Below, piece after piece: positions 1-64,000 of a stretch of DNA of 64,000 bases. The notes under the pieces were generated by a model. It was given only the letters and a program-made list of their open reading frames with translations. It was not told the DNA's origin and did no database searches. This DNA comes from an uncultured Bacilli bacterium (GTDB taxonomy: Bacteria; Bacillota_I; Bacilli_A; RF39; UBA660). Where the stretch lies: contig CANQSQ010000005.1 in assembly GCA_947626565.1 (NCBI GenBank), positions 6,462-70,461 of the forward strand, given 5' to 3'. How positions within the stretch are numbered: the stretch's first letter is position 1; each line of letters begins with the position of its first letter. The position numbers and the translations under genes are program-made.

Positions 1-1820
1 TTGATCAAGATTGTTCACCAGAGTTGACAGCAATGTTAGGGTCATCATTAGCGGTGGCAATTTCTAAAATTCCATTTGGAGGACCTATTGCAGGAGTTAA
101 AGTAGGAAGAGTTAATGGTAAATTTATTATTAATCCAACACCTGAAGAATTAGAAGTATCAGAACTTGATTTAACAGTAGCTGGTACAAAAGAAGCTATT
201 AACATGGTAGAATCTAGTGCTAAACAAGTTGATGAAGATATAATGTTAGAGGCTTTAATGTTTGGTCATAAGGCAGTTAAAGAATTAATTAAATTCCAAG
301 AAAAAATTATTGCTGATATAGGCGAAGAAAAAATGGAATATGAAACTTTAGTTCCTGATGAAGAAATGATTGAGAGAATTAAAGGTTTAGTGACAAAGAA
401 AATGGATAAGGCTCTACGAATTAAAGATAAGTTAAAGAAGTATAATACCATTGATGAGATAAAGGAAGAAATAGTTGATCTTTATACTAAGGAAAATGAA
501 GATATTCTTAAAGATGAAGAATTAAAAGAATTAATTGTTAAAGTTAATATGGTTTTAGAGGATATTGAGTACGAATTATTTAGAAATATTGTTGTTAAAG
601 AAAAGCTTAGAGCTGATGGTAGAAAGATGGATGAAATTAGAAAGTTATCTACGGATATAGATTTACTTCCTAGAACTCATGGTTCAGCTTTATTTACGAG
701 AGGAGAAACACAAGCTTTATCAGTAACGACATTGGGAGCTTTAAATGAACATCAAATTATTGATGGTTTAAGTATGGAAGATCAAAAGAGATTTATGCTA
801 CATTATAACTTTCCTCAGTTTTCAGTAGGTGAAACAGGAAGATATGGAGCACCTGGTAGAAGAGAAATTGGTCATGGAGCTTTAGGAGAAAAAGCATTAG
901 CTCAAGTTATTCCTAGTGAAGAAGAATTTCCATATACTATTAGAGTTGTATCAGAAATATTAGAGTCAAATGGTTCATCATCACAAGCAAGTATTTGTGC
1001 AGGTTGTATGTCTTTAATGGCAGCTGGTGTACCTATTAAAGCACCAGTTGCGGGAATTGCGATGGGTTTAATTACAGCAGGAGATGATTATACTATTTTA
1101 ACAGATATCCAAGGTATGGAAGATCATTTAGGTGATATGGACTTTAAAGTTGCTGGTACAAAAGATGGTATTACAGCTTTACAAATGGATATTAAGATTA
1201 AGGGTATTACAGAGCAAATTTTAAAAGAAGCTTTGTATCAAGCTAAAAAGGCTCGTTTAGAAATTTTGAAAGTAATTGAAAAACAAATAAAAGAACCTCG
1301 TAAAGAAGTATCTAAATATGCTCCTAAGATGGAGACATTTATGATTAATCCACTAAAAATAAAAGATGTTATTGGTAAAGGTGGAGAGATGATTACTAAA
1401 ATTATTTGTGAAGCATCTAATGTTACAGAAGTTACTAATGTAAATGCTGTTAAAGTAGAACTAGAAGATGATGGACGAGTAATTATATATCACTCTGACA
1501 AGGAAATTATTGATAAAACAAGAGAAATGATTGAAAATATTGTTAGAGAAGTAGAAGTTGGAAAAATTTATGAGGCGAAGGTAGTAAAAATTGAAGACTT
1601 TGGTTGTTTCGTAGAGGTATGGCCAGGTTGTGAAGGTTTAGTACATATTTCACAACTAGCACAAGAGAGAGTAGATAAAGTTGAAGATGTAGTAAAAGTT
1701 GGCGATGAAATTATTGTTAAAGCTTTAGGAATGGATAAAAAAGGAAGACAGAACTTTTCAAGAAAAGAAGCTTTACCAAAACCAAAGACTAAAGAAAAAA
1801 AGAATAAAGATGCAGAATAG
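1..1820 (+). CDS. pnp: Polynucleotide phosphorylase, 5'-truncated by the window edge
   Basis: The reading frame is open to position 1. The translation shows an RNase PH-type core ([33 protein letters not shown]), a KH motif ([12 protein letters not shown]) and an S1 domain ([20 protein letters not shown]). Confidence 0.95.
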
Positions 1821-1934
1821 TGATGAGAACTTTGTTTCTTGAAGAAAGAAATGAAGTTTTTTATATGAAAAAATAATTACAAAAGTTAAAGTTCAGGAAA
1901 AGAATTTTTTTCATATACTTTAGTAGGTGATGGA

Positions 1935-2789
1935 ATGAAATCTTTAAAATTAAAAGAAGTATTAATAGCTTTAGTTTTATTGGTTTTTAGTTTTTATTAT
2001 ACAAATAAAGCCGTGGAGATAGTGCAAAATGTTGATCCTATTATGAAACAGATAAAAGCAACGACAGATAAATATGAAGTAGGTGCTAAAAATGCACAAG
2101 TGATAGGAAATAAAATAATTCCTGGTATTAATGGGTTAGAAATAGATTATGATGAAAGTTATACTAAAATGAAAAAGTATGGAACTTATAATGAAGCTTT
2201 AACAACTTTTAAAGAGGTAAGTCCCAAAATATCTATTAATAATTATTATGATAAATATATTGTTAAAGGGAATAGTAAAGATAAAAGTGTAGCTTTAGTA
2301 TTTAAAAATTTAGATATTAAAGATAGTAAAGAAATTAGTGATTTGTTTGAAAGAAAAGGGGAAAAAGCAACTTTTTTTATTGACGGAGTAGATTTAGAAA
2401 AAAATTTAGATGCAGTATTAGAAATTAAAAATATGGAGTTAGAGTTGTTAAGTTATAATGGAAAAATAGAAAGAAATTATTTTGAAAGTGCTAAAAACTA
2501 TTTGGAAACAATAACGAAAAGAAAAGCCAAATATTGCTATACAGAGTATGCTAATAAAGAATTATTAGATTTATGTGCATCATTAAAGATGCATACAATT
2601 ATTCCAACGTTAAAAATAGAAAAACATTTATATGCAGACGTAAAAGATAAGCTTAGTAATTCAATTATTATAGCGATGAGTAGTAATGTTGATATTGAAG
2701 AGTTAGCAATGGTTATTGATTATATAAAAATGCGGGGTTATAGATTTCTATATTTAGATGAATTAGTAAGTGAAAGCCTTGAAAAGTAA
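1935..2789 (+). CDS. Membrane-anchored NodB/polysaccharide-deacetylase-like protein (YlxY-like position after pnp) with degenerate catalytic motifs
   Basis: There is an N-terminal TM helix. The segment VALVFKNLD...KATFFIDG aligns by eye to the NodB motif VALTFDDG...KATFF. In B. subtilis pnpA is followed by ylxY. Confidence 0.6.
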   Translation: MKSLKLKEVLIALVLLVFSFYYTNKAVEIVQNVDPIMKQIKATTDKYEVGAKNAQVIGNKIIPGINGLEIDYDESYTKMKKYGTYNEALTTFKEVSPKISINNYYDKYIVKGNSKDKSVALVFKNLDIKDSKEISDLFERKGEKATFFIDGVDLEKNLDAVLEIKNMELELLSYNGKIERNYFESAKNYLETITKRKAKYCYTEYANKELLDLCASLKMHTIIPTLKIEKHLYADVKDKLSNSIIIAMSSNVDIEELAMVIDYIKMRGYRFLYLDELVSESLEK

Positions 2790-2848
2790 AGAGAATTTAT
2801 TGTTTAAATGGAAATTTTATAGTATACTTAGTATTAGGGTGAAGCGAC

Positions 2849-5803
2849 ATGTATTTAAAAGAGATAGTAGCAAGTGGATTTAAATCTTTTGCAGATAAAA
2901 TTGATATAAAACTGGATGGAAAGACAACTTGTATAGTAGGTCCTAATGGTTCAGGTAAAAGTAATGTAGTGGATGCTGTTAGATGGGTTTTAGGAGAACA
3001 ATCAGTTAAATCGCTTCGAGGCGAAGGTTCAATGAGCGATGTTATTTTTTCAGGTAGTAAAAGTAGAAATCCTTTGAATGTGGCTTCAGTAGAACTTATA
3101 TTTGATAATAATGATCATTATTTAAATGTACCCTATGTTGAGATATCAATAAAAAGAAGAGTATATAGAAGTGGTGAAAATGAGTACTATTTAAATAATG
3201 AAAAATGTCGGTTAAAAGATATTACTAATTTACTTTTGGATACAGGTATGGCTAGAGAGTCATTTAATATTATTTCCCAAGGAGAAGTAGAGAGAATATT
3301 AAGTAATTCGGCTAATGATAGACGAATTATTTTTGAAGAAGCTTCAGGTATTTTAAAATATAAAAGACGAAAAGAAGAAGCTTTAAAGAAGTTAGATCGA
3401 ACTCATAATAATATTGATAGGGTTAATGATATTATAAAAGAGTTGGAAATGCAGGTTGGTCCATTAAAGGAACAAAGTGAAAAAGCCCAGGAATATTTAG
3501 AAAATAAAAAAGGCTTAGATAAGTATGAAGTAGCTTTATTAGCATATGATATTGAGAATTTGAATGCTATTTTAGACCAGACAAAAAGACAGAAGGAACA
3601 TATAGATGAAGAAATAGTTACGTTACAGAATACAAGTAGTAATAATGATGCTATTTATATGCAAAATAGTACTAAATTAGAAAAATTAGAGTTAGAGAAG
3701 AATGATTTAAATAAACAATTGTTAGAAGTAACGGAAGAAGTAGAAAAAATTAATGGGGAAAGAAAGCTTTTAAAAGAAAGAAGTAAGACAACTAAGGAAG
3801 AGGATGAAGTAAAAGAAAATATTAGAGAATTATTAGATGCTAAGGCTAAATTAGAAAGAAATATTGTTGTTTTAGAAGAAGAAGTAAAAAGTGTAAGTAA
3901 AGAAATAGTAAATCAGGGCGAAAAAATTAGAGTTAAAGAAGAAGAGCTAAAAAGCATTAAAATGACTAGACGGATGCTTAATAATGACTATGCTGAACAT
4001 GATCAAAATATTGTTTCGATGGAACATAAAATTGGTAATTTAAAGAATGAAATAGAACAAGGAACGGATATGCCTAATAGTGTTAGGAAAGTGCTAAAAG
4101 AAACTAGTTTAGAAGGTATTCATAATACTATAGGTAATATTTTAACTATTGATCAGGAATATATAAAGGCTTTAGAGGTAGCTATTAGTGCGAATAAGAA
4201 CTTTATTATAACAACTAATGAAGAGGCAGCTAAAGGAGCTATTAACTTTTTAAAAGATAACCATTATGGACGAGCAACTTTTTTTCCAATGAATGTTATT
4301 AAAGAAAGATACATAGATTATGAGAGCTTAAATATTTTAAAAAATAGTAGTGATTTTATTGGGGTTTTGAGTGATTTAGTTTCTTATAATAATAAATATG
4401 AAAATATTGTTAAGAATCAATTAGGAATTGTTGTAGTAGCAACTAATATTGATAGTGCTATTAGACTTTCACATATGATTAAGGCTCGATATAAAATAGT
4501 TACTTTAGATGGTGAAGTTGTCAATGTGGGTGGTTCATTAGTAGGTGGTTCAATTAATTCTTCTAAAAGTGTTGTTTCTTTAAAACAAGAGGTTAAACAT
4601 TTAGAGGCTAAAAAAGAGCTTTATCAAAAGGAACTAGAAGAAATTCAAAAGGAGTTACAGGAAGTAAATAATAATATTGCTAAAACGGAAGAAGATTTCT
4701 TTGTATTGACCAAGGAAGAAGTACACTTAAAAGAAGTGTTAGAAAGTAAAAAGAACGAGTTAAAGGAATTAGAACAAAATAAAGAAGAAGTAAAGCAAGA
4801 ATATGAATCCTTAGAAGTTATAAAGAGTAATTCTTTTAATGAGAAAGAAGAAGAGTTAATTAATTTATTTCATGAAAAGAGTGCTACTAAAGAACAAATA
4901 CAAGTAAAAATGAATTCAATTAGTAAAGAGATTGATGAATTAAAAGAGGCCATAGAAAAGGCTCAGGCTTTAGAAAAAGTAAAAAATAGTAAACTTCGAA
5001 CTTTGGAAAAACAAGCTCGAGATTTGGAAATTGAAATTAATAGAGCTGATGTAAAGATAGATAATATGTTAAATACTTTGAGTGTAGATTATGAACTTAC
5101 GTTTTCTAAAGCTAAAAGTGATTATAAATTAGATATTGAACCGGATGAGGCTAGAAATAAGGTAAATACTTATCGAGCTAATATTAAAAGAATTGGTATG
5201 GTTAATATTGATGCTATAGAAGAGTATGAAAGAGTTAATACACGGTATGTTTTTTTGAATAATCAAAGAGAAGATTTATTAAAGGCTGAAGATACGTTAT
5301 TAGAAATTATGAATGAAATGGATGACGTCATGAAAGAAGAGTTCTTTAATACATTTATGAATATTAAAGAAGAATTTAAAAAAGTATTTAAAGAATTATT
5401 TGGGGGCGGAAATGCCGATTTAAAAATGACAGATCCAGATAATTTATTGACGACAGGAATTGAGATAGTTGCTTCACCTCCAGGTAAGAAGTTAACGACT
5501 ATTTCCTTGTTGTCTGGAGGAGAGAAAACGTTAACGGCTATTTCGTTATTATTTGCTATTCTTAATGTTAGAACAGTACCATTTTGTTTGTTTGATGAGG
5601 TTGAAGCGGCATTAGATGAAGCTAATGTAGCCCGCTTTGGTAAATATTTAGAGCATTATCGAGATAAGACTCAGTTCTTAATTATTACGCATAAAAAGAA
5701 AACAATGGAGTATGCTAAAACATTGTATGGAATAACAATGCAAGAATCAGGGGTATCAAAGTTAGTAAGTGTAAAATTAGAAGATCATGCCGAAGTAGTG
5801 TAA
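2849..5803 (+). CDS. smc: Chromosome segregation protein SMC (984 aa, short-arm form)
   Basis: It has a Walker A (GPNGSGKSNVVDA), long coiled-coil regions, a hinge (GRATFFP), the signature motif LSGGEKTLTAISLLFA and a Walker B (FCLFDEVEAALD). Confidence 0.95.
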   Translation: MYLKEIVASGFKSFADKIDIKLDGKTTCIVGPNGSGKSNVVDAVRWVLGEQSVKSLRGEGSMSDVIFSGSKSRNPLNVASVELIFDNNDHYLNVPYVEISIKRRVYRSGENEYYLNNEKCRLKDITNLLLDTGMARESFNIISQGEVERILSNSANDRRIIFEEASGILKYKRRKEEALKKLDRTHNNIDRVNDIIKELEMQVGPLKEQSEKAQEYLENKKGLDKYEVALLAYDIENLNAILDQTKRQKEHIDEEIVTLQNTSSNNDAIYMQNSTKLEKLELEKNDLNKQLLEVTEEVEKINGERKLLKERSKTTKEEDEVKENIRELLDAKAKLERNIVVLEEEVKSVSKEIVNQGEKIRVKEEELKSIKMTRRMLNNDYAEHDQNIVSMEHKIGNLKNEIEQGTDMPNSVRKVLKETSLEGIHNTIGNILTIDQEYIKALEVAISANKNFIITTNEEAAKGAINFLKDNHYGRATFFPMNVIKERYIDYESLNILKNSSDFIGVLSDLVSYNNKYENIVKNQLGIVVVATNIDSAIRLSHMIKARYKIVTLDGEVVNVGGSLVGGSINSSKSVVSLKQEVKHLEAKKELYQKELEEIQKELQEVNNNIAKTEEDFFVLTKEEVHLKEVLESKKNELKELEQNKEEVKQEYESLEVIKSNSFNEKEEELINLFHEKSATKEQIQVKMNSISKEIDELKEAIEKAQALEKVKNSKLRTLEKQARDLEIEINRADVKIDNMLNTLSVDYELTFSKAKSDYKLDIEPDEARNKVNTYRANIKRIGMVNIDAIEEYERVNTRYVFLNNQREDLLKAEDTLLEIMNEMDDVMKEEFFNTFMNIKEEFKKVFKELFGGGNADLKMTDPDNLLTTGIEIVASPPGKKLTTISLLSGGEKTLTAISLLFAILNVRTVPFCLFDEVEAALDEANVARFGKYLEHYRDKTQFLIITHKKKTMEYAKTLYGITMQESGVSKLVSVKLEDHAEVV

Positions 5804-5817
5804 AAATTTTGGTACTT

Positions 5818-5848
5818 AGTGTATATATAAACTATATACACTTTTTTT
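5818..5848. terminator. Bidirectional intrinsic terminator between convergent smc and def
   Basis: A 10-bp stem agtgtatata/tatatacact with a 5-nt loop is followed by T7 on the + strand and preceded by an A-run that gives a T-run on the - strand. Confidence 0.8.
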
Positions 5849-5862
5849 AGCAAAAAAAAAGA

Positions 5863-6420
5863 CTAAATGGCACGCATTTCGTCTTGTCCTTTGAAAGGAT
5901 TTTTCTTATCAATTTTATCAGTAAATAGAATACCATTTAAATGGTCAATTTCATGTTGAAAAGCAATAGCTAATTCTTCACGAGCTCGAACATTGATTTT
6001 TTTACCATCAATATCATAACCTTCAACAGTAACACGAGCATAACGAGGAACAATACCTTCAACGGGACGATTGACACTTAAACAGCCTTCACCACCTTCA
6101 ACATAAATTTGTTCCATGGAATTACTAATAATTTTAGGATTAATAATAACATAAGTTTCAAATTGACCTTCATCATATTCATTAACAACGACAAAGTATC
6201 TTTTAGGAACACCTAATTGAATAGCTGCCATACCCATACCAGGACGAAGATTATATTTTTCAGCTAATTCTTCAATTTGAGAGTCATGTAAATATTCAAT
6301 CATCTTATTAATTAAATCTTTATCTTTTTTAGTAAGAGGAAATTGAACTTCTTTACTAATAAGTTTTAAACGTTTATCTTTTTCATCTAGGATGTCACTA
6401 TTTTTTAACACTACTACCAC
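5863..6420 (-). CDS. def: Peptide deformylase
   Basis: The three deformylase motifs are present: GMAAIQLG, EGCLS and HEIDHLNG. The start may be the GTG at 6420 or the in-frame GTG at 6411. Confidence 0.93.
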   Translation of the reverse strand: MVVVLKNSDILDEKDKRLKLISKEVQFPLTKKDKDLINKMIEYLHDSQIEELAEKYNLRPGMGMAAIQLGVPKRYFVVVNEYDEGQFETYVIINPKIISNSMEQIYVEGGEGCLSVNRPVEGIVPRYARVTVEGYDIDGKKINVRAREELAIAFQHEIDHLNGILFTDKIDKKNPFKGQDEMRAI

Positions 6421-6469
6421 CTCAGTCTTTTATATTTTACTATATTTTAGAAAAAAATAAAATACTTAA

Positions 6470-7411
6470 TTATTTTTTATAAATTTTTTTAGGTATATTT
6501 TCTTTATAATAAAAGAAATCTTCAATATTTTTAATTAATTCAAGACACTCTGTATTGTCAGGATTATAAAAAAGAGTATCAAAAGAATAAGAAAAGGCAG
6601 CAAAACAATCTTGATTTAAGTAGGCATTAAATTGTTGTTTTAAAAGAGAAATATTACCTGTTATTAAATGGGGTTCAAAAATATTTTTAAAAGTAGGTAG
6701 GTGCCAAAGATTTTCTAATAGATAAGCTATGTTTTCATAACTAAGAATACTTTCTAATCTAGTGAAATTGATGGTGTTAAGAAAATTTACTAAGGGTTTA
6801 TTATTAACTAGTGGTTTTAGAAGACGGATATTTTTAAGCATTTCTTGAACTTGTAAAACGTTGATAACTTCATCTAAATATTCATTTTCCGAAAAAAAGC
6901 GACCATCTAAGTATTCGGTTACTATTTGGAGACCATTTCTTTCTTGACAGTATCCTTCTTTATTATCAATAAAATGACTATTGTAGATAGATTTAATAAT
7001 ATGATTTAATTCATGAGTAAGAGCTTCAATAGTTTCTGTATCATCATAAAGGTAAGTAGAAATGGCTACTAAAGGATTAGTTTGATCTAAATGTATAATA
7101 TGCTTTTCTTTATCAAAAATAAAACTGATACCGGAAAAAGAAGTAGCTGGATAAAAACAATCATCTAACTTTTTCTCTTCCTCTAGTTGTTCTGGTAAAA
7201 TAATATCTTTTAATATTTCTTGTAAAGGAGCATTTTCAATAATTATTTCAGTTGAAGACATGATATCTTCTATTAAGGTGTGATACTTGGGATATTTAGT
7301 GAGAAGTACAAAACAACTTAATAGAAGGTGATTATAGTAGGGGTGATTTTGATAAGTTTTATTAATTATATTTTGAGCTTGTAGATAATTGGTTAGTAAG
7401 TTTTTTGACAT
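6470..7411 (-). CDS. Hypothetical protein with a single HExxH motif (possible metallopeptidase)
   Basis: This is a 313-aa ORF with compact spacing to its neighbours and the motif ALTHELNHII. I recognise no other family signature. Confidence 0.55.
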   Translation of the reverse strand: MSKNLLTNYLQAQNIINKTYQNHPYYNHLLLSCFVLLTKYPKYHTLIEDIMSSTEIIIENAPLQEILKDIILPEQLEEEKKLDDCFYPATSFSGISFIFDKEKHIIHLDQTNPLVAISTYLYDDTETIEALTHELNHIIKSIYNSHFIDNKEGYCQERNGLQIVTEYLDGRFFSENEYLDEVINVLQVQEMLKNIRLLKPLVNNKPLVNFLNTINFTRLESILSYENIAYLLENLWHLPTFKNIFEPHLITGNISLLKQQFNAYLNQDCFAAFSYSFDTLFYNPDNTECLELIKNIEDFFYYKENIPKKIYKK

Positions 7412-7496
7412 AATTATTTTTTATTAATCAATAAAGTTGATTAAGTCCTTTCTCTTTAGTTGTTTATGGTAACAAAGTTTAGTAAAAAAGTCAAAA

Positions 7497-7527
7497 AAAA
7501 GAGAATAGTTAAAGGAAACTATTCACT
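7497..7527 (-). terminator. Intrinsic terminator of the tiny YjcZ-like gene
   Basis: On the - strand the stem gaatagtt/aactattc is followed by a T-run (the + strand shows aaaaaaaagagaatagtt...actattc). Confidence 0.6.
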
Positions 7528-7531
7528 TAAA

Positions 7532-7702
7532 TTAATAGAACCAACGAGTTCCTAAAACGATTACTAGTAAAATAAATAGAACTAAAATAATGGCATAATT
7601 AGAACTATTTGAATTATTAGTATTTCCTCCATAATAAGTCATAGGGTAGTAGTATGGAGTTTGATTAGAGCAACAAGAAGTTCCGCCACCATAATAATAC
7701 AT
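7532..7702 (-). CDS. Tiny Tyr/Gly-rich membrane protein, YjcZ-like (56 aa, below the ORF-track cutoff)
   Basis: My hand translation is MYYYGGGTSCCSNQTPYYYPMTYYGGNTNNSNSSNYAIILVLFILLVIVLGTRWFY. A strong RBS (AGGAGG) lies 7 nt upstream. The composition and the C-terminal hydrophobic helix resemble the Bacillus/Clostridium YjcZ tiny-TM family. Confidence 0.6.
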   Translation of the reverse strand: MYYYGGGTSCCSNQTPYYYPMTYYGGNTNNSNSSNYAIILVLFILLVIVLGTRWFY

Positions 7703-7840
7703 AAAAATCCTCCTTTACTTAATCTAATATAAAATATGTAAATTTACAAATTTTGTTAATAAAAGTAACCTATATAAACGTAAAATACAAAAATATGAAT
7801 AAATTTGTGGTATATTATATTGTAGAAGGGAAGATGGCTC

Positions 7841-8980
7841 TTGAAAAAAATAATAAAATATTCAGATAAACCATTATTAATAGTGTCAATAATTTTATTT
7901 TCTTTAGGGCTAGTTATGGTCTTTTCAGCATCAAATGTTACAGCTTATATGTCACATGCTGTTAGTCCATATAATTATTTTATTAAACAAGCTATTTTTC
8001 TTTTTGTTGGATTTATTGGAGCTTTAGCAATGATTAAGTTCACGACTAAGGCCTATGGAATGTTTTCATGGGGATTACTAATAATAATTACAATAAGTTT
8101 AGCTGTTTTGTTAGCTATAGGTGATCCACAAAAAGGTGTTGTTGGATGGTTTGATTTAGGCTTTTTTAGTATCCAACCGAGTGAATTTGCGAAAGTTATA
8201 ACAATAGTTTGGTTAGCTAGTTATTATGATAAAAATAAAAATAAATTAAAATCATATGGTAAAAGTTTATTTCCAATGTTTGTCTGTGGTGTGATAGCAG
8301 CTTTAATATTTTTGGAGCCAGATTTAGGTACCACAATAGTTTATAGTGTAATAGTAGGATTAATTTTTTTAGCTGTTCCTATAAAGAAAGATATAAAATT
8401 AAAAACAGTTATAGTAGTTTTAGGAATGCTTATTTTTGGAATAGTTGCTATATTTAGTTTTGGTAAAAAGATTTTATCAGATAGACAGATGGAAAGATTT
8501 AATTTTACTAATCCGTGTGAAAGAATTTTATCAGATGGTAATCAAGTATGTAATTGTTATATTGCTATTAATAATGGCGGATTAACAGGCGTTGGTTTAG
8601 GAAATTCTACGCAGAAGTATTTGTATTTACCTGAACCATATACCGATTTCATTTTTGCCATAATAGTAGAAGAATTAGGTTTAGTAACAGGGATTATAAT
8701 TATACTTTTATACATGTTTGTGTTGTATCGAATTTTAAAGATTGGACGAATGAGTAGTACTAATAGAGGAGCTGTTATGTGTTATGGAGTAGCTATATAT
8801 ATCTTTTTACATATAGCGGTTAATTTATTAGGAATATTTGGATTAATGCCTATGACAGGAGTACCTTTACCATTTATGAGTTATGGTGGAAGTTTTACGA
8901 TATGTTTAATAGCCGCTTTAACTTTGGTTCAAAGGGTGAGCGTTGAGAATGGAATTATGAGAGAAAGAGCTAGTAAATAA
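7841..8980 (+). CDS. SEDS-family peptidoglycan glycosyltransferase (FtsW/RodA/SpoVE)
   Basis: The protein has about 10 TM helices and SEDS motifs (QPSEFAKV, EPDLGT, PEPYTDFIFA, GVPLPFMSYGGS). It starts at a TTG. Confidence 0.9.
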   Translation: MKKIIKYSDKPLLIVSIILFSLGLVMVFSASNVTAYMSHAVSPYNYFIKQAIFLFVGFIGALAMIKFTTKAYGMFSWGLLIIITISLAVLLAIGDPQKGVVGWFDLGFFSIQPSEFAKVITIVWLASYYDKNKNKLKSYGKSLFPMFVCGVIAALIFLEPDLGTTIVYSVIVGLIFLAVPIKKDIKLKTVIVVLGMLIFGIVAIFSFGKKILSDRQMERFNFTNPCERILSDGNQVCNCYIAINNGGLTGVGLGNSTQKYLYLPEPYTDFIFAIIVEELGLVTGIIIILLYMFVLYRILKIGRMSSTNRGAVMCYGVAIYIFLHIAVNLLGIFGLMPMTGVPLPFMSYGGSFTICLIAALTLVQRVSVENGIMRERASK

Positions 8981-9047
8981 AAGAAAGTTAAGATAAAAGT
9001 AAATACCTAAAAAGGGTGTTTACTTTTCTTTTATATTGTCGAAGTCC

Positions 9048-9076
9048 TTGCAATTTAAGAGACCTTGTGCTATAGT
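9048..9076 (+). promoter_or_regulatory. Sigma-A-type promoter upstream of the DHH gene
   Basis: The -35 element is TTGCAA, the spacer is 17 bp, and the -10 is TATAGT preceded by TGc (extended -10). Confidence 0.5.
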
Positions 9077-9135
9077 AAAAGCGTTTTATTAATAAAAAGA
9101 AAGGAATCAATTTAGAAATTGATTATGTATAGAAA

Positions 9136-10248
9136 ATGAGTGAATTCATGATTGAATTAAGGCTTGTTTTAAGAAAAGAATGCAAGAAGGCTTCTAAAGT
9201 ATTTATAATAGGTCATAATGATCCGGATTTTGATGCTTTGGGCTCAGTATTAGGGTTAGGTTATATAGCCCAGCAGTTAAATGATAATGTTTATCTTATT
9301 ATAGATAAAGTAAAGGACAATGGTATAAAAAATATAAGGGATAGTTTTAAGGACCAATTTCAAATAATAAATGCTTGTCAATTTAATAAATTAAGAGATG
9401 ATGATTCTTTAGTTATTATGAGTGATGTTAATAAAAGAGAATTGTTAGCTATAGATAAAAATATTGATAAAGTAAATAATATAATTATTGTTGATCATCA
9501 TGCTTTAGGTCCAACAACCGTTAAAACAGATAAAGTTTTTATTGATACTACAGCTTCTAGTGCTAGTGAAATAGTAACAAGATTGTTAACTGGTTTTAAG
9601 TTTGCTTATCCTAGTGAAATTGCTAATTTATTGATGGCTGGAATTGTATTGGATACAGCACGTTATTCGAGAAATGTAACTTCTAAAACTCATGATGTAG
9701 CTGAAAAATTATATAAAATGGGGGCTGACGGAAGTTATGTAAATAGTTTGTTTTTAGAAAAATTTGATATTTATAAAAAGGTTCATAATTTAATAGTTAA
9801 TGAAACAATTATAAAAAAATATAAGGATGAATTATTACCTATACAAGTGTCTTTTTCCTTAAATAGGAGTAAGCCTACAACTATTTATAAAAGAGAAGAG
9901 TTAGCTAAAGTGGTTGATAATATGATGCAGTTTGAGTTTGATGCCGCAATAGCGATAGGTTTTATTTCCAAAGATAGTATTTATATTTCTATTAGAAGTA
10001 AAGAAAATATCAATGCAGCAGAAGTTATTTCAGGGATTGGTGGAGGAGATTCAAGAAGAGCGGCAGCATTAGTAAAGTCTAACAATATTTTAGAGATAGA
10101 AAAACAGGTTATGCGAATAGTTGATGAAGCTATTATGCGTATGAAAAAAGAAAAAAAGGCTCTCCAAGAGGAGACTTTGATTTTGGAACTTGATGCTTCT
10201 TCTAAAGAAAAAGATGCGAATAAAGTAAAAGTTTTAAAAAATGTATAA
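9136..10248 (+). CDS. DHH-family phosphoesterase
   Basis: DHH motifs are present: GHNDPDFDALGS, the canonical IIVDHH, and DTARY. Confidence 0.8.
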   Translation: MSEFMIELRLVLRKECKKASKVFIIGHNDPDFDALGSVLGLGYIAQQLNDNVYLIIDKVKDNGIKNIRDSFKDQFQIINACQFNKLRDDDSLVIMSDVNKRELLAIDKNIDKVNNIIIVDHHALGPTTVKTDKVFIDTTASSASEIVTRLLTGFKFAYPSEIANLLMAGIVLDTARYSRNVTSKTHDVAEKLYKMGADGSYVNSLFLEKFDIYKKVHNLIVNETIIKKYKDELLPIQVSFSLNRSKPTTIYKREELAKVVDNMMQFEFDAAIAIGFISKDSIYISIRSKENINAAEVISGIGGGDSRRAAALVKSNNILEIEKQVMRIVDEAIMRMKKEKKALQEETLILELDASSKEKDANKVKVLKNV

Positions 10249-10301
10249 GAAAAGTCGGAAGACTTTCTTTTTTTTGGAATAATAAGGTAGGAGGTGCTAA
10301 G

Positions 10302-10991
10302 GTGAGTTTTGGATATCGATATCGTAAACAAATTGTGATAGGAATGTGTTGTTTATTATTAGTGGGAGTTAGTAGTTTTTTTATTGTAAAACGCGTTATG
10401 AAGACTAAGAAGGAAGAGGCTAAAACAGAAGTAATAGCAAATTTTGTCAAGAAAAAAGAAACTTCTAATACTAAGGAAAAAAAGACCGAGACGTTATATA
10501 AGGTAGATATTAAAGGAGAGGTAATTAATCCAGGAATATATTCTTTAAGCAGTGATTCGCGGGTAATTGACGTTATTAATTTAGCAGGGGGTTTAACAGA
10601 TAAAGCTAATACTTCAGTAATTAATTTAAGTAAAAAAATAAGTGATGAGATGGTTATTATAATTTATAGTAATGGACAAGTACAAGATTTTGAGAAGACC
10701 AAAGAGGTAGAAAAACAAGTAATTGAAAAGTGTCAACAAGTTGATAGTAATGCGGTTAAAAATGATGCTTGTATAGGAGATGATAGTAGTATTTCAAATA
10801 AGGTTATTAATATTAATACGGCTACTGTAGAAGAATTAATGACACTGCCAGGAATAGGAGAAGCTAAGGCTAAAGATATAATTAGTTATAGAGATAGTAT
10901 AGGTGGTTTTAAAAATATAGAACAAATAAAAGAAGTATCAGGAATAGGAGATAGTGTCTTTGCTAAAATTAAGGACTATCTTGCTATATGA
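10302..10991 (+). CDS. comEA: Competence protein ComEA (DNA receptor)
   Basis: A GTG start follows an AGGAGG RBS. The protein has an N-terminal TM helix, a SLBB-like segment (VDIKGEVINPGIY) and a C-terminal helix-hairpin-helix (INTATVEELMTLPGIGEAKAKDII). Confidence 0.85.
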   Translation: MSFGYRYRKQIVIGMCCLLLVGVSSFFIVKRVMKTKKEEAKTEVIANFVKKKETSNTKEKKTETLYKVDIKGEVINPGIYSLSSDSRVIDVINLAGGLTDKANTSVINLSKKISDEMVIIIYSNGQVQDFEKTKEVEKQVIEKCQQVDSNAVKNDACIGDDSSISNKVININTATVEELMTLPGIGEAKAKDIISYRDSIGGFKNIEQIKEVSGIGDSVFAKIKDYLAI

Positions 10992-13026
10992 TTATGGTTA
11001 TTATTTGTTACTAATACTGGTTTTAGTTACAGTTTTAGTAAGAGTTAATATTACTAAAAAAGAAGTTTATCAGAATAAAAGACAAGAAATTGAAGGGATT
11101 ATTACTAAGTATAATATTGATGGTGATAAACTTAGTTTAGAAGTTAAGGCTCAAGAAAAGTTGGTAGGAAACTATTATTTTAAGAGTAAAGAAGAAAAAG
11201 ATAAAGGGGTAAAAATAACATTAGGTAAGAAGATAAAATTAGTTGGAACGGTAAAAGAGGCGGCTAAGAATACGACGAAATATTTATTTAATTACCAAGA
11301 GTATTTGAAAAGACAGGGAATTTATAAAATAATAGAAATTGAGGAGTATGATATAGAAAACAATAAAGTTCACTTGTATTATAAAATAAAGAATAAAATA
11401 AAAGAGCACTTAGGAGATAATCCTTATGTGAAGACGTTTATTTTAGGAGATAAGACGGGTATTGATAAGGAGGTAATGGTTAGCTATCAAGAAAATGGAA
11501 TAGCTCATTTATTGGCGATAAGCGGGATGCATATTAGTTTACTTGCAAGTATACTATTGAAATTATTAAAAAAGATGAAAATAAAGGAAGAGACATCTTT
11601 TACGATAGTTTGTTTATGTTTAGGAAGTTATTTGCTGATAGCCCAATTTAGTGCTTCTATTTTAAGAGGCGTATTATTTTTTATTTTATTTGGGATAAAT
11701 AAAAAGTATTATTTTTATATAAAACCTTTAAATATATTTTTAGTTGCTTTAAGTATAACTTTATTTATCAATCCTTATTTTATATTTGATGTTGGTTGTC
11801 AGTATTCATTTGTGATTAGTTTTTATCTAATATATTTAAGTGAAATATTAAAGAGTAAAAGCTATTTAGGGGGTTTATTAAAAGTAAGTGTCATATCCTT
11901 TATAGTTAGTATACCAATAAGTTTATATAATTTTTATCAAGTTAATTTATTTAGTCTTGTTTTAAATTTATTTTATGTACCTTTAGTTTCAATAATAATT
12001 TATCCATTATCGTTACTAGTAGGTGTTGTACCAAAACTAGAAGGTATTTTTAATATTTTGATTTATATTTTAGAAAAATCTTCTTTGTGGTTCAGTAAAA
12101 AAGATATGTTTAAATTATATTTTTACCGATTACCAGGAGTTGTTTATCTTTTATATGGCGTAGTAATTTTTGGGGGTTTTTGGCTTTTTAAAAAAAAGAA
12201 AAAGAAGATAGTATTTGGGATATTAGGAGGTATTTTAGTAATACATTACTTGCTTCCTTACGTTAATGGAGCAAGGATAGAGATGATTGATGTGGGACAA
12301 GGAGATTCTATTTTAATTTGTAATAAGAAAGAGGCAATACTAATTGATACAGGAGGGAGAAAAAGTTATGAGAAGCCTTTTCTTAAACGTAAGCAGCAAA
12401 ATAGTATTGTTAGAAATACAACAATACCTTTATTAAAAAGTTTAGGTATAAAAAAGCTGAAATATTTAATTATTACGCATGGAGATTATGACCATATTGG
12501 AGAAGGTATAAATTTAATTAATAATTTTAAAGTTGAAAAAGTAGTAATTAATAGTAATCAGATAAATTTTTTAGAGCAGCAACTGATAAAGAAGAAAAAA
12601 TACATTATAGGTGAAGAAGGATTAGTAATTACATGTGGTGATATAAAATTAATTCAATTAAATAAAGATTTAAAAGGAGAAAATGATAGTAGTTTAATTT
12701 TTTTAGGAGTTTATAATAAGAGAAAGTTTTTATTGATGGGAGATGCTTCTAAAAAAAGTGAAGAGGAATTACTAAAAAATTATACCTTAGGTAGTATTGA
12801 TATTTTGAAAGTTGGACATCATGGTTCTGATACTTCTTCAAGTTCAAAGTTTATTGAGTCTATAAAACCAGAAGTTTCTTTAATATCAGTCGGTAAAGAT
12901 AATAAGTATGGACATCCAAGTAAAGAGGTGTTAAAAATTCTAAATAAAAGTAAAATTTATAGGACAGATGTATGTGGTAGCGTTAGTATAATTTTTAATA
13001 AAAATAATTATAGTGTAGGATGTTAG
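10954..13026 (+). CDS. comEC: DNA internalization channel ComEC/Rec2 with a C-terminal MBL domain
   Basis: It has a polytopic membrane core (AHLLAISGMHI), an MBL domain (MIDVGQGDSIL, ITHGDYDHIGE, VGHHGS) and sits directly after comEA. The exact start is uncertain because the ORF overlaps the comEA 3' end. Confidence 0.88.
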   Translation: MSLLKLRTILLYDYGYYLLLILVLVTVLVRVNITKKEVYQNKRQEIEGIITKYNIDGDKLSLEVKAQEKLVGNYYFKSKEEKDKGVKITLGKKIKLVGTVKEAAKNTTKYLFNYQEYLKRQGIYKIIEIEEYDIENNKVHLYYKIKNKIKEHLGDNPYVKTFILGDKTGIDKEVMVSYQENGIAHLLAISGMHISLLASILLKLLKKMKIKEETSFTIVCLCLGSYLLIAQFSASILRGVLFFILFGINKKYYFYIKPLNIFLVALSITLFINPYFIFDVGCQYSFVISFYLIYLSEILKSKSYLGGLLKVSVISFIVSIPISLYNFYQVNLFSLVLNLFYVPLVSIIIYPLSLLVGVVPKLEGIFNILIYILEKSSLWFSKKDMFKLYFYRLPGVVYLLYGVVIFGGFWLFKKKKKKIVFGILGGILVIHYLLPYVNGARIEMIDVGQGDSILICNKKEAILIDTGGRKSYEKPFLKRKQQNSIVRNTTIPLLKSLGIKKLKYLIITHGDYDHIGEGINLINNFKVEKVVINSNQINFLEQQLIKKKKYIIGEEGLVITCGDIKLIQLNKDLKGENDSSLIFLGVYNKRKFLLMGDASKKSEEELLKNYTLGSIDILKVGHHGSDTSSSSKFIESIKPEVSLISVGKDNKYGHPSKEVLKILNKSKIYRTDVCGSVSIIFNKNNYSVGC

Positions 13027-13106
13027 TAAAGAGGAAGATTTTTAAAGTAAGGAACTAGACAAGTAAAAAAAAATTGGTTAGAATAATTATAGGTGGTGGT
13101 GGTTAT

Positions 13107-14012
13107 ATGAAGAAAATAAAAGACATGTATGATGAAGATTTAACTGCCTTAAAACATTCTTTTCAAGAGGCTTGTAGTAATAAAAAATTCAAAGACTATG
13201 TTTATAGTTTAGGTATAAGTGAAGATATAATGATGAAATATACATCTAGTTTAGAAGATAGTTTTGTCGAGTATGATAATTGCTTAAATTGTAAGGGATT
13301 AGAAAAGTGTCCGAATAAAGTTAAAGGTTTTAGATATAGTCCTATTAAAGATAAAGGAATTATTAGTTTTTCTTATGATGTTTGTGAAATTAAAGTTGAG
13401 GAGTTAGAAGATAATTCTTATCAAAAAAATTTAGATTTATTTTTAATGCCTGAAGAGATAAAAAAAGCCAGTTTTAAAACAATCTATAAAGATGATAAGA
13501 TGCGAGTACCAATTATAAAATATTTTAAAGAATTTATGCAACAGTATCAAAAAGGCGAAAACCCAAAAGGTTTATATTTAACGGGATCATTTGGAAGTGG
13601 TAAGACCTATTTGATAGCAGCCTTATTTAATGAGATGGCTAAAAAGAATGTACATAGTTCTTTAGTTTATTATCCGGAATTTTTACGAAGTTTAAAAGCA
13701 GGATTTAATGATAATAGTTATAATGAGCGATTCGATTACATTCAAAGGGTTCCATTGTTATTACTTGATGATATAGGGGCTGAAAACTGTAGTAATTGGG
13801 CTCGAGATGAGGTGTTAGGACCAATTTTACAGTATCGAATGGATAATAATTTAGCAACATTTTTTACATCAAATTTAACGCTTGAAGAGTTAGAAAAATC
13901 CTTAGCTTGTACAGCTAGTGGTTATGATAAAATTAAAGCTCGTAGAATAATAGAGAGAATCAAACAACTTAGTAATGTAATACCTTTAGTTAGTGAAAAT
14001 AGAAGGAGATAA
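13107..14012 (+). CDS. dnaI: Primosomal helicase loader DnaI-like AAA+ protein
   Basis: It has a Cys-rich N-terminal region (CLNCKGLEKCPN), a Walker A (GSFGSGKTYL) and a Walker B (LLLLDDIGAE). The ATG at 13107 follows a GGTGGTGG RBS. Confidence 0.8.
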   Translation: MKKIKDMYDEDLTALKHSFQEACSNKKFKDYVYSLGISEDIMMKYTSSLEDSFVEYDNCLNCKGLEKCPNKVKGFRYSPIKDKGIISFSYDVCEIKVEELEDNSYQKNLDLFLMPEEIKKASFKTIYKDDKMRVPIIKYFKEFMQQYQKGENPKGLYLTGSFGSGKTYLIAALFNEMAKKNVHSSLVYYPEFLRSLKAGFNDNSYNERFDYIQRVPLLLLDDIGAENCSNWARDEVLGPILQYRMDNNLATFFTSNLTLEELEKSLACTASGYDKIKARRIIERIKQLSNVIPLVSENRRR

Positions 14013-14014
14013 AT

Positions 14015-15955
14015 ATGGATATTAAGAAAATTTTAAGAGAATGTCTTTATTATGAGGAACGAATAATAGATACAGATTTTTTAGATTATATAAAAGAAAA
14101 CTCTTATGATTTTATTAATATCCTTTTTGATGTTTTTTATGAAGAAATGGAAGAAAAAAAGACTAAGAACTTTTTCTTTTATGATAACTTTTTATATTAT
14201 ATAAATTTAACAAAAAGACTTAATCTTGATGTTGATAGAAAATATTTGATTGATAAAATAATGGAGACCATTAATTATTTAGAAAATAAAAAATGTCAAA
14301 ATGAGGGACAAACGAAGGCTGAAAGAAAAGATTTTAAAAGATTAGTCTTTGTTGGTAATGGATTAAATAAGATAAATAATGAATTGAAACAAAGAGAAAT
14401 AACAGCCTATCAATTTATAAATTATTTAATTGAAGAAACAAGAAATTTAACTTATTTAGGAATTACTTTTAAAGAAATGCCATCTTTATTAAAAACACAA
14501 GATGAAGAAAAAGTTAGTCTTTTTCAAAATATAGTACGAAGATATTTAGCTAGTATTGAAGAAGAAGACCAAGAAAAGATTTTATATTATCAAAATGTAT
14601 TGGCTTTGATTATAGCTCAAGATGACTTTCAATTGACAGAAGAATTACAAAGAAAATGTTTAATAGATATCGATGAATATGTTGATACTTTGTATTCTTA
14701 TAGAAAAATAGCGAAGAAAAATAGAGAAAAATTAGCTAAAATTGCCTGCTTAAAAAATTTAGTTGTACCACCTAAAAAAGATACTATTTTAGAGGAAGTT
14801 GCGACAGCTTATAATATACCAGTTGACTTTGAGGAAGAGATATTAAATGAAGTACGTTTAAAAAGAATGCCTTTAAATCCTATGTATTATCCAAATAGAG
14901 TAGTAATAGATGACTATTTAATAACGATAGATGGCGAAGATGCTTTAGAGATAGATGATGGTTTGTCATGTAAAAAATTAAAGAATGGCAATTATTTATA
15001 TGGAATTCATATAGCTTCAGTATTAGGCTATTTTCCGTATAATTCTTTGGTAGTTGAGGAAGCTTTAAAAAGAACTACAGCTATTTACTTGCCAAAATGT
15101 TATAGAAAAGATGGAAATGGTTTTCATAAGACAATACCTATGTTTCCTTATGATTTTTCAGCTAATAAGGGGTCATTAAGAGAAGATAATTATCGGTTAG
15201 CTAGAAGTTATTTTTATGAAATAGATAGTAAGACAGGGGAAGTAGTTAATCAAAAGTTTTGTAAATCAGTAATTAAAAGTGCGAAGAGAATGACTTATAA
15301 AGAAGTAGATCACGTATTGGAACATGGTAGTGAGGATGAAAGATTACAGGAATTATGTAATAATTTACAAATAGTTACTAATTTAATTTATAAGTATTAT
15401 CATCCTAAAGCTTTATACCAAGAAGTAAAACAAAGTACTGATGATGTTGCGAATTTAAAGTTAGCTAACTTTGGAGCAGAGAGAATTGTTTATACAGCAA
15501 TGACAATGAATGGTAATAAAGTAGCTTCTTATTTTGCCGATTCTAAAAGAGGATACCCATGTTTATATAGAGTACATAAAGTTAGTCATGAATTGACGGA
15601 AAAGATATCGGAAATGATAAAACAACTTCCGCGACAAGTTGATTCAGAAGAATATAAAACAGTTTTTAAATCAATAAAAGCTATGTATCCTAAGGCTTAC
15701 TATGATTTAGAGGGTGGTCATGATGGGTTAGGTTTTGAGCATTATTGTCATTGTACATCTTGCCTTAGAAGAGCAGCTGATATAGTAGTAGAACATGCTT
15801 TAGAAGTGTGCTATGATAAAAGACCAACAAATCAGCAATTATATAATTTAGAAGAAGATATAAAGAAAAGAATAATTGAGATTAATTCTAAAAATAGTGT
15901 TAATGAATTATTTGTAAGTGAATATGCTAAAAGATATTTTAAAGAACACCATTAA
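14015..15955 (+). CDS. RNB-domain (RNase II/R-like) protein lacking recognisable cold-shock and S1 domains
   Basis: RNB motifs are present: IDGEDALEIDDGLS, GIHIASV and HDGLGFEHYCHCTSCLRRAADIVVEH. The first ~290 aa are an unrecognised helical region. The start lies 2 nt after the dnaI stop. Confidence 0.7.
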   Translation: MDIKKILRECLYYEERIIDTDFLDYIKENSYDFINILFDVFYEEMEEKKTKNFFFYDNFLYYINLTKRLNLDVDRKYLIDKIMETINYLENKKCQNEGQTKAERKDFKRLVFVGNGLNKINNELKQREITAYQFINYLIEETRNLTYLGITFKEMPSLLKTQDEEKVSLFQNIVRRYLASIEEEDQEKILYYQNVLALIIAQDDFQLTEELQRKCLIDIDEYVDTLYSYRKIAKKNREKLAKIACLKNLVVPPKKDTILEEVATAYNIPVDFEEEILNEVRLKRMPLNPMYYPNRVVIDDYLITIDGEDALEIDDGLSCKKLKNGNYLYGIHIASVLGYFPYNSLVVEEALKRTTAIYLPKCYRKDGNGFHKTIPMFPYDFSANKGSLREDNYRLARSYFYEIDSKTGEVVNQKFCKSVIKSAKRMTYKEVDHVLEHGSEDERLQELCNNLQIVTNLIYKYYHPKALYQEVKQSTDDVANLKLANFGAERIVYTAMTMNGNKVASYFADSKRGYPCLYRVHKVSHELTEKISEMIKQLPRQVDSEEYKTVFKSIKAMYPKAYYDLEGGHDGLGFEHYCHCTSCLRRAADIVVEHALEVCYDKRPTNQQLYNLEEDIKKRIIEINSKNSVNELFVSEYAKRYFKEHH

Positions 15956-16031
15956 AATGAGGTGCTTCTTTTTTATTTCCTTGACAAATAAGGAAAATTT
16001 AGATATTATATAGCTTTCCAGGGGTGATATT

Positions 16032-16778
16032 GTGACAAGGAAAGATATAGTTAATATTTTGATAATTATTGTGTTAATAATTTCTATAGGTTTAATGGTA
16101 GCGAAGAAAGAAAAGGATGATTTTCTTAATTTATCTTATGAATATATTAATACAAAAGATATGGCTATAACGGATATAAGTACAAAGAAAGATAATACTA
16201 ATATCATTGATATATTATTTAAAGGAGTAGATAATAAGGGAGTCTTAGTAGAAAAAGAATTACCTGTATATCAAAAAAGTCAAGTTTTAAATACACAAAG
16301 AAGAGTATGGTATTTGCCAACAGAAGTTGGAACTATATCACAATATCCTGTTTATAATCATGTAGCTTATGATATTTATAGTCCTAGAGGAGTAAATGAG
16401 ACTATTTTTCCTATAGCGAATGGTGTCGTTTCAGGAATGTATAGAGATGCAGCGGGAGCTAATATAGTAACAATTGCTCATAATGTTAATGGAATAAATT
16501 ATACGTCACAGTATGTTCATTTAGCAGCTTATGCTAGTGGTTTATATGTCGGTAAAGAAGTAACAATAAATGATGCTATTGGACAAATGGGTTCAACAGG
16601 TATGGCAACAGGAGTACATTTGCATATAGCTGTTGTTGATTGTAAATTATTTGATAGTAATGATCCTAATTGTCGAGATTTAAATGGTTTCTTTAATTAT
16701 GCTAATAGAAGATTAAATGAAGGCTTTAATGGTTTAGGTTCTGTGATGAATTTAAGTGGAAGTTGGAATAATCGTTAA
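16032..16778 (+). CDS. M23-family (LytM-type) peptidoglycan endopeptidase, membrane anchored
   Basis: It has an N-terminal TM helix, an HxxxD motif (HVAYD) and an HxH motif (GVHLHIAV). Confidence 0.85.
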   Translation: MTRKDIVNILIIIVLIISIGLMVAKKEKDDFLNLSYEYINTKDMAITDISTKKDNTNIIDILFKGVDNKGVLVEKELPVYQKSQVLNTQRRVWYLPTEVGTISQYPVYNHVAYDIYSPRGVNETIFPIANGVVSGMYRDAAGANIVTIAHNVNGINYTSQYVHLAAYASGLYVGKEVTINDAIGQMGSTGMATGVHLHIAVVDCKLFDSNDPNCRDLNGFFNYANRRLNEGFNGLGSVMNLSGSWNNR

Positions 16779-16784
16779 AAGTGT

Positions 16785-16813
16785 TTGCTAAAAAAAATGA
16801 ATAGTGATATATT
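16785..16813 (+). promoter_or_regulatory. Sigma-A-type promoter of the T-box/thrS operon
   Basis: The -35 is TTGCTA, the spacer is 17 bp, and the -10 is TATATT preceded by TGa. Confidence 0.55.
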
Positions 16814-16819
16814 AGATGT

Positions 16820-17039
16820 AGTGGAGAAGAAATACATTGATAAAAGGACATGATAGATTAAAAGTAATTTTAAAAGAGAATTCGTGGCTGGTGAAAACGA
16901 AGAAATTAATTAATTTATTACTCCCTTTTTAGTAGAATTAGGAAACTAATTCCGGTAAAACCGTTATCTAATTAAGATAAAGTAAGGATGGTACCGTGCA
17001 ATCTGCACTCCTATATAGAGATATATAGGATTTTTTTTT
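16820..17039 (+). promoter_or_regulatory. T-box riboswitch leader (probably Thr-specific) ending in an intrinsic terminator
   Basis: The T-box core aaggatGGTACCGTGc lies at 16984-16998. A stem-I AG-bulge and distal-loop-like segment agagaattcgtggctGGTGaAAacgaa is present. The terminator stem is cctatata/tatatagg (17010-17029) followed by T9. thrS is the third downstream gene. The 5' boundary is approximate. Confidence 0.75.
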
Positions 17040-17051
17040 AGGGGGAAAGGT

Positions 17052-17573
17052 ATGAAACCAATAAAGTATAAAGATATGGATGTTCGCTATTTAATGGCCT
17101 TATTACAGCGAAATAATGGTAATTATGAAGAGATAGTTGAAGTTTTAGCAGAAAGATTAGATACACTAAAAATCAGAATTTTATTAGAAAAATGTAATAA
17201 AGAGAAGAATCCTTTATTAAAGGAATTGTTAGAAGTGGCGGTAGCTAGAAAATTTTTAAATTATATTCTAGTAGGTGACTATGAAATTTTTCCAACTTCT
17301 ATTAAACAATATTTAGAAAATGTCTCTTCCTTAGATGCTTTATGTTTATTAATGCAAAGTAGAAATAGAGATATTGTAGTAATGGCTAGAAAGAAATATG
17401 AAGAGTTGTTTGATGCTTACTTAGAGACGTTTGAAAATGAAAATAGTGAAGAAGCAGAAATATTATATACAACTGAAGGTGATGATACGGAAATTATTTT
17501 CACAACCACAGCTAATAGTGATAAGATAATTCCGTTTATAAAGATAAAAGTAAAAACAGAAAAAGAGGGTTGA
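17052..17573 (+). CDS. Hypothetical protein (173 aa), first gene of the T-box-controlled operon
   Basis: The ORF has an RBS (gggggaaagg) and tight spacing to the next gene. I recognise no motif. Confidence 0.65.
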   Translation: MKPIKYKDMDVRYLMALLQRNNGNYEEIVEVLAERLDTLKIRILLEKCNKEKNPLLKELLEVAVARKFLNYILVGDYEIFPTSIKQYLENVSSLDALCLLMQSRNRDIVVMARKKYEELFDAYLETFENENSEEAEILYTTEGDDTEIIFTTTANSDKIIPFIKIKVKTEKEG

Positions 17574-17577
17574 GTTT

Positions 17578-18192
17578 ATGAAAATAAAAGTTTTTACCCA
17601 ATCAGCTATACGATTGGAAGAAGATAAGGTTATATATTTTGATCCAATTAAAATAAAAGAAGATTTATTTGATGCTGATATGGTATTTATTACTCATGAT
17701 CATTATGATCATTTTGAGGTTAGTTCTATAAAGAAAGTAATTAATGACCAAAGTGTTTTAATTGTACCTAAATGTTTAGAAGAAGAGGCTTTAAAAGTTA
17801 CTGATAAAGTAGTTGTGGTAGAACCAGGAAAGAATTATACGATAGGAAATATTTCTTTTGAGACGATACCAGCTTATAATTTAGATAAAATGTTTCATCC
17901 TAAAGAAAAAGGTTATGTTGGATATAATGTTTTAATTAATAATAAAAAATATTATATTATGGGAGATACTGATGCTACAGAAGAAGCTTTAAATGTTACA
18001 ACTGATGTTTGTTTTGTACCAATAGGTGGTACCTATACAATGGGTATGATTGAAGCTAGTGCTTATATAAATAAGTTAAGACCTAAAAAAGTAATTCCAA
18101 TTCATTATGGTAGTATTGTAGGAGATAAAAGTTTAGGAGAAGAGTTTAAAGAAAAAATTGATAAGGAAATAGAAGTAGAAATATTATTATAA
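17578..18192 (+). CDS. MBL-fold metallo-hydrolase
   Basis: The HxHxDH motif is present (ITHDHYDH), and downstream Asp/His ligands are present (MGDTD, IPIHYG). Confidence 0.85.
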
Positions 18193-18196
18193 GGGG

Positions 18197-19975
18197 ATGA
18201 TTATGATGATAAATATAAAAGAAGATGAAAAGTTAAGTGTATTAAACCATTCATGTGCACACTTATTGGCTCAAGCCGTAAAACATTTGTATCCTCAAGC
18301 TATGTTTTGGGTAGGACCAGTAATAGAAGAAGGATTTTATTATGATATAGATTTAGGAGATGTCGTAATAAAAGAAGAGGATTTAGAAAAAATTGAAAAG
18401 GAAATGAAAAAGATTAGTAAAGATGGCAAAAGAATAGTACGTCATGAAATTACTAAGAAAGAAGCCTTAGAACAATTTAAGGATGATCCTTATAAGATAG
18501 ATTTAATACAGAGAATGGATGAGAAGGAGCAAGTTATTTCGTGCTATTGTCAAGGTGATTTTACGGACCTTTGTCGAGGACCTCATGTTGCGAGTGTTAA
18601 AGAATTAAAATATTTTAAATTAATTAAATTTAGTGGAGCTTATTGGAAAGGCGATGCTAAAAATAAGATGTTGCAAAGAATTTATGGAGTTTGTTTTACC
18701 AACCAAGAAGATTTAGATAATTATTTGCATGAATTAGAAGAAGCTAAGTTAAGAGATCATCGTAAAATAGGTAAAGAACAAGAATTGTTTATGTTACATG
18801 AGTTAGTTGGTTCAGGTATGCCTTTATGGTTACCAAATGGAGCTTTGATTAGAAAACAATTGGAAAACTATATTTATGAAAAAGAACAAGAATTAGGATA
18901 TAATCATGTTTATACTCCATGTGTTGGAACAGTAGATTTGTATAAGACATCTGGACATTGGGACCATTATAAAGAAAATATGTTTCCAATGATGAAAGTT
19001 GATGAAGAAGAATTTGTACTTCGACCAATGAATTGTCCACATCATATGTTAATTTATAAAAATAAAATGCATTCTTATCGTGATTTACCAATTAGAATAG
19101 GAGAGTTTGCAACTGATTTTAGATATGAAGCTAGTGGAGCTGTTAAAGGATTAGAACGAGTAAGGGCAATGTGTCAAAATGATGCGCATTTGTTTGTACG
19201 ACCTGATCAAATTGGGGAAGAATTTAAAAAAGTAGTTAATTTAATATTAGATGTATATAGAGACTTTGGAATTAAAGATTATAAGTTTAGATTATCATTA
19301 AGAGATAAAGAAGATAAAGAAAAATATTTTGATGATGATGAAATGTGGAATGAAGCTGAAGCTAAGTTAAGAGAAGTATTGAACGATTTAGGAGTTGAAT
19401 ATTTTGAGGCTATAGGGGAAGCAGCTTTCTATGGACCTAAATTAGATGTAGAAGTAAAACCTGCTGTAGGTCCAGAAGTTACTTTGTCAACATGTCAGTT
19501 AGATTTCTTACTACCAAGAAGATTTGATTTAAGTTATATTGATAATAAAGGTGAAAAGCAAATACCAGTAGTTATTCATAGAGCTATTTTTGGAACTTTT
19601 GATAGATTTACGGCCTTTTTGATTGAAGAAACAAAGGGAGCTTTTCCAACATGGCTTGCTCCTGTACAAGTAAAGGTTATTCCTGTCAATCCAGAATTTC
19701 AAGGTGACTATGCAAAAGAGATTACTGATATATTGAAGAAAGAAAAAATAAGAGCCGAGTTAGACGATAGAAATGAAAAATTGGGTTATCGTTTAAGAGA
19801 GGCTCAAACGGGAAAAGTACCTTATACTTTGATACTGGGAGATAATGAGAAAAATGATCAAACAATAAGTTATCGATTATTTGGACAAAAGGATACAACG
19901 ACACTTTCTAAAGAAGAATTTATTAAATTATTAAAAGAAGAAATAAATACGAAAGCCTTAAGAAAAAATGATTAA
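18197..19975 (+). CDS. thrS: Threonyl-tRNA synthetase lacking the N-terminal TGS domain
   Basis: The editing-domain motifs [11 protein letters not shown] and CRGPHV occur near the N-terminus. A class II catalytic core (FRLSLRD, QLDF) and an anticodon-binding domain follow. Alternative in-frame ATG starts lie at 18203 and 18206. Confidence 0.95.
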
Positions 19976-20038
19976 TATTTTTTCTTTTTCTTTTTAAGTA
20001 AATGTGTTAAAATAACATGTATCTAGAGGTGGGGTTTA

Positions 20039-21571
20039 ATGGATTGTAATTTAGAACAGGAAACAATTAGTAGAATAATAAAGTTAAAAGAGATAAAGAA
20101 AAAGCGCAAGAATAATGACTATAGAGTTGTTAAGGAAATAGAAGAATATTTAGCTCTTTATCCTGATGATTATTATGGAATGGTAGAGGCTGGAAGAATA
20201 TACATGTATAATAATCAGTTTGAAAAGGCGGAAGAGTATTTAAAAAAAGTATATGAAAGTGAAGCAGATAATAAATATAGTGCTTTGGTGTTATTAGGTA
20301 GTTTGGAAGAAAGACGAAAAAATATTCCTTTGGCTAAGTATTACTATAATAAAGCTATTGAAGAAAGTCCTAATTTAGAGATATTTGCGGTACGGTCATT
20401 GGCAAAGTTTGAAAGACAAGAGGGTAATATAGAACAAGCAATAAGACTATTAAAATTAATAAAAGAAGTAGCGGGCGATTATTATGCCAGAGATATGGCA
20501 GATATTATGATAGAACAAAAAGAATATGACAAAGCTTTGAAGTATTTAGATACATTACCAGATGATGTAAATCATAATGTTATGCGTGAAATTAGCTTAA
20601 TGCATGGTATTTGTATGGAAAAGATTGGCTGTTATGAAGAGGCTTTATATGATTTTGATATGGCCAAGATGGGAAAAAGAAAGTATGGAAATGATTATGT
20701 CTATTTAAAAGCTTGCTATGAAGAGGCATTAGTTTATTATGATTTAAAAGATTATGATAAAGCTTTAGAAGTATGTAAAAAAATTAATGCCAAAAGATAT
20801 GTTTTAGTAAATTTTTTATTAGCGAAGATTTATGATGCTAAAGGGGAAGTAGAAAACGCTAAAAAATATTATGAAAAATCTTTATCTTTAGATAAAATGG
20901 TCTATCGAAGAGAAAGTGCATATTACATAGGTAATTGTTTAACTGAGATGGGACAGTATGATGAAGCCGCTCATTATTATAAAGGAATAATTGATAGTAG
21001 TGATTTCTTTTGTAGTGATGTTTATTATCGATTAGTGGCTGTTAAAGTACGGCAAGAAAAATATGAAGAGGCTTTAGAAATTTTAGAGGAAATGCTACAA
21101 AAAGATAAATATATATGTAATGAGGGAACTTATCAGTATATAAAATTTTTTATTGAGTACAAATTAGGTAAATTAAAGAATCTTGATTTGGACAACTTAA
21201 CTTATCGGCAAAAACAAATAGTAAATTTTAGTTTAGATAATACGATTAATTTTACAAAACGGAATTATGTACATAGTAGATATAGAAATTTTGCAGAAGA
21301 TGTTGATATAGAGGCTTTAATTATTTATGCCAGTGAAAATTTAGATGAAGAAAATAAAGTTAAGACAATGGTAATTGATACTTATGATATAGATTATCCG
21401 AATGTGGGTTATGATCATGGAGAAATATGTGATAAGGTAAGAGTTTTAACTATACCGAATACGAAAAATATTTTTAAAGTATTTCCTATTGATGAAGTTA
21501 CTTTAAAAGATAAAATGAAAGCTGAGAAAAAAAGAGAAGAAAATAATGGGGTTAAAGTATTAAAAAAATAA
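20039..21571 (+). CDS. TPR-repeat protein (510 aa)
   Basis: It contains multiple TPR-like repeats (e.g. FEKAEEYLKKVYE, YDKALEVCKK, VENAKKYYEKSLSLD, YDEAAHYYKG). Confidence 0.75.
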   Translation: MDCNLEQETISRIIKLKEIKKKRKNNDYRVVKEIEEYLALYPDDYYGMVEAGRIYMYNNQFEKAEEYLKKVYESEADNKYSALVLLGSLEERRKNIPLAKYYYNKAIEESPNLEIFAVRSLAKFERQEGNIEQAIRLLKLIKEVAGDYYARDMADIMIEQKEYDKALKYLDTLPDDVNHNVMREISLMHGICMEKIGCYEEALYDFDMAKMGKRKYGNDYVYLKACYEEALVYYDLKDYDKALEVCKKINAKRYVLVNFLLAKIYDAKGEVENAKKYYEKSLSLDKMVYRRESAYYIGNCLTEMGQYDEAAHYYKGIIDSSDFFCSDVYYRLVAVKVRQEKYEEALEILEEMLQKDKYICNEGTYQYIKFFIEYKLGKLKNLDLDNLTYRQKQIVNFSLDNTINFTKRNYVHSRYRNFAEDVDIEALIIYASENLDEENKVKTMVIDTYDIDYPNVGYDHGEICDKVRVLTIPNTKNIFKVFPIDEVTLKDKMKAEKKREENNGVKVLKK

Positions 21572-21585
21572 AGGAGAATTAATAT

Positions 21586-22353
21586 ATGGAAGAAAATTAT
21601 TATTTATTTAGTGATATTTTATTTGCTCTTAGAAAAGAGTATTTAGAAAATCAAAAGAGAATAAAAGTATTAAAAAATTATATTGCTTATGATGCGAAAA
21701 AAATAGAGGATTTTAATTTTAGTTTATTAACTAATAAAAGAGCTTTAGAGTTAATTGTAGATATTGAAAAAAGACAAAATAGATTGATGAAAAAAATTAA
21801 TATGTTAAGAAAAAAATTTGGAGTTTTTATTTATCCAGCATATGATACCAAAATTGTCAAAAGAGATGGTAAATATGATTTTTATAATCAAGATTTAGGT
21901 TTAAAAATTAAGAGAGGGCAAGAGGATAATTTTACTCGACAAATAAAGAAAATAAAGAATTCTAATTTTGTTAAAGAAATGGGAAGTCAATATACTAGTA
22001 GAGTCGTTAATTCTTTAGAGTCAGCTCTTAATATTACTTATAATTTTATAAATTTATATATTCAAGAAGGTTATTTAGCAGATGTATCATGTGAATATTA
22101 TGCTCCTAAAGATGAAATTGTCTTAGTAGGAAGTAGAAGAAGATTGTTAAATAAAGATGATTTAACAAGAATGCTAAATACAAGATGTCGTAAAGATTCA
22201 TTAAGTGATTATCAAAGAGCAATAGTTGATAGTGAAGATATGTCTTCTAAGGCAATAGATATTGTTGGTGAGGCTGAAAATGTTGTAAAGGCTAGATTTG
22301 CTATCGATGAAGATGATATTGGTTATGTTTTGACAAAAAAGAAAAATAATTAA
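21586..22353 (+). CDS. Hypothetical protein (255 aa)
   Basis: The ORF has an RBS (aaaggaga) and is tightly packed after the TPR gene. I recognise no motif. Confidence 0.65.
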   Translation: MEENYYLFSDILFALRKEYLENQKRIKVLKNYIAYDAKKIEDFNFSLLTNKRALELIVDIEKRQNRLMKKINMLRKKFGVFIYPAYDTKIVKRDGKYDFYNQDLGLKIKRGQEDNFTRQIKKIKNSNFVKEMGSQYTSRVVNSLESALNITYNFINLYIQEGYLADVSCEYYAPKDEIVLVGSRRRLLNKDDLTRMLNTRCRKDSLSDYQRAIVDSEDMSSKAIDIVGEAENVVKARFAIDEDDIGYVLTKKKNN

Positions 22354-22406
22354 TTGACAGGCATAAACATAATATTTATAATAAGTTGTTAACGAAAGGA
22401 AGAATA

Positions 22407-22883
22407 ATGATGATTAGAAGTAATTTGTCTGTTTCATTTGGTGTAGATAAAGAAGTTCCTAATATTGTAGTTTTAGGTGGAAATGCTATAGATAGTAAGG
22501 AAGATGTTAAAGTACCTTTAGGAGAAGCTATTTTTGCTATAATAACGGAAACTTTTTATAATGATATGATGCAAAAAGAAAGAGTAGAAAAACATTTATA
22601 TATTGTAGCTTCTTTGAAGAAGGCTCAAGAGGTTTTGGAAAGACCAGAAGAATATAAATTATATGAACCTGCGAAGTTTGTTGAACGTTGCCAAAAACTT
22701 CATGATGGACTAATGATAGAATATACTTCTTTAAAGGGCAAAAAATACGTTCGAGAGTATACAGAGAATGATAAAGTTTTTACTAACTCAGATGATTTAA
22801 AAAAAGCTGTAATGCTTTATATTGATGATTATATTCAAAGAAAGACAGCTGAAGAAAAAAATAAAGAATATGTTCTTAAATAA
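22407..22883 (+). CDS. Hypothetical protein (about 158 aa)
   Basis: The ATG at 22407 follows the RBS aaaggaag, and the TTG at 22386 in the ORF track is less likely to be the start. I recognise no motif. Confidence 0.6.
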   Translation: MMIRSNLSVSFGVDKEVPNIVVLGGNAIDSKEDVKVPLGEAIFAIITETFYNDMMQKERVEKHLYIVASLKKAQEVLERPEEYKLYEPAKFVERCQKLHDGLMIEYTSLKGKKYVREYTENDKVFTNSDDLKKAVMLYIDDYIQRKTAEEKNKEYVLK

Positions 22884-22884
22884 G

Positions 22885-22918
22885 ACTGATTTATAATAAA
22901 AAGGAAATCAGTTTTTTT
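22885..22918 (+). terminator. Intrinsic terminator after the TPR/orphan cluster
   Basis: The stem actgattt/aaatcagt has a 12-nt loop and is followed by T7. Confidence 0.75.
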
Positions 22919-23038
22919 CTTGTAAAAGTAATTGTAAAGTGAAAGAGCATTTATTGAATAAAAAAGAAAATTATGCTATATTCAATCTGAAAGATAAAGA
23001 CTCTAAAGGGAGTTTTTCTTTGGTCTTTGGAGGAAGTT

Positions 23039-25069
23039 ATGGCAATTAATGAATTAGAATTACAAAAGGAAAAAAAGATATTAGCTAAAGTAGGTAAACT
23101 AGTAGAAGAAACTTTAAATAGTTTGGGATTTGATGTAAATAAAGAAGAAGCTGAATTAATAGAATTTAAGAAAATGATGTGGGAAAATGCTAGTAGTTTT
23201 GATGATGGTGAAGAAAGCCAAGTAATGTTAGCAACTAGTGAAGAAGAAAATAAAGCATTAATGAAAAGAAACTATTTTAAAAAATTATGCCAAATCAAAA
23301 AAAGACCTTATTTTGCTTCAATTGTTTTTAAAGATGAAGATGGAGAAATTTTAAATATTTATATGTCTTTAACTTATCTTAAAGATAAAGATTCAAATAA
23401 TATTTTATATGATTGGCGTAGTCCAATTTGTAGTCTGTTTTATGATTATGAAACAGGTCCATGTGAGTATAAGGCTCCAGGTGGAGTGTTTCAAGGAGAA
23501 TTAAAAAGAAAGAGACAATATAAAATAGAAGATAATGAATTAATAGGGGTTTTTGATAATTCGTTAAATATAGATGATGAAGTATTACAGGAAGTTTTAG
23601 CACAAGAGTCAAATGAAAAGATGAAGAATGTTGTTAATACTATTCAACAAGAACAAAATAAAGTTATTAGAAATTTAGATGATAATAATTTAATAGTTCA
23701 AGGAATAGCAGGTTCTGGAAAGACAACAGTAGCTTTACATAGAATAGCCTTTTTACTGTATCGTTTGGAAAATTTAACTAGTAATAATATTTTAATATTT
23801 TCACCTAATAATATTTTTACAGAGTATATTTCAGAAGTATTACCTTCATTAGGAGAAGCTAATACGTTACAAACTACTTTTAATGATTATTTGTCATCTT
23901 TTTTGACAGAGTATAAGGATGTAGAAAATTTTACTGATTTTGTAGCTCGTTATTATTCGTATCAAGAAGAATATCCGGAATTAGTTAAATATAAACAAAG
24001 TGATGAGATACTTTTAGATTTAGATGATTTTATAAATGAGTATATTGAAGCAGCTTCTTTTACTAATTCTTTTGTAGAAAATGAAGTAAATAAAGTTAAT
24101 AAAGATGAATTAAATAAATTATTACATGATAAGTATGACCGCTTACCTTTATTTGAAAGAGTAGAGGAAATAGCTGATAAATTATCTAGTTCTTTTTATA
24201 AAGGTAGTAGTAAAAAGAAAAAGACTTTTTTAAAGTTGTTGAAGGAAAACGCTAATTTTGAAAAGGATTATAAAGATATATATAAAAAGTTTTGGTTAAG
24301 TGAGTATGCCGAAATAACGTTACCAGAAAAGACGATTGATGCTTTTATAAATAAAGATATTATTAATTATGAAGATGCTTTGATTATAGCGTATATTAAA
24401 GGAAAATTAGAAGGATTTTTATATGAAGGAACTATTAAACAAGTAGTAATAGATGAGGCTCAAGATTATAATAGATTACAATATATTATAATATGTAATA
24501 TATTTAAGAAGGCTGATTTTACTATTTTAGGAGATATAAATCAAAATATTAATCCTTATTATAGTTATAATTCTTTAGAAGATTTAAAGAATGTCTTTAA
24601 GGGAGAAACTAAATATTTGGAATTACTTAAAACATATCGATCATCACCGGAAATAATTAATTATACAAATAAGATTTTAAATTTACAGCATGTTAATGCG
24701 ATTAGGAAAGATAATAATAAACCAGTTGTGATTAGAAAAAACTTAGATAGTTTAAAAGATAGTTTAATAACCGATATAAAGACTTTACAGAATAGTTATA
24801 AAAGTACAGCGATAATTACCAAAGATAAAAAAGAAGCTCAAAAGATTTATGATTTAATTAAAGATAGTGTGGAAATTTCATTAGTAGATGTAGATACAGA
24901 GAAGTTTAAAAAAGAATTAGTGATAATTCCGGCATATACTGCGAAAGGGTTAGAGTTTGATAGTGTTATTATTTATAATGATCGTGATAATTCATATCGA
25001 AATAATGAAAGAAATTTATTGTATGTAGCTTGTACAAGAAGTCAACATGAATTATACATTTATAATTAA
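23039..25069 (+). CDS. helD: UvrD-like superfamily 1 helicase of the HelD (helicase IV) type
   Basis: It has a Walker A (VQGIAGSGKTTVALHRIAFLLY), DEAQDY, GDINQ, YRSS and a C-terminal LYVACTRSQHELYIY. The ATG at 23039 follows a GGAGGA RBS. Confidence 0.8.
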   Translation: MAINELELQKEKKILAKVGKLVEETLNSLGFDVNKEEAELIEFKKMMWENASSFDDGEESQVMLATSEEENKALMKRNYFKKLCQIKKRPYFASIVFKDEDGEILNIYMSLTYLKDKDSNNILYDWRSPICSLFYDYETGPCEYKAPGGVFQGELKRKRQYKIEDNELIGVFDNSLNIDDEVLQEVLAQESNEKMKNVVNTIQQEQNKVIRNLDDNNLIVQGIAGSGKTTVALHRIAFLLYRLENLTSNNILIFSPNNIFTEYISEVLPSLGEANTLQTTFNDYLSSFLTEYKDVENFTDFVARYYSYQEEYPELVKYKQSDEILLDLDDFINEYIEAASFTNSFVENEVNKVNKDELNKLLHDKYDRLPLFERVEEIADKLSSSFYKGSSKKKKTFLKLLKENANFEKDYKDIYKKFWLSEYAEITLPEKTIDAFINKDIINYEDALIIAYIKGKLEGFLYEGTIKQVVIDEAQDYNRLQYIIICNIFKKADFTILGDINQNINPYYSYNSLEDLKNVFKGETKYLELLKTYRSSPEIINYTNKILNLQHVNAIRKDNNKPVVIRKNLDSLKDSLITDIKTLQNSYKSTAIITKDKKEAQKIYDLIKDSVEISLVDVDTEKFKKELVIIPAYTAKGLEFDSVIIYNDRDNSYRNNERNLLYVACTRSQHELYIYN

Positions 25070-25126
25070 AAAGGGTTGTTTTTTTGAAATTATATTATAT
25101 AATTAAAATAGAAAGGAGTATAAATT

Positions 25127-25684
25127 ATGTTTGGAATAATAATTGTTGCTGTTGTTGTTATTTTAGTAATAATTTTAGTATTATGTTTAGGAGCATATAA
25201 TAGTTTTGTAAGATTAAATAATAGAGTTGAAGAGGCTTTTTCAACGATGGATGTTTATTTAAAAAAGAGATGGGATTTGATTCCTAATATTGTTGAAACT
25301 ATTAAGGGTTATGCAAAACATGAGAAGTCTACTTTAGAAGAGATAGTTAAACTTAGAAGTGAAGCTTATGATAGTATGGATATTAATGGTAAAGTAGATG
25401 CTAATACTAAATTATCACAAGGTATTACAAAATTGTTAGCTATAGCTGAACAATATCCTGATTTAAAAGCTAATGAAAATTTTAAGGATTTACATCAACA
25501 ATTATCAGCAGTTGAAGAAGATATTGCTAACGCTAGAAAATATTATAATGGTACGGTAAGAGAATTTAATGATAAAGTACTAATGTTTCCTAGTAATATA
25601 GTTGCTGGTATTTGTGGTTTTAAAGCAAAGAAAATGTTTGAAGTTAATGAAGCAGAACGTGAAAATGTAAAAGTAGAATTTTAA
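25127..25684 (+). CDS. lemA: LemA-family membrane protein
   Basis: It has an N-terminal TM helix and typical LemA sequence (YNSFVRLNNRVEEAFSTMDVYLKKRWDLIPN, EDIANARKYYNGTVREFN). Confidence 0.9.
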   Translation: MFGIIIVAVVVILVIILVLCLGAYNSFVRLNNRVEEAFSTMDVYLKKRWDLIPNIVETIKGYAKHEKSTLEEIVKLRSEAYDSMDINGKVDANTKLSQGITKLLAIAEQYPDLKANENFKDLHQQLSAVEEDIANARKYYNGTVREFNDKVLMFPSNIVAGICGFKAKKMFEVNEAERENVKVEF

Positions 25685-25699
25685 GGAGGAAGAGGAAAA

Positions 25700-27991
25700 A
25701 TGAAAAAAATGTATAAAATTTCCTCTTTTCTTATTCTACTTTTTTGTTTATTTTTATTACCTTATAAAGTAGATGCTTTGGCAGTTGGAGTAAATACTAT
25801 TGAGGAAGATGTAGGTTACTTAGTTGATGATTATAGTCAGATGCAATTTTCTAATATTAAGTATAAAGATTTTTCGGATAGTACAGTAGCTCCAACTTTT
25901 GGTTTTACCGGTATTGTTTATAATGGTGGTACTAGTGATAATTCTTTTATAGCGACAGCTAAGTTTTATGCTGAAGATAAAGAATTAATTGCGACAATAG
26001 TGTCTAATCAAGTAGTACCTGCAGGAGAGAAGAATTCCTATAGTCAAGTTGCGAATGTCAGTGAGATTAGAAGTGGGTATAGTGTTAAAGATATAAGGTA
26101 TTATCATTTAGAAATTATTATAACTAATAATACATATGGTTTAAATCCTACAGAGTATCGGGGTAGGGAATATATTATAGATAATTATGATGTTAATATT
26201 GATGTTAAAGAAAATAATGTTTTAGAAATAACAGAAAAGATAGGTGCTTATTTCAATGTTGAAAAACATGGTATTTTTAGAAAAATTCCGTTAAGAAATA
26301 AAGTACAAAGATTAGATGGAAGTTATTATTATAATAGGGTTAAAATTAGTGATATTTTTGTAGATAATGAGTATACGTTAAGTAATGGGGCTGGTTACAA
26401 AGTAATTAAGATTGGTAGTAGTTATGCGACTTTGACAGGACATCAGGATTATACTATTCGGTATAAATATAATTTAGGACGAGATCCGGGAAAAGATTAT
26501 GACGAGTTATATTTTGATTTAATTGGAACAGAATGGGATACCATTATTGAAAATGTAAATTTTACAATTAATATGCCTAAAGAATTTGATAAAGAGAAGT
26601 TAGGCTTTGCTAGTGGAGTAGCTGGTTCAAGTGATAGTTCTAATATTAAGTATGAAGTTAATGGTAATGTTATTACTGGTAGTGTAGAAAAAAGTCTAAA
26701 TACTGGTGAAGGATTAACCGTTAGATTGGAACTACCTGAAGGTTACTTTTCTAATGCAAGTAGTAATCTAGATGTTATGATGATTATAGCGTTATTAGGA
26801 CCAATTTTATGTTTAGTGATTGCTATTAGTTTATGGTTTATATATGGTAAAGATAATAAACCGGTCGAGACAATAGAATTTTATCCACCAAAAGACTTTA
26901 ATAGTTTAGAAGTAGGTTATGCGTTTAGGGGTAGAGCTGAAAATCAAGATGCTGTGTCATTACTTATTTATTTAGCTAATAAAGGTTATATTAAAATAGC
27001 CGAAAATGAAGGAAAAAAAGATAAGTCATTTAAAATTATTAAGATTAAGGAATATGATGGTAATAATATAAATGAAAGAATTTTTTTGAATGATTTATTT
27101 AAAGGAGGAAAAACAGAAGTTACAGAAAGTGATTTACAGGATAGCTTTTATATTACGATTAATGAAATTTTAAGTAATATGAATAGTAAAAATAATAAAG
27201 AACAATATTTTGAGAAAAAAGCTTCTTCTAAGACAATTATTATTGTTTTGATGATGATTATAACTTTTTGTTTAATTACAATTCCACCGCTTTATTACTA
27301 TGGAGATATGGATACAATATTAATTGCCTTAATTTTCCCTGGTGTTGGTTTAGCGGTAATGCTTACTTTGCTTTTTGGAGGTCCACGGACTATGTATGTT
27401 AATGGTAAAGCAACGTATTCGAACTGGGGAACGAAAATTTTTGGTTTAGTATGGGGAACTTTATTTGGTGGTATGCCTTGGGCATTTACCGTATTACCAG
27501 CACTTTTAATAGATTATATATATGCTTTTATTTATGTTGTAGGAATAATATGTTTTATTGGAATGACTATTTGTTTAGTATATTTACCTAAGAGAACAAA
27601 ATATGGTACGGAAATTCTAGGAAAACTATTAGGCTTTAAAACTTTTTTAGAAACAGCTGAGAAAAATAAATTAGAAGCTATGGTTATGGAGAATCCAACT
27701 TATTTTTATGATATTTTACCTTATACTTATGTTTTAGGAGTATCAAATAAATGGATAAAAAAATTTGAAGGAATCGCAATGCAACCACCAACTTGGTATG
27801 ATTCACCTGATGTGTTTACTGTTCATTCATTTAATACCTTTATAGATAATACTATGACTTCGGCAAGAGATGTTATGTCTTCTTCTCCGTCAACTAGCAG
27901 TGGTAGTGATAGTTTTGGAGGCGGTGGCTTCTCTTCTGGTGGTGGCTTTTCCGGCGGCGGTAGCGGCGGTGGAGGAGGAGGTTCTTGGTAG
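25700..27991 (+). CDS. DUF2207-family membrane protein with a poly-Gly/Ser C-terminal tail
   Basis: It has a signal peptide, a large extracellular domain, several TM helices and a GGGFSSGGGFSGGGSGGGGGGSW tail. It sits directly after lemA, which is the usual pairing. Confidence 0.8.
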   Translation: MKKMYKISSFLILLFCLFLLPYKVDALAVGVNTIEEDVGYLVDDYSQMQFSNIKYKDFSDSTVAPTFGFTGIVYNGGTSDNSFIATAKFYAEDKELIATIVSNQVVPAGEKNSYSQVANVSEIRSGYSVKDIRYYHLEIIITNNTYGLNPTEYRGREYIIDNYDVNIDVKENNVLEITEKIGAYFNVEKHGIFRKIPLRNKVQRLDGSYYYNRVKISDIFVDNEYTLSNGAGYKVIKIGSSYATLTGHQDYTIRYKYNLGRDPGKDYDELYFDLIGTEWDTIIENVNFTINMPKEFDKEKLGFASGVAGSSDSSNIKYEVNGNVITGSVEKSLNTGEGLTVRLELPEGYFSNASSNLDVMMIIALLGPILCLVIAISLWFIYGKDNKPVETIEFYPPKDFNSLEVGYAFRGRAENQDAVSLLIYLANKGYIKIAENEGKKDKSFKIIKIKEYDGNNINERIFLNDLFKGGKTEVTESDLQDSFYITINEILSNMNSKNNKEQYFEKKASSKTIIIVLMMIITFCLITIPPLYYYGDMDTILIALIFPGVGLAVMLTLLFGGPRTMYVNGKATYSNWGTKIFGLVWGTLFGGMPWAFTVLPALLIDYIYAFIYVVGIICFIGMTICLVYLPKRTKYGTEILGKLLGFKTFLETAEKNKLEAMVMENPTYFYDILPYTYVLGVSNKWIKKFEGIAMQPPTWYDSPDVFTVHSFNTFIDNTMTSARDVMSSSPSTSSGSDSFGGGGFSSGGGFSGGGSGGGGGGSW

Positions 27992-28570
27992 ATGCTTTGT
28001 CCTCAGTGTGGAAAAGAAAATAAAAATACTAATATAAAATGCGAGTATTGTGGGTATGAGTTAATTAATGGAGAAGAAATAAAAAATGATGCAACAAAGG
28101 CCTCAATTAAAATGGTTAAACGATTTGTAAAAATTATTTTTGGGGCTTTTTGTCTTCCATTATTAATAATTGGTGTTGTCTTTTTAATAATAGGTATTAA
28201 GGAAAATATGGCAGAAGTAACCCAGGCAAAAGATTATGTAGAGACAACAGGACATTTAAAAAATTTTATAAACTGTAAAGTGGATGATGGTACGGAAGTA
28301 TGTGAAGCTATTTATGAATATCAAGTAGATGGAAAAACTTATACAGCTTCACCGAAAATGACGGGTACTAGGAATGCTTTTAAAAAAGAGAAAACTATTT
28401 TATATAATCCTAATAGACCACAAGAGAATGTAATTTATGCAGGATATGGTATTTTTATTATTGTTGGTTTATGTCTAATCATGGCAGCTATCGCTATAAT
28501 ATTTAGTAAAAGAAAAATTATTAAAAGATTAGAACAGGTCGAAGAACAAAACTTAGTTAATATAAATTAA
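27992..28570 (+). CDS. Zinc-ribbon plus DUF3592-like membrane protein
   Basis: It has an N-terminal CPQCG...CEYCG zinc ribbon, a TM helix, a DUF3592-like segment (CEAIYEYQVDGKTYTAS) and a second TM helix. Its ATG directly abuts the TAG stop of the preceding gene. Confidence 0.7.
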   Translation: MLCPQCGKENKNTNIKCEYCGYELINGEEIKNDATKASIKMVKRFVKIIFGAFCLPLLIIGVVFLIIGIKENMAEVTQAKDYVETTGHLKNFINCKVDDGTEVCEAIYEYQVDGKTYTASPKMTGTRNAFKKEKTILYNPNRPQENVIYAGYGIFIIVGLCLIMAAIAIIFSKRKIIKRLEQVEEQNLVNIN

Positions 28571-28584
28571 AGAGACAAGATAAT

Positions 28585-30003
28585 TTATCTTGCCTCTTTT
28601 TGTAAAGTAATATAAAAGTAAAAGTTACTACCATGATTTTTTTCAGATTTGACACCATATTGATAATGATGTAATTCTAAAATATTTTTAACAATGGAAA
28701 GTCCTAATCCAGTACCAACAACATTTCTTTTGTGTTGTTTTTTATTTTTATAGTATCTATCCCAGATATAGGGAATATCTTCGGGAGGAATACCTTCACC
28801 TGTATCAATAATTTCTACTAAGACGTGGTCTTTAGTTTTAGTAAGAGAAATAGTAACACTTAAGTCATCACCTGTATAGTTAATGGCATTATTGATTAAA
28901 TTATAAATGACTTGTTCTATTTTTTGACGATCGGCCGTAATTAAAATTTTAGCATTTTTATGTAAAAAGGTAAATTTATAATTAGCTAGTTCTTTGTAAA
29001 CAGAATATTTTTTTAAGATGTCATTAATTAGAGTTACTAAATCAAAAGTATCATAAGTTAGGTCATTAATATTAGATTGCATACTAGATAGAGTTAAGAT
29101 ATCGTTAACTAGATTAGTAAGGCGGTCTACTTCGGAAATGACAATAGACATATTTTCTTTTTGTTTAGCTTGATTATTTTTATGAAGATCAATAGTCATT
29201 TCAGCATAGGCTTTAATCATAGTTAAAGGTGTTTTTAAATCATGAGAGACATTAGCCATTAAGTCCCGACGAAGTTCATCCGTTTTACTTAATTCTTCTT
29301 TAGTATAGTTTAATGTATTAGCTAGTTCATTTAGTTCAAGTATATTACTATCGTTATTAAAGACGACATTGAAATTATTTTTAGCTAACTCTTTAGCGGC
29401 TGTATTAATTTTAACGATAGGTTTAGAAATATGATTAGAAATAAAATAGGAAATAATAAAAGATAAAAGTAAAATGATGATGGTAATAACAATTAATTGT
29501 TTTCTAATAATAGTGGCAGTTGTATCTATAGGATCTAGGGATGTATTAATAAAAGCATAATTATTATTATCTAGTTTTAGAGCATATATTAATATAGTGT
29601 TATTGTAGTTTTTATTTAGTACTTGATAAGATTTTTGATTACTATTACTACGAAGAAAATCATATTTATAATTTCTAGTTAAATTAGTATTAGAAAGACA
29701 TCCTTTACCAAAAAAAGTAGAAGAATAAAGAGAATACATGTCTTGATTAATTATTTCGACACAAACTTCTTTTTCTAAAGCAATATTATTAATTAACTGT
29801 TTATAGTCAGCTCTCGCTTGTTTATTTTTTATAGTGTTAGCTACATCTTTTATGTCTTTAGTACGGACATATTTGTAATAATTATCTAAAAAAAGGACTT
29901 GAAATATCCATAATAAGCCCAGTATTAAAATGGAAAATAATAAAAAGTATCTCCAAATTTCATTATTTAGACTATTCTTCAGTTTCCACATATTTATAAC
30001 CAA
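28585..30003 (-). CDS. Sensor histidine kinase (two TM helices, HAMP, HisKA, HATPase)
   Basis: It has an H-box (MANVSHDLKTPLT), an N-box (NLINNAINYT), G1 (DTGEGI) and G2 (GTGLGLSI). The start may instead be the ATG at 29991. The gene overlaps the 3' end of the response-regulator gene. Confidence 0.9.
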   Translation of the reverse strand: MVINMWKLKNSLNNEIWRYFLLFSILILGLLWIFQVLFLDNYYKYVRTKDIKDVANTIKNKQARADYKQLINNIALEKEVCVEIINQDMYSLYSSTFFGKGCLSNTNLTRNYKYDFLRSNSNQKSYQVLNKNYNNTILIYALKLDNNNYAFINTSLDPIDTTATIIRKQLIVITIIILLLSFIISYFISNHISKPIVKINTAAKELAKNNFNVVFNNDSNILELNELANTLNYTKEELSKTDELRRDLMANVSHDLKTPLTMIKAYAEMTIDLHKNNQAKQKENMSIVISEVDRLTNLVNDILTLSSMQSNINDLTYDTFDLVTLINDILKKYSVYKELANYKFTFLHKNAKILITADRQKIEQVIYNLINNAINYTGDDLSVTISLTKTKDHVLVEIIDTGEGIPPEDIPYIWDRYYKNKKQHKRNVVGTGLGLSIVKNILELHHYQYGVKSEKNHGSNFYFYITLQKEAR

Positions 30004-30640
30004 TACTGCGTACTGTTACAATATTATTACGATATTTACCAAGACTATTTCTAAGCATTTTAATATGAGTATCTACTGTGCGATCATCTCCGAAAAAGTC
30101 ATATCCCCAAATTTTAGATAATAATTGTTCACGAGAAATAGCAATACCTTTATTTTTAATTAAATAGGAAAGAATTTCAAATTCTTTAGGAGTCACATTA
30201 ATTATTTTGTCATCAATTTTAATAGTATGAGCAGAATAGTTAAGTTCTAAAGTTTTAAATTTATAAATAGTTGGGAAATTATTTGAACTTCTTTTATTAA
30301 TTGCTTTAATACGCGCAATTAATTCTTTAGGTGAGAAAGGTTTAGTTAAATAATCATCTATACCTAAATCAAAACCCATTAACTTATCATATTCTTCGGT
30401 TCTAGCTGAAAGAATGATAGTAGGAATTTGCTTATTCTTGGGCAATTCTTTTAACATAGAAAAACCATCCATTTTAGGCATCATAATGTCTAAAACTAAT
30501 AAATCATATTTATTAGTAAGAAGTTTTTCTAAAGCCATTTGACCACTATCAGCTTCATCAGTAGTAAAACCTTCAGCTTCACAATATTCTTTTATGACGG
30601 AACGTATCATTTCTTCGTCATCGACAATTAATATGTTCAT
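29972..30640 (-). CDS. OmpR-family response regulator
   Basis: The receiver domain starts MNILIVDDEE and contains LVLDIMMPKMDG, and a winged-helix output domain follows (TVDTHIKMLRNSLG, VRSIGYKY). The ATG at 30640 follows a GGAGG RBS. Confidence 0.93.
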   Translation of the reverse strand: MNILIVDDEEMIRSVIKEYCEAEGFTTDEADSGQMALEKLLTNKYDLLVLDIMMPKMDGFSMLKELPKNKQIPTIILSARTEEYDKLMGFDLGIDDYLTKPFSPKELIARIKAINKRSSNNFPTIYKFKTLELNYSAHTIKIDDKIINVTPKEFEILSYLIKNKGIAISREQLLSKIWGYDFFGDDRTVDTHIKMLRNSLGKYRNNIVTVRSIGYKYVETEE

Positions 30641-30701
30641 TTGAAATTCCTCCAATGAACATATTATACAATAAAAGTGTAATTTATGTGAAATTTGATA
30701 G

Positions 30702-31991
30702 TTATTGAAGATATTTTTTTACTTTAATTAAATCATAGAAAGTTACGATAAAGACATTTAGACTGATAGATATTATTAACCCCCATAAACCTATATTTAG
30801 AAGAGATAAAAGAAAGAGAAAAAAGGTTCTGGCAATTACACCGAGAGTAGTCGCTACAAAATTATCTTTACTTTTACCCATAGCATCTAAAGAAAAAGAA
30901 AGAGGTGATTGAATGTATTGGAATAGGCAAATAGGAGCTAAAATTCTAATGTAATTAGTGCCTTCAGTAGTATGATAAATTAAGTTTAAGAGAAAGGCTG
31001 GTTTTATAATAAAAAAGATAGTTACAGGAATGCCAATAAGTAAAGAAATAAAAATAGCTTGTTTAATTTTGGCTTTGACAAATTTGTAATTTCTTTTAGC
31101 ATATTCTCTAGAAACAATAGGAAGGAGGGCTTGAGATATAGCTAAGGTAAAAAAAGAAGGGAGAAGTACTAAAGGCATAACATAGCCAGATAAAATACCA
31201 TATTCATTAGTAATATAAGAATTAGAATAACCTAAACTTAGAAGGGTACTAGATAAGATGATTGGTTCAAAAAAGTAGCCAATACTACCTATTAATTTGC
31301 CTGTAGTATTGGGTATACCAATAGAAAGACTTTCTTTCATATAAGTTTTACTAGGACGTAAATCTCGTTTATGAATAGTTAAATTTTTAGGAAGAAATAA
31401 AATAAGAATGACAATAGAGATAAATTCACTAATAATATTTGATAAAACTAAGAAGCAAACAGCAAATTTTAGTCCTAAAGGTAAAACGAGAGGGATACCT
31501 ATAAGCATTATAAGTAAACGAGTAAGATCTTCGATAATATTAGAAATAATATGGGGGAACATTTTTTCTTTACCAAAAAAATAACTACGACAAATACTAG
31601 ATATACTAGTAAAAGGAATTACTAAAGAAATAGCAATGAGACTGAGATAAGTATCTTTATTATGAAGAAGATGATTAGCTAAAAAAGGAGCTATTAAAAG
31701 GATGATAAAGATAAGTAAAATATTGATAAAAAAACTAATGGGTAAAATAGAAAAAAATAATCTTATATTGTTTTTATTATCTTCAGAAACTAATTTAGAT
31801 AAAGCAATTGGTAAACCAAATTGACTAAGTCCTATAAATAAAGAGAAGGTTGGAAGAATTAACATGTATAAGCCTAGTCCTTCGGTACCAAGAAGACGAC
31901 TCATAATGATTTTTATTACCATACCAAGTATTTTGGTGATTAAACCACCAATTAGAAGAATAAGAGTTGATTTAATAAATTTTTCTTTCAT
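30702..31991 (-). CDS. MOP-superfamily flippase (polysaccharide biosynthesis / SpoVB / MurJ-like)
   Basis: The protein has about 12-14 TM helices, and its N-terminus FIKSTLILLIGGLITKILGMVIKIIMSRLLGTEGLGLY is typical of the family. The probable start is the ATG at 31991. Confidence 0.78.
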   Translation of the reverse strand: MKEKFIKSTLILLIGGLITKILGMVIKIIMSRLLGTEGLGLYMLILPTFSLFIGLSQFGLPIALSKLVSEDNKNNIRLFFSILPISFFINILLIFIILLIAPFLANHLLHNKDTYLSLIAISLVIPFTSISSICRSYFFGKEKMFPHIISNIIEDLTRLLIMLIGIPLVLPLGLKFAVCFLVLSNIISEFISIVILILFLPKNLTIHKRDLRPSKTYMKESLSIGIPNTTGKLIGSIGYFFEPIILSSTLLSLGYSNSYITNEYGILSGYVMPLVLLPSFFTLAISQALLPIVSREYAKRNYKFVKAKIKQAIFISLLIGIPVTIFFIIKPAFLLNLIYHTTEGTNYIRILAPICLFQYIQSPLSFSLDAMGKSKDNFVATTLGVIARTFFLFLLSLLNIGLWGLIISISLNVFIVTFYDLIKVKKYLQ

Positions 31992-32207
31992 AATAAAGAA
32001 TATGCTAAAAAGATAAAAAAAAGATACCATATTTAATAGTTTTATGATATGATTTTTTTAGATGAAGATGAAGTTTTTATAGTGTAAAATTTGTAAATCG
32101 AACATAAGTATTTTTTTGTAAATGTTATATGTAAAACTTTATTTAATAGATTAATTTGACTTTGAAATGAATAAGACATGTGATATTCTTATAATAGAGG
32201 TGACAAA

Positions 32208-33599
32208 ATGAACGGAATAATTGAATTTCTAACATCTAAGGAAGTGATAGTTGTTTATATTGTAGCAGCTATTGCCTGTTTTTTGGCCTTTATTGTTTAT
32301 TTAGTTGATAAAAATTATACAAAGCACAAAAGAAGACAAAATACAAAAATGTTAAATAAATTAGTTGAGGAAGTTAATGAAGCTTTGGAAAAAGATAATG
32401 CTCAAAAAGAAGAAAAGACAGAAGTTAGTAAGAAACCAGAGGTTGCGGTAATTGAAAAGAAAGATACTAGTAAAGAAAACGCTAGTGTAAATAAAGAACA
32501 AGCTGAGGCAGTATTAGTAGCACCTATTAGTAATGAGCAAGAGAAGAGCGAAGTTATTGAAAAACAACCAGTGGTAGAAGCTAAAAAGGAAAAAATTACT
32601 AATGAAAAAACAGAGGTTGTTAAGCCACAAGAAGTAAGTAGTGAAATAACACCAATAGAAACAATTGCAGTAGAAGAGAAAAAGGCACCTATTAGTGAAG
32701 CTAAAGCTAGTGGAACAGTAATTGTTACGAAAAATGTAGAAACATTACAAGAGCAAGAAGAAGTAAAAGAAGCAGTAAAGGAAGAAGTTCAAGATAATAT
32801 TGTATTAGAAAATCTTAATAAAATAGAAACAGATGATAAGACTAGTAAAGTTGAAGAAGCTATAAAAGAAGAAACATTAGAATATACAAGTGTTGAACCA
32901 AATCCAGAACAAGCTAAAAAAGAATTAGAAAAGATTGCTTTAGAATTAGAAAAGCAAAAAGATGGGGAAGAAATTATTGATTTAACTTCATATGAAGAGG
33001 AACAAGAATCTAATGCTATTATTAGTTTGGAAGAATTAGTTAGAAAAAGTAAAGAGATGTATGCCGCTAATGAGTTAAGTCAATATAAAGATGAAGGAAA
33101 TGAGCCTATTAGTTTAGCCGACTTAGAAAATAGAAATATTACGCGAAAAGATAGTGCTGTTTATAATGAACCATTTGTTATTGAGAATGTAGTACCAGCT
33201 ATTACTGATGAAGAAATTAAGGAAATGACAGAAGAACAAGTAAGTACAGAGCAACCAGTAATAATTCAAAATAAACCAATTCAATTGGCAGATTTTAATA
33301 CAGTAAGTGCACCAAAAGTTGAGCAAGTAAAAGTAGAGGTAACTCAAAAAGTTGAACAAGTGGAAGAGCCAGCTCCAAAAGTAGAAGCAGTTAGAGAAGT
33401 AAAACCTGCTTATCAAGCAACGACGAAATTTAAGAGTAGTCCAGTAATTTCACCAATATATGGAATTGAAAAGACGGAAGCTGATCCTAACGATATAGAA
33501 TTAGAAAATACCGCTAATTATGATAAATTAGATGAAGAAATTAGAAAGACTAATGAATTTTTAATGACTCTTAAAGAGTTACAAAAACATTTAGATTAA
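32208..33599 (+). CDS. Membrane-anchored, E/K/V-rich low-complexity protein of unknown function
   Basis: It has an N-terminal TM helix and about 350 aa of charged low complexity with KVEQV-like repeats. A more ordered C-terminal segment follows (SSPVISPIYGIEK...NEFLMTLKELQKHL). Confidence 0.7.
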   Translation: MNGIIEFLTSKEVIVVYIVAAIACFLAFIVYLVDKNYTKHKRRQNTKMLNKLVEEVNEALEKDNAQKEEKTEVSKKPEVAVIEKKDTSKENASVNKEQAEAVLVAPISNEQEKSEVIEKQPVVEAKKEKITNEKTEVVKPQEVSSEITPIETIAVEEKKAPISEAKASGTVIVTKNVETLQEQEEVKEAVKEEVQDNIVLENLNKIETDDKTSKVEEAIKEETLEYTSVEPNPEQAKKELEKIALELEKQKDGEEIIDLTSYEEEQESNAIISLEELVRKSKEMYAANELSQYKDEGNEPISLADLENRNITRKDSAVYNEPFVIENVVPAITDEEIKEMTEEQVSTEQPVIIQNKPIQLADFNTVSAPKVEQVKVEVTQKVEQVEEPAPKVEAVREVKPAYQATTKFKSSPVISPIYGIEKTEADPNDIELENTANYDKLDEEIRKTNEFLMTLKELQKHLD

Positions 33600-33606
33600 A
33601 AAAAAG

Positions 33607-33631
33607 AAAAGTACTTTAATAGTACTTTTTG
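33607..33631. terminator. Bidirectional intrinsic terminator
   Basis: The stem aaaagtact/agtactttt has a 5-nt loop and is flanked by A-runs and T-runs. It lies between convergent genes. Confidence 0.75.
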
Positions 33632-33639
33632 TTGTGGTA

Positions 33640-34077
33640 TTATTTTCTTTGACGACCAAATAATTTATCAATTGAAAAGGGTTTATAGAGAGAAATCAAG
33701 CCATAGATGAAGGCTGTGGGAATTATATAGGTTCCATTTTCATAATGAGAATAAGAAGCTTGATGAGTGTTTAATTTTTTAGCTAGTTGTAATTGCGTAT
33801 AGTGATTGGCTTTTCTAAGAGTTTTTAAATTACTAGCTAAAATAGCTAAATTAATTTTAAGAGGATAATAGGCTGAGTTTTGTTTGGTGATACCAAAAAG
33901 ATAATCTAAACTAAAATTATGTTTATTGGCATAGGAGATGAGACGTCTAATGGGAATAGTATCTTTACCTGTTTCCCAACCAGATACGGTAGTGTTACTT
34001 ACATTAAATTCATTAGCAATATCAATTTGTTTTAGATCAATTGTTTCTCTACTTTCTTTAAAATTTTTTACAACCAT
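33640..34077 (-). CDS. XRE-family transcriptional regulator with two tandem HTH domains
   Basis: Two HTH_3-like units are present: QIDIANEFNVSNTTVSGWETGKDTIP and QLQLAKKLNTHQASYSHYENGTYIIP. Confidence 0.8.
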   Translation of the reverse strand: MVVKNFKESRETIDLKQIDIANEFNVSNTTVSGWETGKDTIPIRRLISYANKHNFSLDYLFGITKQNSAYYPLKINLAILASNLKTLRKANHYTQLQLAKKLNTHQASYSHYENGTYIIPTAFIYGLISLYKPFSIDKLFGRQRK

Positions 34078-34223
34078 GGATACTTCACCATCTTTATTAT
34101 TTCATTTAGTTAAGTTTTTAAAATCAAAGTAGGGGAAATAGCATATTCTACAAAAACAAATAAAAACAATTTTATGATATTATTTTCTTGGAGATAAAAA
34201 AAGAAACTGGAAGGGAACAATTT

Positions 34224-35003
34224 ATGGATTTAAAGAAAGTTGGCAAATTTATTGCGGAATTAAGAAAGAGTAAAAATTTAACTCAAGATAAGTTAGGTGA
34301 AATCTTAGGTGTTAATGGTAAAACTATATCTAAATGGGAACGTGGTATAAATGCTCCTGATATTTCAGTGCTTAATCATTTAAGTGAAATTTTAGGAGTT
34401 AGTGTTTCTGAAATATTGAATGGTGAAAGAAAATCAATAATTAAGATTGATGATATTACCGATAAAATAAAATACTATATTAAGAAAAATAGTGTTAAGA
34501 ATATAAAGATAAGTATTATAATTATTCTGCTTATTTTAGCAATTTTTTCAGTTTTGTTTTTAATAAATAATTTTAATCAGTTTAAGGTTTATAAAGTTTC
34601 GAGTGATGAAAAAAGCAATTATGTAATTGATGGTTACATGATTTTAAATCAGAAAAGGAATTTTATTATAATTAGAAATATTGATTTACGAAAAAAAATT
34701 GATGGAACTTCTGATGAAATTTTTGTTAAATATTTAAGGGTAGTTTTGTATAATCAAGATAAAGTGCTATATGAAGTAACATTTGGAAATTATGAAGATT
34801 CTGTTTTGATAAATGAATATTTAATAAATCGCAGTATTTTCTTAGAAGAAAATATAGGATTGGCTAAAGATAAGTTAAAAAACATTAAAGATACTAATTT
34901 TTATATTTTATTAGAGTATAGTGAAGATAACGAGCAGATTGATAAAGTTAAAATTCCATTAAAAATTCAAAAAGATTATGCTAATAATAAAGTGATTTAT
35001 TAA
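34224..35003 (+). CDS. Membrane-tethered XRE-family HTH protein
   Basis: It has an N-terminal HTH (LTQDKLGEILGVNGKTISKWERGINAPD), one TM helix (ISIIIILLILAIFSVLFLI) and an extracytoplasmic domain of about 140 aa. The ATG at 34224 is preferred over the TTG at 34188. Confidence 0.75.
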   Translation: MDLKKVGKFIAELRKSKNLTQDKLGEILGVNGKTISKWERGINAPDISVLNHLSEILGVSVSEILNGERKSIIKIDDITDKIKYYIKKNSVKNIKISIIIILLILAIFSVLFLINNFNQFKVYKVSSDEKSNYVIDGYMILNQKRNFIIIRNIDLRKKIDGTSDEIFVKYLRVVLYNQDKVLYEVTFGNYEDSVLINEYLINRSIFLEENIGLAKDKLKNIKDTNFYILLEYSEDNEQIDKVKIPLKIQKDYANNKVIY

Positions 35004-35166
35004 GGGACCGAATTAGCTACCACAACTCGCCAAATGGGTGGTATGAAAATTTTTAAGATTTTTGTATAAGTAAATTAGGTAAATGGAAGTTTGCCAAAAG
35101 AAGGTGATAGTTGTAGTAAAGAAGTAAAATAAAAAATAAAAAGGTATATTTAGTAGGAGAGTAAAA

Positions 35167-35898
35167 ATGAAAAAAAATTTTAAGAAAATATTTTGCTTGC
35201 TAGTGTTGTCAATAATGGTATTGCCAATATGTACGTTGGCAAAAGAAGAAGAAAACTACGAAGTAGTAGCACAAGATGTAAAATATTACAAAACTGTTTC
35301 AAGTATTTTACCGGTAAGTTCAATGCCAACATATACAGAAGAAATTACAAAGGAAGAATATGATAATGCTCCGGAAGTTTCTACTATTGGAGAAGTTGAA
35401 ACTTCTTATAAGAGATTAGTTTCAACAATTTATGCTATTTCTAATGCTTATCGTTATCAAGGAGATTTAACTTGGAAGACTATGCCAAGTTCTAGAAGTT
35501 ATGATGTAATGGGAATTGGTTATTTAGCTAGTGTTAAATATAATTATGGATTAACTTTTTATCAAAGTTATTGTTTATCTAATGGTCAATGTGGTACTTT
35601 ATCATCTTATATTCCAGTAGAACAAAGTGCTGGTACAGCAGCAGTATTTAATCTTCCAACTTCAAATCAAGTAACATCATTAAGTCAGACATTTGCTTTT
35701 AATGTTATTAAAAATACATCGTCTACAATTGTTACCCAAAAAGCATATGCTTCTTATTCACATGCTCAAAGAACTGTAAGTGAAGCTAATGCACGAAAGT
35801 TTACTATTAGTACTTCAGGAATTGTTTTCTATGATGGTATGAGTAATTATTATGATTCAATGAATGCCGCAGAAGCTGTATGGTATGGTAACTGGTAA
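35167..35898 (+). CDS. Secreted hypothetical protein (243 aa)
   Basis: It has a signal peptide (MKKNFKKIFCLLVLSIMVLPICTLA) and an RBS (taggagag). I recognise no family. Confidence 0.72.
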   Translation: MKKNFKKIFCLLVLSIMVLPICTLAKEEENYEVVAQDVKYYKTVSSILPVSSMPTYTEEITKEEYDNAPEVSTIGEVETSYKRLVSTIYAISNAYRYQGDLTWKTMPSSRSYDVMGIGYLASVKYNYGLTFYQSYCLSNGQCGTLSSYIPVEQSAGTAAVFNLPTSNQVTSLSQTFAFNVIKNTSSTIVTQKAYASYSHAQRTVSEANARKFTISTSGIVFYDGMSNYYDSMNAAEAVWYGNW

Positions 35899-36086
35899 AA
35901 AAAATTTAAATTCTAAATCAAACGCGTTAATTATAGAGTATTGTTCTTAATAGGGAACAATACTTTTTTAGGTGCTTTTTGACTAAAAAAAATAATTTTA
36001 GAAAAATAAAGAATAGAAATAAACAAATGTTTAGAAGAAATGAGAACAAAAAGAAAAATTACGTTTATTTTTACTAATTCATTAAT

Positions 36087-36115
36087 TTGAAAGATTAGTA
36101 TTAACATGATATAAT
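36087..36115 (+). promoter_or_regulatory. Sigma-A-type promoter upstream of mtaB
   Basis: The -35 is TTGAAA, the spacer is 17 bp, and the extended -10 is TGaTATAAT. Confidence 0.55.
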
Positions 36116-36142
36116 ACAAATGCAAAAGGAAGTAGTGATATT

Positions 36143-37414
36143 ATGCGTAGCGTAGGAATAATGACTTTAGGTTGTAAAGTTAATACTTATGAAAGTGAAT
36201 ATGTAATTAATTTATTAGAAAAAGCTGGTTATCAAATAAAAGATTTTAATGACGTTTGTGATGTTTATATAATCAATACTTGTACAGTGACAAATAATAG
36301 TGACTCTAAATCACGAAAGATGATACGAAGTGCGATTAAAAGAAATCCAGATGCCTGTGTTGTAGCTATGGGATGTTTTATTGAAGCAAATAAAGATTAT
36401 AATATTGAAGGTTTAGATATAATTATTGGAAATAAAGATAAGTCAAAGTTAGTTGATTTATTAGAAGAATATTTTAGTAAAAAAGAAACGATAACTAGAC
36501 TATATAAAAATGAAGTTAATGAGTTTGAAGATATGTTTATAACTAATTTTAAAGATCGAACTAGAGCTTTTGTGAAAATACAAGATGGGTGTGAGAATTT
36601 TTGCAGTTATTGCATAATACCTTTTGTACGAGGAAAGTGTCGGAGTAAGGATTTTAATAAAGTACTAGAAGAGATACAGACTTTGGTACAAAATGGTTAT
36701 AAAGAAATTGTATTAACGGGGATTCATACCGGTAATTATGGAGTTGATTTAAATACTAATTTTGCCACTTTATTAAAAGAAATTGTAAAAATAGAAGGAT
36801 TAAAAAGATTAAGAATTTCATCTATTGAAATTACGGAATTAACTGACGAAGTTTTAGATATTATAAAAAATAATGAGGTAATCGTTAATCATTTACATAT
36901 ACCTTTACAGGCAGGTAGTGATGAAATACTTAATTTAATGCGTCGTAAATATAATTTAAAATATTTTTATGATAAAATAAACATGATAAGAAAGATACGA
37001 CCGGGAATCGCTATTTCAACAGATGTTATTGTAGGTTTTCCTGGAGAAAATGAAGAATTATTTCAAAAAAGTCTTAAAACTTGTCAGGAGTTAGCTTTTA
37101 GTAAAATTCATGTATTTCCTTTTAGTGAAAGAAAAAAGACAAGAGCCGTAGAATTACCTAATAAAATAGAGGGTAATGTGAAAAAAGAATATGCTAAAAG
37201 ATTAATAGAATTATCTGTAGAGCTAGAAAAAAAATATATGCAACAATTTATAAATAGAGAGGTAGAAGTTTTAATTGAAGAAGAAAAAGATGGTTATAGT
37301 TATGGACATACTGGAGAATATTTGCATGTAAAAATAAAAGGTTCATTGCCACATAATGAGTTTAGTAAAGTAAGAATTGAAGAAATAGAATATCCATATT
37401 GTATAGGAAAGTAG
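36143..37414 (+). CDS. mtaB: Radical-SAM methylthiotransferase, MtaB-type
   Basis: It has N-terminal UPF0004 cysteines (GCKVN...CTV), a radical SAM CxxxCxxC (CENFCSYC) and a C-terminal TRAM-like region. Confidence 0.85.
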   Translation: MRSVGIMTLGCKVNTYESEYVINLLEKAGYQIKDFNDVCDVYIINTCTVTNNSDSKSRKMIRSAIKRNPDACVVAMGCFIEANKDYNIEGLDIIIGNKDKSKLVDLLEEYFSKKETITRLYKNEVNEFEDMFITNFKDRTRAFVKIQDGCENFCSYCIIPFVRGKCRSKDFNKVLEEIQTLVQNGYKEIVLTGIHTGNYGVDLNTNFATLLKEIVKIEGLKRLRISSIEITELTDEVLDIIKNNEVIVNHLHIPLQAGSDEILNLMRRKYNLKYFYDKINMIRKIRPGIAISTDVIVGFPGENEELFQKSLKTCQELAFSKIHVFPFSERKKTRAVELPNKIEGNVKKEYAKRLIELSVELEKKYMQQFINREVEVLIEEEKDGYSYGHTGEYLHVKIKGSLPHNEFSKVRIEEIEYPYCIGK

Positions 37415-37422
37415 ATGATTAA

Positions 37423-39615
37423 GTGGGACAGTATATAAAAGGACAATTTAAAAGAAGTATTTATCAAAATAATACTGGATATACTATTGGATTATTTAAA
37501 GTTAATGAAGCAAGTGATGATAAATTAATTGACTATGTAGGAAGAACTATAACTTTTACAGGGTATTTTCATGAATTAAATGATCAAGATAATTATATTT
37601 TTTATGGAAAATTAGTTAATCATGATAAGTATGGAGAACAATTTCAAGTAGATAGTTATGAAAGATGTAAACCGGAAGAAAAAGACGCTATAATTGAGTT
37701 TTTAACGAGTGGACTATTCAAAGGAATTGGTGAGAAAAAGGCTCAAGCAATAGTTGATGTTTTGGGAAAAGATACATTAAAAATAATTTTAGAGAATCCT
37801 GATAATTTAATTTTAATTCCAGGAATTACAAAAAGTAATATAGAAGTATTGCATACAAAATTAAAAGAATATGAAGCTAGTTATGAAATAATTTTATATT
37901 TAGGTAATTTGGGATTTTCAACAAAGGATTCAATGCTTATATATAATTTTTATCGTGGTAAGACACAAGAAGTAATTGAAGAAGATATTTATCAATTAAT
38001 TAAAGATATAAATGATATAACTTTTAAAAAAATAGATCAAATTGCGTTAAGGTCAGGATTAGAAAAAGATGCCTTGATAAGAATTAAAGCTGCTACAATT
38101 TATATAATGAATGAAGTTAGTAATACTTATGGTCATAGTTACTATTATTATGATGAGATATTTAGTTTATTGCCTAGAGTATTGGGAGTTAGTATAATAT
38201 CAGAGCAGTTTGATGAAGCAATTAGCAGTTTAAAAGAAGATGTCGATATTATTGTTAAAGATGATAAATACTATTTAAGAGATATGTATGAAGCTGAAGC
38301 GTTAATTGTAAGAAGATTTAATTTGTTAAAGCGAAAAGAAGATAATGAAGCGAAAAAGTTGGATGAAAAAATAAAAGAAATTGAAGAATTTTTTCAGATA
38401 CATTATAATGAAGATCAATTAATGGCTATAAAGAATAGTTATACTAAAAATTTTTTGATTATAACAGGTGGACCAGGTACTGGTAAAACAACGATAATGA
38501 AAGCTATAACAGAACTTTATAGACAAATGAATAAGTTATCCTATGAAGCATTGATGGAAAAAGTAGCTTTATTGGCACCAACAGGAAGAGCAGCTAAAAG
38601 AATGACAGAAACAACAATGCTTAGAGCTTCAACTATTCATCGCTTTTTAAAATGGCAAAAAGAAACTAATAAGTTTCAAGTAAATGAGTACAATAAGAGT
38701 AAAGTAGAATTTGTTATTATTGACGAAGCAAGTATGATTGATACTTATTTAATGGCTAGTCTTTTAAAAGGTTTATCAGTAAATTGTAAAATAGTAATGG
38801 TAGGAGATGATCATCAATTACCATCTGTAGGTCCAGGACAAGTATTACATGATTTAATAGAAAGTGAAAAGTTAAAAGTAGTAGAATTAAAACAATTATA
38901 TAGACAAGGAAAAGATTCTAATATTATTAGTTTAGCTTATGATATTAGAAAGGGAAAAATTAATAGAGAAATTTTTAATAAAGAAGAAGATTTAACTTTT
39001 ATTAATTGTCCTAATAGTCAAGTTATTCCTAATATAGTAGAAATAGCTACTACGTATAAGGATTTATCATATAAAAATTTCCAAATATTAGCACCAATGT
39101 ATAAAGGAATTACCGGTATAGATGCTATTAATGAGAAGGTACAAACTATTTTTAATCCAAAAGATAAATTAAAAAGAGAACATCGAATTGGAGAGGTTAT
39201 TTTTAGAGAGGCTGATAAAGTAATTCAACTTACAAATATGCCAGATGATAATGTTTATAATGGAGATATAGGGTTAATAGATTTAATAGAAGTTAATCCT
39301 AAGAAAGAAATATTAATTGACTTTGATTCTAATGTAGTAAAATATACACCGTCAAATTTTGCCAATTTTCGTTTAGCTTATGCTATATCAATACATAAAG
39401 CCCAAGGTAGTGAATTTGAAGTAGTTATTTTACCAATAGTTAAACAATATAATAAAATGCTTTATCGTAAACTAGTATATACCGCTGTTACAAGGGCAAA
39501 GAAAAAACTTTATTTAATTGGTGATTTAGATGCCTTAGATATAGCTGTTAATAATACTATTGCGGATATTAGGAGAACAACAATAAAAGAATTTTTAATA
39601 AATGGTATAAACTAA
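37423..39615 (+). CDS. recD2: ATP-dependent RecD-like DNA helicase (RecD2)
   Basis: It has HhH regions, a Walker A (GGPGTGKTT), a Walker B (VIIDEASM), VGDDHQLPSVGPG, and a C-terminal AISIHKAQGSEF...YTAVTRAKK. Confidence 0.9.
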   Translation: MGQYIKGQFKRSIYQNNTGYTIGLFKVNEASDDKLIDYVGRTITFTGYFHELNDQDNYIFYGKLVNHDKYGEQFQVDSYERCKPEEKDAIIEFLTSGLFKGIGEKKAQAIVDVLGKDTLKIILENPDNLILIPGITKSNIEVLHTKLKEYEASYEIILYLGNLGFSTKDSMLIYNFYRGKTQEVIEEDIYQLIKDINDITFKKIDQIALRSGLEKDALIRIKAATIYIMNEVSNTYGHSYYYYDEIFSLLPRVLGVSIISEQFDEAISSLKEDVDIIVKDDKYYLRDMYEAEALIVRRFNLLKRKEDNEAKKLDEKIKEIEEFFQIHYNEDQLMAIKNSYTKNFLIITGGPGTGKTTIMKAITELYRQMNKLSYEALMEKVALLAPTGRAAKRMTETTMLRASTIHRFLKWQKETNKFQVNEYNKSKVEFVIIDEASMIDTYLMASLLKGLSVNCKIVMVGDDHQLPSVGPGQVLHDLIESEKLKVVELKQLYRQGKDSNIISLAYDIRKGKINREIFNKEEDLTFINCPNSQVIPNIVEIATTYKDLSYKNFQILAPMYKGITGIDAINEKVQTIFNPKDKLKREHRIGEVIFREADKVIQLTNMPDDNVYNGDIGLIDLIEVNPKKEILIDFDSNVVKYTPSNFANFRLAYAISIHKAQGSEFEVVILPIVKQYNKMLYRKLVYTAVTRAKKKLYLIGDLDALDIAVNNTIADIRRTTIKEFLINGIN

Positions 39616-39650
39616 AGAATAATTTCCATACTAAAAGTAGAGGTGAAATT

Positions 39651-39809
39651 ATGAAAAAAGGAACAATGGCATTAATGATTATGGGAGGATTAGGAATGGC
39701 AGGATATATGTACATGATGAAAAATCCGCAAGTAATGAAAAATATGCGTCAAATGATGAAATCAGCAGCTAAATGTACTTATGATAAATTAGAAGAAATG
39801 GATAATTAA
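39651..39809 (+). CDS. Small Met-rich membrane peptide (52 aa, below the ORF-track cutoff)
   Basis: My hand translation is MKKGTMALMIMGGLGMAGYMYMMKNPQVMKNMRQMMKSAAKCTYDKLEEMDN. An RBS (agaggtga) precedes it, and the hairpin ttggc/gccaa plus a T-run follows at 39811-39830. Confidence 0.55.
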   Translation: MKKGTMALMIMGGLGMAGYMYMMKNPQVMKNMRQMMKSAAKCTYDKLEEMDN

Positions 39810-39894
39810 ATTGGCGTGAGCCAATTTTTTTAATAATAAGTATTTTCTAGATAGGTTAAGTATGGTAAAATAGTTCTTTGTCGGGGGATAAAGT

Positions 39895-40380
39895 ATGAAT
39901 ATAGTTAGAGGAAATTTTCAAACAGGTGAAATAGGTAAGAAAGAAGAACTAATTACAGAATTTACATTTGAGAATACAGATGATTTATATACTTTAATTT
40001 TAATAGCTAATGATAATAGTTATATAAATAGTTTAGGAAATCCTAGAGTAATTGATTGGAATTTAGATTTATTAAAAGAAGTAATAAGAGTTATAGTGGG
40101 AAATTTGGCTGATGATATGCAGGAAAATAATGTAATTAGTTTAATAGCTTCATATATTTTTAATATTCTGTGTTATGCATTAGTTAATGGAAAAGAACAT
40201 ATCGGTGAAAAAGAAATGATTAAGACTTTTCGAGACTGGAATTATTTAGAACATGCATTAAAGATGCAAATTTTAACTAAAATATGCGAAGAATTAGATT
40301 TTAATAGTAAGGAATATGATTTTTTTCCTAAGAGAAAAAGAAATGCTAAAAATAAGGTGGTTAAATTTAAAAAAAGATAG
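39895..40380 (+). CDS. Hypothetical protein (161 aa)
   Basis: The ORF has an RBS (cgggggat). I recognise no motif. The C-terminus is basic. Confidence 0.6.
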   Translation: MNIVRGNFQTGEIGKKEELITEFTFENTDDLYTLILIANDNSYINSLGNPRVIDWNLDLLKEVIRVIVGNLADDMQENNVISLIASYIFNILCYALVNGKEHIGEKEMIKTFRDWNYLEHALKMQILTKICEELDFNSKEYDFFPKRKRNAKNKVVKFKKR

Positions 40381-40515
40381 ACGTTTTTCTTATATTAGAA
40401 GGGCGTTTTATTTAGGTTTAGAGAGTTCTTATTTTGTCAAATTAAGTAAATCAACATTGAAAAAAAAGTAATTTTCCTCTATACTTAGTATTAGCAAGAT
40501 TAGGAGTGATAAAGA

Positions 40516-42417
40516 ATGGCCCTAAAATATGATGAGTCATCTATAAAAATATTAGAAGGATTAGAAGCAGTTAGAAAAAGACCAGGTATGTATATTGGTT
40601 CAACCGATAAACGTGGTTTACATCACCTAGTATGGGAAATAGTTGATAATTCTATCGATGAAGCTATTAATGGTTTTGGTGATTATATCAAAATAACACT
40701 TCATAAAGATAAATCGGTAAGTGTAGAAGATCATGGACGAGGATTGCCAACAGGAATGCATGCTTCAGGTCGGTCAACACCTGAAGTTATATTTACGGTT
40801 TTACATGCAGGTGGTAAATTCGAAAGCGAAGGATATAAGGTATCAGGTGGATTACATGGAGTTGGTTCTAGTGTAGTTAATGCCTTGTCAAAATGGATGG
40901 AAGTTACCATTAAGCATAATAAAGAAGAATATTATATTCGTTTTGAAAACGGGGGAGAAGTTGCAGTACCATTAAAGAAAATAGGAACAACTAATAAATC
41001 AGGAACAATAGTTAGATTTTTACCTGATGATGAGATATTTGCTACAACTAATTTTTCATATACAACAATATGTGAAAGAATGCAGGAATCAGCTTTTTTA
41101 TTAAAAGGAATTACTATTGAAGTAGTTGATGAAGAAGACGAAAGAGATGCTAAATTTCATTATGAAAGAGGAATAGAAGAATTTGTTGAAGAGTTAAATA
41201 AAGGAAAAGAAACACTACATAAAGTATTAGCAATTGTTGGTGAAAAAGAGAAAATTGAAGTAGAAATTGCGATGCAATATACTGATACTTATAATGAAAA
41301 TATTGTTAGTTTTGTTAATAATGTTAAGACAATAGATGGTGGTTCTCATGAGGTTGGTTTTAAAACAGCTTTGACACGGGTTTTTAATGATTATGCTAAA
41401 AGTAATGGTTTTGTAAAAGAAAAAGATAAGGCCTTTGAAGGTAGCGATGTTCGTGAAGGCTTAACGGCAGTTATTAGTTTAAAAATACCAGAGGGAATTT
41501 TACAATTTGAAGGACAAACAAAAGGTAAACTTGGAACGCCAGCGGCTAAGACTGTAGTAGAAAATATTGTTAATGAACAAATGCGGGTATATTTAGAGGA
41601 AAATAAGGCTATCGCAACCGAAATAATAAATAAATCACTTCGTAGTAAAGTAGCTAGAGAAGCAGCTAGAAAAGCTCGTGAAGAAGCTAGGAAGGGAAAT
41701 AAGAAAAATAATAAAGAAAGATCCCTTTCAGGAAAATTAGCTCCTGCGCAAAGTAAAGATAGAGAAAAAAAAGAATTGTTTTTAGTCGAAGGAGATTCAG
41801 CAGGTGGTTCAGCTAAACAAGGTCGAGATCGAAAATATCAAGCTATCTTGCCTTTACGTGGTAAAGTGTTGAATACGGAAAAAACCAAAGAAGATGAAAT
41901 TTTAAAAAATGAAGAAATAAATACAATGATTTATACAATTGGAGCAGGATATGGTTCTAATTTTGATATAAAAGATTGCGAGTATAGTAAAGTTATTATC
42001 ATGAGTGATGCTGATGAAGATGGTGGACATATTCAATGTTTATTATTGACATTTTTTTATCGGTATATGAAACCTTTAATTGAAGATGGAAGATTATTTG
42101 TAGCTTTACCGCCTTTATTTAAAATACAAAGTGGAAAAGAAATAGACTATGCTTATACAGTAGAAGAGATGCAAGATAAAGCTAAAGGACGTAAATGTGA
42201 AATTCAAAGATATAAAGGTCTTGGTGAGATGAATGCCGATCAATTGTGTGAAACTACTATGAAACCAGGAAGTAGAACGTTAATTAGAGTAAATATTGAA
42301 GATGCTCAATTAGCGGAGAAGAGAGTATCAATTCTAATGGGTGATGATGTACCTCCACGTAAAGAATGGATTGAAGAGAATGTTGAATTTTCTCTAGAAG
42401 ATGATTATGAAATATAA
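40516..42417 (+). CDS. parE: Type IIA topoisomerase subunit B, most likely topoisomerase IV ParE
   Basis: It has a GHKL ATPase (LEAVRKRPGMYIGS, GGLHGVG), a Toprim domain (ELFLVEGDSAGGSAKQGRDR, IMSDADEDGGHI) and lies adjacent to the A subunit. I chose ParE over GyrB by inference from its partner, which lacks a GyrA box. Confidence 0.8.
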   Translation: MALKYDESSIKILEGLEAVRKRPGMYIGSTDKRGLHHLVWEIVDNSIDEAINGFGDYIKITLHKDKSVSVEDHGRGLPTGMHASGRSTPEVIFTVLHAGGKFESEGYKVSGGLHGVGSSVVNALSKWMEVTIKHNKEEYYIRFENGGEVAVPLKKIGTTNKSGTIVRFLPDDEIFATTNFSYTTICERMQESAFLLKGITIEVVDEEDERDAKFHYERGIEEFVEELNKGKETLHKVLAIVGEKEKIEVEIAMQYTDTYNENIVSFVNNVKTIDGGSHEVGFKTALTRVFNDYAKSNGFVKEKDKAFEGSDVREGLTAVISLKIPEGILQFEGQTKGKLGTPAAKTVVENIVNEQMRVYLEENKAIATEIINKSLRSKVAREAARKAREEARKGNKKNNKERSLSGKLAPAQSKDREKKELFLVEGDSAGGSAKQGRDRKYQAILPLRGKVLNTEKTKEDEILKNEEINTMIYTIGAGYGSNFDIKDCEYSKVIIMSDADEDGGHIQCLLLTFFYRYMKPLIEDGRLFVALPPLFKIQSGKEIDYAYTVEEMQDKAKGRKCEIQRYKGLGEMNADQLCETTMKPGSRTLIRVNIEDAQLAEKRVSILMGDDVPPRKEWIEENVEFSLEDDYEI

Positions 42418-42434
42418 AAGAAATAGGTGATGAC

Positions 42435-45026
42435 ATGCCAAAGAAGAAAACAGAAACAGAAGAAATAATTGAAAAAATATTCGATTATACTTTAGAAGAC
42501 ATAATGGGAGAAAGATTTGGAAGTTATTCTAAGTATATAATTCAAGATCGAGCTATTCCAGATGCTAGAGATGGATTAAAACCTGTTCAAAGACGTATTT
42601 TGTATTCCATGCATAAAGAGAAAAATACGTATGATAGAGGATATCGAAAAAGTGCTAAAACAGTTGGAGATGTTATAGGTAATTACCATCCTCATGGGGA
42701 TACATCAATATATGATGCTATGGTAAGAATGAGTCAACCTTGGAAAACAAGACTTCCTTATATTGATATGCATGGTAATAATGGTTCAATTGATGGTGAT
42801 AGTCCAGCAGCTTATCGTTATACGGAAGCTAGGTTGTCTAAGATATCAAATGAAATGTTAAGAGATATTGATAAGGATACAGTTGAGTTTGCTCCAAACT
42901 TTGATGATACTACAACTGAACCAACTGTGTTGCCAGCAAGATTTCCAGCTTTACTTGTGTATGGGGCTCAAGGAATTTCGGCAGGATATGCGACTAATAT
43001 TCCTCCACATAATTTAAATGAAGTTATTGATGCAACTATTCATCGAATTGATAATCCAAATTGTAGTTTAGATACTTTGATGAAATATGTTAAAGGACCT
43101 GATTTTCCAACGGGAGGAATAGTTGAAGGTTTAGCAGGTATTAAAGAGGCTTATGAAACAGGTCGAGGAAAGATTATTGTTAAAAGCAAATATGTAATTG
43201 AAGAAGGGAAAAGTCAAAATTCTATTGTAATTACCGAAATACCATTTGAAGTTAATAAGGCTTTAATGGTAAAGAAAATTGATGATATTCGTATTGATAA
43301 GAAAATTGAGGGTATTATTGAAGTAAGAGATGAATCGGCTGCGGATATTAGAGTGGTAATTGATGTTAAGAAAAATGCTAATATTGATTTAATTATTAAT
43401 TACTTATTAAAAAATACAGATATGCAAATAAGTTATAACTTTAATGTAGTATCGATTGTTAATAGAAGACCTAAATTATTAGGTTTAGCCGCAGCCTTAG
43501 ATGCTTTTATTGCTCATCAAAAAGAAGTCGTAAAAAGAAGAACAGAATTTGATTTAAAACATGCTAAAGCAAGATTCCATATAGTTGAAGGTTTAATTAA
43601 ATGTATTTCTATACTTGATGAAGTTATTAAAGTAATACGAGCTTCTAAAAATAAGATGGATGCTAAAGAAAATTTAGTAAAAGAGTTTGCTTTTTCAGAG
43701 GAACAAGCTGAGGCTATTGTTACTTTACAATTATATAGATTAACAAATACCGATGTAGTTGCTTTGCAAAATGAATTAGAGTCTTTAGAAAAAATTATTA
43801 ATGGTCTTACTGCTATTTTAGGTAGTGAAGAGGTATTAAAATCAGTAATGAAAAAAGATTTACGAGATGTTAAGAAAGAGTATGAAACACCACGTCTTAC
43901 AGAAATAAAAGATGAAATTACAGAGATAAAGATAGATACTGAGGCATTGATACCAAAAGAAGACGTAGTAGTTATGATTACTAAAGATGGCTATATTAAG
44001 AGAACGTCATTTAGGAGTTATAGTGCTTCTAATACAGAAGATTCAGTTATTAAAGAGAATGATTATGTTATTGGTTTGTATGAGATGAATACAACAGATA
44101 CTTTATTAGTATTTACAACGGGTGGTAATTATTTACATATCCCTGTTCATATTATTCCTGATTTAAAATGGAAAGATATGCCAAAACATGTAAGTAATAT
44201 TATTGAGTTGCCTAAGGAAGATAGTATTGTTGCTGCTATACCGGCTTATGATTTTGAAACAGATAAAAATGTAATTATAGTGACGAAAAATGGTATGATT
44301 AAACGTTCTAAGTTAAAAGATTTTAAACTTCTTCGTTATAATAAAGCTACATCATGTATGAAGTTAAAAGATGAGGATGAGTTAATTGAAGCATTTGTTG
44401 AAGAAAAAGATTGTCTTTTTCTAACAACGAACTCAGGTTATGGGTTAACGTTTAAAGTTGATGAAGTACCATTAGTAGGAGTAAAAGCTTCTGGAGTAAA
44501 AGCTATGAAATTAAAAGATGATTATTTAGTTTCAGTTAATAATTTTGCTTATGAGCAAGATGAGTTTATTAGTATTATTACTAATAAAGGTACTGGTAAG
44601 CGAGTACGACTACAAGAGTTTGAATTGTCTTCTAGAACTAGACGAGGTCTACAAGTAATAAGAGAAGTAAAATCAAATCCAAGTGAAGTTATAAAGACAT
44701 TTATAGTAGAGTCAAAAAATCATATTGGAGTTAAGAATGGAGAAATTGAAATACTTAAATTAACAGAATTATCAATATGTGATCGCTATTCACTAGGTAA
44801 TCAAATATCAAAACATAAACTGCAAACAGCTTTCTTGGTTGCTAATTTAGTAATGCCAAGTAGGGAACAAGCAACAATAATAACGGAAGAAAAAGATATA
44901 AAAAGTCTAGAAGAGCCGGTTATTATAGAGTCTAAACCAGTTTTAAAGAAAGATAAAATTTCTCTAAAAGAAATAGATGATAGACTTATGACAATAGATG
45001 ATTTTATAAATAGTAATGAAGATTAG
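42435..45026 (+). CDS. parC: Type IIA topoisomerase subunit A, most likely topoisomerase IV ParC
   Basis: It has typical GyrA/ParC motifs (RDGLKPVQRRILY, GNYHPHGD, and AAYRYTEARL carrying the catalytic Tyr). I found no QRRGGKG-type GyrA box in the C-terminal domain. Confidence 0.8.
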   Translation: MPKKKTETEEIIEKIFDYTLEDIMGERFGSYSKYIIQDRAIPDARDGLKPVQRRILYSMHKEKNTYDRGYRKSAKTVGDVIGNYHPHGDTSIYDAMVRMSQPWKTRLPYIDMHGNNGSIDGDSPAAYRYTEARLSKISNEMLRDIDKDTVEFAPNFDDTTTEPTVLPARFPALLVYGAQGISAGYATNIPPHNLNEVIDATIHRIDNPNCSLDTLMKYVKGPDFPTGGIVEGLAGIKEAYETGRGKIIVKSKYVIEEGKSQNSIVITEIPFEVNKALMVKKIDDIRIDKKIEGIIEVRDESAADIRVVIDVKKNANIDLIINYLLKNTDMQISYNFNVVSIVNRRPKLLGLAAALDAFIAHQKEVVKRRTEFDLKHAKARFHIVEGLIKCISILDEVIKVIRASKNKMDAKENLVKEFAFSEEQAEAIVTLQLYRLTNTDVVALQNELESLEKIINGLTAILGSEEVLKSVMKKDLRDVKKEYETPRLTEIKDEITEIKIDTEALIPKEDVVVMITKDGYIKRTSFRSYSASNTEDSVIKENDYVIGLYEMNTTDTLLVFTTGGNYLHIPVHIIPDLKWKDMPKHVSNIIELPKEDSIVAAIPAYDFETDKNVIIVTKNGMIKRSKLKDFKLLRYNKATSCMKLKDEDELIEAFVEEKDCLFLTTNSGYGLTFKVDEVPLVGVKASGVKAMKLKDDYLVSVNNFAYEQDEFISIITNKGTGKRVRLQEFELSSRTRRGLQVIREVKSNPSEVIKTFIVESKNHIGVKNGEIEILKLTELSICDRYSLGNQISKHKLQTAFLVANLVMPSREQATIITEEKDIKSLEEPVIIESKPVLKKDKISLKEIDDRLMTIDDFINSNED

Positions 45027-45037
45027 ATAATGATAAA

Positions 45038-45073
45038 AAGCATTTTTAGAGAGTGATAGAAATGCTTTTTTTT
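45038..45073 (+). terminator. Intrinsic terminator after parC
   Basis: The stem aaagcattt/aaatgcttt has a 13-nt loop and is followed by a T-run. Confidence 0.75.
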
Positions 45074-45117
45074 GAGAGATAATTAAATAGGACTAAGTTA
45101 GTGATAAAATAATAAAA

Positions 45118-45146
45118 TTGACAAAATTTATTATTTGGTGTAAAAT
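45118..45146 (+). promoter_or_regulatory. Near-consensus sigma-A promoter of the leuS leader
   Basis: The -35 is TTGACA (45118-45123), the spacer is 17 bp, and the -10 is TAAAAT (45141-45146). Confidence 0.65.
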
Positions 45147-45171
45147 TGTATGTGCAAAGGAGAGATAGACT

Positions 45172-45258
45172 ATGAAAAATATTCGTAATAATGCCTTATA
45201 TTTAGACTTATTATTAAACCGATTATGTAGTAATGGGTCTATTTTGAGTGCAATATAA
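45172..45258 (+). CDS. Candidate Leu-rich leader peptide (28 aa) of a leuS transcription attenuator
   Basis: My hand translation is MKNIRNNALYLDLLLNRLCSNGSILSAI. An RBS (AAGGAGAG) lies 7 nt upstream. Six of codons 9-18 are TTA (Leu). The ORF overlaps alternative pairing segments 1 and 2 described in the findings. Confidence 0.6.
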   Translation: MKNIRNNALYLDLLLNRLCSNGSILSAI

Positions 45259-45281
45259 GATATAAAAATGTGTAATTAAAT

Positions 45282-45322
45282 AGAGTCAATACTACAAAGT
45301 TAAAGTATTGACTCTATTTTTT
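45282..45322 (+). terminator. Attenuator terminator immediately upstream of leuS
   Basis: A perfect 12-bp stem agagtcaatact (45282-45293) / agtattgactct (45304-45315) is followed by aTTTTTT. It lies 22 nt before the leuS ATG. Confidence 0.85.
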
Positions 45323-45344
45323 GATTAAGAAAGAAGGAAATGAA

Positions 45345-47759
45345 ATGTATAATTTTAAAGAAGTAGAAAAGAAATGGCAAGATAAATGGTTTAAGGAAAA
45401 AAGTTTTAAAGCGATAGATTTTCATCCTACTAAACCTAAATATTATGTTCTTTATGAGTTTTATAATATAAGTGGAAATCTACATATGGGTCATCTTAAG
45501 GGTACTATTCCGGCTGATGCTTTGGCAAGAATGAAGAGATTGCAGGGATATAATGTATTGTTTCCAATAGGTGGTGATTCATTTGGATTGCCAGCTGAAA
45601 ATGCGGCTATTAAGACAGGTATTAATCCAGAAGATTTTGTAAAAGAAGGAATGCAAAGAGTATTGGAGCAATCCAAAAGATTGGGACTTTCATTTGATTG
45701 GGATAGGACTTTTGCTACTAGTGATGCTGATTATTATAAATGGACTCAATGGATATTTTTGCAATTTTTGAAAGAAGGAAAAGCCTATAAAGAAAAAGGA
45801 GTAGTTAATTATTGTCCAAATTGTAAAACAGTTCTTTCTAATGAAGATAGTCAGGGGGGAGAATGTGATAGATGTCATGGTCCAGTAGTACAGGAAGAAA
45901 GATGGGTATGGTTCTTAAAAATGAAAGAGTATTCGGAAAAACTACTTGGAAATATTGAAAGAATTAATATGAATGAAAACCTAAAAGAACTACAAAGAAA
46001 TTGGATTGGTAAAAGTGAAGGTATGCAAGTAACTTTTGACATAGTAGATGAGGAAAATAATAAAGTGTCAACGGTAGATATTTTTACAACTTGTATTGAA
46101 ACAATTTATGGGATAACTTTTTTGGTTATGGCTCCAGAACATAAGTTTATTAATGAATTTAAAGATAAAATAAAAAATATGGATGAAGTAGATGCCTATA
46201 AGAAAAAGACATCTTATAGAAGTGAACTTGATAGAATGGCTGATCAAAAAGAAAAGACAGGTTGTATTGTCAAGGGACTTTATGCGGTAAATCCTGTTAA
46301 TAATAAAAAAGTACCAATATATTTGGCTGATTTTGTTCTAGTTAATTATGGAACAGGAGTAGTTATGGCAGTACCAGCCCATGACCAAAGAGATTATGAA
46401 TTTGCTAAAAAATTTGATATACCTATGATTCAAGTAATTGAAGGAGATATAGGAAAACAAGCTGTTGAAAAATATGATTATTTGAAGAAAAATAGTAAAT
46501 TGATGAATTCTTTAGAGTTTTCAGAAATGACTGTTAATGAGGCTAAAAAGAAGATAAGTGAAAAACTTATAAAGATGGGAATAGCTCAAAAGAAAATAAA
46601 TTATAAGATGCAAGATTGGTCTTTTAATAGACAAAGATATTGGGGAGAACCTTTTCCAGTAGTATTTTGTGATAAATGTGGAACAGTTGGAGTACCAGAA
46701 GATGAACTTCCAGTTATTTTGCCCAAAACAAATGATTATATGCCTAGTGGGAAGGGAGATTCTCCACTTTCAAAGATTGATGAATGGGTAAATTGCAAGT
46801 GTCCTAAATGTGGAGGTCCGGCAAAAAGAGAAACAGATACGATGCCTAACTGGGCTGGTTCTTCGTGGTATTGGTTAAGATATTGTGATCCGCATAATGA
46901 TAAAGCTCTAGCTGATTATGAAAAATTGAAATATTGGGGAAGTGTTGATTGCTACACTGGAGGAACTGAACATATTACAAGACATGTACTTTATGCTTTC
47001 TTTTGGCAAAACTTCCTTTATGAAATAGGAGCTGTACCTACTAGAGATCCTTTTATTAGGAAGATGGGTAGTGGTTTGATACTTGATGATACCGGTAAAA
47101 AGATGAGTAAGAGTTCTACAAACGGTGTTTCTCCTATGGAAGTTATAGAAAAATATGGTACAGATGTAGCAAGACTTCATGTTCACTTTCTATCGGCATA
47201 TGAAGATGATACGCCTTGGACTTATGAAGGTATAAATGGTATTACTAGTTTTATAGATAAAGTTTGGAATCTGCAAAATATGATAAAAGGTGAAGAAGTA
47301 TCTCAAGAACATATTTATGAAATTAATAATTTGATTAAAAAAGTGACCGAGGATATAGAAAATTTGAAACTTAATACTTGTATATCAGCCTTTATGAGTT
47401 TTATAAAGAAGGTTAAAGAAGATAAATTTATTACTAAAGAAGAACTTAGAATATTTTTGATTCTTTTAAATCCACTGGCGCCACATATTACAAGTGAAAT
47501 GTATGAAATTGTCTTTGACAAAAATATAATTGATGAAAAGTGGGTAGATTATGATTCTAAGTATTTGGTAAAAGATGAAATTAATCTTCCAATTCAAATA
47601 AATGGTAAGATGAAAAAAACGATAGCTGTTAGTCAAGAAATAACAGAAGATGAGTTGATAGAAAACATAAAAGAACAATATCCAGGTCTTATAGTTGGAG
47701 AAATAGTAAAAGTAATTTATGTTAAAGGAAAAATTGTAAATATTATTTGTAAAGGATAG
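45345..47759 (+). CDS. leuS: Leucyl-tRNA synthetase
   Basis: It has a HIGH motif (HMGHLKG), a KMSKS motif, a CP1 editing insertion and zinc-binding cysteines (CPNCKT...CDRCHG). The ATG at 45345 (MYNFKEVEKKWQ) is preferred over the TTG at 45321, which lies inside the terminator T-run. Confidence 0.95.
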   Translation: MYNFKEVEKKWQDKWFKEKSFKAIDFHPTKPKYYVLYEFYNISGNLHMGHLKGTIPADALARMKRLQGYNVLFPIGGDSFGLPAENAAIKTGINPEDFVKEGMQRVLEQSKRLGLSFDWDRTFATSDADYYKWTQWIFLQFLKEGKAYKEKGVVNYCPNCKTVLSNEDSQGGECDRCHGPVVQEERWVWFLKMKEYSEKLLGNIERINMNENLKELQRNWIGKSEGMQVTFDIVDEENNKVSTVDIFTTCIETIYGITFLVMAPEHKFINEFKDKIKNMDEVDAYKKKTSYRSELDRMADQKEKTGCIVKGLYAVNPVNNKKVPIYLADFVLVNYGTGVVMAVPAHDQRDYEFAKKFDIPMIQVIEGDIGKQAVEKYDYLKKNSKLMNSLEFSEMTVNEAKKKISEKLIKMGIAQKKINYKMQDWSFNRQRYWGEPFPVVFCDKCGTVGVPEDELPVILPKTNDYMPSGKGDSPLSKIDEWVNCKCPKCGGPAKRETDTMPNWAGSSWYWLRYCDPHNDKALADYEKLKYWGSVDCYTGGTEHITRHVLYAFFWQNFLYEIGAVPTRDPFIRKMGSGLILDDTGKKMSKSSTNGVSPMEVIEKYGTDVARLHVHFLSAYEDDTPWTYEGINGITSFIDKVWNLQNMIKGEEVSQEHIYEINNLIKKVTEDIENLKLNTCISAFMSFIKKVKEDKFITKEELRIFLILLNPLAPHITSEMYEIVFDKNIIDEKWVDYDSKYLVKDEINLPIQINGKMKKTIAVSQEITEDELIENIKEQYPGLIVGEIVKVIYVKGKIVNIICKG

Positions 47760-47865
47760 GATGAAGTAAAAGAAAAGCTTGAAGAAAAGAAATAAGATAA
47801 ATAAGTATCCAAAAAAAGTTGAATTAGATGATATAAATTGCAAAGAAGTAGTAATTAAGTTGAAA

Positions 47866-47895
47866 AAGGCATTTCCATTAAGTGAAATGCTTTTT
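47866..47895 (+). terminator. Intrinsic terminator after leuS
   Basis: The stem gcatttc/gaaatgc has an 8-nt loop and is followed by T5. Confidence 0.7.
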
Positions 47896-47913
47896 GTATG
47901 GAAAGGTGGAATA

Positions 47914-47941
47914 TTGACAGGAAAAGCGTCGGTGGTATAAT
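47914..47941 (+). promoter_or_regulatory. Consensus sigma-A promoter of the vWA surface-protein gene
   Basis: The -35 is TTGACA (47914-47919), the spacer is 16 bp, and the extended -10 is TGgTATAAT (-10 hexamer at 47936-47941). Confidence 0.65.
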
Positions 47942-47977
47942 ATTTTTATATAGTATAGGATGAGTGGTGAAGTAATT

Positions 47978-50926
47978 ATGCCTTTAAAAAGTAAGCCGTT
48001 ACCTAAAAGCAAAATGTTAATGATAAGTCTTTTGATAGTAGTAATTTTACTAGTAGGAGTTATATCTATTACTTTTGCGGAATTGACACCAGTAAAAACA
48101 GTTACTATTTATTCGGAAAAGAAAAACTATGATGATTATGAAGCTGGTGCTTGGAAAGTAGATAAGAGTGCTGAATGGGAGGATTATGGTAAGGCTGAAA
48201 TTACATTTGACGTTTCAACGATTATGAAATCTGATACAGAGTATTCTGATATTTTCTTTGTTTTAGATATATCTGGTTCAATGGATGGAGAAAAATTACA
48301 AAAGGTTAAGGAAGATGCTACTTCTTTGATTTCATCACTATTGACCAATAAAAATAATCAAGCGGCTTTAATAACGTTTGATACAACATCTGAGATTATT
48401 GAAGAACTAACAAACGATGAAGAAAAATTAATAAGTGAAATATATGGTTTAGAGACTAAGGGTAATACTAATTATTATCAGGCTTTAGTAAATGTTGAAT
48501 CTCTTTTAAAAAATTACAAACCTCAATCTAATCGAGAATGTATTGTTTTGTTTTTAACGGATGGGTATCCTAATGAAAATACTCCAAATCAAATAGCTCA
48601 ATTTCAGTACATAAAGAATGCTTATCCATTTGTGACAATTAATGGGGTTCAATATGAAATGGGCGATGAAGTTTTAGAACCTATAAAAGAAATAAGTGAT
48701 CGGCAATTTATTGCCGAAATGGAAAGCTTAAATAATGTTTTATTTGAGGCTTCCGTTGCGCCAATGTCTTATGAAGATTTTACGATAGTTGATTATATTG
48801 ATACTGATTATTTTACGGTTGAAAGTGAACGAGATATAAAGGTAAGTCAAGGTAATGTAGAATTTTCTAAGGAAGAGCAAAAAATAACTTGGCATATTTC
48901 TAAGTTGGTATCCGGTCAAGGAGCTCAAATGACTATTAAGGCTAAACTAAAAAATGAATATTTAAAAGATGGTGGAATATTTCCAACTAATGAAAAAGAA
49001 GAAATTAAATCCAAAATAGACAGCGATGAAGAAAATGTTGAAAGTACTGAAACACCAATTCTTTCTAGTCACTATAATGTTATTTATGAAGAAAATGCTC
49101 CTGATGATTGTCAGGTAGAAAATATACCAAAACAAGAAAAACATGCTGTTTTTGAAACGGTAGAAATTAGTAGTAAAAAACCTAGTTGTGAAGGTTATCA
49201 ATTTAAAGGTTGGGAAATTGTAACGGAAAGTGCAGAAAAGGTAAATGATGATTATTTTGTTATGCCTGGGGAAAATGTACACATAAGAGCTAAGTGGAGT
49301 AAATTACAGTTACAAAAGTCCATGAATGGAAAAGTGGTTAAAGTACAGACTTTATATAATATAATGAAGGATGCCTCAAAACAAGGAACAAAAGAAGAAG
49401 TGTTGGATACCAATGTTGATTTTAGTAGTGCACCAACTGATGATGATTCAGGTGTTTATAAAAGAAGTGGAACCGAAAATGATACATATCCTATATATTA
49501 TTATCGGGGAAATATTTCTAATAACAATGTAATATTTAATAATATGTGTTGGAAGATGGTTATTACTACGAAAACAGGAGGAGTTAAATTAATTTATAAT
49601 GGCTTACCATCTGAAGAAGGAACATGTGATAATACAAAAAGTAATGCTCAGGTAACAACGAAAGTTTTTAATGGCAGTTCTAGTTCTCCTGCTGATGTAG
49701 GATATATGTATGGAACTAGATATACTTATTCTGAACTCAGTATAAGGTGGCATAGTATAGTAGGAAAAAGTAGAACTTATCAAAGTTCGATGTCAAGTCA
49801 TACGTATTATTATAGTAACACGGTATCATGGGATGGGGAAAAATACACTTTAGATAACCCAGAAGCTCATGTTTGGAGTAGTGACCGTACTCAATTATAT
49901 GGTTACTATACTTGTAAAACAGAAAATGAAGAAAATTATACTTGTTCAACTGTTTATTGGGTTGATACCGATAATTCTAGTAGTAGTTATATGTATTACG
50001 TAGAGATGAGTAATGGAGAAACGTATGATAGTTTATATAATCAAGCAGAAAATACCACTTGGGAGTTTGGAAATGATGTTACATATAATGAAGAAACTGA
50101 GGAGTATTTATTAGTTGATTCTATAAAAATTCATCCTCTTAATTGGAGTAATGAGTATAAACTTGTACTTAATGCTCATCACTATACTTTTAGTGATTCA
50201 ACTAGCAAAAGTTCCGTAAAATATTTATGTTATATAGAAAGTAGTTCTGTATATTATATAACTTTAAGTAACGGCAAAAAAGTAGAAGATGCTTTAGAAG
50301 AAATGTTTTCTAGAAATCAAATAAATTCAACTATGAAGACATATATAGAGGATACCTGGTATAAAGAAAAATTTTTAAATGAAGATGAAACACCTAACGA
50401 ATATGCAGAAAAAATAGAAGATACAGTATATTGTAATGATCGTAGTATATCTAATTTGGGTAGTTGGGATAACGATGCTGCTTCATTTGGTTACTTAGAT
50501 TTTGGTGCCAGCAATCGAGTATACGATACTCATATACCAAGTTTAGAATGTGATAAATTAGATTCTTTTACGGTAAGTTCAGAAATAGGTAATGGTAAAC
50601 TAAAGTTTCCAGTAGGATTACTAAGTACAGATGAAGCAATGTTAGCAGGAGGAAGAAATTCAGCAAATTCAAAGTATTATCTATATACAGGTAGTAATTA
50701 TTGGCTGTTGTCCCCTTACGGTTTCAACTATCGCAACGCTGAAGTCTTCCGCGTCAATTCTTATGGTAACTTGGACAACTACAACGGCTACGTCCGCGAC
50801 ACGTACGGGGTCCGTCCTGTAATTTCACTTATTCATGACACAATGACTGAAGGTGGAACAGGAACGGTAGATGATCCTTATACTATAGCGATGAATGTAA
50901 ATGCTGATGAATTGGGTAACAGTTAG
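47978..50926 (+). CDS. Large membrane-anchored surface protein with a vWA domain, a Listeria-Bacteroides-type repeat and a C-terminal lectin-like module ending in a GVRPV motif
   Basis: It has an N-terminal TM anchor and a vWA MIDAS motif (FFVLDISGSMDG, GNTNYYQAL, LTDGYPN). A repeat of the GYxFxGW type is present (CEGYQFKGWEI). The C-terminal region has YYYRGNISNNNVIFNNMCWKMVI and YWLLSP...GVRPVISL. The start is the ATG at 47978 or, as in the ORF track, the ATG at 47960. Confidence 0.85.
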   Translation: MPLKSKPLPKSKMLMISLLIVVILLVGVISITFAELTPVKTVTIYSEKKNYDDYEAGAWKVDKSAEWEDYGKAEITFDVSTIMKSDTEYSDIFFVLDISGSMDGEKLQKVKEDATSLISSLLTNKNNQAALITFDTTSEIIEELTNDEEKLISEIYGLETKGNTNYYQALVNVESLLKNYKPQSNRECIVLFLTDGYPNENTPNQIAQFQYIKNAYPFVTINGVQYEMGDEVLEPIKEISDRQFIAEMESLNNVLFEASVAPMSYEDFTIVDYIDTDYFTVESERDIKVSQGNVEFSKEEQKITWHISKLVSGQGAQMTIKAKLKNEYLKDGGIFPTNEKEEIKSKIDSDEENVESTETPILSSHYNVIYEENAPDDCQVENIPKQEKHAVFETVEISSKKPSCEGYQFKGWEIVTESAEKVNDDYFVMPGENVHIRAKWSKLQLQKSMNGKVVKVQTLYNIMKDASKQGTKEEVLDTNVDFSSAPTDDDSGVYKRSGTENDTYPIYYYRGNISNNNVIFNNMCWKMVITTKTGGVKLIYNGLPSEEGTCDNTKSNAQVTTKVFNGSSSSPADVGYMYGTRYTYSELSIRWHSIVGKSRTYQSSMSSHTYYYSNTVSWDGEKYTLDNPEAHVWSSDRTQLYGYYTCKTENEENYTCSTVYWVDTDNSSSSYMYYVEMSNGETYDSLYNQAENTTWEFGNDVTYNEETEEYLLVDSIKIHPLNWSNEYKLVLNAHHYTFSDSTSKSSVKYLCYIESSSVYYITLSNGKKVEDALEEMFSRNQINSTMKTYIEDTWYKEKFLNEDETPNEYAEKIEDTVYCNDRSISNLGSWDNDAASFGYLDFGASNRVYDTHIPSLECDKLDSFTVSSEIGNGKLKFPVGLLSTDEAMLAGGRNSANSKYYLYTGSNYWLLSPYGFNYRNAEVFRVNSYGNLDNYNGYVRDTYGVRPVISLIHDTMTEGGTGTVDDPYTIAMNVNADELGNS
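50705..50818 (+). other. Compositionally aberrant NNC-codon patch inside the vWA gene; candidate DGR variable region
   Basis: I counted by hand across 38 codons. Of these, 22 end in C, 60 of 114 nt are G or C, and only 23 of 114 nt are A. All four Arg codons are CGN and four Val codons are GTC. The flanking codons on both sides return to the AT-rich usage of the rest of the gene. The patch ends 108 nt before the stop codon. Confidence 0.45.
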
Positions 50927-50927
50927 A

Positions 50928-50955
50928 AAATTTACAATGAAAGTTGTAAATTTTT
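50928..50955 (+). terminator. Intrinsic terminator after the vWA gene
   Basis: The stem aatttacaa/ttgtaaatt has a 6-nt loop and is followed by T5. Confidence 0.75.
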
Positions 50956-51002
50956 TAGTCAAGGAATAAGAAAAGTATCATAAATTATATTAGGTGAAAG
51001 GT

Positions 51003-51386
51003 ATGACAAAAGAGCAATTTAAAGAGTTTGCTAGAAAACATCCGGAGTTAGCTGTTAAAGTGATGCAGGGTAATACAACTTGGCAAAAACTATATGAGTT
51101 ATATGACATTTATGGAGAAGAAGGTAGTGTGTGGGATAATTATATAACACCTATTTCAGCAGTCAATAATAATCAAACTAGTCAAAATCAAAATACACCT
51201 ACAACGTTTAAAGAATTTTTTAATACTTTTAAAAATATGGATATGGATTCAATTCAAAAAGGAGTTACTAATTTACAAAAAACAATTGGTTTGTTGCAAG
51301 ATTTAGGAATAGCTTCATTAGGAAAAGTTACTGGAAATACGGAAAAGTATCAACCACGTCCTATATATAAGAGGTTTGAAGACTAA
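51003..51386 (+). CDS. ylbD: YlbD-like protein
   Basis: The segment FKEFARKHPELAVKVMQGNTTWQKLYELYDIYGEEGSVWDNY resembles B. subtilis YlbD as I recall it. It also occupies the first position of a ylbD-ylbE-ylbF-rsmD block. Confidence 0.55.
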   Translation: MTKEQFKEFARKHPELAVKVMQGNTTWQKLYELYDIYGEEGSVWDNYITPISAVNNNQTSQNQNTPTTFKEFFNTFKNMDMDSIQKGVTNLQKTIGLLQDLGIASLGKVTGNTEKYQPRPIYKRFED

Positions 51387-51607
51387 TGGATTTATATACA
51401 ATTAACTATGTAAAAAGTAATCCCCATATTTATAATTATTTAAGAGAAAATTCTACTTGGTATAAATTATTAAATAGAGATCCTAGTACTTTAAAAGTGC
51501 TAGAAGAAAGAGCTAAAGAAAAGTATAAATTGCGCTTGAGTGATCGATTAGAAAAAATATCTAATAATATTAGTTTGATTTCATCATTTATGGATGTATT
51601 AAAATAA
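51386..51607 (+). CDS. ylbE: YlbE-like protein
   Basis: The segment NYVKSNPHIYNYLRENSTWYKLLNRDPSTLKVLE resembles YlbE as I recall it. Its start overlaps the previous stop as TAATG. Confidence 0.55.
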   Translation: MDLYTINYVKSNPHIYNYLRENSTWYKLLNRDPSTLKVLEERAKEKYKLRLSDRLEKISNNISLISSFMDVLK

Positions 51608-51629
51608 AAATTAGTGATAAAATAGAGGT

Positions 51630-51920
51630 ATGGAAGTATTAAGAGAAAAAATTGATAATTTAAAAAGGGAATTAGATAAACAAGAAGAAGTTATGAGAAT
51701 AAGAAAGCTCAATCAAAAAATTAAGACTGATAAAGAATTAAAAGAGCTTATAGAACAATATCGTACTCATAATTCTTTTTCGCTTGTTAGAAAGATTGAA
51801 GCTAATAAGTTATTTCAAGAATACAAAGAAAGTGAGACTAATTTAAATATTTTAATATTAAAAATAAATCAAAAATTGAAAGAAATAAATGAAGGGAACG
51901 CTAAAGATGAAAGTAATTAG
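51630..51920 (+). CDS. Short YlbF/YmcA-like helical protein
   Basis: This 96-aa coiled helical protein sits where Bacillus has ylbF. The assignment rests mainly on synteny. Confidence 0.4.
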   Translation: MEVLREKIDNLKRELDKQEEVMRIRKLNQKIKTDKELKELIEQYRTHNSFSLVRKIEANKLFQEYKESETNLNILILKINQKLKEINEGNAKDESN

Positions 51921-52440
51921 TGGCTTATATAAGGGAAGAAAAATAGAAGGATTCGATATAGATGGAACAAGACCTACTATGGATAGGGTTAAAGAAAGTT
52001 TATTTGCGATGATTCAGGATTATGTAAAAGATGGTGTAGTATTAGATTTATTTGCTGGTAGTGGTAATTTAGCAATTGAAGCTTTAAGTGAACAAGCTAA
52101 TTTTGCCTATTTAGTTGATAATAATAAAAAAGCAATTGAGATGATAAAAAAGAATATAAAAAATATTAATATTAATAATTGTGAAGTTATTTATAGTGAT
52201 TATAGACAGGCTTTGAAAAGTTTTACTAAAGGACAATTTGATGTTATATTTTTAGATCCTCCTTATAAAACAAATTTTATTGAAGAAAGTCTTAAAATAA
52301 TTGATGAAAGTAATTTACTTAAAGATAATGGGATAATTGTTTGTGAAAGTGATGGTTTGGATAAAATAGTTTATAGTGATCGATATAAAAGTTTTAAAGA
52401 AAAAAAATATGGCGATAAATGGGTAGTCATTTTGAAGTAA
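51907..52440 (+). CDS. rsmD: 16S rRNA (guanine966-N2)-methyltransferase RsmD
   Basis: It has a SAM-binding motif (VLDLFAGSGNLAIEALS) and a DPPY motif (IFLDPPYK). The ATG at 51907 gives the typical N-terminus MKVISGLYKGRKI. Confidence 0.88.
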   Translation: MKVISGLYKGRKIEGFDIDGTRPTMDRVKESLFAMIQDYVKDGVVLDLFAGSGNLAIEALSEQANFAYLVDNNKKAIEMIKKNIKNININNCEVIYSDYRQALKSFTKGQFDVIFLDPPYKTNFIEESLKIIDESNLLKDNGIIVCESDGLDKIVYSDRYKSFKEKKYGDKWVVILK

Positions 52441-52475
52441 ATATGATACAATTAATTGTATAATAGGTGAATGAT

Positions 52476-54272
52476 ATGAAGAAATTGAATAATAAAGGGT
52501 TTGCTATTTCAACAATGTTGTATGGCTTATCAATAATGGGTGTTTTAATTGTATTATTACTAATGAGTATAATGTCTTCTAATAGGATTAATACAGCTAA
52601 TTTTGTAAATCAGATAGAAGATGATTTGAATCGTTTTAGTTTAACAGAGACAACTATTAGGTCATCAGCTGAAACAACTGGTGCCCAGGAATATATAGTT
52701 CCTTATGGACAAGCTGGCTGGTATAAGATAGAGTTATGGGGAGCATCTGGTGGCGATAAAAATGGACATATTGGTGGAAAAGGTGCCTATACTTCGGGAG
52801 TAATATATTTAGAGGAAAATACGCATTTATATTTTTATATAGGTACTCAAGGAACGACAAGTGCTGGTGGTAAAAATGGTGGTGGTCCTAGTAATTCTTC
52901 AACTGCTGGTGGTGGTGGAGCTACAGGAGTACGAATGGAAAATGGCAATTACGAGGATACGAGATCAGTTCAAACTAGAATTATGGTAGCCGCTGGTGGA
53001 GGCGGAGCTACTAATAGTGCCAATGGTGGCAATGGTGGAACTTTACAAGGTTATACGACAAGTGGTGGAGCTGGCTCAGCTACCCAAATTAGTGGTAATT
53101 TTATTACGAAAAGTGCTGGCGGTGGAGCCGGATTTCGTAATGGGGGAGTTGCTGAAGGTGGAAGTTCCTATATTTCTGGTTATGCGGGAGTTAGTTCTTA
53201 TAAATTAAATACTAGTACTAATACTTTAGCCCAAGAGACTGGTTTAGTAGCCATTGATTATAAAGAGCCTATTTATAATACTGAAACAGGAGATTTTACA
53301 GGTAGTTATTATACTCCGGCTCGAGGTTATAGATTTATAAATGGTTTTATGGTAGCTGGAGCTAATAAAGGTGATGGAAAAGCTAATATTCAAAAAATAT
53401 CAGAATCAACAGCTAATTTACCAACTAAGAGTAATTTAACAAATGTAAAAATGATAATTGATTGTACTAGTTCTGATGCAGCTGTTTGGCAAGAAGTTCA
53501 AGCTATTGCAAATGGCGTTAATGTAGTAAAGACAGCTAGTACGGTTAATACGTCAACTTCTAATAATGGGAATGTTAAAGATGGAAATTTAGCAACTACG
53601 GGTAATATTGCATCACCGACAACGCAAAACTGTTTAAAAATAACATTAAATAGTAATACTAATTTAGATGAAGTAGCGGTTTGGCATAAGAGTGGAAATA
53701 TTAATAAACATTCGTTAAGAGTATGTACTTCAACAAGTGAAAGTAGTTGTAGATCTTTAAGTAATTTTGATGCTGTAGGTGATAGTGATCCGATAGTAGA
53801 GAGTGTTAATGGTTTACATTATTCGGCTTATCGTACTGATACAGTAGCTAAACCAGCTGATGGAGTTTATTATATTATTCCAGTAGTTGATGAGTCTGTT
53901 ACTTTAACGACTAGTGATCCTAATGCAGGAGAGTCTTTAGTTACATTAAAAGGAATAGATGGAACAAGATTTCAAAAATGGAGTATTCAAAATCTTGATG
54001 GAACTTATTATAAGATATTAGGTACGCAAAATAATTATGCTTTTCAATATCGTGAAGGTACTCCGGATGCTGGAGAGTATTTGGTGGCTCCAAAAGAGTA
54101 TTTTGGTAATCAGGAAGAAAAATGGCAAATCATTCCAACAACTAATGGACGTTATATAATTAAGTCACAATTGGGAAGTAAATTAAATAAAGATGGTAGT
54201 TATGTTAGGTCAGTACTCAATTCTTATACAGGCCAATCTACAAAATTTTATTTAGTTAATGTTGATTATTAG
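52476..54272 (+). CDS. Membrane-anchored glycine-rich protein with an ALK/LTK-type Gly-rich domain, a discoidin-like domain and a ricin-type beta-trefoil lectin-like domain
   Basis: The N-terminus KKLNNKGFAISTMLYGLSIMGVLIVLLL is pilin-like or a signal anchor. The Gly-rich domain reads YKIELWGASGGDKNGHIGGKGAYTSGVIYLEENTHLYFYIGTQG...AAGGGGAT. A galactose-binding-like segment follows (VWQEVQAIANG...VKDGNLATT...LDEVAVWHK). QxW-type repeats follow (FQKWSIQ, EEKWQIIP). The ATG at 52476 follows an AGGTGA RBS. Confidence 0.8.
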   Translation: MKKLNNKGFAISTMLYGLSIMGVLIVLLLMSIMSSNRINTANFVNQIEDDLNRFSLTETTIRSSAETTGAQEYIVPYGQAGWYKIELWGASGGDKNGHIGGKGAYTSGVIYLEENTHLYFYIGTQGTTSAGGKNGGGPSNSSTAGGGGATGVRMENGNYEDTRSVQTRIMVAAGGGGATNSANGGNGGTLQGYTTSGGAGSATQISGNFITKSAGGGAGFRNGGVAEGGSSYISGYAGVSSYKLNTSTNTLAQETGLVAIDYKEPIYNTETGDFTGSYYTPARGYRFINGFMVAGANKGDGKANIQKISESTANLPTKSNLTNVKMIIDCTSSDAAVWQEVQAIANGVNVVKTASTVNTSTSNNGNVKDGNLATTGNIASPTTQNCLKITLNSNTNLDEVAVWHKSGNINKHSLRVCTSTSESSCRSLSNFDAVGDSDPIVESVNGLHYSAYRTDTVAKPADGVYYIIPVVDESVTLTTSDPNAGESLVTLKGIDGTRFQKWSIQNLDGTYYKILGTQNNYAFQYREGTPDAGEYLVAPKEYFGNQEEKWQIIPTTNGRYIIKSQLGSKLNKDGSYVRSVLNSYTGQSTKFYLVNVDY

Positions 54273-54311
54273 TAGTTTATTTGGACTACTAATTTTTATT
54301 TTTTAATCTTT

Positions 54312-54338
54312 TTAGCACAAAATATTGACAAGTGCTAA
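54312..54338 (+). promoter_or_regulatory. CIRCE operator 1 (HrcA binding site) overlapping the hrcA promoter -35
   Basis: The sequence TTAGCACaa-N9-aaGTGCTAA matches the CIRCE consensus TTAGCACTC-N9-GAGTGCTAA. The TTGACA -35 (54325-54330) lies inside the spacer and the TACAAT -10 is at 54348-54353. Confidence 0.85.
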
Positions 54339-54357
54339 AAAATGACATACAATACAA

Positions 54358-54384
54358 TTAGCACTCATAAATTAGTAGTGCTAG
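54358..54384 (+). promoter_or_regulatory. CIRCE operator 2, located in the 5' UTR of hrcA
   Basis: The sequence TTAGCACTC-ataaattag-tAGTGCTAg differs from the CIRCE consensus at two positions. Confidence 0.85.
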
Positions 54385-54395
54385 GAGGTTGTAGT

Positions 54396-55385
54396 ATGTT
54401 GACTGATAGACAAAATAGAATCTTAAAATTAATTGTCGAAAGATACATAAAGGATCCGACACCAGTTGGTTCTAAAGTTATTTCAAAAAAAATGAAATGT
54501 TCTTCAGCAACGATACGAAATGAAATGGGTGTTTTGGAAGATAATGGATTATTGGAAAAGACACATACATCCTCTGGAAGAGTTCCCTCTAGTAAAGGAT
54601 ATAGATATTATGTAGATAATCTTATGGAACTTAAAAAGATGAATGCTGAAGATATGTTAAAGTTACAAACAGTATTTAAAAATCAACAATTAGCGTTATC
54701 TGATGTGATTGAAAAAAGTTTACAAGTAATATCAGATATGATGAACTATACGACAATAGTTCTAGGTAGTAATTCTCATGAGAACCTTCTTAAACAAATA
54801 GAGGTAGTTCCGATTGATGAAGATAGTATGATTGTGATTATTGTAACAGATAAGAGACATGTTGAGCATAAAAATATTAGATTGCATGATGTATCTTTAG
54901 AAGAGGTGAAGAAGACAGTAGGTCTAATTAATAATTTAATAGCTGGTACACCAATTGATGAAGTAAGTACAAAATTAGAGTATGAAATTAAGCCTATTAT
55001 AGGAAATTATGTTAAACAACATGAACAATTATATAATGCTTTCTATCATGTATTTAATGATTTTACTAATCAAGAGGTTAATATTGTTGGTAGAAGTAAG
55101 ATGTTAGAACAACCAGAGTTTAGTACGAATATAGACAAAATAAAAACAGTATTTAATAAGTTAGAAAATAAATCATTACTTCGAAATATTGAAGAAGATG
55201 ATGATAATAATATTAAAGTTTATATTGGTGATGAGACAAATATAGATAGCGATGTTACTGTTATTAAAACAAAGTTTAAAAATGGCTATGAGGAAGGAAC
55301 TATAGCTATAATAGGTCCTAAAAGAATGGAATATGATCGTGTTGTATCATTACTAGAATATATGAAAGAAAACATAGAAAGGTAG
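54396..55385 (+). CDS. hrcA: Heat-inducible transcription repressor HrcA
   Basis: The sequence MLTDRQNRILKLIVERYIKDPTPVGSKVIS is a typical HrcA N-terminus. The ATG at 54396 follows an AGGAGG RBS, and the longer ORF-track start would read through the CIRCE sites. Confidence 0.93.
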   Translation: MLTDRQNRILKLIVERYIKDPTPVGSKVISKKMKCSSATIRNEMGVLEDNGLLEKTHTSSGRVPSSKGYRYYVDNLMELKKMNAEDMLKLQTVFKNQQLALSDVIEKSLQVISDMMNYTTIVLGSNSHENLLKQIEVVPIDEDSMIVIIVTDKRHVEHKNIRLHDVSLEEVKKTVGLINNLIAGTPIDEVSTKLEYEIKPIIGNYVKQHEQLYNAFYHVFNDFTNQEVNIVGRSKMLEQPEFSTNIDKIKTVFNKLENKSLLRNIEEDDDNNIKVYIGDETNIDSDVTVIKTKFKNGYEEGTIAIIGPKRMEYDRVVSLLEYMKENIER

Positions 55386-55390
55386 GTATT

Positions 55391-55981
55391 ATGAATACTA
55401 AGAAGAAAGTAGAAAATAAAGCTTCTAATGAACAGCAAGAGTTAAAAATGAATGAAACAGAAGTTAAGAATGATGAAGTAAAAACGGAAGAAGAAAAAAT
55501 TAAAGATGAAAATACGAAGTTACAAGAAGAAATAAAAAAACTACAAGATGATAATAAAGGTTTAGTTGAAAAAGTACAACTTGCTCAAGCTGAATTAATT
55601 AATTATCGTAAAAGAAAAGACGAAGAAGTGACTAATACTTTAAAATTTGCAAATCAAGATTTGATTATGGAAATTCTTCCTATAGTTGATAATTTTGAAA
55701 GAGCTATTAAATTGGATGATAATGATTTAACAGATGAGTTATCAAAATTCTTAGCAGGATTTAAAATGATGTATGCAACTCTAACAGATGTTTTAAAGAA
55801 GTTTGGAGTTGAGGAAATAAATAGAGTTGGTGAAAAGTTTGATCCAACTTGTGAACAGGCTTTGATGACTGATTGTGCCGAGGAGTTAGAAGATGAAGCA
55901 GTTATTGAAGTATTATTAAAAGGTTATAGATATAAAGGTAGGGTAATAAGACCTGCCTCTGTAAAAATAAATCAAAAGTAA
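55391..55981 (+). CDS. grpE: Nucleotide exchange factor GrpE
   Basis: It has GrpE motifs (INYRKRKDEE, LPIVDNFERA, GYRYKGRVIRPASV) and sits in the hrcA-grpE-dnaK-dnaJ order. Confidence 0.93.
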   Translation: MNTKKKVENKASNEQQELKMNETEVKNDEVKTEEEKIKDENTKLQEEIKKLQDDNKGLVEKVQLAQAELINYRKRKDEEVTNTLKFANQDLIMEILPIVDNFERAIKLDDNDLTDELSKFLAGFKMMYATLTDVLKKFGVEEINRVGEKFDPTCEQALMTDCAEELEDEAVIEVLLKGYRYKGRVIRPASVKINQK

Positions 55982-56006
55982 AATAGATATATAAAAGGAG
56001 AGATAA

Positions 56007-57860
<1,854 letters not shown>

Positions 57861-57862
57861 AG

Positions 57863-57890
57863 TTAAGTAGTCTTAGGGACTACTTAATTT
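57863..57890 (+). terminator. Stem-loop between dnaK and dnaJ (weak terminator or processing/stability element)
   Basis: A 10-bp stem ttaagtagtc/gactacttaa with a 5-nt loop is followed by only TTT. Confidence 0.45.
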
Positions 57891-57913
57891 CTATGTAAAA
57901 AAGGAGTGAGCTT

Positions 57914-59062
57914 ATGGCAACAAAAAGAGACTATTATGAAGTATTAGGCGTAGATAAAAATGCAAGTGATGCTGAGATAAAAAGTGCCTTTAGAAAAAAA
58001 GCTAAACAATTTCATCCTGATTTAAATAAAGATGATCCATCAGCTGCTGAAAAGTTTAAAGAAGCACAAGAAGCTTATGAAGTATTATCAGATGAGGCAA
58101 AACGTAAGATGTATGATCAATATGGTCATGCTGGAGTAGGTGGAGGTGCTGCAGGAGGTCCTGGTGGCTATTCGGGTGGCTTTAATGCTAGCGATTTTGA
58201 TTTTGGCGATATTTTTGATACCATCTTTGGAGCTGGAGGTGGTGGCTTTGGTGGCTTCTCTGGTTTTGGTGGTAATAGTTCATCTTCACGCGCTAGTCGT
58301 GGTAGCGATGTTTTAATGCGAATGGATTTAGATTTTGAAGAAGCTATTTATGGTTGTGAGAAGAAATTTTCTTTAGATGTTGTAGAAGAATGTGACGAAT
58401 GTCATGGTAATGGTGGCTTTGATAGAGAAGAATGCAAGACTTGTCATGGAAGTGGTACTATTACTTCTCAGCAACAAACTATTTTGGGGGCTTTTATGTC
58501 ACGTACTACTTGTCCTGATTGTAATGGAAAAGGTGTTACATATAAACGAAAATGTAGTGAGTGTAATGGTAAAGGTAGAATAAAAAAGAAAAAGAATCTA
58601 ACTATAAATATTCCAGCTGGTATTGCTTCAGGAGATCGTCAACGTCTTAGTGGAAAGGGTAATCCTGGAGCTAATGGTGGTCCTAATGGTGATTTGTATA
58701 TTGAATTTGTAGTAGATGAACATGATTATTTTGAAAGAGAAAATGATGATATTTATTTAGAAGTTCCTCTTACCTTAACAGAAGCTATATTAGGCTGTAA
58801 AAAAACGATTCCTACTTTATATGGAAATGTTAAGGTAAATGTAGCTCCAGGTACTGATAGTGGAGATAAGGAAAGAATTAAAGGAAAAGGTGTAGATAAT
58901 AAGTTTCATCGTCATAAAGGTGATATGTATATTGTCTTTAAAGTTGATTTACCAAAGAAATTAAACCGTGAACAAAAGAGTTTAATTGAAAAATTAGCTA
59001 ATACAGATATGGACACAGAGGCTACTAAAGATTTTCAAAAGTTTGTAAGAAAAAATGATTAG
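57914..59062 (+). CDS. dnaJ: Co-chaperone DnaJ
   Basis: It has a J domain with HPD (KQFHPDLNK), a G/F-rich linker and four CxxCxGxG zinc-finger repeats. Confidence 0.97.
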
Positions 59063-59087
59063 AAGAGTAAAATCTTCTTTTTTTTTG
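59061..59087 (+). terminator. Intrinsic terminator after dnaJ
   Basis: A short stem agaaga/tcttct is followed by a long T-run. Confidence 0.55.
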
Positions 59088-59155
59088 AAAAAAATGTAAT
59101 TTAGGACTAAAAAAAATTTTAAATATAGGTTATAATGATAATAGAGGTGATAAGA

Positions 59156-59353
59156 ATGAGTAAGAAGGGTAGTAAAAAAAGTAAGCAAGAAACTAAACAA
59201 GTTACGTTGGTATTAGTAGCTTTGGCAATTGTATTAATTATAGCTATTATTTTTGGTAGTATTTTAATTAATAAGAATAATAATGATAACGTTAATAGTG
59301 ACCCTAGTAAGGGTGGCGTAGTTGATGATTTACCTGATAGATTTAAAAATTAG
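59156..59353 (+). CDS. Small single-pass membrane protein (65 aa)
   Basis: The ATG at 59156 follows a GAGGTGA RBS. The protein has a basic N-terminus and one TM helix (VTLVLVALAIVLIIAIIFGSILI). A hairpin plus T-run follows at about 59351-59375. Confidence 0.55.
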   Translation: MSKKGSKKSKQETKQVTLVLVALAIVLIIAIIFGSILINKNNNDNVNSDPSKGGVVDDLPDRFKN

Positions 59354-59421
59354 AGTTTTAGAACTCTTTTTTTCTTGCGAAAAGATGCAATTCATTATAT
59401 AGTTGAGTTAGGAGGTTAGAA

Positions 59422-60954
59422 ATGGATATACAATTAATTGGAGCCTTAGACTATAAAAAGGTTGATAAGGTGCTTGAAAGTAAAATAGAGAATAAAGAGG
59501 ATAGAGATGAGATAATTGAAAAATTAAAAAAGATAGAAGTTGCTAGAAGGAGTGAAATAGTTGCTGCTTCGGGTAGACTTTCGCGATTTGCTGGAGATGT
59601 TTTGGAAATATTAGGAATAAGTGAAGAGAAAACTTTACAACAAAATAGTAAATTTGCGAGTAGAGTTTGTGGCATGGGACATAATTCGATAAGTGATCAT
59701 GATTACTATGTTTTGGCTTTAAAGAATGTTAGTCCTGTTATTGAACAGACAATTATCGCTGAAAGATTTTCATCTTTTACAATTAAGTCGAGAAGAGAAG
59801 TAGACTTTTCTAATGCGGGTTTTTATGTACCTGATTTCCATGATAAAGAGGGTAATGTAGTAGAAAATAATGCAGAAATAAAGGAAAAATTTGAAAAGCA
59901 TACTAAGTATTTGTTTAATATGTATCAGGCTTTTTTAGAAATGGGTGTTTCTAAAGAAGATGCGAGGTTTGTGCTACCTTATAATTATAATTCTAATATT
60001 ATAATGGGGGTAGATGCACATACACTTAAGGATATGATTATTAAATTTACGAAGACAAAGTATGCTAATATTGGAGAAATAAGAGAACTGGGTGAAAAAT
60101 TATATGCTATAGCAAAGAAAAATTGTCCTTATATTATTGAGGAAATTGATAAAATACCAGTGCAAAATAAGGATGCTGTTGATGAGTATTTACAAGATAA
60201 TTTAAAGGAAACAACGTATGAAGTAAGAGGTAAGACTAAAATATTAAATGCAACTAATGATAATGATGACGATATTTTAGTATCAGCTTTGATGAGACGA
60301 AGAAATCTTACTTTTGAGGAAGCTTGGGATGTATATGAACAGGCAGTGATAAATAATCCTAATTTCAAAAAAGAGCTAATGCGAAAAATAGTTTTTGAAG
60401 GAGATAAAGATGAGTTAGCACAAGTTAATTTTCAATTACAGATACCTATTTCCTTTGCGGTATTAACGCATTTGACTCGTCACAGAACTCATAATATTTT
60501 AATACCAGATTTTGTTCCGGTTGTTGATTTAAAACAATATAAGATACCTCCAGCTATTGCGAAGAATCCTAGTTTAAAGGCAAAGTTTGAAGAAATATTT
60601 GCGACTAATGCGATGTTTTATGAAGAATTAAAGAATTTAGGCATAAGAGATGAAGATTTAGTTTATTGCACTTTGTCTGGAAATATGGTTAATGTAGTAA
60701 CTAATATGGATGGAAAAACTCTTGAACATATTTTAGCCTTAAGAGAATGTAATAAGGCTCAATGGGAAATAAGACAAGTTGCTAATGATATTCATAAAGA
60801 AGTTGCTAAAGCTAATAATAGTTCTATTTTGGCTAGTTTATTGGGTCCTACTTGTGTAACAAGAGGTATTTGTAAAGAAGGTAAGGAAAGTTGTGGTCGT
60901 TTAGAGGCTATAAAGAAAGGTGAAGAGAAGGGCTTTCAATATATTAAGAAATAA
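59422..60954 (+). CDS. thyX: Flavin-dependent thymidylate synthase ThyX, long tandem (pseudo-dimer) form
   Basis: The 510-aa protein has two ThyX-like halves. The N-terminal half has GHNSISDHDYY and AERFSSFTIKSRR, and the C-terminal half has LTRHRTHN. Confidence 0.75.
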   Translation: MDIQLIGALDYKKVDKVLESKIENKEDRDEIIEKLKKIEVARRSEIVAASGRLSRFAGDVLEILGISEEKTLQQNSKFASRVCGMGHNSISDHDYYVLALKNVSPVIEQTIIAERFSSFTIKSRREVDFSNAGFYVPDFHDKEGNVVENNAEIKEKFEKHTKYLFNMYQAFLEMGVSKEDARFVLPYNYNSNIIMGVDAHTLKDMIIKFTKTKYANIGEIRELGEKLYAIAKKNCPYIIEEIDKIPVQNKDAVDEYLQDNLKETTYEVRGKTKILNATNDNDDDILVSALMRRRNLTFEEAWDVYEQAVINNPNFKKELMRKIVFEGDKDELAQVNFQLQIPISFAVLTHLTRHRTHNILIPDFVPVVDLKQYKIPPAIAKNPSLKAKFEEIFATNAMFYEELKNLGIRDEDLVYCTLSGNMVNVVTNMDGKTLEHILALRECNKAQWEIRQVANDIHKEVAKANNSSILASLLGPTCVTRGICKEGKESCGRLEAIKKGEEKGFQYIKK

Positions 60955-61095
60955 TTATATAAAAGATTATATAAAAGTAATTGGTAAATTGTTATTACTT
61001 TGCAAATGATTATAATGTATTTTGTGAATGATTATAAATGTACTTTGATAAGAATTGAAATATAAATAAATGGTGTGGTTGAAATTACAATAAAG

Positions 61096-61124
61096 AAAAA
61101 AGTTTGGAAAGCCAAACTTTTTTT
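61096..61124. terminator. Bidirectional intrinsic terminator between convergent thyX and rnhC
   Basis: The stem aaaagtttgg/ccaaactttt has a 4-nt loop and is flanked by an A-run and a T-run. Confidence 0.75.
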
Positions 61125-61202
61125 AGTACATAAATTTTTACTGGTAAATAAATCTTTTAGTATATGATTTTTTAGCAAATAACTTTTTTTAGATACAAAC
61201 GT

Positions 61203-62114
61203 TTAGTAGATTAAGGTGTGGAGAATACGATCAGTGTTTTTGAAGTTAACTTTGGCAATAGATTTTAATTTTTCTTCACCATACTTTTCAACAACTTCTT
61301 CGCCTACCTTATCAACGTCACTACCGGCTCCTTTGGGAAGAGGTATGTGAATTTCATCACAAATTTTGTCAAATTCTTTTAAAAATAAATAACGGCTAAT
61401 GATAGAGCCACAAGCAACAGCTAAATTTTTATCTTCAGCCTTGGTCATAAAAGTAATATTTTTTTGAATATGAGGAATTTCTTTTATATATTCATAGTAT
61501 CTAGCTTCACGGGCAAATTCATCTACAATAATATAATCAACGGATAAGTTTTCTTCCGTCATTAATTGATAAAGAACTTTATTATGCATTATAGCTTTAA
61601 TTTTATTCATATTAATATCTTTAGTGTATTTTTCATTGTATTCTTTGTTAGTTAAAATAGTACTACGGTATTTAATTTTTTTGGCAATTTCAGGCGCAAT
61701 TTTTTTAATTTTACTGTCATCAATTTTTTTAGAATCACCAACTCCTAATTTTTCTAAGTAGGGAATATCTTCTTTAGGTACATAGCAGGCAGTAACAACA
61801 ATAGGACCAAAGTAATCACCAGTACCAACTTCATCAGAACCAACACTAGTACAATAATAGTATTTTTCTTCTTCCTTTTTACGTTGGGCTTGTTTTTCTT
61901 TGGTATTTTCTAAAGCTGTACCCCACATAGCAGCATCTACATCAGCACTAACACCTTGAAACATGACTTTGCCTGATTCATACATAGTAATAACGGTATC
62001 TTCTTCTTGAGCTTGAAAAACAACATAAGGAATTACTTTATCTCTTTTTTTGTCCTTATAATATTCAATCATTTTTTCTTTAATTTCATCATTTACTTTA
62101 ATTACGACATTCAT
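61203..62114 (-). CDS. rnhC: Ribonuclease HIII
   Basis: It has an N-terminal TBP-like domain and an RNase HII/HIII catalytic core (GSDEVGTGDYFGP, VDEFA, GAGS). Confidence 0.9.
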   Translation of the reverse strand: MNVVIKVNDEIKEKMIEYYKDKKRDKVIPYVVFQAQEEDTVITMYESGKVMFQGVSADVDAAMWGTALENTKEKQAQRKKEEEKYYYCTSVGSDEVGTGDYFGPIVVTACYVPKEDIPYLEKLGVGDSKKIDDSKIKKIAPEIAKKIKYRSTILTNKEYNEKYTKDINMNKIKAIMHNKVLYQLMTEENLSVDYIIVDEFAREARYYEYIKEIPHIQKNITFMTKAEDKNLAVACGSIISRYLFLKEFDKICDEIHIPLPKGAGSDVDKVGEEVVEKYGEEKLKSIAKVNFKNTDRILHTLIY

Positions 62115-62223
62115 AATAAACCTCCTTTTATGTAAAAGTAAAATTTTTTATAGCTAAAGTTAAGCTCTAAAATATTATAGCATATATTTTCCAAATAAGT
62201 TATAATGATTATAGGAGGAGTAT

Positions 62224-62928
62224 ATGAATGTATTAGATATTGGGATTATATTATTATTTATAATGAGTTTTATTATGGGGGTTAAGAGTGGTGCTATTAA
62301 GGAGATTTGTTCGTTAATTGGAATTATATTAGTTTTTACAGTTTCTTTTTGGCTAATGAGACCCTTTGGTAGTTTATTATGCAAAATTTTACCTTTTTTT
62401 AATTATTTTGGAGCATTTAAAGATTTAGAAATTATAAATGTTATAATTTATCAGTTAATAGCGTTTGTTATTGTTTTCTCGATATTAATAGCCTTTTATT
62501 TTACTTTGTTAAAGATATCAGGAGTAATAGAAAAATTGGTTGATTTTACGATAATTTTGTTGTTGCCTTCTAAAATTATAGGAGGGTTAGTATCCTTTAT
62601 AACAGGGTATATTATGATATTTATGGTGTTATTAGTTTTAATGATTCCTTTAAAAAATACAGATGTTTTTGAAGAAAGTAAGATTGGTAATTATATGATT
62701 AATGAGACACCAATATTATCTAAGTCAACGAAAAATATTACAACAGCAATAGAAAAAATTATGACTTTGAGCGATAATAAATTAACTATGGAAGAGAAGG
62801 TTTTAAATACATTAGATATAATGTTGGAGTATAAAATCGTGAGTAAAGACACTATAAATGATTTACTTGATTCTAAAAAAATAACGAAAGTTGATGGAAT
62901 GAGTAAAATTTTAGATAAATATGAATAA
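62224..62928 (+). CDS. cvpA: CvpA-family membrane protein
   Basis: The N-terminus MNVLDIGIILLFIMSFIMGVKSGAIKEI is typical of CvpA, the protein has 4 TM helices, and it lies divergent from and adjacent to rnhC as in Bacillus (yshB). Confidence 0.78.
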   Translation: MNVLDIGIILLFIMSFIMGVKSGAIKEICSLIGIILVFTVSFWLMRPFGSLLCKILPFFNYFGAFKDLEIINVIIYQLIAFVIVFSILIAFYFTLLKISGVIEKLVDFTIILLLPSKIIGGLVSFITGYIMIFMVLLVLMIPLKNTDVFEESKIGNYMINETPILSKSTKNITTAIEKIMTLSDNKLTMEEKVLNTLDIMLEYKIVSKDTINDLLDSKKITKVDGMSKILDKYE

Positions 62929-63030
62929 GTAATAAATTAGTAATTAAAAAGATTGTGAAAAATTGAAAAATTACTTGTTTATAGAAAAAAGAATTGCTAT
63001 ACTAAAAGTGTGTTTAAGAGGAGGAATAAA

Positions 63031-64000
63031 ATGCATAAATACGTATACTTATTCAGTGAAGGAAATGCTGATATGAGAGAACTCCTTGGAGGAAAGGGAG
63101 CTAATTTAGCAGAAATGACTAATATTGGTTTACCAGTACCACAAGGATTTACAATTACAACTGAAGCATGTACTCAGTATTATGAAGATGGAAGAGAAAT
63201 TAATGAAGAAATTCAATCACAAATAAATGAGTACATTGAGAAAATGGAAGAAATAACAGGTAAGAAATTTGGTGACAAAGAAAATCCGTTATTAGTTTCT
63301 GTTAGATCAGGAGCTAGAGCATCTATGCCAGGAATGATGGATACGATTTTAAATCTTGGTTTAAATGAAGATGTTGTAAAAGTAATAGCAGAAAAGAGTA
63401 ATAATCCAAGATGGGCTTGGGATTGCTATAGAAGATTTATTCAAATGTATTCTGATGTAGTAATGGAAGTTGGTAAGAAATACTTTGAAGAATTGATTGA
63501 TAAAATGAAAGCTAAAAAAGGAGTTACACAAGATGTTGAATTAGATGCAGATGATTTAAAAGAATTAGCTAGTCAATTTAAGAAAGAATATAAGAAAAAA
63601 ATCGGTAGTGAATTTCCAACTGATCCTAAAGAACAATTAATGGGAGCAATTAAAGCTGTATTCCGTTCATGGGATAATCCAAGAGCTAATGTTTACAGAA
63701 GAGATAATGATATTCCTTATTCATGGGGAACAGCTGTAAATGTTCAATCAATGGCTTTTGGTAATATGGGTGATGATTGTGGAACAGGTGTTGCCTTTAC
63801 TCGTGATCCAGCTACTGGTGAAAAGGGACTATTTGGTGAATTCTTAACAAATGCTCAAGGAGAAGATGTTGTTGCTGGAGTTCGTACACCAATGAAAATA
63901 GCTGAAATGGAAGAAAAATTCCCAGAAGCATTTAAACAATTTAAAGATGTTTGTAAAACTTTGGAAGAACATTATAGAGATATGCAAGATATGGAATTTA
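63031..64000 (+). CDS. ppdK: Pyruvate, phosphate dikinase, 3'-truncated by the window edge
   Basis: My hand translation from the ATG at 63031 (RBS GAGGAGG) is MHKYVYLFSEGNADMRELLGGKGANLAEMTNIGLPVPQGFTITTEAC..., a typical PPDK N-terminus. The frame is open to position 64000 and is not in the ORF track because it has no stop. Confidence 0.92.
   Translation, partial: MHKYVYLFSEGNADMRELLGGKGANLAEMTNIGLPVPQGFTITTEACTQYYEDGREINEEIQSQINEYIEKMEEITGKKFGDKENPLLVSVRSGARASMPGMMDTILNLGLNEDVVKVIAEKSNNPRWAWDCYRRFIQMYSDVVMEVGKKYFEELIDKMKAKKGVTQDVELDADDLKELASQFKKEYKKKIGSEFPTDPKEQLMGAIKAVFRSWDNPRANVYRRDNDIPYSWGTAVNVQSMAFGNMGDDCGTGVAFTRDPATGEKGLFGEFLTNAQGEDVVAGVRTPMKIAEMEEKFPEAFKQFKDVCKTLEEHYRDMQDMEF

What the first reader, a model, noticed from the sequence alone, without database searches (positions are those of the whole stretch)
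45118..45344. Leucine leader-peptide transcription attenuator upstream of leuS instead of a T-box
A near-consensus promoter (TTGACA-17-TAAAAT) lies between parC and leuS. It drives a ~170-nt leader containing a 28-codon ORF with a good RBS. The peptide is MKNIRNNALYLDLLLNRLCSNGSILSAI, and 6 of codons 9-18 are TTA Leu.

Four segments form the classic mutually exclusive pairings:
- Segment 1 is agacttattatt (45204-45215) and sits on the Leu codon run.
- Segment 2 is agtaatgggtct (45229-45240) and lies inside the ORF, ending 16 nt upstream of its stop codon.
- Segment 3 is agagtcaatact (45282-45293).
- Segment 4 is agtattgactct (45304-45315) and is followed by aTTTTTT.

By hand pairing, 1:2 gives 12/12 pairs (3 G-U), 2:3 gives 10/12 pairs (1 G-U), and 3:4 gives 12/12 Watson-Crick pairs. 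A ribosome stalled on the Leu codons would mask segment 1 and free segment 2 to pair with segment 3 (antitermination). A ribosome that reaches the stop codon would mask segment 2 and let the 3:4 terminator form.

In Firmicutes, aminoacyl-tRNA synthetase genes are classically controlled by T-box riboswitches, as thrS is in this same window. Ribosome-mediated attenuation of a synthetase gene is known from E. coli pheST. A trp-style Leu attenuator on a Firmicute leuS would therefore be an unusual regulatory replacement. I found no T-box core (GGTGGTACCGCG-like) in this leader.
Basis: seen in the sequence. Interest (0 to 1): 0.7.

Follow-up and report, generated by a model that had tools for sequence, protein, structure and literature searches.

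The report
Leucine leader-peptide attenuator before leuS
A short leucine-rich mini-gene and a switchable stop signal sit in front of the leucyl-tRNA synthetase gene of an uncultured gut bacterium and most likely raise synthetase production when charged leucine tRNA runs low: a classic mechanism in a new sequence family, in a group of bacteria that usually uses a T-box for this job.

Summary

- **Translation.** The ORF stays in frame across indels (0 in-frame stops against 113 and 48 in the other frames). The Leu run is kept, including through synonymous TTA>CTA/CTT changes.
- **Terminator.** It shows 6 compensatory pairs.
- **Antiterminator.** It forms in all 26 aligned leaders when a ribosome is masked on the Leu run.
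- **Not a T-box.** No T-box or Rfam leader model matches, although the same T-box model finds a T-box near thrS in this window and Leu (CUU) T-boxes before leuS operons of two relatives.

The mechanism is not new. Leu attenuators on leuS were predicted in Streptomyces, and leader peptides replacing T-boxes in Firmicutes were reported in 2010. This is a new member of a known kind. The same leader also precedes acyl-CoA ligase genes, which hints at a small Leu-charging regulon. Nothing has been tested experimentally.

The parts
45035..45073 (+). Intrinsic terminator of parC (context). It shows that the leader starts a separate transcription unit.
   Evidence: 14-bp hairpin AAAAGCAUUU.../...AAAUGCUUUU followed by U8, -13.1 kcal/mol. 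parC ends at 45026.
45118..45146 (+). Sigma-70-type promoter, TTGACA-17-TAAAAT. The predicted transcription start is near 45152-45154.
   Evidence: 11/12 match. TTGAC and the -10 box are conserved in the leaders of relatives. The start site is inferred, not shown.
45157..45162 (+). Shine-Dalgarno sequence (AAGGAG) of the leader ORF, 9 nt before the ATG.
   Evidence: Read from the sequence. A GGAG/GAGG motif is conserved at the same place in the 26 aligned leaders.
45162..45171 (+). Segment 0: SD-AUG spacer GAGAUAGACU, complementary to GGGUCUAUUU in the 3' half of segment 2. This is an extra anti-antiterminator pairing.
   Evidence: Duplex -10.9 kcal/mol. The helix is 91.9% paired across 26 leaders, with A>G changes that keep pairing.
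45172..45258 (+). Leader ORF, 28 codons: MKNIRNNALYLDLLLNRLCSNGSILSAI.
   Evidence: ORF listed. Homologous ORFs of 23-31 codons occur in all relatives. The ATG-to-core distance is 45, 48, 51 or 54 nt, always in frame. In-frame stops number 0, against 113 and 48 in the other two frames.
45196..45225 (+). Regulatory Leu-codon run: TTA at codons 9, 11, 13, 14, 15 and 18.
   Evidence: Read from the sequence. Leu is 8.9% of codons in the window's long genes. Relatives carry LLLxLLL here, with synonymous TTA>CTA/CTT changes.
45203..45216 (+). Segment 1 (UAGACUUAUUAUUA). It pairs with 45228-45241 to form the 1:2 anti-antiterminator.
   Evidence: 14-bp stem in the minimum-energy fold, hairpin -12.2 kcal/mol, 92% of cells paired in 26 leaders.
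45217..45243 (+). Conserved 27-nt core AACCGATTATGTAGTAATGGGTCTATT. It contains a local hairpin (45218-45238) and segment 2.
   Evidence: Only 2 substitutions in the six leaders found independently through LeuS, although it uses the minority codons AAC, CGA and GGG. The local hairpin is the RNAalifold consensus at -5.9 kcal/mol.
45227..45243 (+). Segment 2 (GUAGUAAUGGGUCUAUU), the 5' strand of the antiterminator.
   Evidence: 15/17 pairs with 45279-45295, duplex -18.5 kcal/mol, shuffle P about 0.0006.
45279..45295 (+). Segment 3 (AAUAGAGUCAAUACUAC), shared by the antiterminator (with segment 2) and the terminator (with segment 4).
   Evidence: Segment 3 varies mainly at positions opposite G or U of segment 2, or at two constant mismatches. 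L045 has a compensatory G>U / C>A change.
45278..45322 (+). Intrinsic terminator: 16-bp stem (45278-45293 with 45304-45319), 10-nt loop, U6 at 45317-45322.
   Evidence: Hairpin -19.1 kcal/mol. Six pairs have compensatory changes and 94.8% of cells are paired in 26 leaders. RNAalifold predicts it as well.
45345..47759 (+). leuS (leucine--tRNA ligase), the regulated gene. Its SD, GAAGGAA, is at 45333-45339.
   Evidence: TIGR00396 leuS_bact, 832 bits. Only 22 nt separate the terminator U-run from the ATG, so leuS must be transcribed by readthrough.

Best explanation
This is a classical ribosome-mediated (leader-peptide) transcription attenuator that couples leuS transcription to the supply of charged tRNA-Leu.

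**Proposed sequence of events**
1. Transcription starts at the promoter at 45118-45146.
2. A ribosome loads on the 28-codon leader ORF while RNA polymerase is still transcribing the leader.
3. *Leu-tRNA plentiful:* the ribosome runs through to the stop codon or leaves. Segment 2 (45227-45243) is then covered by the ribosome or captured by one of its upstream partners. Those partners are the Leu-codon segment 1, the SD-AUG spacer, or the local ACCGAUUAU hairpin. The 16-bp terminator (45278-45322) forms and transcription stops 22 nt before leuS.
4. *Leu-tRNA scarce, for example because LeuRS activity is limiting:* the ribosome stalls on the TTA codons 9-15. It then covers segment 1 and the ACCGAUUAU strand but leaves segment 2 free. 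Segment 2 pairs with segment 3 (45279-45295) as soon as it is made. The terminator's 5' arm is sequestered, and polymerase reads into leuS.

**Shown in silico:** all the sequence parts, their conservation, the maintained reading frame, terminator covariation, and the mutually exclusive pairings.

**Inferred:** the transcription start, translation of the ORF, stalling, and the response to leucine.
For: **Anatomy**
- Promoter, Shine-Dalgarno sequence, ORF, Leu run and terminator are all present.
- leuS has no room for its own promoter. Only 22 nt separate the U-run from the ATG.

**Comparative support.** 28 homologous leaders were found. Five came through LeuS homology and 23 through a DNA-pattern scan of metagenomes.
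- *Translation.* The ATG and SD are conserved. Four different ATG-to-core distances occur, all multiples of 3. Stop triplets number 0 in frame, against 113 and 48 out of frame, over 440 codons.
- *Leu identity.* LLLxLLL is conserved. The first triplet lies outside the 1:2 stem and changes synonymously (TTA>CTA/CTT).
- *Terminator.* Six compensatory pairs, and 0 of 500 shuffles reach the observed covariation.
- *Antiterminator.* 15/17 pairs with shuffle P = 0.0006. 86% of cells are paired across 26 leaders, with one compensatory double change.
- *Masked-ribosome folding.* With a ribosome masked on the Leu run and the 3' arm not yet transcribed, the antiterminator forms (13-15 pairs) in all 26 leaders.
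- *Energies.* Duplex energies are ordered 1:2 -14.7, 2:3 -18.5, 3:4 -21.5 kcal/mol.

**Regulatory logic**
- Two relatives (L005, L037) carry Leu-specifier (CUU) T-boxes before their leuS operons. L005 branches next to the leader-bearing clade in the LeuS tree.
- The same leader family precedes other genes, so it behaves as a portable regulatory module.
Against: - There is no experimental evidence of any kind. Transcription start, translation of the ORF and the leucine response are all inferred.
- At equilibrium, with the ribosome masked, the full-length window leader still prefers the terminator (-27.4 kcal/mol, 0 antiterminator pairs). The model therefore relies on co-transcriptional kinetics, as classical attenuators do.
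- Segment 2 is invariant, partly because the metagenome search pattern required it. The 1:2 and 2:3 helices therefore show almost no two-sided covariation. Most segment 3 changes are transitions opposite G or U, which keep pairing for chemical reasons alone.
- In the window, a ribosome at the stop codon (45256) would cover only the 3' end of segment 2. Termination in Leu-replete cells must then also rely on re-pairing of segment 2 with upstream partners.
- The invariance of AACCGAUUAU, with minority codons, is only partly explained by the local hairpin.
Confidence: 0.85

Rival explanations
1. A degenerate or atypical T-box (or other tRNA-binding leader) that senses uncharged tRNA-Leu directly. 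On this reading the small ORF is incidental.
For: Synthetase genes in Firmicutes are usually under T-box control. The window has one T-box at 16828-17015. Relatives L005 and L037 have Leu T-boxes before leuS operons. The leader is of T-box-like length and contains UUA triplets and a UGGG.
Against: The Rfam T-box model gives no match in 44950-45450 even at E<=10. The same model scores 67-109 bits on the real T-boxes. There is no GGUGGUACCGCG-like core. The maintained frame and the absence of in-frame stops have no explanation under this model.
Confidence: 0.02
2. A protein-dependent or ligand-dependent attenuator. A trans-acting factor, for example LeuRS itself or another RNA-binding protein, would bind the invariant core AACCGAUUAUGUAGUAAUGGGUCUAUU and decide between terminator and antiterminator. 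Translation of the ORF would be irrelevant or secondary.
For: The 27-nt core is nearly invariant among species whose LeuS proteins differ by 20-33%. It uses the minority codons AAC (8%), CGA (13%) and GGG (7%). That points to selection on the RNA rather than the peptide. RNA-binding proteins, including E. coli ThrRS, are known to autoregulate (background cited in PMC2965389).
Against: The core's invariance is largely accounted for by overlapping constraints. It must code, and it must pair with segment 1, segment 0, segment 3 and the local hairpin. The SD, the ATG, the frame across indels, the stop-free frame and the synonymous Leu changes outside the stems all point to translation as the sensor. 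The same leader precedes acyl-CoA ligase genes, which argues against LeuRS-specific autoregulation.
Confidence: 0.06
3. An independent small-protein gene, encoding a hydrophobic 28-aa peptide with its own function. Its terminator would be constitutively leaky, so leuS would be expressed by unregulated readthrough.
For: The peptide tail NRLCSNGSI is conserved. Hydrophobic Leu-rich micro-proteins exist.
Against: Conservation is at the nucleotide level, including synonymous sites, not at the protein level. The N-terminal third is free to vary. A 15/17 antiterminator that overlaps the ORF and the terminator is unexpected by chance (P about 0.0006) and is conserved. The module recurs before unrelated genes.
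Confidence: 0.05

Closest known systems
Classical attenuator upstream of leuS in Streptomyces (leader peptide leuL2, MRAVRLLLSEPR; PMC1262725, PMC8079986)
   Same: Same regulated gene (leuS). Same logic: a short ORF with a Leu run, then an antiterminator and a terminator followed by a U-tract.
   Different: Different phylum (Actinobacteria) and a leaderless 12-aa peptide. The peptides show no evident similarity. That leader has no counterpart of the 27-nt core, the SD-spacer pairing or the local hairpin. This is independent invention, not homology.
E. coli pheST attenuator (pheM leader peptide)
   Same: Ribosome-mediated attenuation of an aminoacyl-tRNA synthetase operon by a run of cognate codons. 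This gives feedback from tRNA charging to synthetase synthesis (my knowledge; cited as the paradigm in PMC1262725).
   Different: Proteobacterial, Phe rather than Leu, and an unrelated sequence. It was not compared by sequence here, beyond the absence of any Rfam leader match.
His leader peptide on the hisS paralogue and hisZ in Bacillus (Naville and Gautheret 2010, PMC2965389)
   Same: A 'regular' leader peptide in Firmicutes standing in for a T-box on a synthetase-family gene. Also a portable attenuator found on more than one gene.
   Different: His codons and different genes, in cultured Bacillus. Predicted from fewer sequences, and not homologous.
Leu/phe leader motif of Lactococcus lactis (Rfam RF01743; listed in PMC2864571)
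   Same: A Firmicute leader family. From my own knowledge (the paper's table gives only name, taxon and accession), its short ORFs carry Leu or Phe runs before leucine biosynthesis genes or pheS.
   Different: No match of the window leader to this or any other Rfam leader model at E<=10. Different clade and different sequence.
E. coli leu operon leader (Rfam RF00512) and the S. aureus ilv-leu Leu-rich attenuator peptide (PMC5794164)
   Same: A Leu-codon run in a peptide of about 28 aa controls a downstream terminator. The S. aureus case is an experimentally supported Leu attenuator in a Firmicute.
   Different: Those regulate biosynthetic operons, not the synthetase. No sequence or structure match.
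Leu-specific T-box riboswitch (Rfam RF00230)
   Same: Same physiological input (tRNA-Leu charging), the same output (antitermination) and the same target (leuS), as seen in relatives L005 and L037.
   Different: A T-box senses uncharged tRNA directly through a specifier codon and the T-box bulge. Here there is no T-box core and no covariance-model match, and sensing would go through a translating ribosome.

Membership tests
Classical ribosome-mediated (leader-peptide) transcription attenuator | Own promoter and a short ORF with a ribosome-binding site in the 5' leader of the regulated gene | tested here: met
   Promoter 11/12, AAGGAG 9 nt before the ATG, 28-codon ORF. All are conserved in relatives.
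Classical ribosome-mediated (leader-peptide) transcription attenuator | The ORF is maintained as a reading frame (evidence of translation) | tested here: met
   Four ATG-to-core distances, all multiples of 3. Stop triplets are 0 in frame against 113 and 48 out of frame in 26 leaders. Actual translation was not tested.
Classical ribosome-mediated (leader-peptide) transcription attenuator | Run of codons for the amino acid cognate to the regulated gene | tested here: met
   6 TTA Leu in codons 9-18, against 8.9% Leu genome-wide. LLLxLLL is conserved, with synonymous changes.
Classical ribosome-mediated (leader-peptide) transcription attenuator | Intrinsic terminator between the ORF and the regulated gene | tested here: met
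   16-bp stem plus U6, -19.1 kcal/mol. Six compensatory pairs.
Classical ribosome-mediated (leader-peptide) transcription attenuator | Antiterminator mutually exclusive with the terminator, and an anti-antiterminator that overlaps the regulatory codons | tested here: met
   2:3 at 15/17, P about 0.0006, conserved. It forms in all 26 leaders with a masked ribosome. 1:2 is a 14-bp stem on Leu codons 11-15.
Classical ribosome-mediated (leader-peptide) transcription attenuator | Readthrough responds to charging of the cognate tRNA | not testable with these tools
   Needs reporter fusions, in vitro coupled transcription-translation, or transcript 3'-end mapping.
T-box leader (RF00230) | Match to the T-box covariance model (Stem I with specifier loop, and a T-box antiterminator with the UGGN bulge) | tested here: not met
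   No T-box hit in 44950-45450 at E<=10. No GGUGGUACCGCG-like core. Positive controls score 67-109 bits.
Rfam leader-peptide families (Leu_leader RF00512, leu/phe leader RF01743 and others) | Sequence and structure similarity to the curated model | tested here: not met
   The only hits at E<=10 are generic hairpin and terminator look-alikes. Nothing in the whole window reaches a gathering score.

The most novel reading that the evidence does not exclude
The leader may be more than a leuS attenuator. It could be the signature of a small regulon driven by tRNA-Leu charging in an uncultured gut and rumen Bacillota clade.

The same module sits in front of AMP-forming acyl-CoA ligase genes, sometimes in tandem with a second Leu-run or Ile-rich leader. 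One of those contigs also carries a second ligase distantly similar to MbcS. This would fit a ligase that activates branched-chain acids such as isovalerate, to make or spare leucine when charged tRNA-Leu falls.

A second non-excluded reading concerns the near-invariant 27-nt core, with its minority codons AAC, CGA and GGG. It may carry an extra function, such as a programmed slow-decoding or pause site, a nascent-peptide effect, or a factor-binding site, layered on the classical switch.
Probability: 0.15. Interest if true: 0.6.

Novelty: new member of a known kind. Interest (0 to 1): 0.4.

Why it matters
- **A well-supported new example.** This is a comparatively validated case of a Firmicute-type bacterium controlling a synthetase gene with a leader peptide instead of a T-box. 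A T-box version sits on the branch next to the leader clade, so it documents a recent exchange of sensing systems at one gene.
- **A new family.** It defines a leader family that is absent from Rfam and could be used to annotate uncultured gut and rumen genomes.
- **A functional lead.** Its presence before acyl-CoA ligase genes gives a testable handle on their function in organisms that cannot yet be grown.
- **Limits.** It does not change the understanding of attenuation. The mechanism and even the target gene have precedents.

Tried and rejected
**Hypotheses rejected**
- *T-box.* Rejected by the covariance-model scans, with positive controls, and by a regex for the T-box core.
- *Other copies of the leader.* None in the window or in relatives L005-L080. 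An nhmmer profile of the 26 leaders found nothing beyond the known ones and a weak hit to a tandem element in L082. A scan for amino-acid-run ORFs found only 45172-45258.
- *Upstream long hairpin as a covarying structure.* This is the fold with N-terminal codons paired to CCGAUUAUGU and Asn codons paired to the Leu run. Its inner helices are only 70-77% paired and do not exceed shuffles. Only the outer SD-spacer helix (92% paired) was kept.

**Steps that led nowhere**
- The tool's terminator scan reports no terminator in 44000-46500. It was accepted on folding and covariation evidence instead.
- Looking up the source contig through the exact LeuS sequence failed, so the organism is known only from relatives' record titles.
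- A paper search for 'leu/phe leader' failed on syntax and then returned nothing useful. The family was confirmed only from the table in PMC2864571.
- The substrate of the co-regulated acyl-CoA ligase could not be assigned. Family and PDB matches were only generic.
Full report
**1.

The window is 28% G+C. parE (40516-42417) and parC (42435-45026) are followed by a clean intrinsic terminator at 45035-45073.

A promoter then follows: TTGACA-17-TAAAAT at 45118-45146. It matches 11 of 12 positions and is the best such site in 44000-46500.

Next come AAGGAG (45157-45162) and a 28-codon ORF at 45172-45258. The ORF encodes MKNIRNNALYLDLLLNRLCSNGSILSAI and has TTA Leu at codons 9, 11, 13-15 and 18.

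A 16-bp hairpin follows, with U6 at 45317-45322. The leuS ATG at 45345 is only 22 nt further on.

leuS is a full-length bacterial leucine--tRNA ligase (TIGR00396, 832 bits). With no room for a promoter of its own, it must be transcribed by readthrough of this terminator.

The leader folds far better than shuffles (-42 kcal/mol, z = -4.3).

**2. Relatives conserve the ORF and its Leu codons, not just the hairpin.**

A scan of one genome per species with LeuS returned 80 loci, all from uncultured gut or rumen Bacillota MAGs. Five of them have a homologous small ORF 80-180 nt upstream of leuS: L001-L004 (78-82% LeuS identity) and L045 (67%). An example is MKNVIVNNNNLLLALLLNRLCSNGSILSAI.

A metagenome scan with the conserved core CCGATTATNTAGTAATNGGTCT gave 23 more loci. 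All share the same architecture of promoter, SD, ORF and terminator.

In the 26 distinct full-length leaders (alignment A2):
- The ATG is invariant.
- The ATG-to-core distance takes four values (45, 48, 51, 54 nt), all multiples of three.
- Stop triplets between the ATG and the core number 0 in frame, against 113 and 48 in the other two frames.
- The peptide's N-terminal third varies freely. The LLLxLLL block is kept.
- The first Leu triplet lies outside the 1:2 stem. It changes synonymously (TTA to CTA or CTT) in several leaders.

Leu makes up 8.9% of codons in the window's long genes. Taken together, this is the signature of a translated ORF selected for its Leu codons.

**3. The RNA switch.**

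*Terminator.* It is well supported: 94.8% of cells are paired, six pairs have compensatory changes, and no shuffle reaches the observed covariation. RNAalifold recovers it independently.

GUAGUAAUGGGUCUAUU (45227-45243) pairs with AAUAGAGUCAAUACUAC (45279-45295) at 15 of 17 positions. This explains why GUAGUA and UACUAC are both invariant.
- Only 3 of 5000 dinucleotide shuffles of the leader reach 15/17. Only four 17-mers on the + strand of the 64-kb window do so, and two of them are segments 2 and 4.
- Across relatives, 86% of cells pair. Segment 3 varies mainly opposite G or U of segment 2 (keeping wobble pairs) or at the two constant mismatches. The one leader with a change at the first base of segment 2 (L045, G>U) has the compensating C>A in segment 3.

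*Competitors for segment 2.* There are three upstream partners:
- The Leu-codon segment 1 (45203-45216): a 14-bp stem, 92% paired.
- The SD-AUG spacer GAGAUAGACU (45162-45171): 92% paired in relatives.
- A local hairpin ACCGAUUAU/GUAAUGGGU, which is the RNAalifold consensus.

*Energies.* Duplex energies in the window run 0:2 -10.9, 1:2 -14.7, 2:3 -18.5 and 3:4 -21.5 kcal/mol.

*Masked-ribosome folding.* I blocked the region a ribosome stalled at the end of the Leu run would cover and folded the transcript up to the terminator loop. The antiterminator then forms with 13-15 pairs in all 26 leaders. With the complete transcript at equilibrium the terminator usually wins. Like the classical attenuators, the switch therefore has to be kinetic.

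**4. Geometry (inferred).**

- *Stalled ribosome.* With its A site on codons 13-15 (45208-45216), a ribosome should protect the RNA to about 45220-45229. That covers segment 1 and the ACCGAUUAU strand and leaves segment 2 free.
- *Ribosome at the stop codon.* At 45256 it covers only the 3' end of segment 2 in the window. In several relatives the stop codon follows segment 2 directly. Termination in Leu-replete cells therefore probably also relies on segment 2 re-pairing with its upstream partners after the ribosome passes or leaves.

**5. It is not a T-box, and this lineage does use T-boxes.**

- No Rfam family reaches its gathering score in the window.
- In 44950-45450, nothing except hairpin look-alikes appears even at E<=10.
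- The same T-box model finds a T-box at 16828-17015 (67 bits, E = 2e-12). It lies upstream of a three-gene operon that ends with thrS (18197-19975), and its likely specifier is ACU.
- The model also finds Leu T-boxes (specifier CUU) upstream of an uncharacterised ORF of about 120 aa followed by leuS, in relatives L005 and L037.
- In a neighbour-joining tree of LeuS, 15 of the 16 leader-bearing leuS genes form one clade. Next to it branch L007 (no leader) and the T-box-bearing L005. L045 is an outlier.
- Most other relatives have leuS close behind another gene. None of those scanned with Rfam has a T-box or this leader.

The leader peptide and the T-box are thus alternative solutions at the same gene in neighbouring lineages.

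**6. The module is portable.**

- About half of the metagenome hits precede leuS.
- Nine precede genes for AMP-binding acyl-CoA ligases of 520-545 aa: L084, L086, L087, L091, L092, L093, L097, L101 and L103.
- One (L082) precedes a truncated ORF with no family match.
- Two (L081, L089) precede a 308-aa protein with a weak HipA_C match.
- Upstream of several ligase genes and of the L082 ORF there is a second, different leader in tandem, with its own short ORF. Examples are MNNIHIFIINNLYLNLLLRL in L082 and MKTMFKNTNLLLLLKRSINNRFFLRS in L103, each followed by a second hairpin and T-run.
- The ligase substrate cannot be assigned from family or PDB matches.

**7. Comparison with what is known.**

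- Classical Leu attenuators upstream of leuS were predicted in Streptomyces in 2005 (PMC1262725). They were annotated as leuL2 in S. lividans (PMC8079986).
- The 2005 paper stated that no Firmicute synthetase gene was known to use classical attenuation.
- The leu/phe leader of Lactococcus is in Rfam as RF01743 (PMC2864571).
- S. aureus ilv-leu is controlled by a Leu-rich attenuator peptide (PMC5794164).

The element here works like these. It has no sequence or structure match to any curated model. It is a new member of a known kind, not a new mechanism.

**8. What remains open.**

- Everything functional is inferred: the transcription start, translation, stalling and the leucine response.
- The near-invariance of AACCGAUUAU, which uses the minority codons AAC (8%) and CGA (13%), is only partly explained by the local hairpin. 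GGG (7%) lies in the part of segment 2 that pairs with segments 0, 1 and 3.
- The source organism could not be named.
- The link between leucine and the co-regulated acyl-CoA ligases is a hypothesis.

Noticed in passing
window 16828-17015 (+): A T-box leader scores 67 bits, below Rfam's gathering score of 93 but at E = 2e-12. Its likely specifier is ACU (Thr). It sits upstream of a three-gene operon: a 173-aa ORF with no family match, a metal-dependent hydrolase, and thrS at 18197-19975. It is the only Rfam hit in the whole 64-kb window.
   Followed up: partly
L084:985-2799, L086:4236-6101, L091, L092, L093, L097, L101, L103: The same Leu leader family precedes AMP-binding acyl-CoA ligase genes of 520-545 aa (best NCBIfam match PRK12583, fatty acid CoA ligase family). 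In L091 a second ligase distantly similar to MbcS follows. The substrate is unknown. A role in activating branched-chain acids is only a guess.
   Followed up: partly
L082:6019-6230, L103:2523-2710, L093:10026-10215, L086:4406-4533: Tandem second leaders of a different sequence class lie between the first terminator and the downstream gene. That gene is an acyl-CoA ligase in L086, L093 and L103, and a truncated ORF with no family match in L082. Each has its own short ORF. Examples are MNNIHIFIINNLYLNLLLRL, MKTMFKNTNLLLLLKRSINNRFFLRS and, in L086, the Ile-rich MKNIKVILSIIIDFMNDRYILCLYS. In L082, L093 and L103 a second hairpin and T-run is visible.
   Followed up: partly
L081 (- strand, leader at 527-697) and L089:1478-2597: The same leader precedes a 308-aa protein with only a weak HipA_C-like match (27 bits, below the cut-off). 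In L089 it is followed by two paralogous 229-aa ORFs that look hydrophobic and have no family match.
   Followed up: no
L005:3406-3589 and L037:3421-3611: Leu-specific T-boxes (specifier CUU; 96 and 109 bits) lie upstream of an uncharacterised ORF of about 120 aa, which is immediately followed by leuS. The small ORF has no Pfam match.
   Followed up: partly
window 45162-45171 with 45234-45243: The spacer between the Shine-Dalgarno sequence and the ATG of the leader ORF (AAUAGAC) is conserved. It is complementary to the 3' half of segment 2 and resembles segment 3. It could act as a decoy that enforces termination when the leader is not translated.
   Followed up: partly
L036:4001-7195 and L055:4001-7495: The LeuS match spans about 3.2 and 3.5 kb in these two relatives, against about 2.4 kb elsewhere. 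This suggests an insertion of 0.8-1.1 kb within leuS (an intein, an intron or an extra domain).
   Followed up: no
window 4344-4360 and 52036-52052 (+): Two other 17-mers in the window can pair at 15 or more of 17 positions with terminator segment 3. Both lie inside long ORFs and are probably chance matches in AT-rich sequence.
   Followed up: no
window 42435-45026: ParC is 863 aa, but the Gram-positive ParC profile ends at residue 749. That leaves a C-terminal tail of about 115 aa with no match to the profile.
   Followed up: no

Follow-up and report, generated by a model that had tools for sequence, protein, structure and literature searches.

A GC-rich codon patch in a vWA surface-protein gene of an uncultured gut Bacilli is a probable remote target of a diversity-generating retroelement

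The window, by which we mean the entire 64-kb stretch of DNA analysed here, carries a chromosomal gene for a predicted surface protein, situated among the housekeeping genes gyrA, leuS ... hrcA and dnaK (Table 1). The protein starts with a membrane anchor or signal, followed by a vWA domain, an Ig-like/Listeria-Bacteroides-repeat region and a C-terminal module of about 530 amino acids. Two Pfam profiles match the vWA domain above their thresholds (VWA_2 with 62.2 bits against a cutoff of 27, VWA with 52.1 bits against 23.8). The C-terminal module, which has the domain DUF6273 at its end, aligns with a family of proteins of ~450-490 amino acids. The nearest homologue in the searched collections, at locus L011, is 52% identical and full-length over 954 amino acids. 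The window holds no second member of the DUF6273 family.

Table 1. Positions of the target gene and its features, in window coordinates.
Feature	Position	Strand	Basis
Target gene; product a 988-aa predicted surface protein	47960..50926	+	ORF list, translation
vWA domain, aa 99-202	48254..48565	+	Pfam PF13519 VWA_2, E=8.3e-17
C-terminal end of DUF6273, enclosing the variable region	50669..50830	+	Pfam PF19789, profile positions 120-170 of 172
Putative DGR variable region, 117 nt including the leading TGG	50702..50818	+	Composition, codon statistics, codon-for-codon match to the L005 and L038 templates
GC-rich 3' end of the variable region, GGGGTCCGTCC	50807..50817	+	Counterpart of the shared VR/TR end in related cassettes

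Codon usage changes abruptly in a 114-nt patch near the 3' end of this gene, positions 50705-50818. The first-pass annotation had described the patch and proposed that it is the variable region (VR) of a diversity-generating retroelement (DGR); its counts were reproduced by our recount, and the abruptness of the change is evident at both boundaries. The patch is composed of 23 A, 35 C, 25 G and 31 T, giving a G+C content of 60/114 (52.6%) against 28.5% for the window, and NNC codons make up 22 of its 38 codons against 48 of 951 in the remainder of the ORF. It is the C-richest 114-nt stretch in the 64 kb and ranks second for G+C. The segment 27897-28010, which has a higher G+C content than the patch, was considered as a second VR and rejected, as it is a Gly/Ser-rich tail.

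The bias lies in the choice between synonymous codons. Codons ending in a pyrimidine show a C:T ratio of 22:10 in the patch against 48:444 in the remainder of the gene (Fisher p = 5.5e-14), a comparison that is independent of amino acid composition. The preference for C persists within single amino acids: GTC:GTT is 4:0 against 0:28 for Val, and the corresponding C:T counts are 4:2 against 7:59 for Tyr, 5:1 against 9:60 for Asn and 2:0 against 4:57 for Asp. The earlier statement on arginine needs correction: the patch uses CGN exclusively (four CGN, no AGR), but the remainder of the gene is not confined to AGA, with seven AGR and seven CGN codons, and the contrast falls short of significance (p = 0.12). 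An explanation by chance, or by codon usage or amino acid composition under local selection, could point to the abundance of Tyr, Asn, Asp and Arg in the segment, which might in principle shift its composition. It is effectively refuted by the synonymous-choice test and by the homologue P0010, whose protein scaffold is the same although its gene has no NNC codon there, so that the protein does not depend on the GC-rich composition. Degenerate patterns fitting the patch also occur 0 times in 100 shuffles.

Related templates suggest that the repeat probably starts at the TGG at 50702, 3 nt ahead of the limit given at first, while the abrupt ends reported there stand. The VR so delimited encodes WLLSPYGFNYRNAEVFRVNSYGNLDNYNGYVRDTYGVRP, corresponds to residues 915-953 of 988 at the 3' end of the ORF, and falls inside DUF6273. 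Its GC-rich end, GGGGTCCGTCC, is presumed to be an IMH-like site that anchors cDNA synthesis and homing. The form GGN GTS CGN CC is found at the 3' end of every GC-rich VR of the family and of all four related templates described below, whereas compositionally ordinary, decayed copies have lost the GC-rich element and end in GGT ATT AGA CCT. No hairpin or cruciform lies 3' of the VR in the window, where the best stem within the next 48 nt has 4 bp. A 6-bp stem is found downstream of the VR at L005 only, and most VRs of the family have no hairpin; a downstream hairpin was rejected as the target-recognition element, being absent in the window and inconsistent across the family.

DUF6273 is a known DGR target domain with its VR at the C-terminus (PMC11792537, PMC10743442). 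The match of the window protein, obtained by scanning its C-terminal 281 amino acids alone, exceeds the gathering cutoff by a narrow margin (24.0 bits against 23.5, E=4e-5) and extends over no more than the final third of the profile; the domain is likewise recognised in 9 of 25 family members, the best with an E-value of 2.2e-7. In a structure model with a pLDDT of 79.7 the VR forms three beta-strands. A Foldseek search of the PDB returned nothing significant, the top match being the DUF6273-containing IgA peptidase of T. ramosa (9QA6, E=0.01), and a search of BFVD gave weak matches only, to a phage DUF6273 protein (probability 0.90) and to proteins of the DUF1566 and C-type lectin kinds. When PDB sequences were searched with a profile, the outcome was noise (a sialidase, E=0.12) and no sequence similarity to Mtd. 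The putative C-type-lectin fold of the DUF6273 domain is taken from published work (PMC10743442).

The absence of a template repeat (TR) and a reverse transcriptase (RT) from the window, noted earlier, was confirmed by four independent probes. A degenerate 'X or A' pattern with up to three mismatches and a tolerant scan for the adenine rule both recover only the VR itself; tblastn with the RT and Avd of L005 finds no match in the 64 kb, and the cassette spacer motif TGCTAYGGTRAAATT is absent. Ordinary repeat finding gave the same outcome as the two template scans. The VR is thereby free of a cassette over 50.7 kb upstream and 13 kb downstream. The template was also sought in larger collections, none of which includes the source genome: exact look-ups of the vWA protein, GyrA and HrcA gave no record. 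The first and the corrected pattern have 0 matches in the 2.9 million viral contigs of IMG/VR, and the JGI metagenomes yield 0 matches to the 3' two-thirds of the first pattern and to the corrected one. The 185,579 representative genomes also gave 0 matches to the first pattern, a weaker negative in that the TCT anchor of the pattern is possibly a variable codon.

Four complete DGR cassettes, each comprising VR, TR, Avd and RT, adjoin relatives of the domain: L005/L006 in JGI metagenomes, and L038, L076 and L080 in gut Bacilli MAGs. Their target domains share 37-53% identity with that of the window. The cassette at L005 accompanies the homologue P0009 (51% identity) and is canonical, with a VR, a TR, bAvd and RVT_1. 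Mismatches between VR and TR fall on template adenines at 19 of 20 positions there and at 15 of 15 in L038; in L076 the figure is 17 of 24, the other seven being located at the 5' boundary. These are the three tabulated pairs, and the VR and TR of L080 were judged by eye from translation with mismatches uncounted. Our template-finding method recovers the templates of L005, L038 and L076. The VR is identical in the two available copies of the L005 locus, which come from different samples.

The templates of the cassettes follow a common design, SPNNFNNNNAN.FNVN..GNLNNNNVNNTNGVRP, with the 3' end GGC GTC CGT CC. In a codon-for-codon comparison, 16 of their 17 AAY codons correspond to NNY in the window patch, and 16-17 of 20 scaffold codons specify an identical amino acid; the patch also shares with them GTC AAT TCT, GGT AAY TTG and GGN GTC CGT CC. 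Of the 34 positions at which an adenine would be expected, 15 are substituted (44%); the verified pairs range from 41-61%. The window VR exceeds the L005 and L038 templates in length by two codons, and it conforms to the adenine rule with none of the cassette templates, the best agreeing at 88 of 117 positions; its own template must accordingly be another member of the lineage. Together with DUF6273, this homology to verified VR/TR pairs supports the initial proposal that a DGR variable region lies at the C-terminal end of this surface protein, and identifies the patch, on homology rather than resemblance, as such a region in a cassette-free window. The cassette lineage appears to be cellular: L005 adjoins secDF, and neither a cassette signature nor a close relative of the RT is present in the viral contigs, on which grounds a phage origin was rejected.

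The family to which the window gene belongs was surveyed in a census of 62 distinct related copies. About two-thirds of the copies contain a GC-rich patch of 48-67% G+C, with 11-25 NNC codons, although the G+C of their genomes is 27-33%; the remaining third have host-like composition, 0-5 NNC codons and Arg encoded by AGA. An RT is present at only 3 of the 80 genome loci, and templates are found only at RT-bearing loci. Most GC-rich patches have no cassette nearby, and neither RT nor template accompanies about ten GC-rich VRs whose flanking sequence reaches the full 10 kb in both directions. Remote location is the norm in this family. The family is also multi-copy: in the set of fetched loci, a MAG has 3-6 copies or more. 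Three copies from one MAG share their scaffold nucleotides, synonymous sites included, and most of their differences are at the first two codon positions.

These relatives bear on the possibility that the patch was acquired by recombination or horizontal transfer, from a GC-richer homologue or the VR of a paralogue, with no retrohoming at the locus. The sharp jump in composition does resemble a conversion tract, and the multi-copy state of the family in related genomes makes donor paralogues possible. However, a permissive pattern fitting any copy with the scaffold bases of the patch has 0 matches in the representative genomes, the viral contigs and JGI, and the near-identical stretch in a GC-richer organism envisaged by the first-pass annotation thus found no counterpart among the 185,579 representative genomes. 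The ends of the patch coincide with template-repeat ends (TGG ... CGT CC), which conversion by a paralogue would not produce, and the window lacks another family member. All donors of this sequence type that were found belong to genomes just as AT-rich, so the patch owes its G+C to the way the template is designed rather than to a GC-rich organism. We regard such a transfer as very improbable. Engineered recoding, raised at the same time, was rejected in view of the natural occurrence of the same type of patch in dozens of related genes from many metagenomes.

In the established DGR pathway the TR is transcribed, RT and Avd make a cDNA with errors opposite adenines, and the VR is replaced. We propose, with a probability of roughly 0.7, that the patch is the VR of a DGR whose cassette is located elsewhere in the genome and acts on it in trans. 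The cassette would reside in this organism's own genome, at a distance of over 50.7 kb on the upstream side or over 13 kb on the downstream side, and by analogy with related genomes the gene would be one of several remote targets. A distant TR would be transcribed and copied into cDNA by the DGR RT and the Avd accessory protein, with misincorporation opposite template adenines, and the cDNA would replace the ~115-nt VR, anchored by the GC-rich 3' end. AAY codons of the template would become NNY codons, which allow 15 amino acids and no stops, at ~17-19 positions of the ligand-binding tip of DUF6273, while the scaffold W..SP..F....A..F.V...G.L......V...GVRP would be kept through each rewriting. 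Since such a template sets AAY codons between fixed scaffold codons, every rewriting would yield NNY codons. The G+C content and NNC bias of the VR would then represent the composition of the template imposed on an AT-rich host gene, and because the one overlays the other, composition would change at codon boundaries that match the template ends.

The same features might also be left by a DGR that no longer operates on this gene: the VR would be a fossil, written when a cassette was available and frozen in slow decay after the cassette was lost or failed to travel with the gene copy. The lack of a TR, RT, Avd and spacer motif in the 64 kb, the lack of a template in the collections and of a hairpin downstream would all fit such an orphan, and the decayed copies that constitute about one-third of the family indicate that abandonment occurs. 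The patch itself, however, displays no drift toward host composition, retaining its 22 NNC codons and its exclusive GTC for valine. Its GC3 of 0.72, the 15th of 62 copies, lies between those of cassette-adjacent VRs (0.76 and 0.65) and so equals VRs beside live-looking cassettes. In a genome of 28% G+C, C-to-T drift would blur an idle patch, as synonymous changes have done in L034 and L074. The absence of a cassette from the window also weighs little, as 64 kb is a small fraction of the genome and remote targets are usual in the family. We therefore consider an orphaned VR unlikely. As judged from its composition, the patch looks freshly written, or at minimum its last rewriting would be recent.

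Should a remote cassette be present and active, it could generate ~10^20 variants (15^17) of the binding tip of a vWA adhesin-like protein while leaving the rest of the gene untouched. Such variation might be relevant to host attachment, antibody evasion or phage resistance in uncultured gut Bacilli with small genomes. The family census provides a natural series of VRs, from seemingly recently rewritten through shared-template to decayed copies, which could allow DGR activity to be dated by composition alone. More tentatively, these genomes may maintain a large family of paralogous surface proteins tipped with DUF6273, in which a single cellular cassette rewrites many scattered copies in trans while others decay. 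If so, retroelement-driven surface variation would be genome-wide, extending to a vWA adhesin amid essential genes. In a more exotic variant, the cassette would be off the chromosome and supplied by a mobile element, and the surface proteins of the host would be diversified only in its presence. DGRs, DUF6273 targets and remote targets have all been described before, and the working principles of DGRs are unchanged by our observations; what is new is the host lineage and the vWA-fused architecture of the target.

The mechanistic paradigm of these systems is the DGR of Bordetella phage BPP-1, with its components Mtd, TR, Avd and Brt. The window resembles BPP-1 in that its VR lies at the 3' end of the target ORF and closes with a GC-rich element, and it would also share the mutagenesis specific to adenines. 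The window VR differs from it in having no downstream hairpin or cruciform, no adjacent cassette and no detected similarity of its protein to Mtd.

Related in terms of the target domain are the DUF6273 targets of Faecalibacterium prophages and the 'tentaclins' of gut phages (PMC11792537, PMC10743442). These share with the window gene the Pfam domain, the position of the VR at the C-terminal end, the design of AAY codons converted to NNY, a VR segment of beta-hairpin type and frequent fusion to Ig-like domains. Theirs are phage or prophage proteins with an adjacent cassette, whereas the window gene is chromosomal and fused to vWA, with no cassette over the distances searched, and the cassettes related to it look cellular, unlike the phage 'tentaclin' systems.

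In its genomic arrangement the proposed system resembles cellular DGRs with multiple remote targets, such as the Lineage 4 DGRs (Wu et al. 2018, PMC5758913) and that of Treponema denticola, whose seven targets are all non-adjacent. Distances of more than 100 kb between a target and its RT are on record, and experiments have demonstrated action in trans (PMC5758913). The present host differs from theirs, being among uncultured low-GC gut Bacilli, or MAGs labelled 'Tenericutes', and its targets are DUF6273 domains; the link between the window gene and a cassette is one that we infer. The likeness to these cellular systems, which are not associated with phage, would lie in a single cassette serving several paralogous surface-protein genes scattered in the chromosome.

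A 114-nt patch within the vWA surface-protein gene departs abruptly from its surroundings in composition and codon usage. The patch (A23 C35 G25 T31) lies in frame within the gene for this 988-aa protein, has a G+C content of 52.6% against 28.5% for the window, and is the C-richest stretch of its length in the 64 kb. It ranks second in G+C; the stretch with the higher value (57.9%) was rejected as a second variable region, being the Gly/Ser-rich C-terminal tail (GGGFSSGGGFSGGGSGGGGGGSW, then stop) of another ORF. NNC codons account for 22 of 38 codons in the patch and 48 of 951 elsewhere in the gene. Since amino acid composition alone might imitate such an excess, synonymous choices were compared: the ratio of C to T in pyrimidine-ending codons is 22:10 in the patch against 48:444 in the other parts of the gene (Fisher p = 5.5e-14), the ratio of GTC to GTT for Val is 4:0 against 0:28, and the shift to C is also seen separately for Tyr, Asn, Asp and Phe. 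The C-rich, NNC-rich patch of the first-pass annotation is therefore real and was accurately described, except for the contrast in Arg codons, which is statistically unsupported: the other parts of the gene contain seven AGR and seven CGN codons (p = 0.12).

The window represents normal chromosomal sequence from a low-GC Firmicute, with the gene order gyrB, gyrA, leuS, vWA gene, ylbD/E/F, rsmD, glycine-rich protein, hrcA, grpE, dnaK, dnaJ, nearly all on the plus strand. Across most of its length the GC skew has high positive values, about +0.3 to +0.48, with dips coinciding with minus-strand genes at 6-8 kb, 28-32 kb and 60-62 kb. A gene 1.5 kb downstream of the vWA gene encodes a protein with a match to PF12810 (E=3.9e-27), the glycine-rich domain of ALK/LTK, and a weak one to ricin-type lectin; PF12810 is a domain family of animal receptor kinases, here present in a bacterial protein.

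The vWA protein begins with a hydrophobic anchor followed by the vWA domain (62 bits), has Ig-like or Listeria-Bacteroides-repeat matches, and ends in a C-terminal module of ~530 aa common to a family of ~450-490-aa proteins. Its last 281 aa, scanned alone, match DUF6273 over residues 197-250 at 24.0 bits against a Pfam cutoff of 23.5 (E = 4e-5); because the match reaches profile positions 120-170 of 172, the patch corresponds to the C-terminal end of DUF6273. A related gene at locus L011, whose product is 52% identical across 954 aa, conserves the vWA-fused architecture and has a GC-rich variable region; this gene sits at the contig start, and no cassette was found in the roughly 10 kb retrieved on its downstream side. 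In an AlphaFold2 model of the C-terminal 281 aa of the vWA protein (pLDDT 79.7), the variable region folds into three consecutive beta-strands, a prediction compatible with the published beta-hairpin description. Foldseek found nothing significant in the PDB (best match the DUF6273-containing T. ramosa IgA peptidase, E = 0.01) and weak viral matches to DUF6273, DUF1566 and C-type lectin proteins, and the C-type-lectin fold of the domain is putative.

Relatives of the protein are targets of diversity-generating retroelements (DGRs). On two contigs from JGI metagenomes, L005 and L006, the gene for a homologue with 51% identity, P0009, is directly followed by genes for bAvd and RVT_1. L005 repeats the 3' end of this target further downstream with 20 differences, 19 of them at adenines of the second copy, which makes the locus a canonical DGR. 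Searching representative genomes for the family yielded 332 members; the best 80 all belong to gut MAGs of uncultured organisms, labelled Bacilli, Tenericutes, Mycoplasma sp. CAG:877 and Erysipelotrichaceae. Several loci (L012, L013, L019, L020, L022, L024 and others) are titled 'uncultured Muribaculaceae' (Bacteroidota), on contigs with 29-36% G+C like those of the Bacilli-labelled MAGs; these bins are probably mislabelled. Three further loci (L038, L076 and L080) carry a reverse transcriptase (RT), two of them with the accessory gene Avd as well. Scans for mismatches confined to template adenines recovered the templates of L038 (15 of 15 mismatches at adenines) and L076 (17 at adenines and seven at the 5' boundary), and the L080 pair was read by eye from the translation. 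The templates of L005, L038 and L080 translate to one Asn-rich design, SPNNFNNNNAN.FNVN..GNLNNNNVNNTNGVRP, of which L076 has a more divergent version.

Just 3' of the template, three independent cassettes share a conserved element, ATTT(A/G)TAACA ... TGCTA(T/C)GGT(A/G)AAATT, which among 86 loci occurs in cassette loci only. In this cassette lineage it may serve as a DGR-RNA spacer or as a priming element, and it is useful as a cassette probe. L005, like L006, also contains a tandem second template-like unit, absent from L038 and L080, with the same 5' end (TGGGCGGGCTCGCCG) and 3' end (GGCGTCCGTCCG) as the template, and with a spacer motif of its own. The interior of the unit, 53 nt against 85, is T-rich with only about 5 adenines, and in the target's frame it reaches a stop (W A G S P V S A S S F L, stop); perhaps the unit is a duplicate that has decayed, or else it may act as a non-mutagenic donor capable of truncating the target. 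L005 and L006 (samples 3300029305 and 3300031555) represent the same DGR locus, and their variable regions are identical at 111 of 111 positions, so that this one comparison gives no sign of ongoing diversification despite the adjoining intact cassette. The cassette lineage looks cellular, given its chromosomal context next to secDF and the lack of a counterpart among viral contigs.

Coordinates of the features in the window and in related loci
Sequence	Position	Strand	Feature
Window	25700-27991		ORF with Gly/Ser-rich tail
Window	27897-28010	+	G+C-richest 114-nt stretch, rejected
Window	47960-50926		vWA gene
Window	50705-50818		Patch
Window	52467-54272	+	PF12810 protein, 601 aa
L005	450-561		Target 3' end
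L005	890-1001		Template
L005	1010-1062		Conserved element
L005	1258-1450		Second template-like unit
L038	~11070-11118		Conserved element
L080	~3440-3489		Conserved element
L064	10604		Family member
L064	13763		Family member

The patch was aligned codon by codon to the templates of L038 and L005, relative to which it has two extra codons. It has NNY at 16 of the 17 template AAY codons and the same amino acid at 16-17 of 20 scaffold codons, shares GTC AAT TCT, GGT AAY TTG and the terminal GGN GTC CGT CC, and its ends coincide with those of the template homology (TGG ... CGT CC). A non-A base occupies 15 of 34 would-be adenines (44%; 41%, 51% and 61% in verified pairs). This match turns resemblance into identification of the patch, by homology, as a DGR-type variable region. 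The first-pass proposal of such a region at the C-terminal end of a surface protein was thus right in substance, on both the DUF6273 match and the codon-level alignment. In the established DGR pathway, an RT that is error-prone at adenines copies the template RNA, and the resulting cDNA takes the place of the variable region, anchored at its GC-rich 3' end. The G+C content and NNC bias of the patch would then be those of the template, imposed on a gene that is otherwise AT-rich.

Template and RT are missing from the window, as initially reported. All four probes were negative there: an 'X or A' pattern, for which at most 3 mismatches were allowed, and a tolerant adenine-rule scan validated on L005 revealed no template, tblastn with RT and Avd gave no match, and the spacer motif conserved in three cassettes was not found. 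Degenerate patterns that would recognise either the template or any sister variable region, which included a possibly variable anchor, had zero matches in viral contigs, 185,579 representative genomes and JGI metagenomes; a corrected pattern without that anchor had zero in the viral and metagenome collections. Exact look-ups of three proteins of the window (the vWA protein, GyrA and HrcA) gave no match. Since the source genome is absent from the collections, where the window's own variable region is also unmatched, these negatives say little about its other regions. A near-identical stretch in a GC-richer organism, the contrary case raised in the first-pass annotation, was looked for in the same three collections and not found, and the scans exclude one in a sequenced organism.

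Variable regions lacking an adjacent cassette are common in the family. About two-thirds of 62 distinct variable-region equivalents are GC-rich, with 48-67% G+C and 11-25 NNC codons against a genomic G+C of 27-33%, and the remainder have host-like composition with 0-5 NNC codons. Another homologue, P0010, retains the full protein scaffold with zero NNC codons, and the protein therefore does not need the composition of the patch. The 3' end reads GGN GTS CGN CC in GC-rich copies and GGT ATT AGA CCT in ordinary ones. Templates were found only at loci with RT; about ten GC-rich variable regions lack both template and RT within the complete 10 kb on each side. Among the loci fetched, many MAGs have 3-6 copies, located on separate contigs. 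Three copies from one MAG agree in their scaffold nucleotides, synonymous sites included, and most of their differences fall on codon positions 1 and 2 (13, 13 and 4 differences); two further copies have drifted at third positions. The comparison is suggestive of a shared template, though the pattern is not clean. On a single contig (L064), two family members separated by about 3 kb form a tandem pair; both have host-like composition (1-3 NNC codons) and are apparently abandoned copies.

The GC3 of the window's variable region (0.72, rank 15 of 62) falls between those of the cassette-adjacent L038 (0.76) and L005 (0.65), and by this measure the region looks recently written. The main rival explanation, loss of the cassette with the variable region left behind as a fossil, is compatible with an undecayed patch if the loss was recent, whereas the lack of compositional decay argues against a long-abandoned copy. 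Most likely, the window's variable region is a remote DGR target, on which a cassette elsewhere in the source genome would act in trans. Non-adjacent targets are present in 45 of 372 DGRs, in ten of them more than 100 kb away; DGRs with remote targets belong to lineages not associated with phages, and experiments have demonstrated action in trans (PMC5758913). The patch is not categorically new: a DGR variable region in a DUF6273 domain is of a known kind, and its setting is a vWA surface protein in an uncultured low-GC gut Bacilli lineage.
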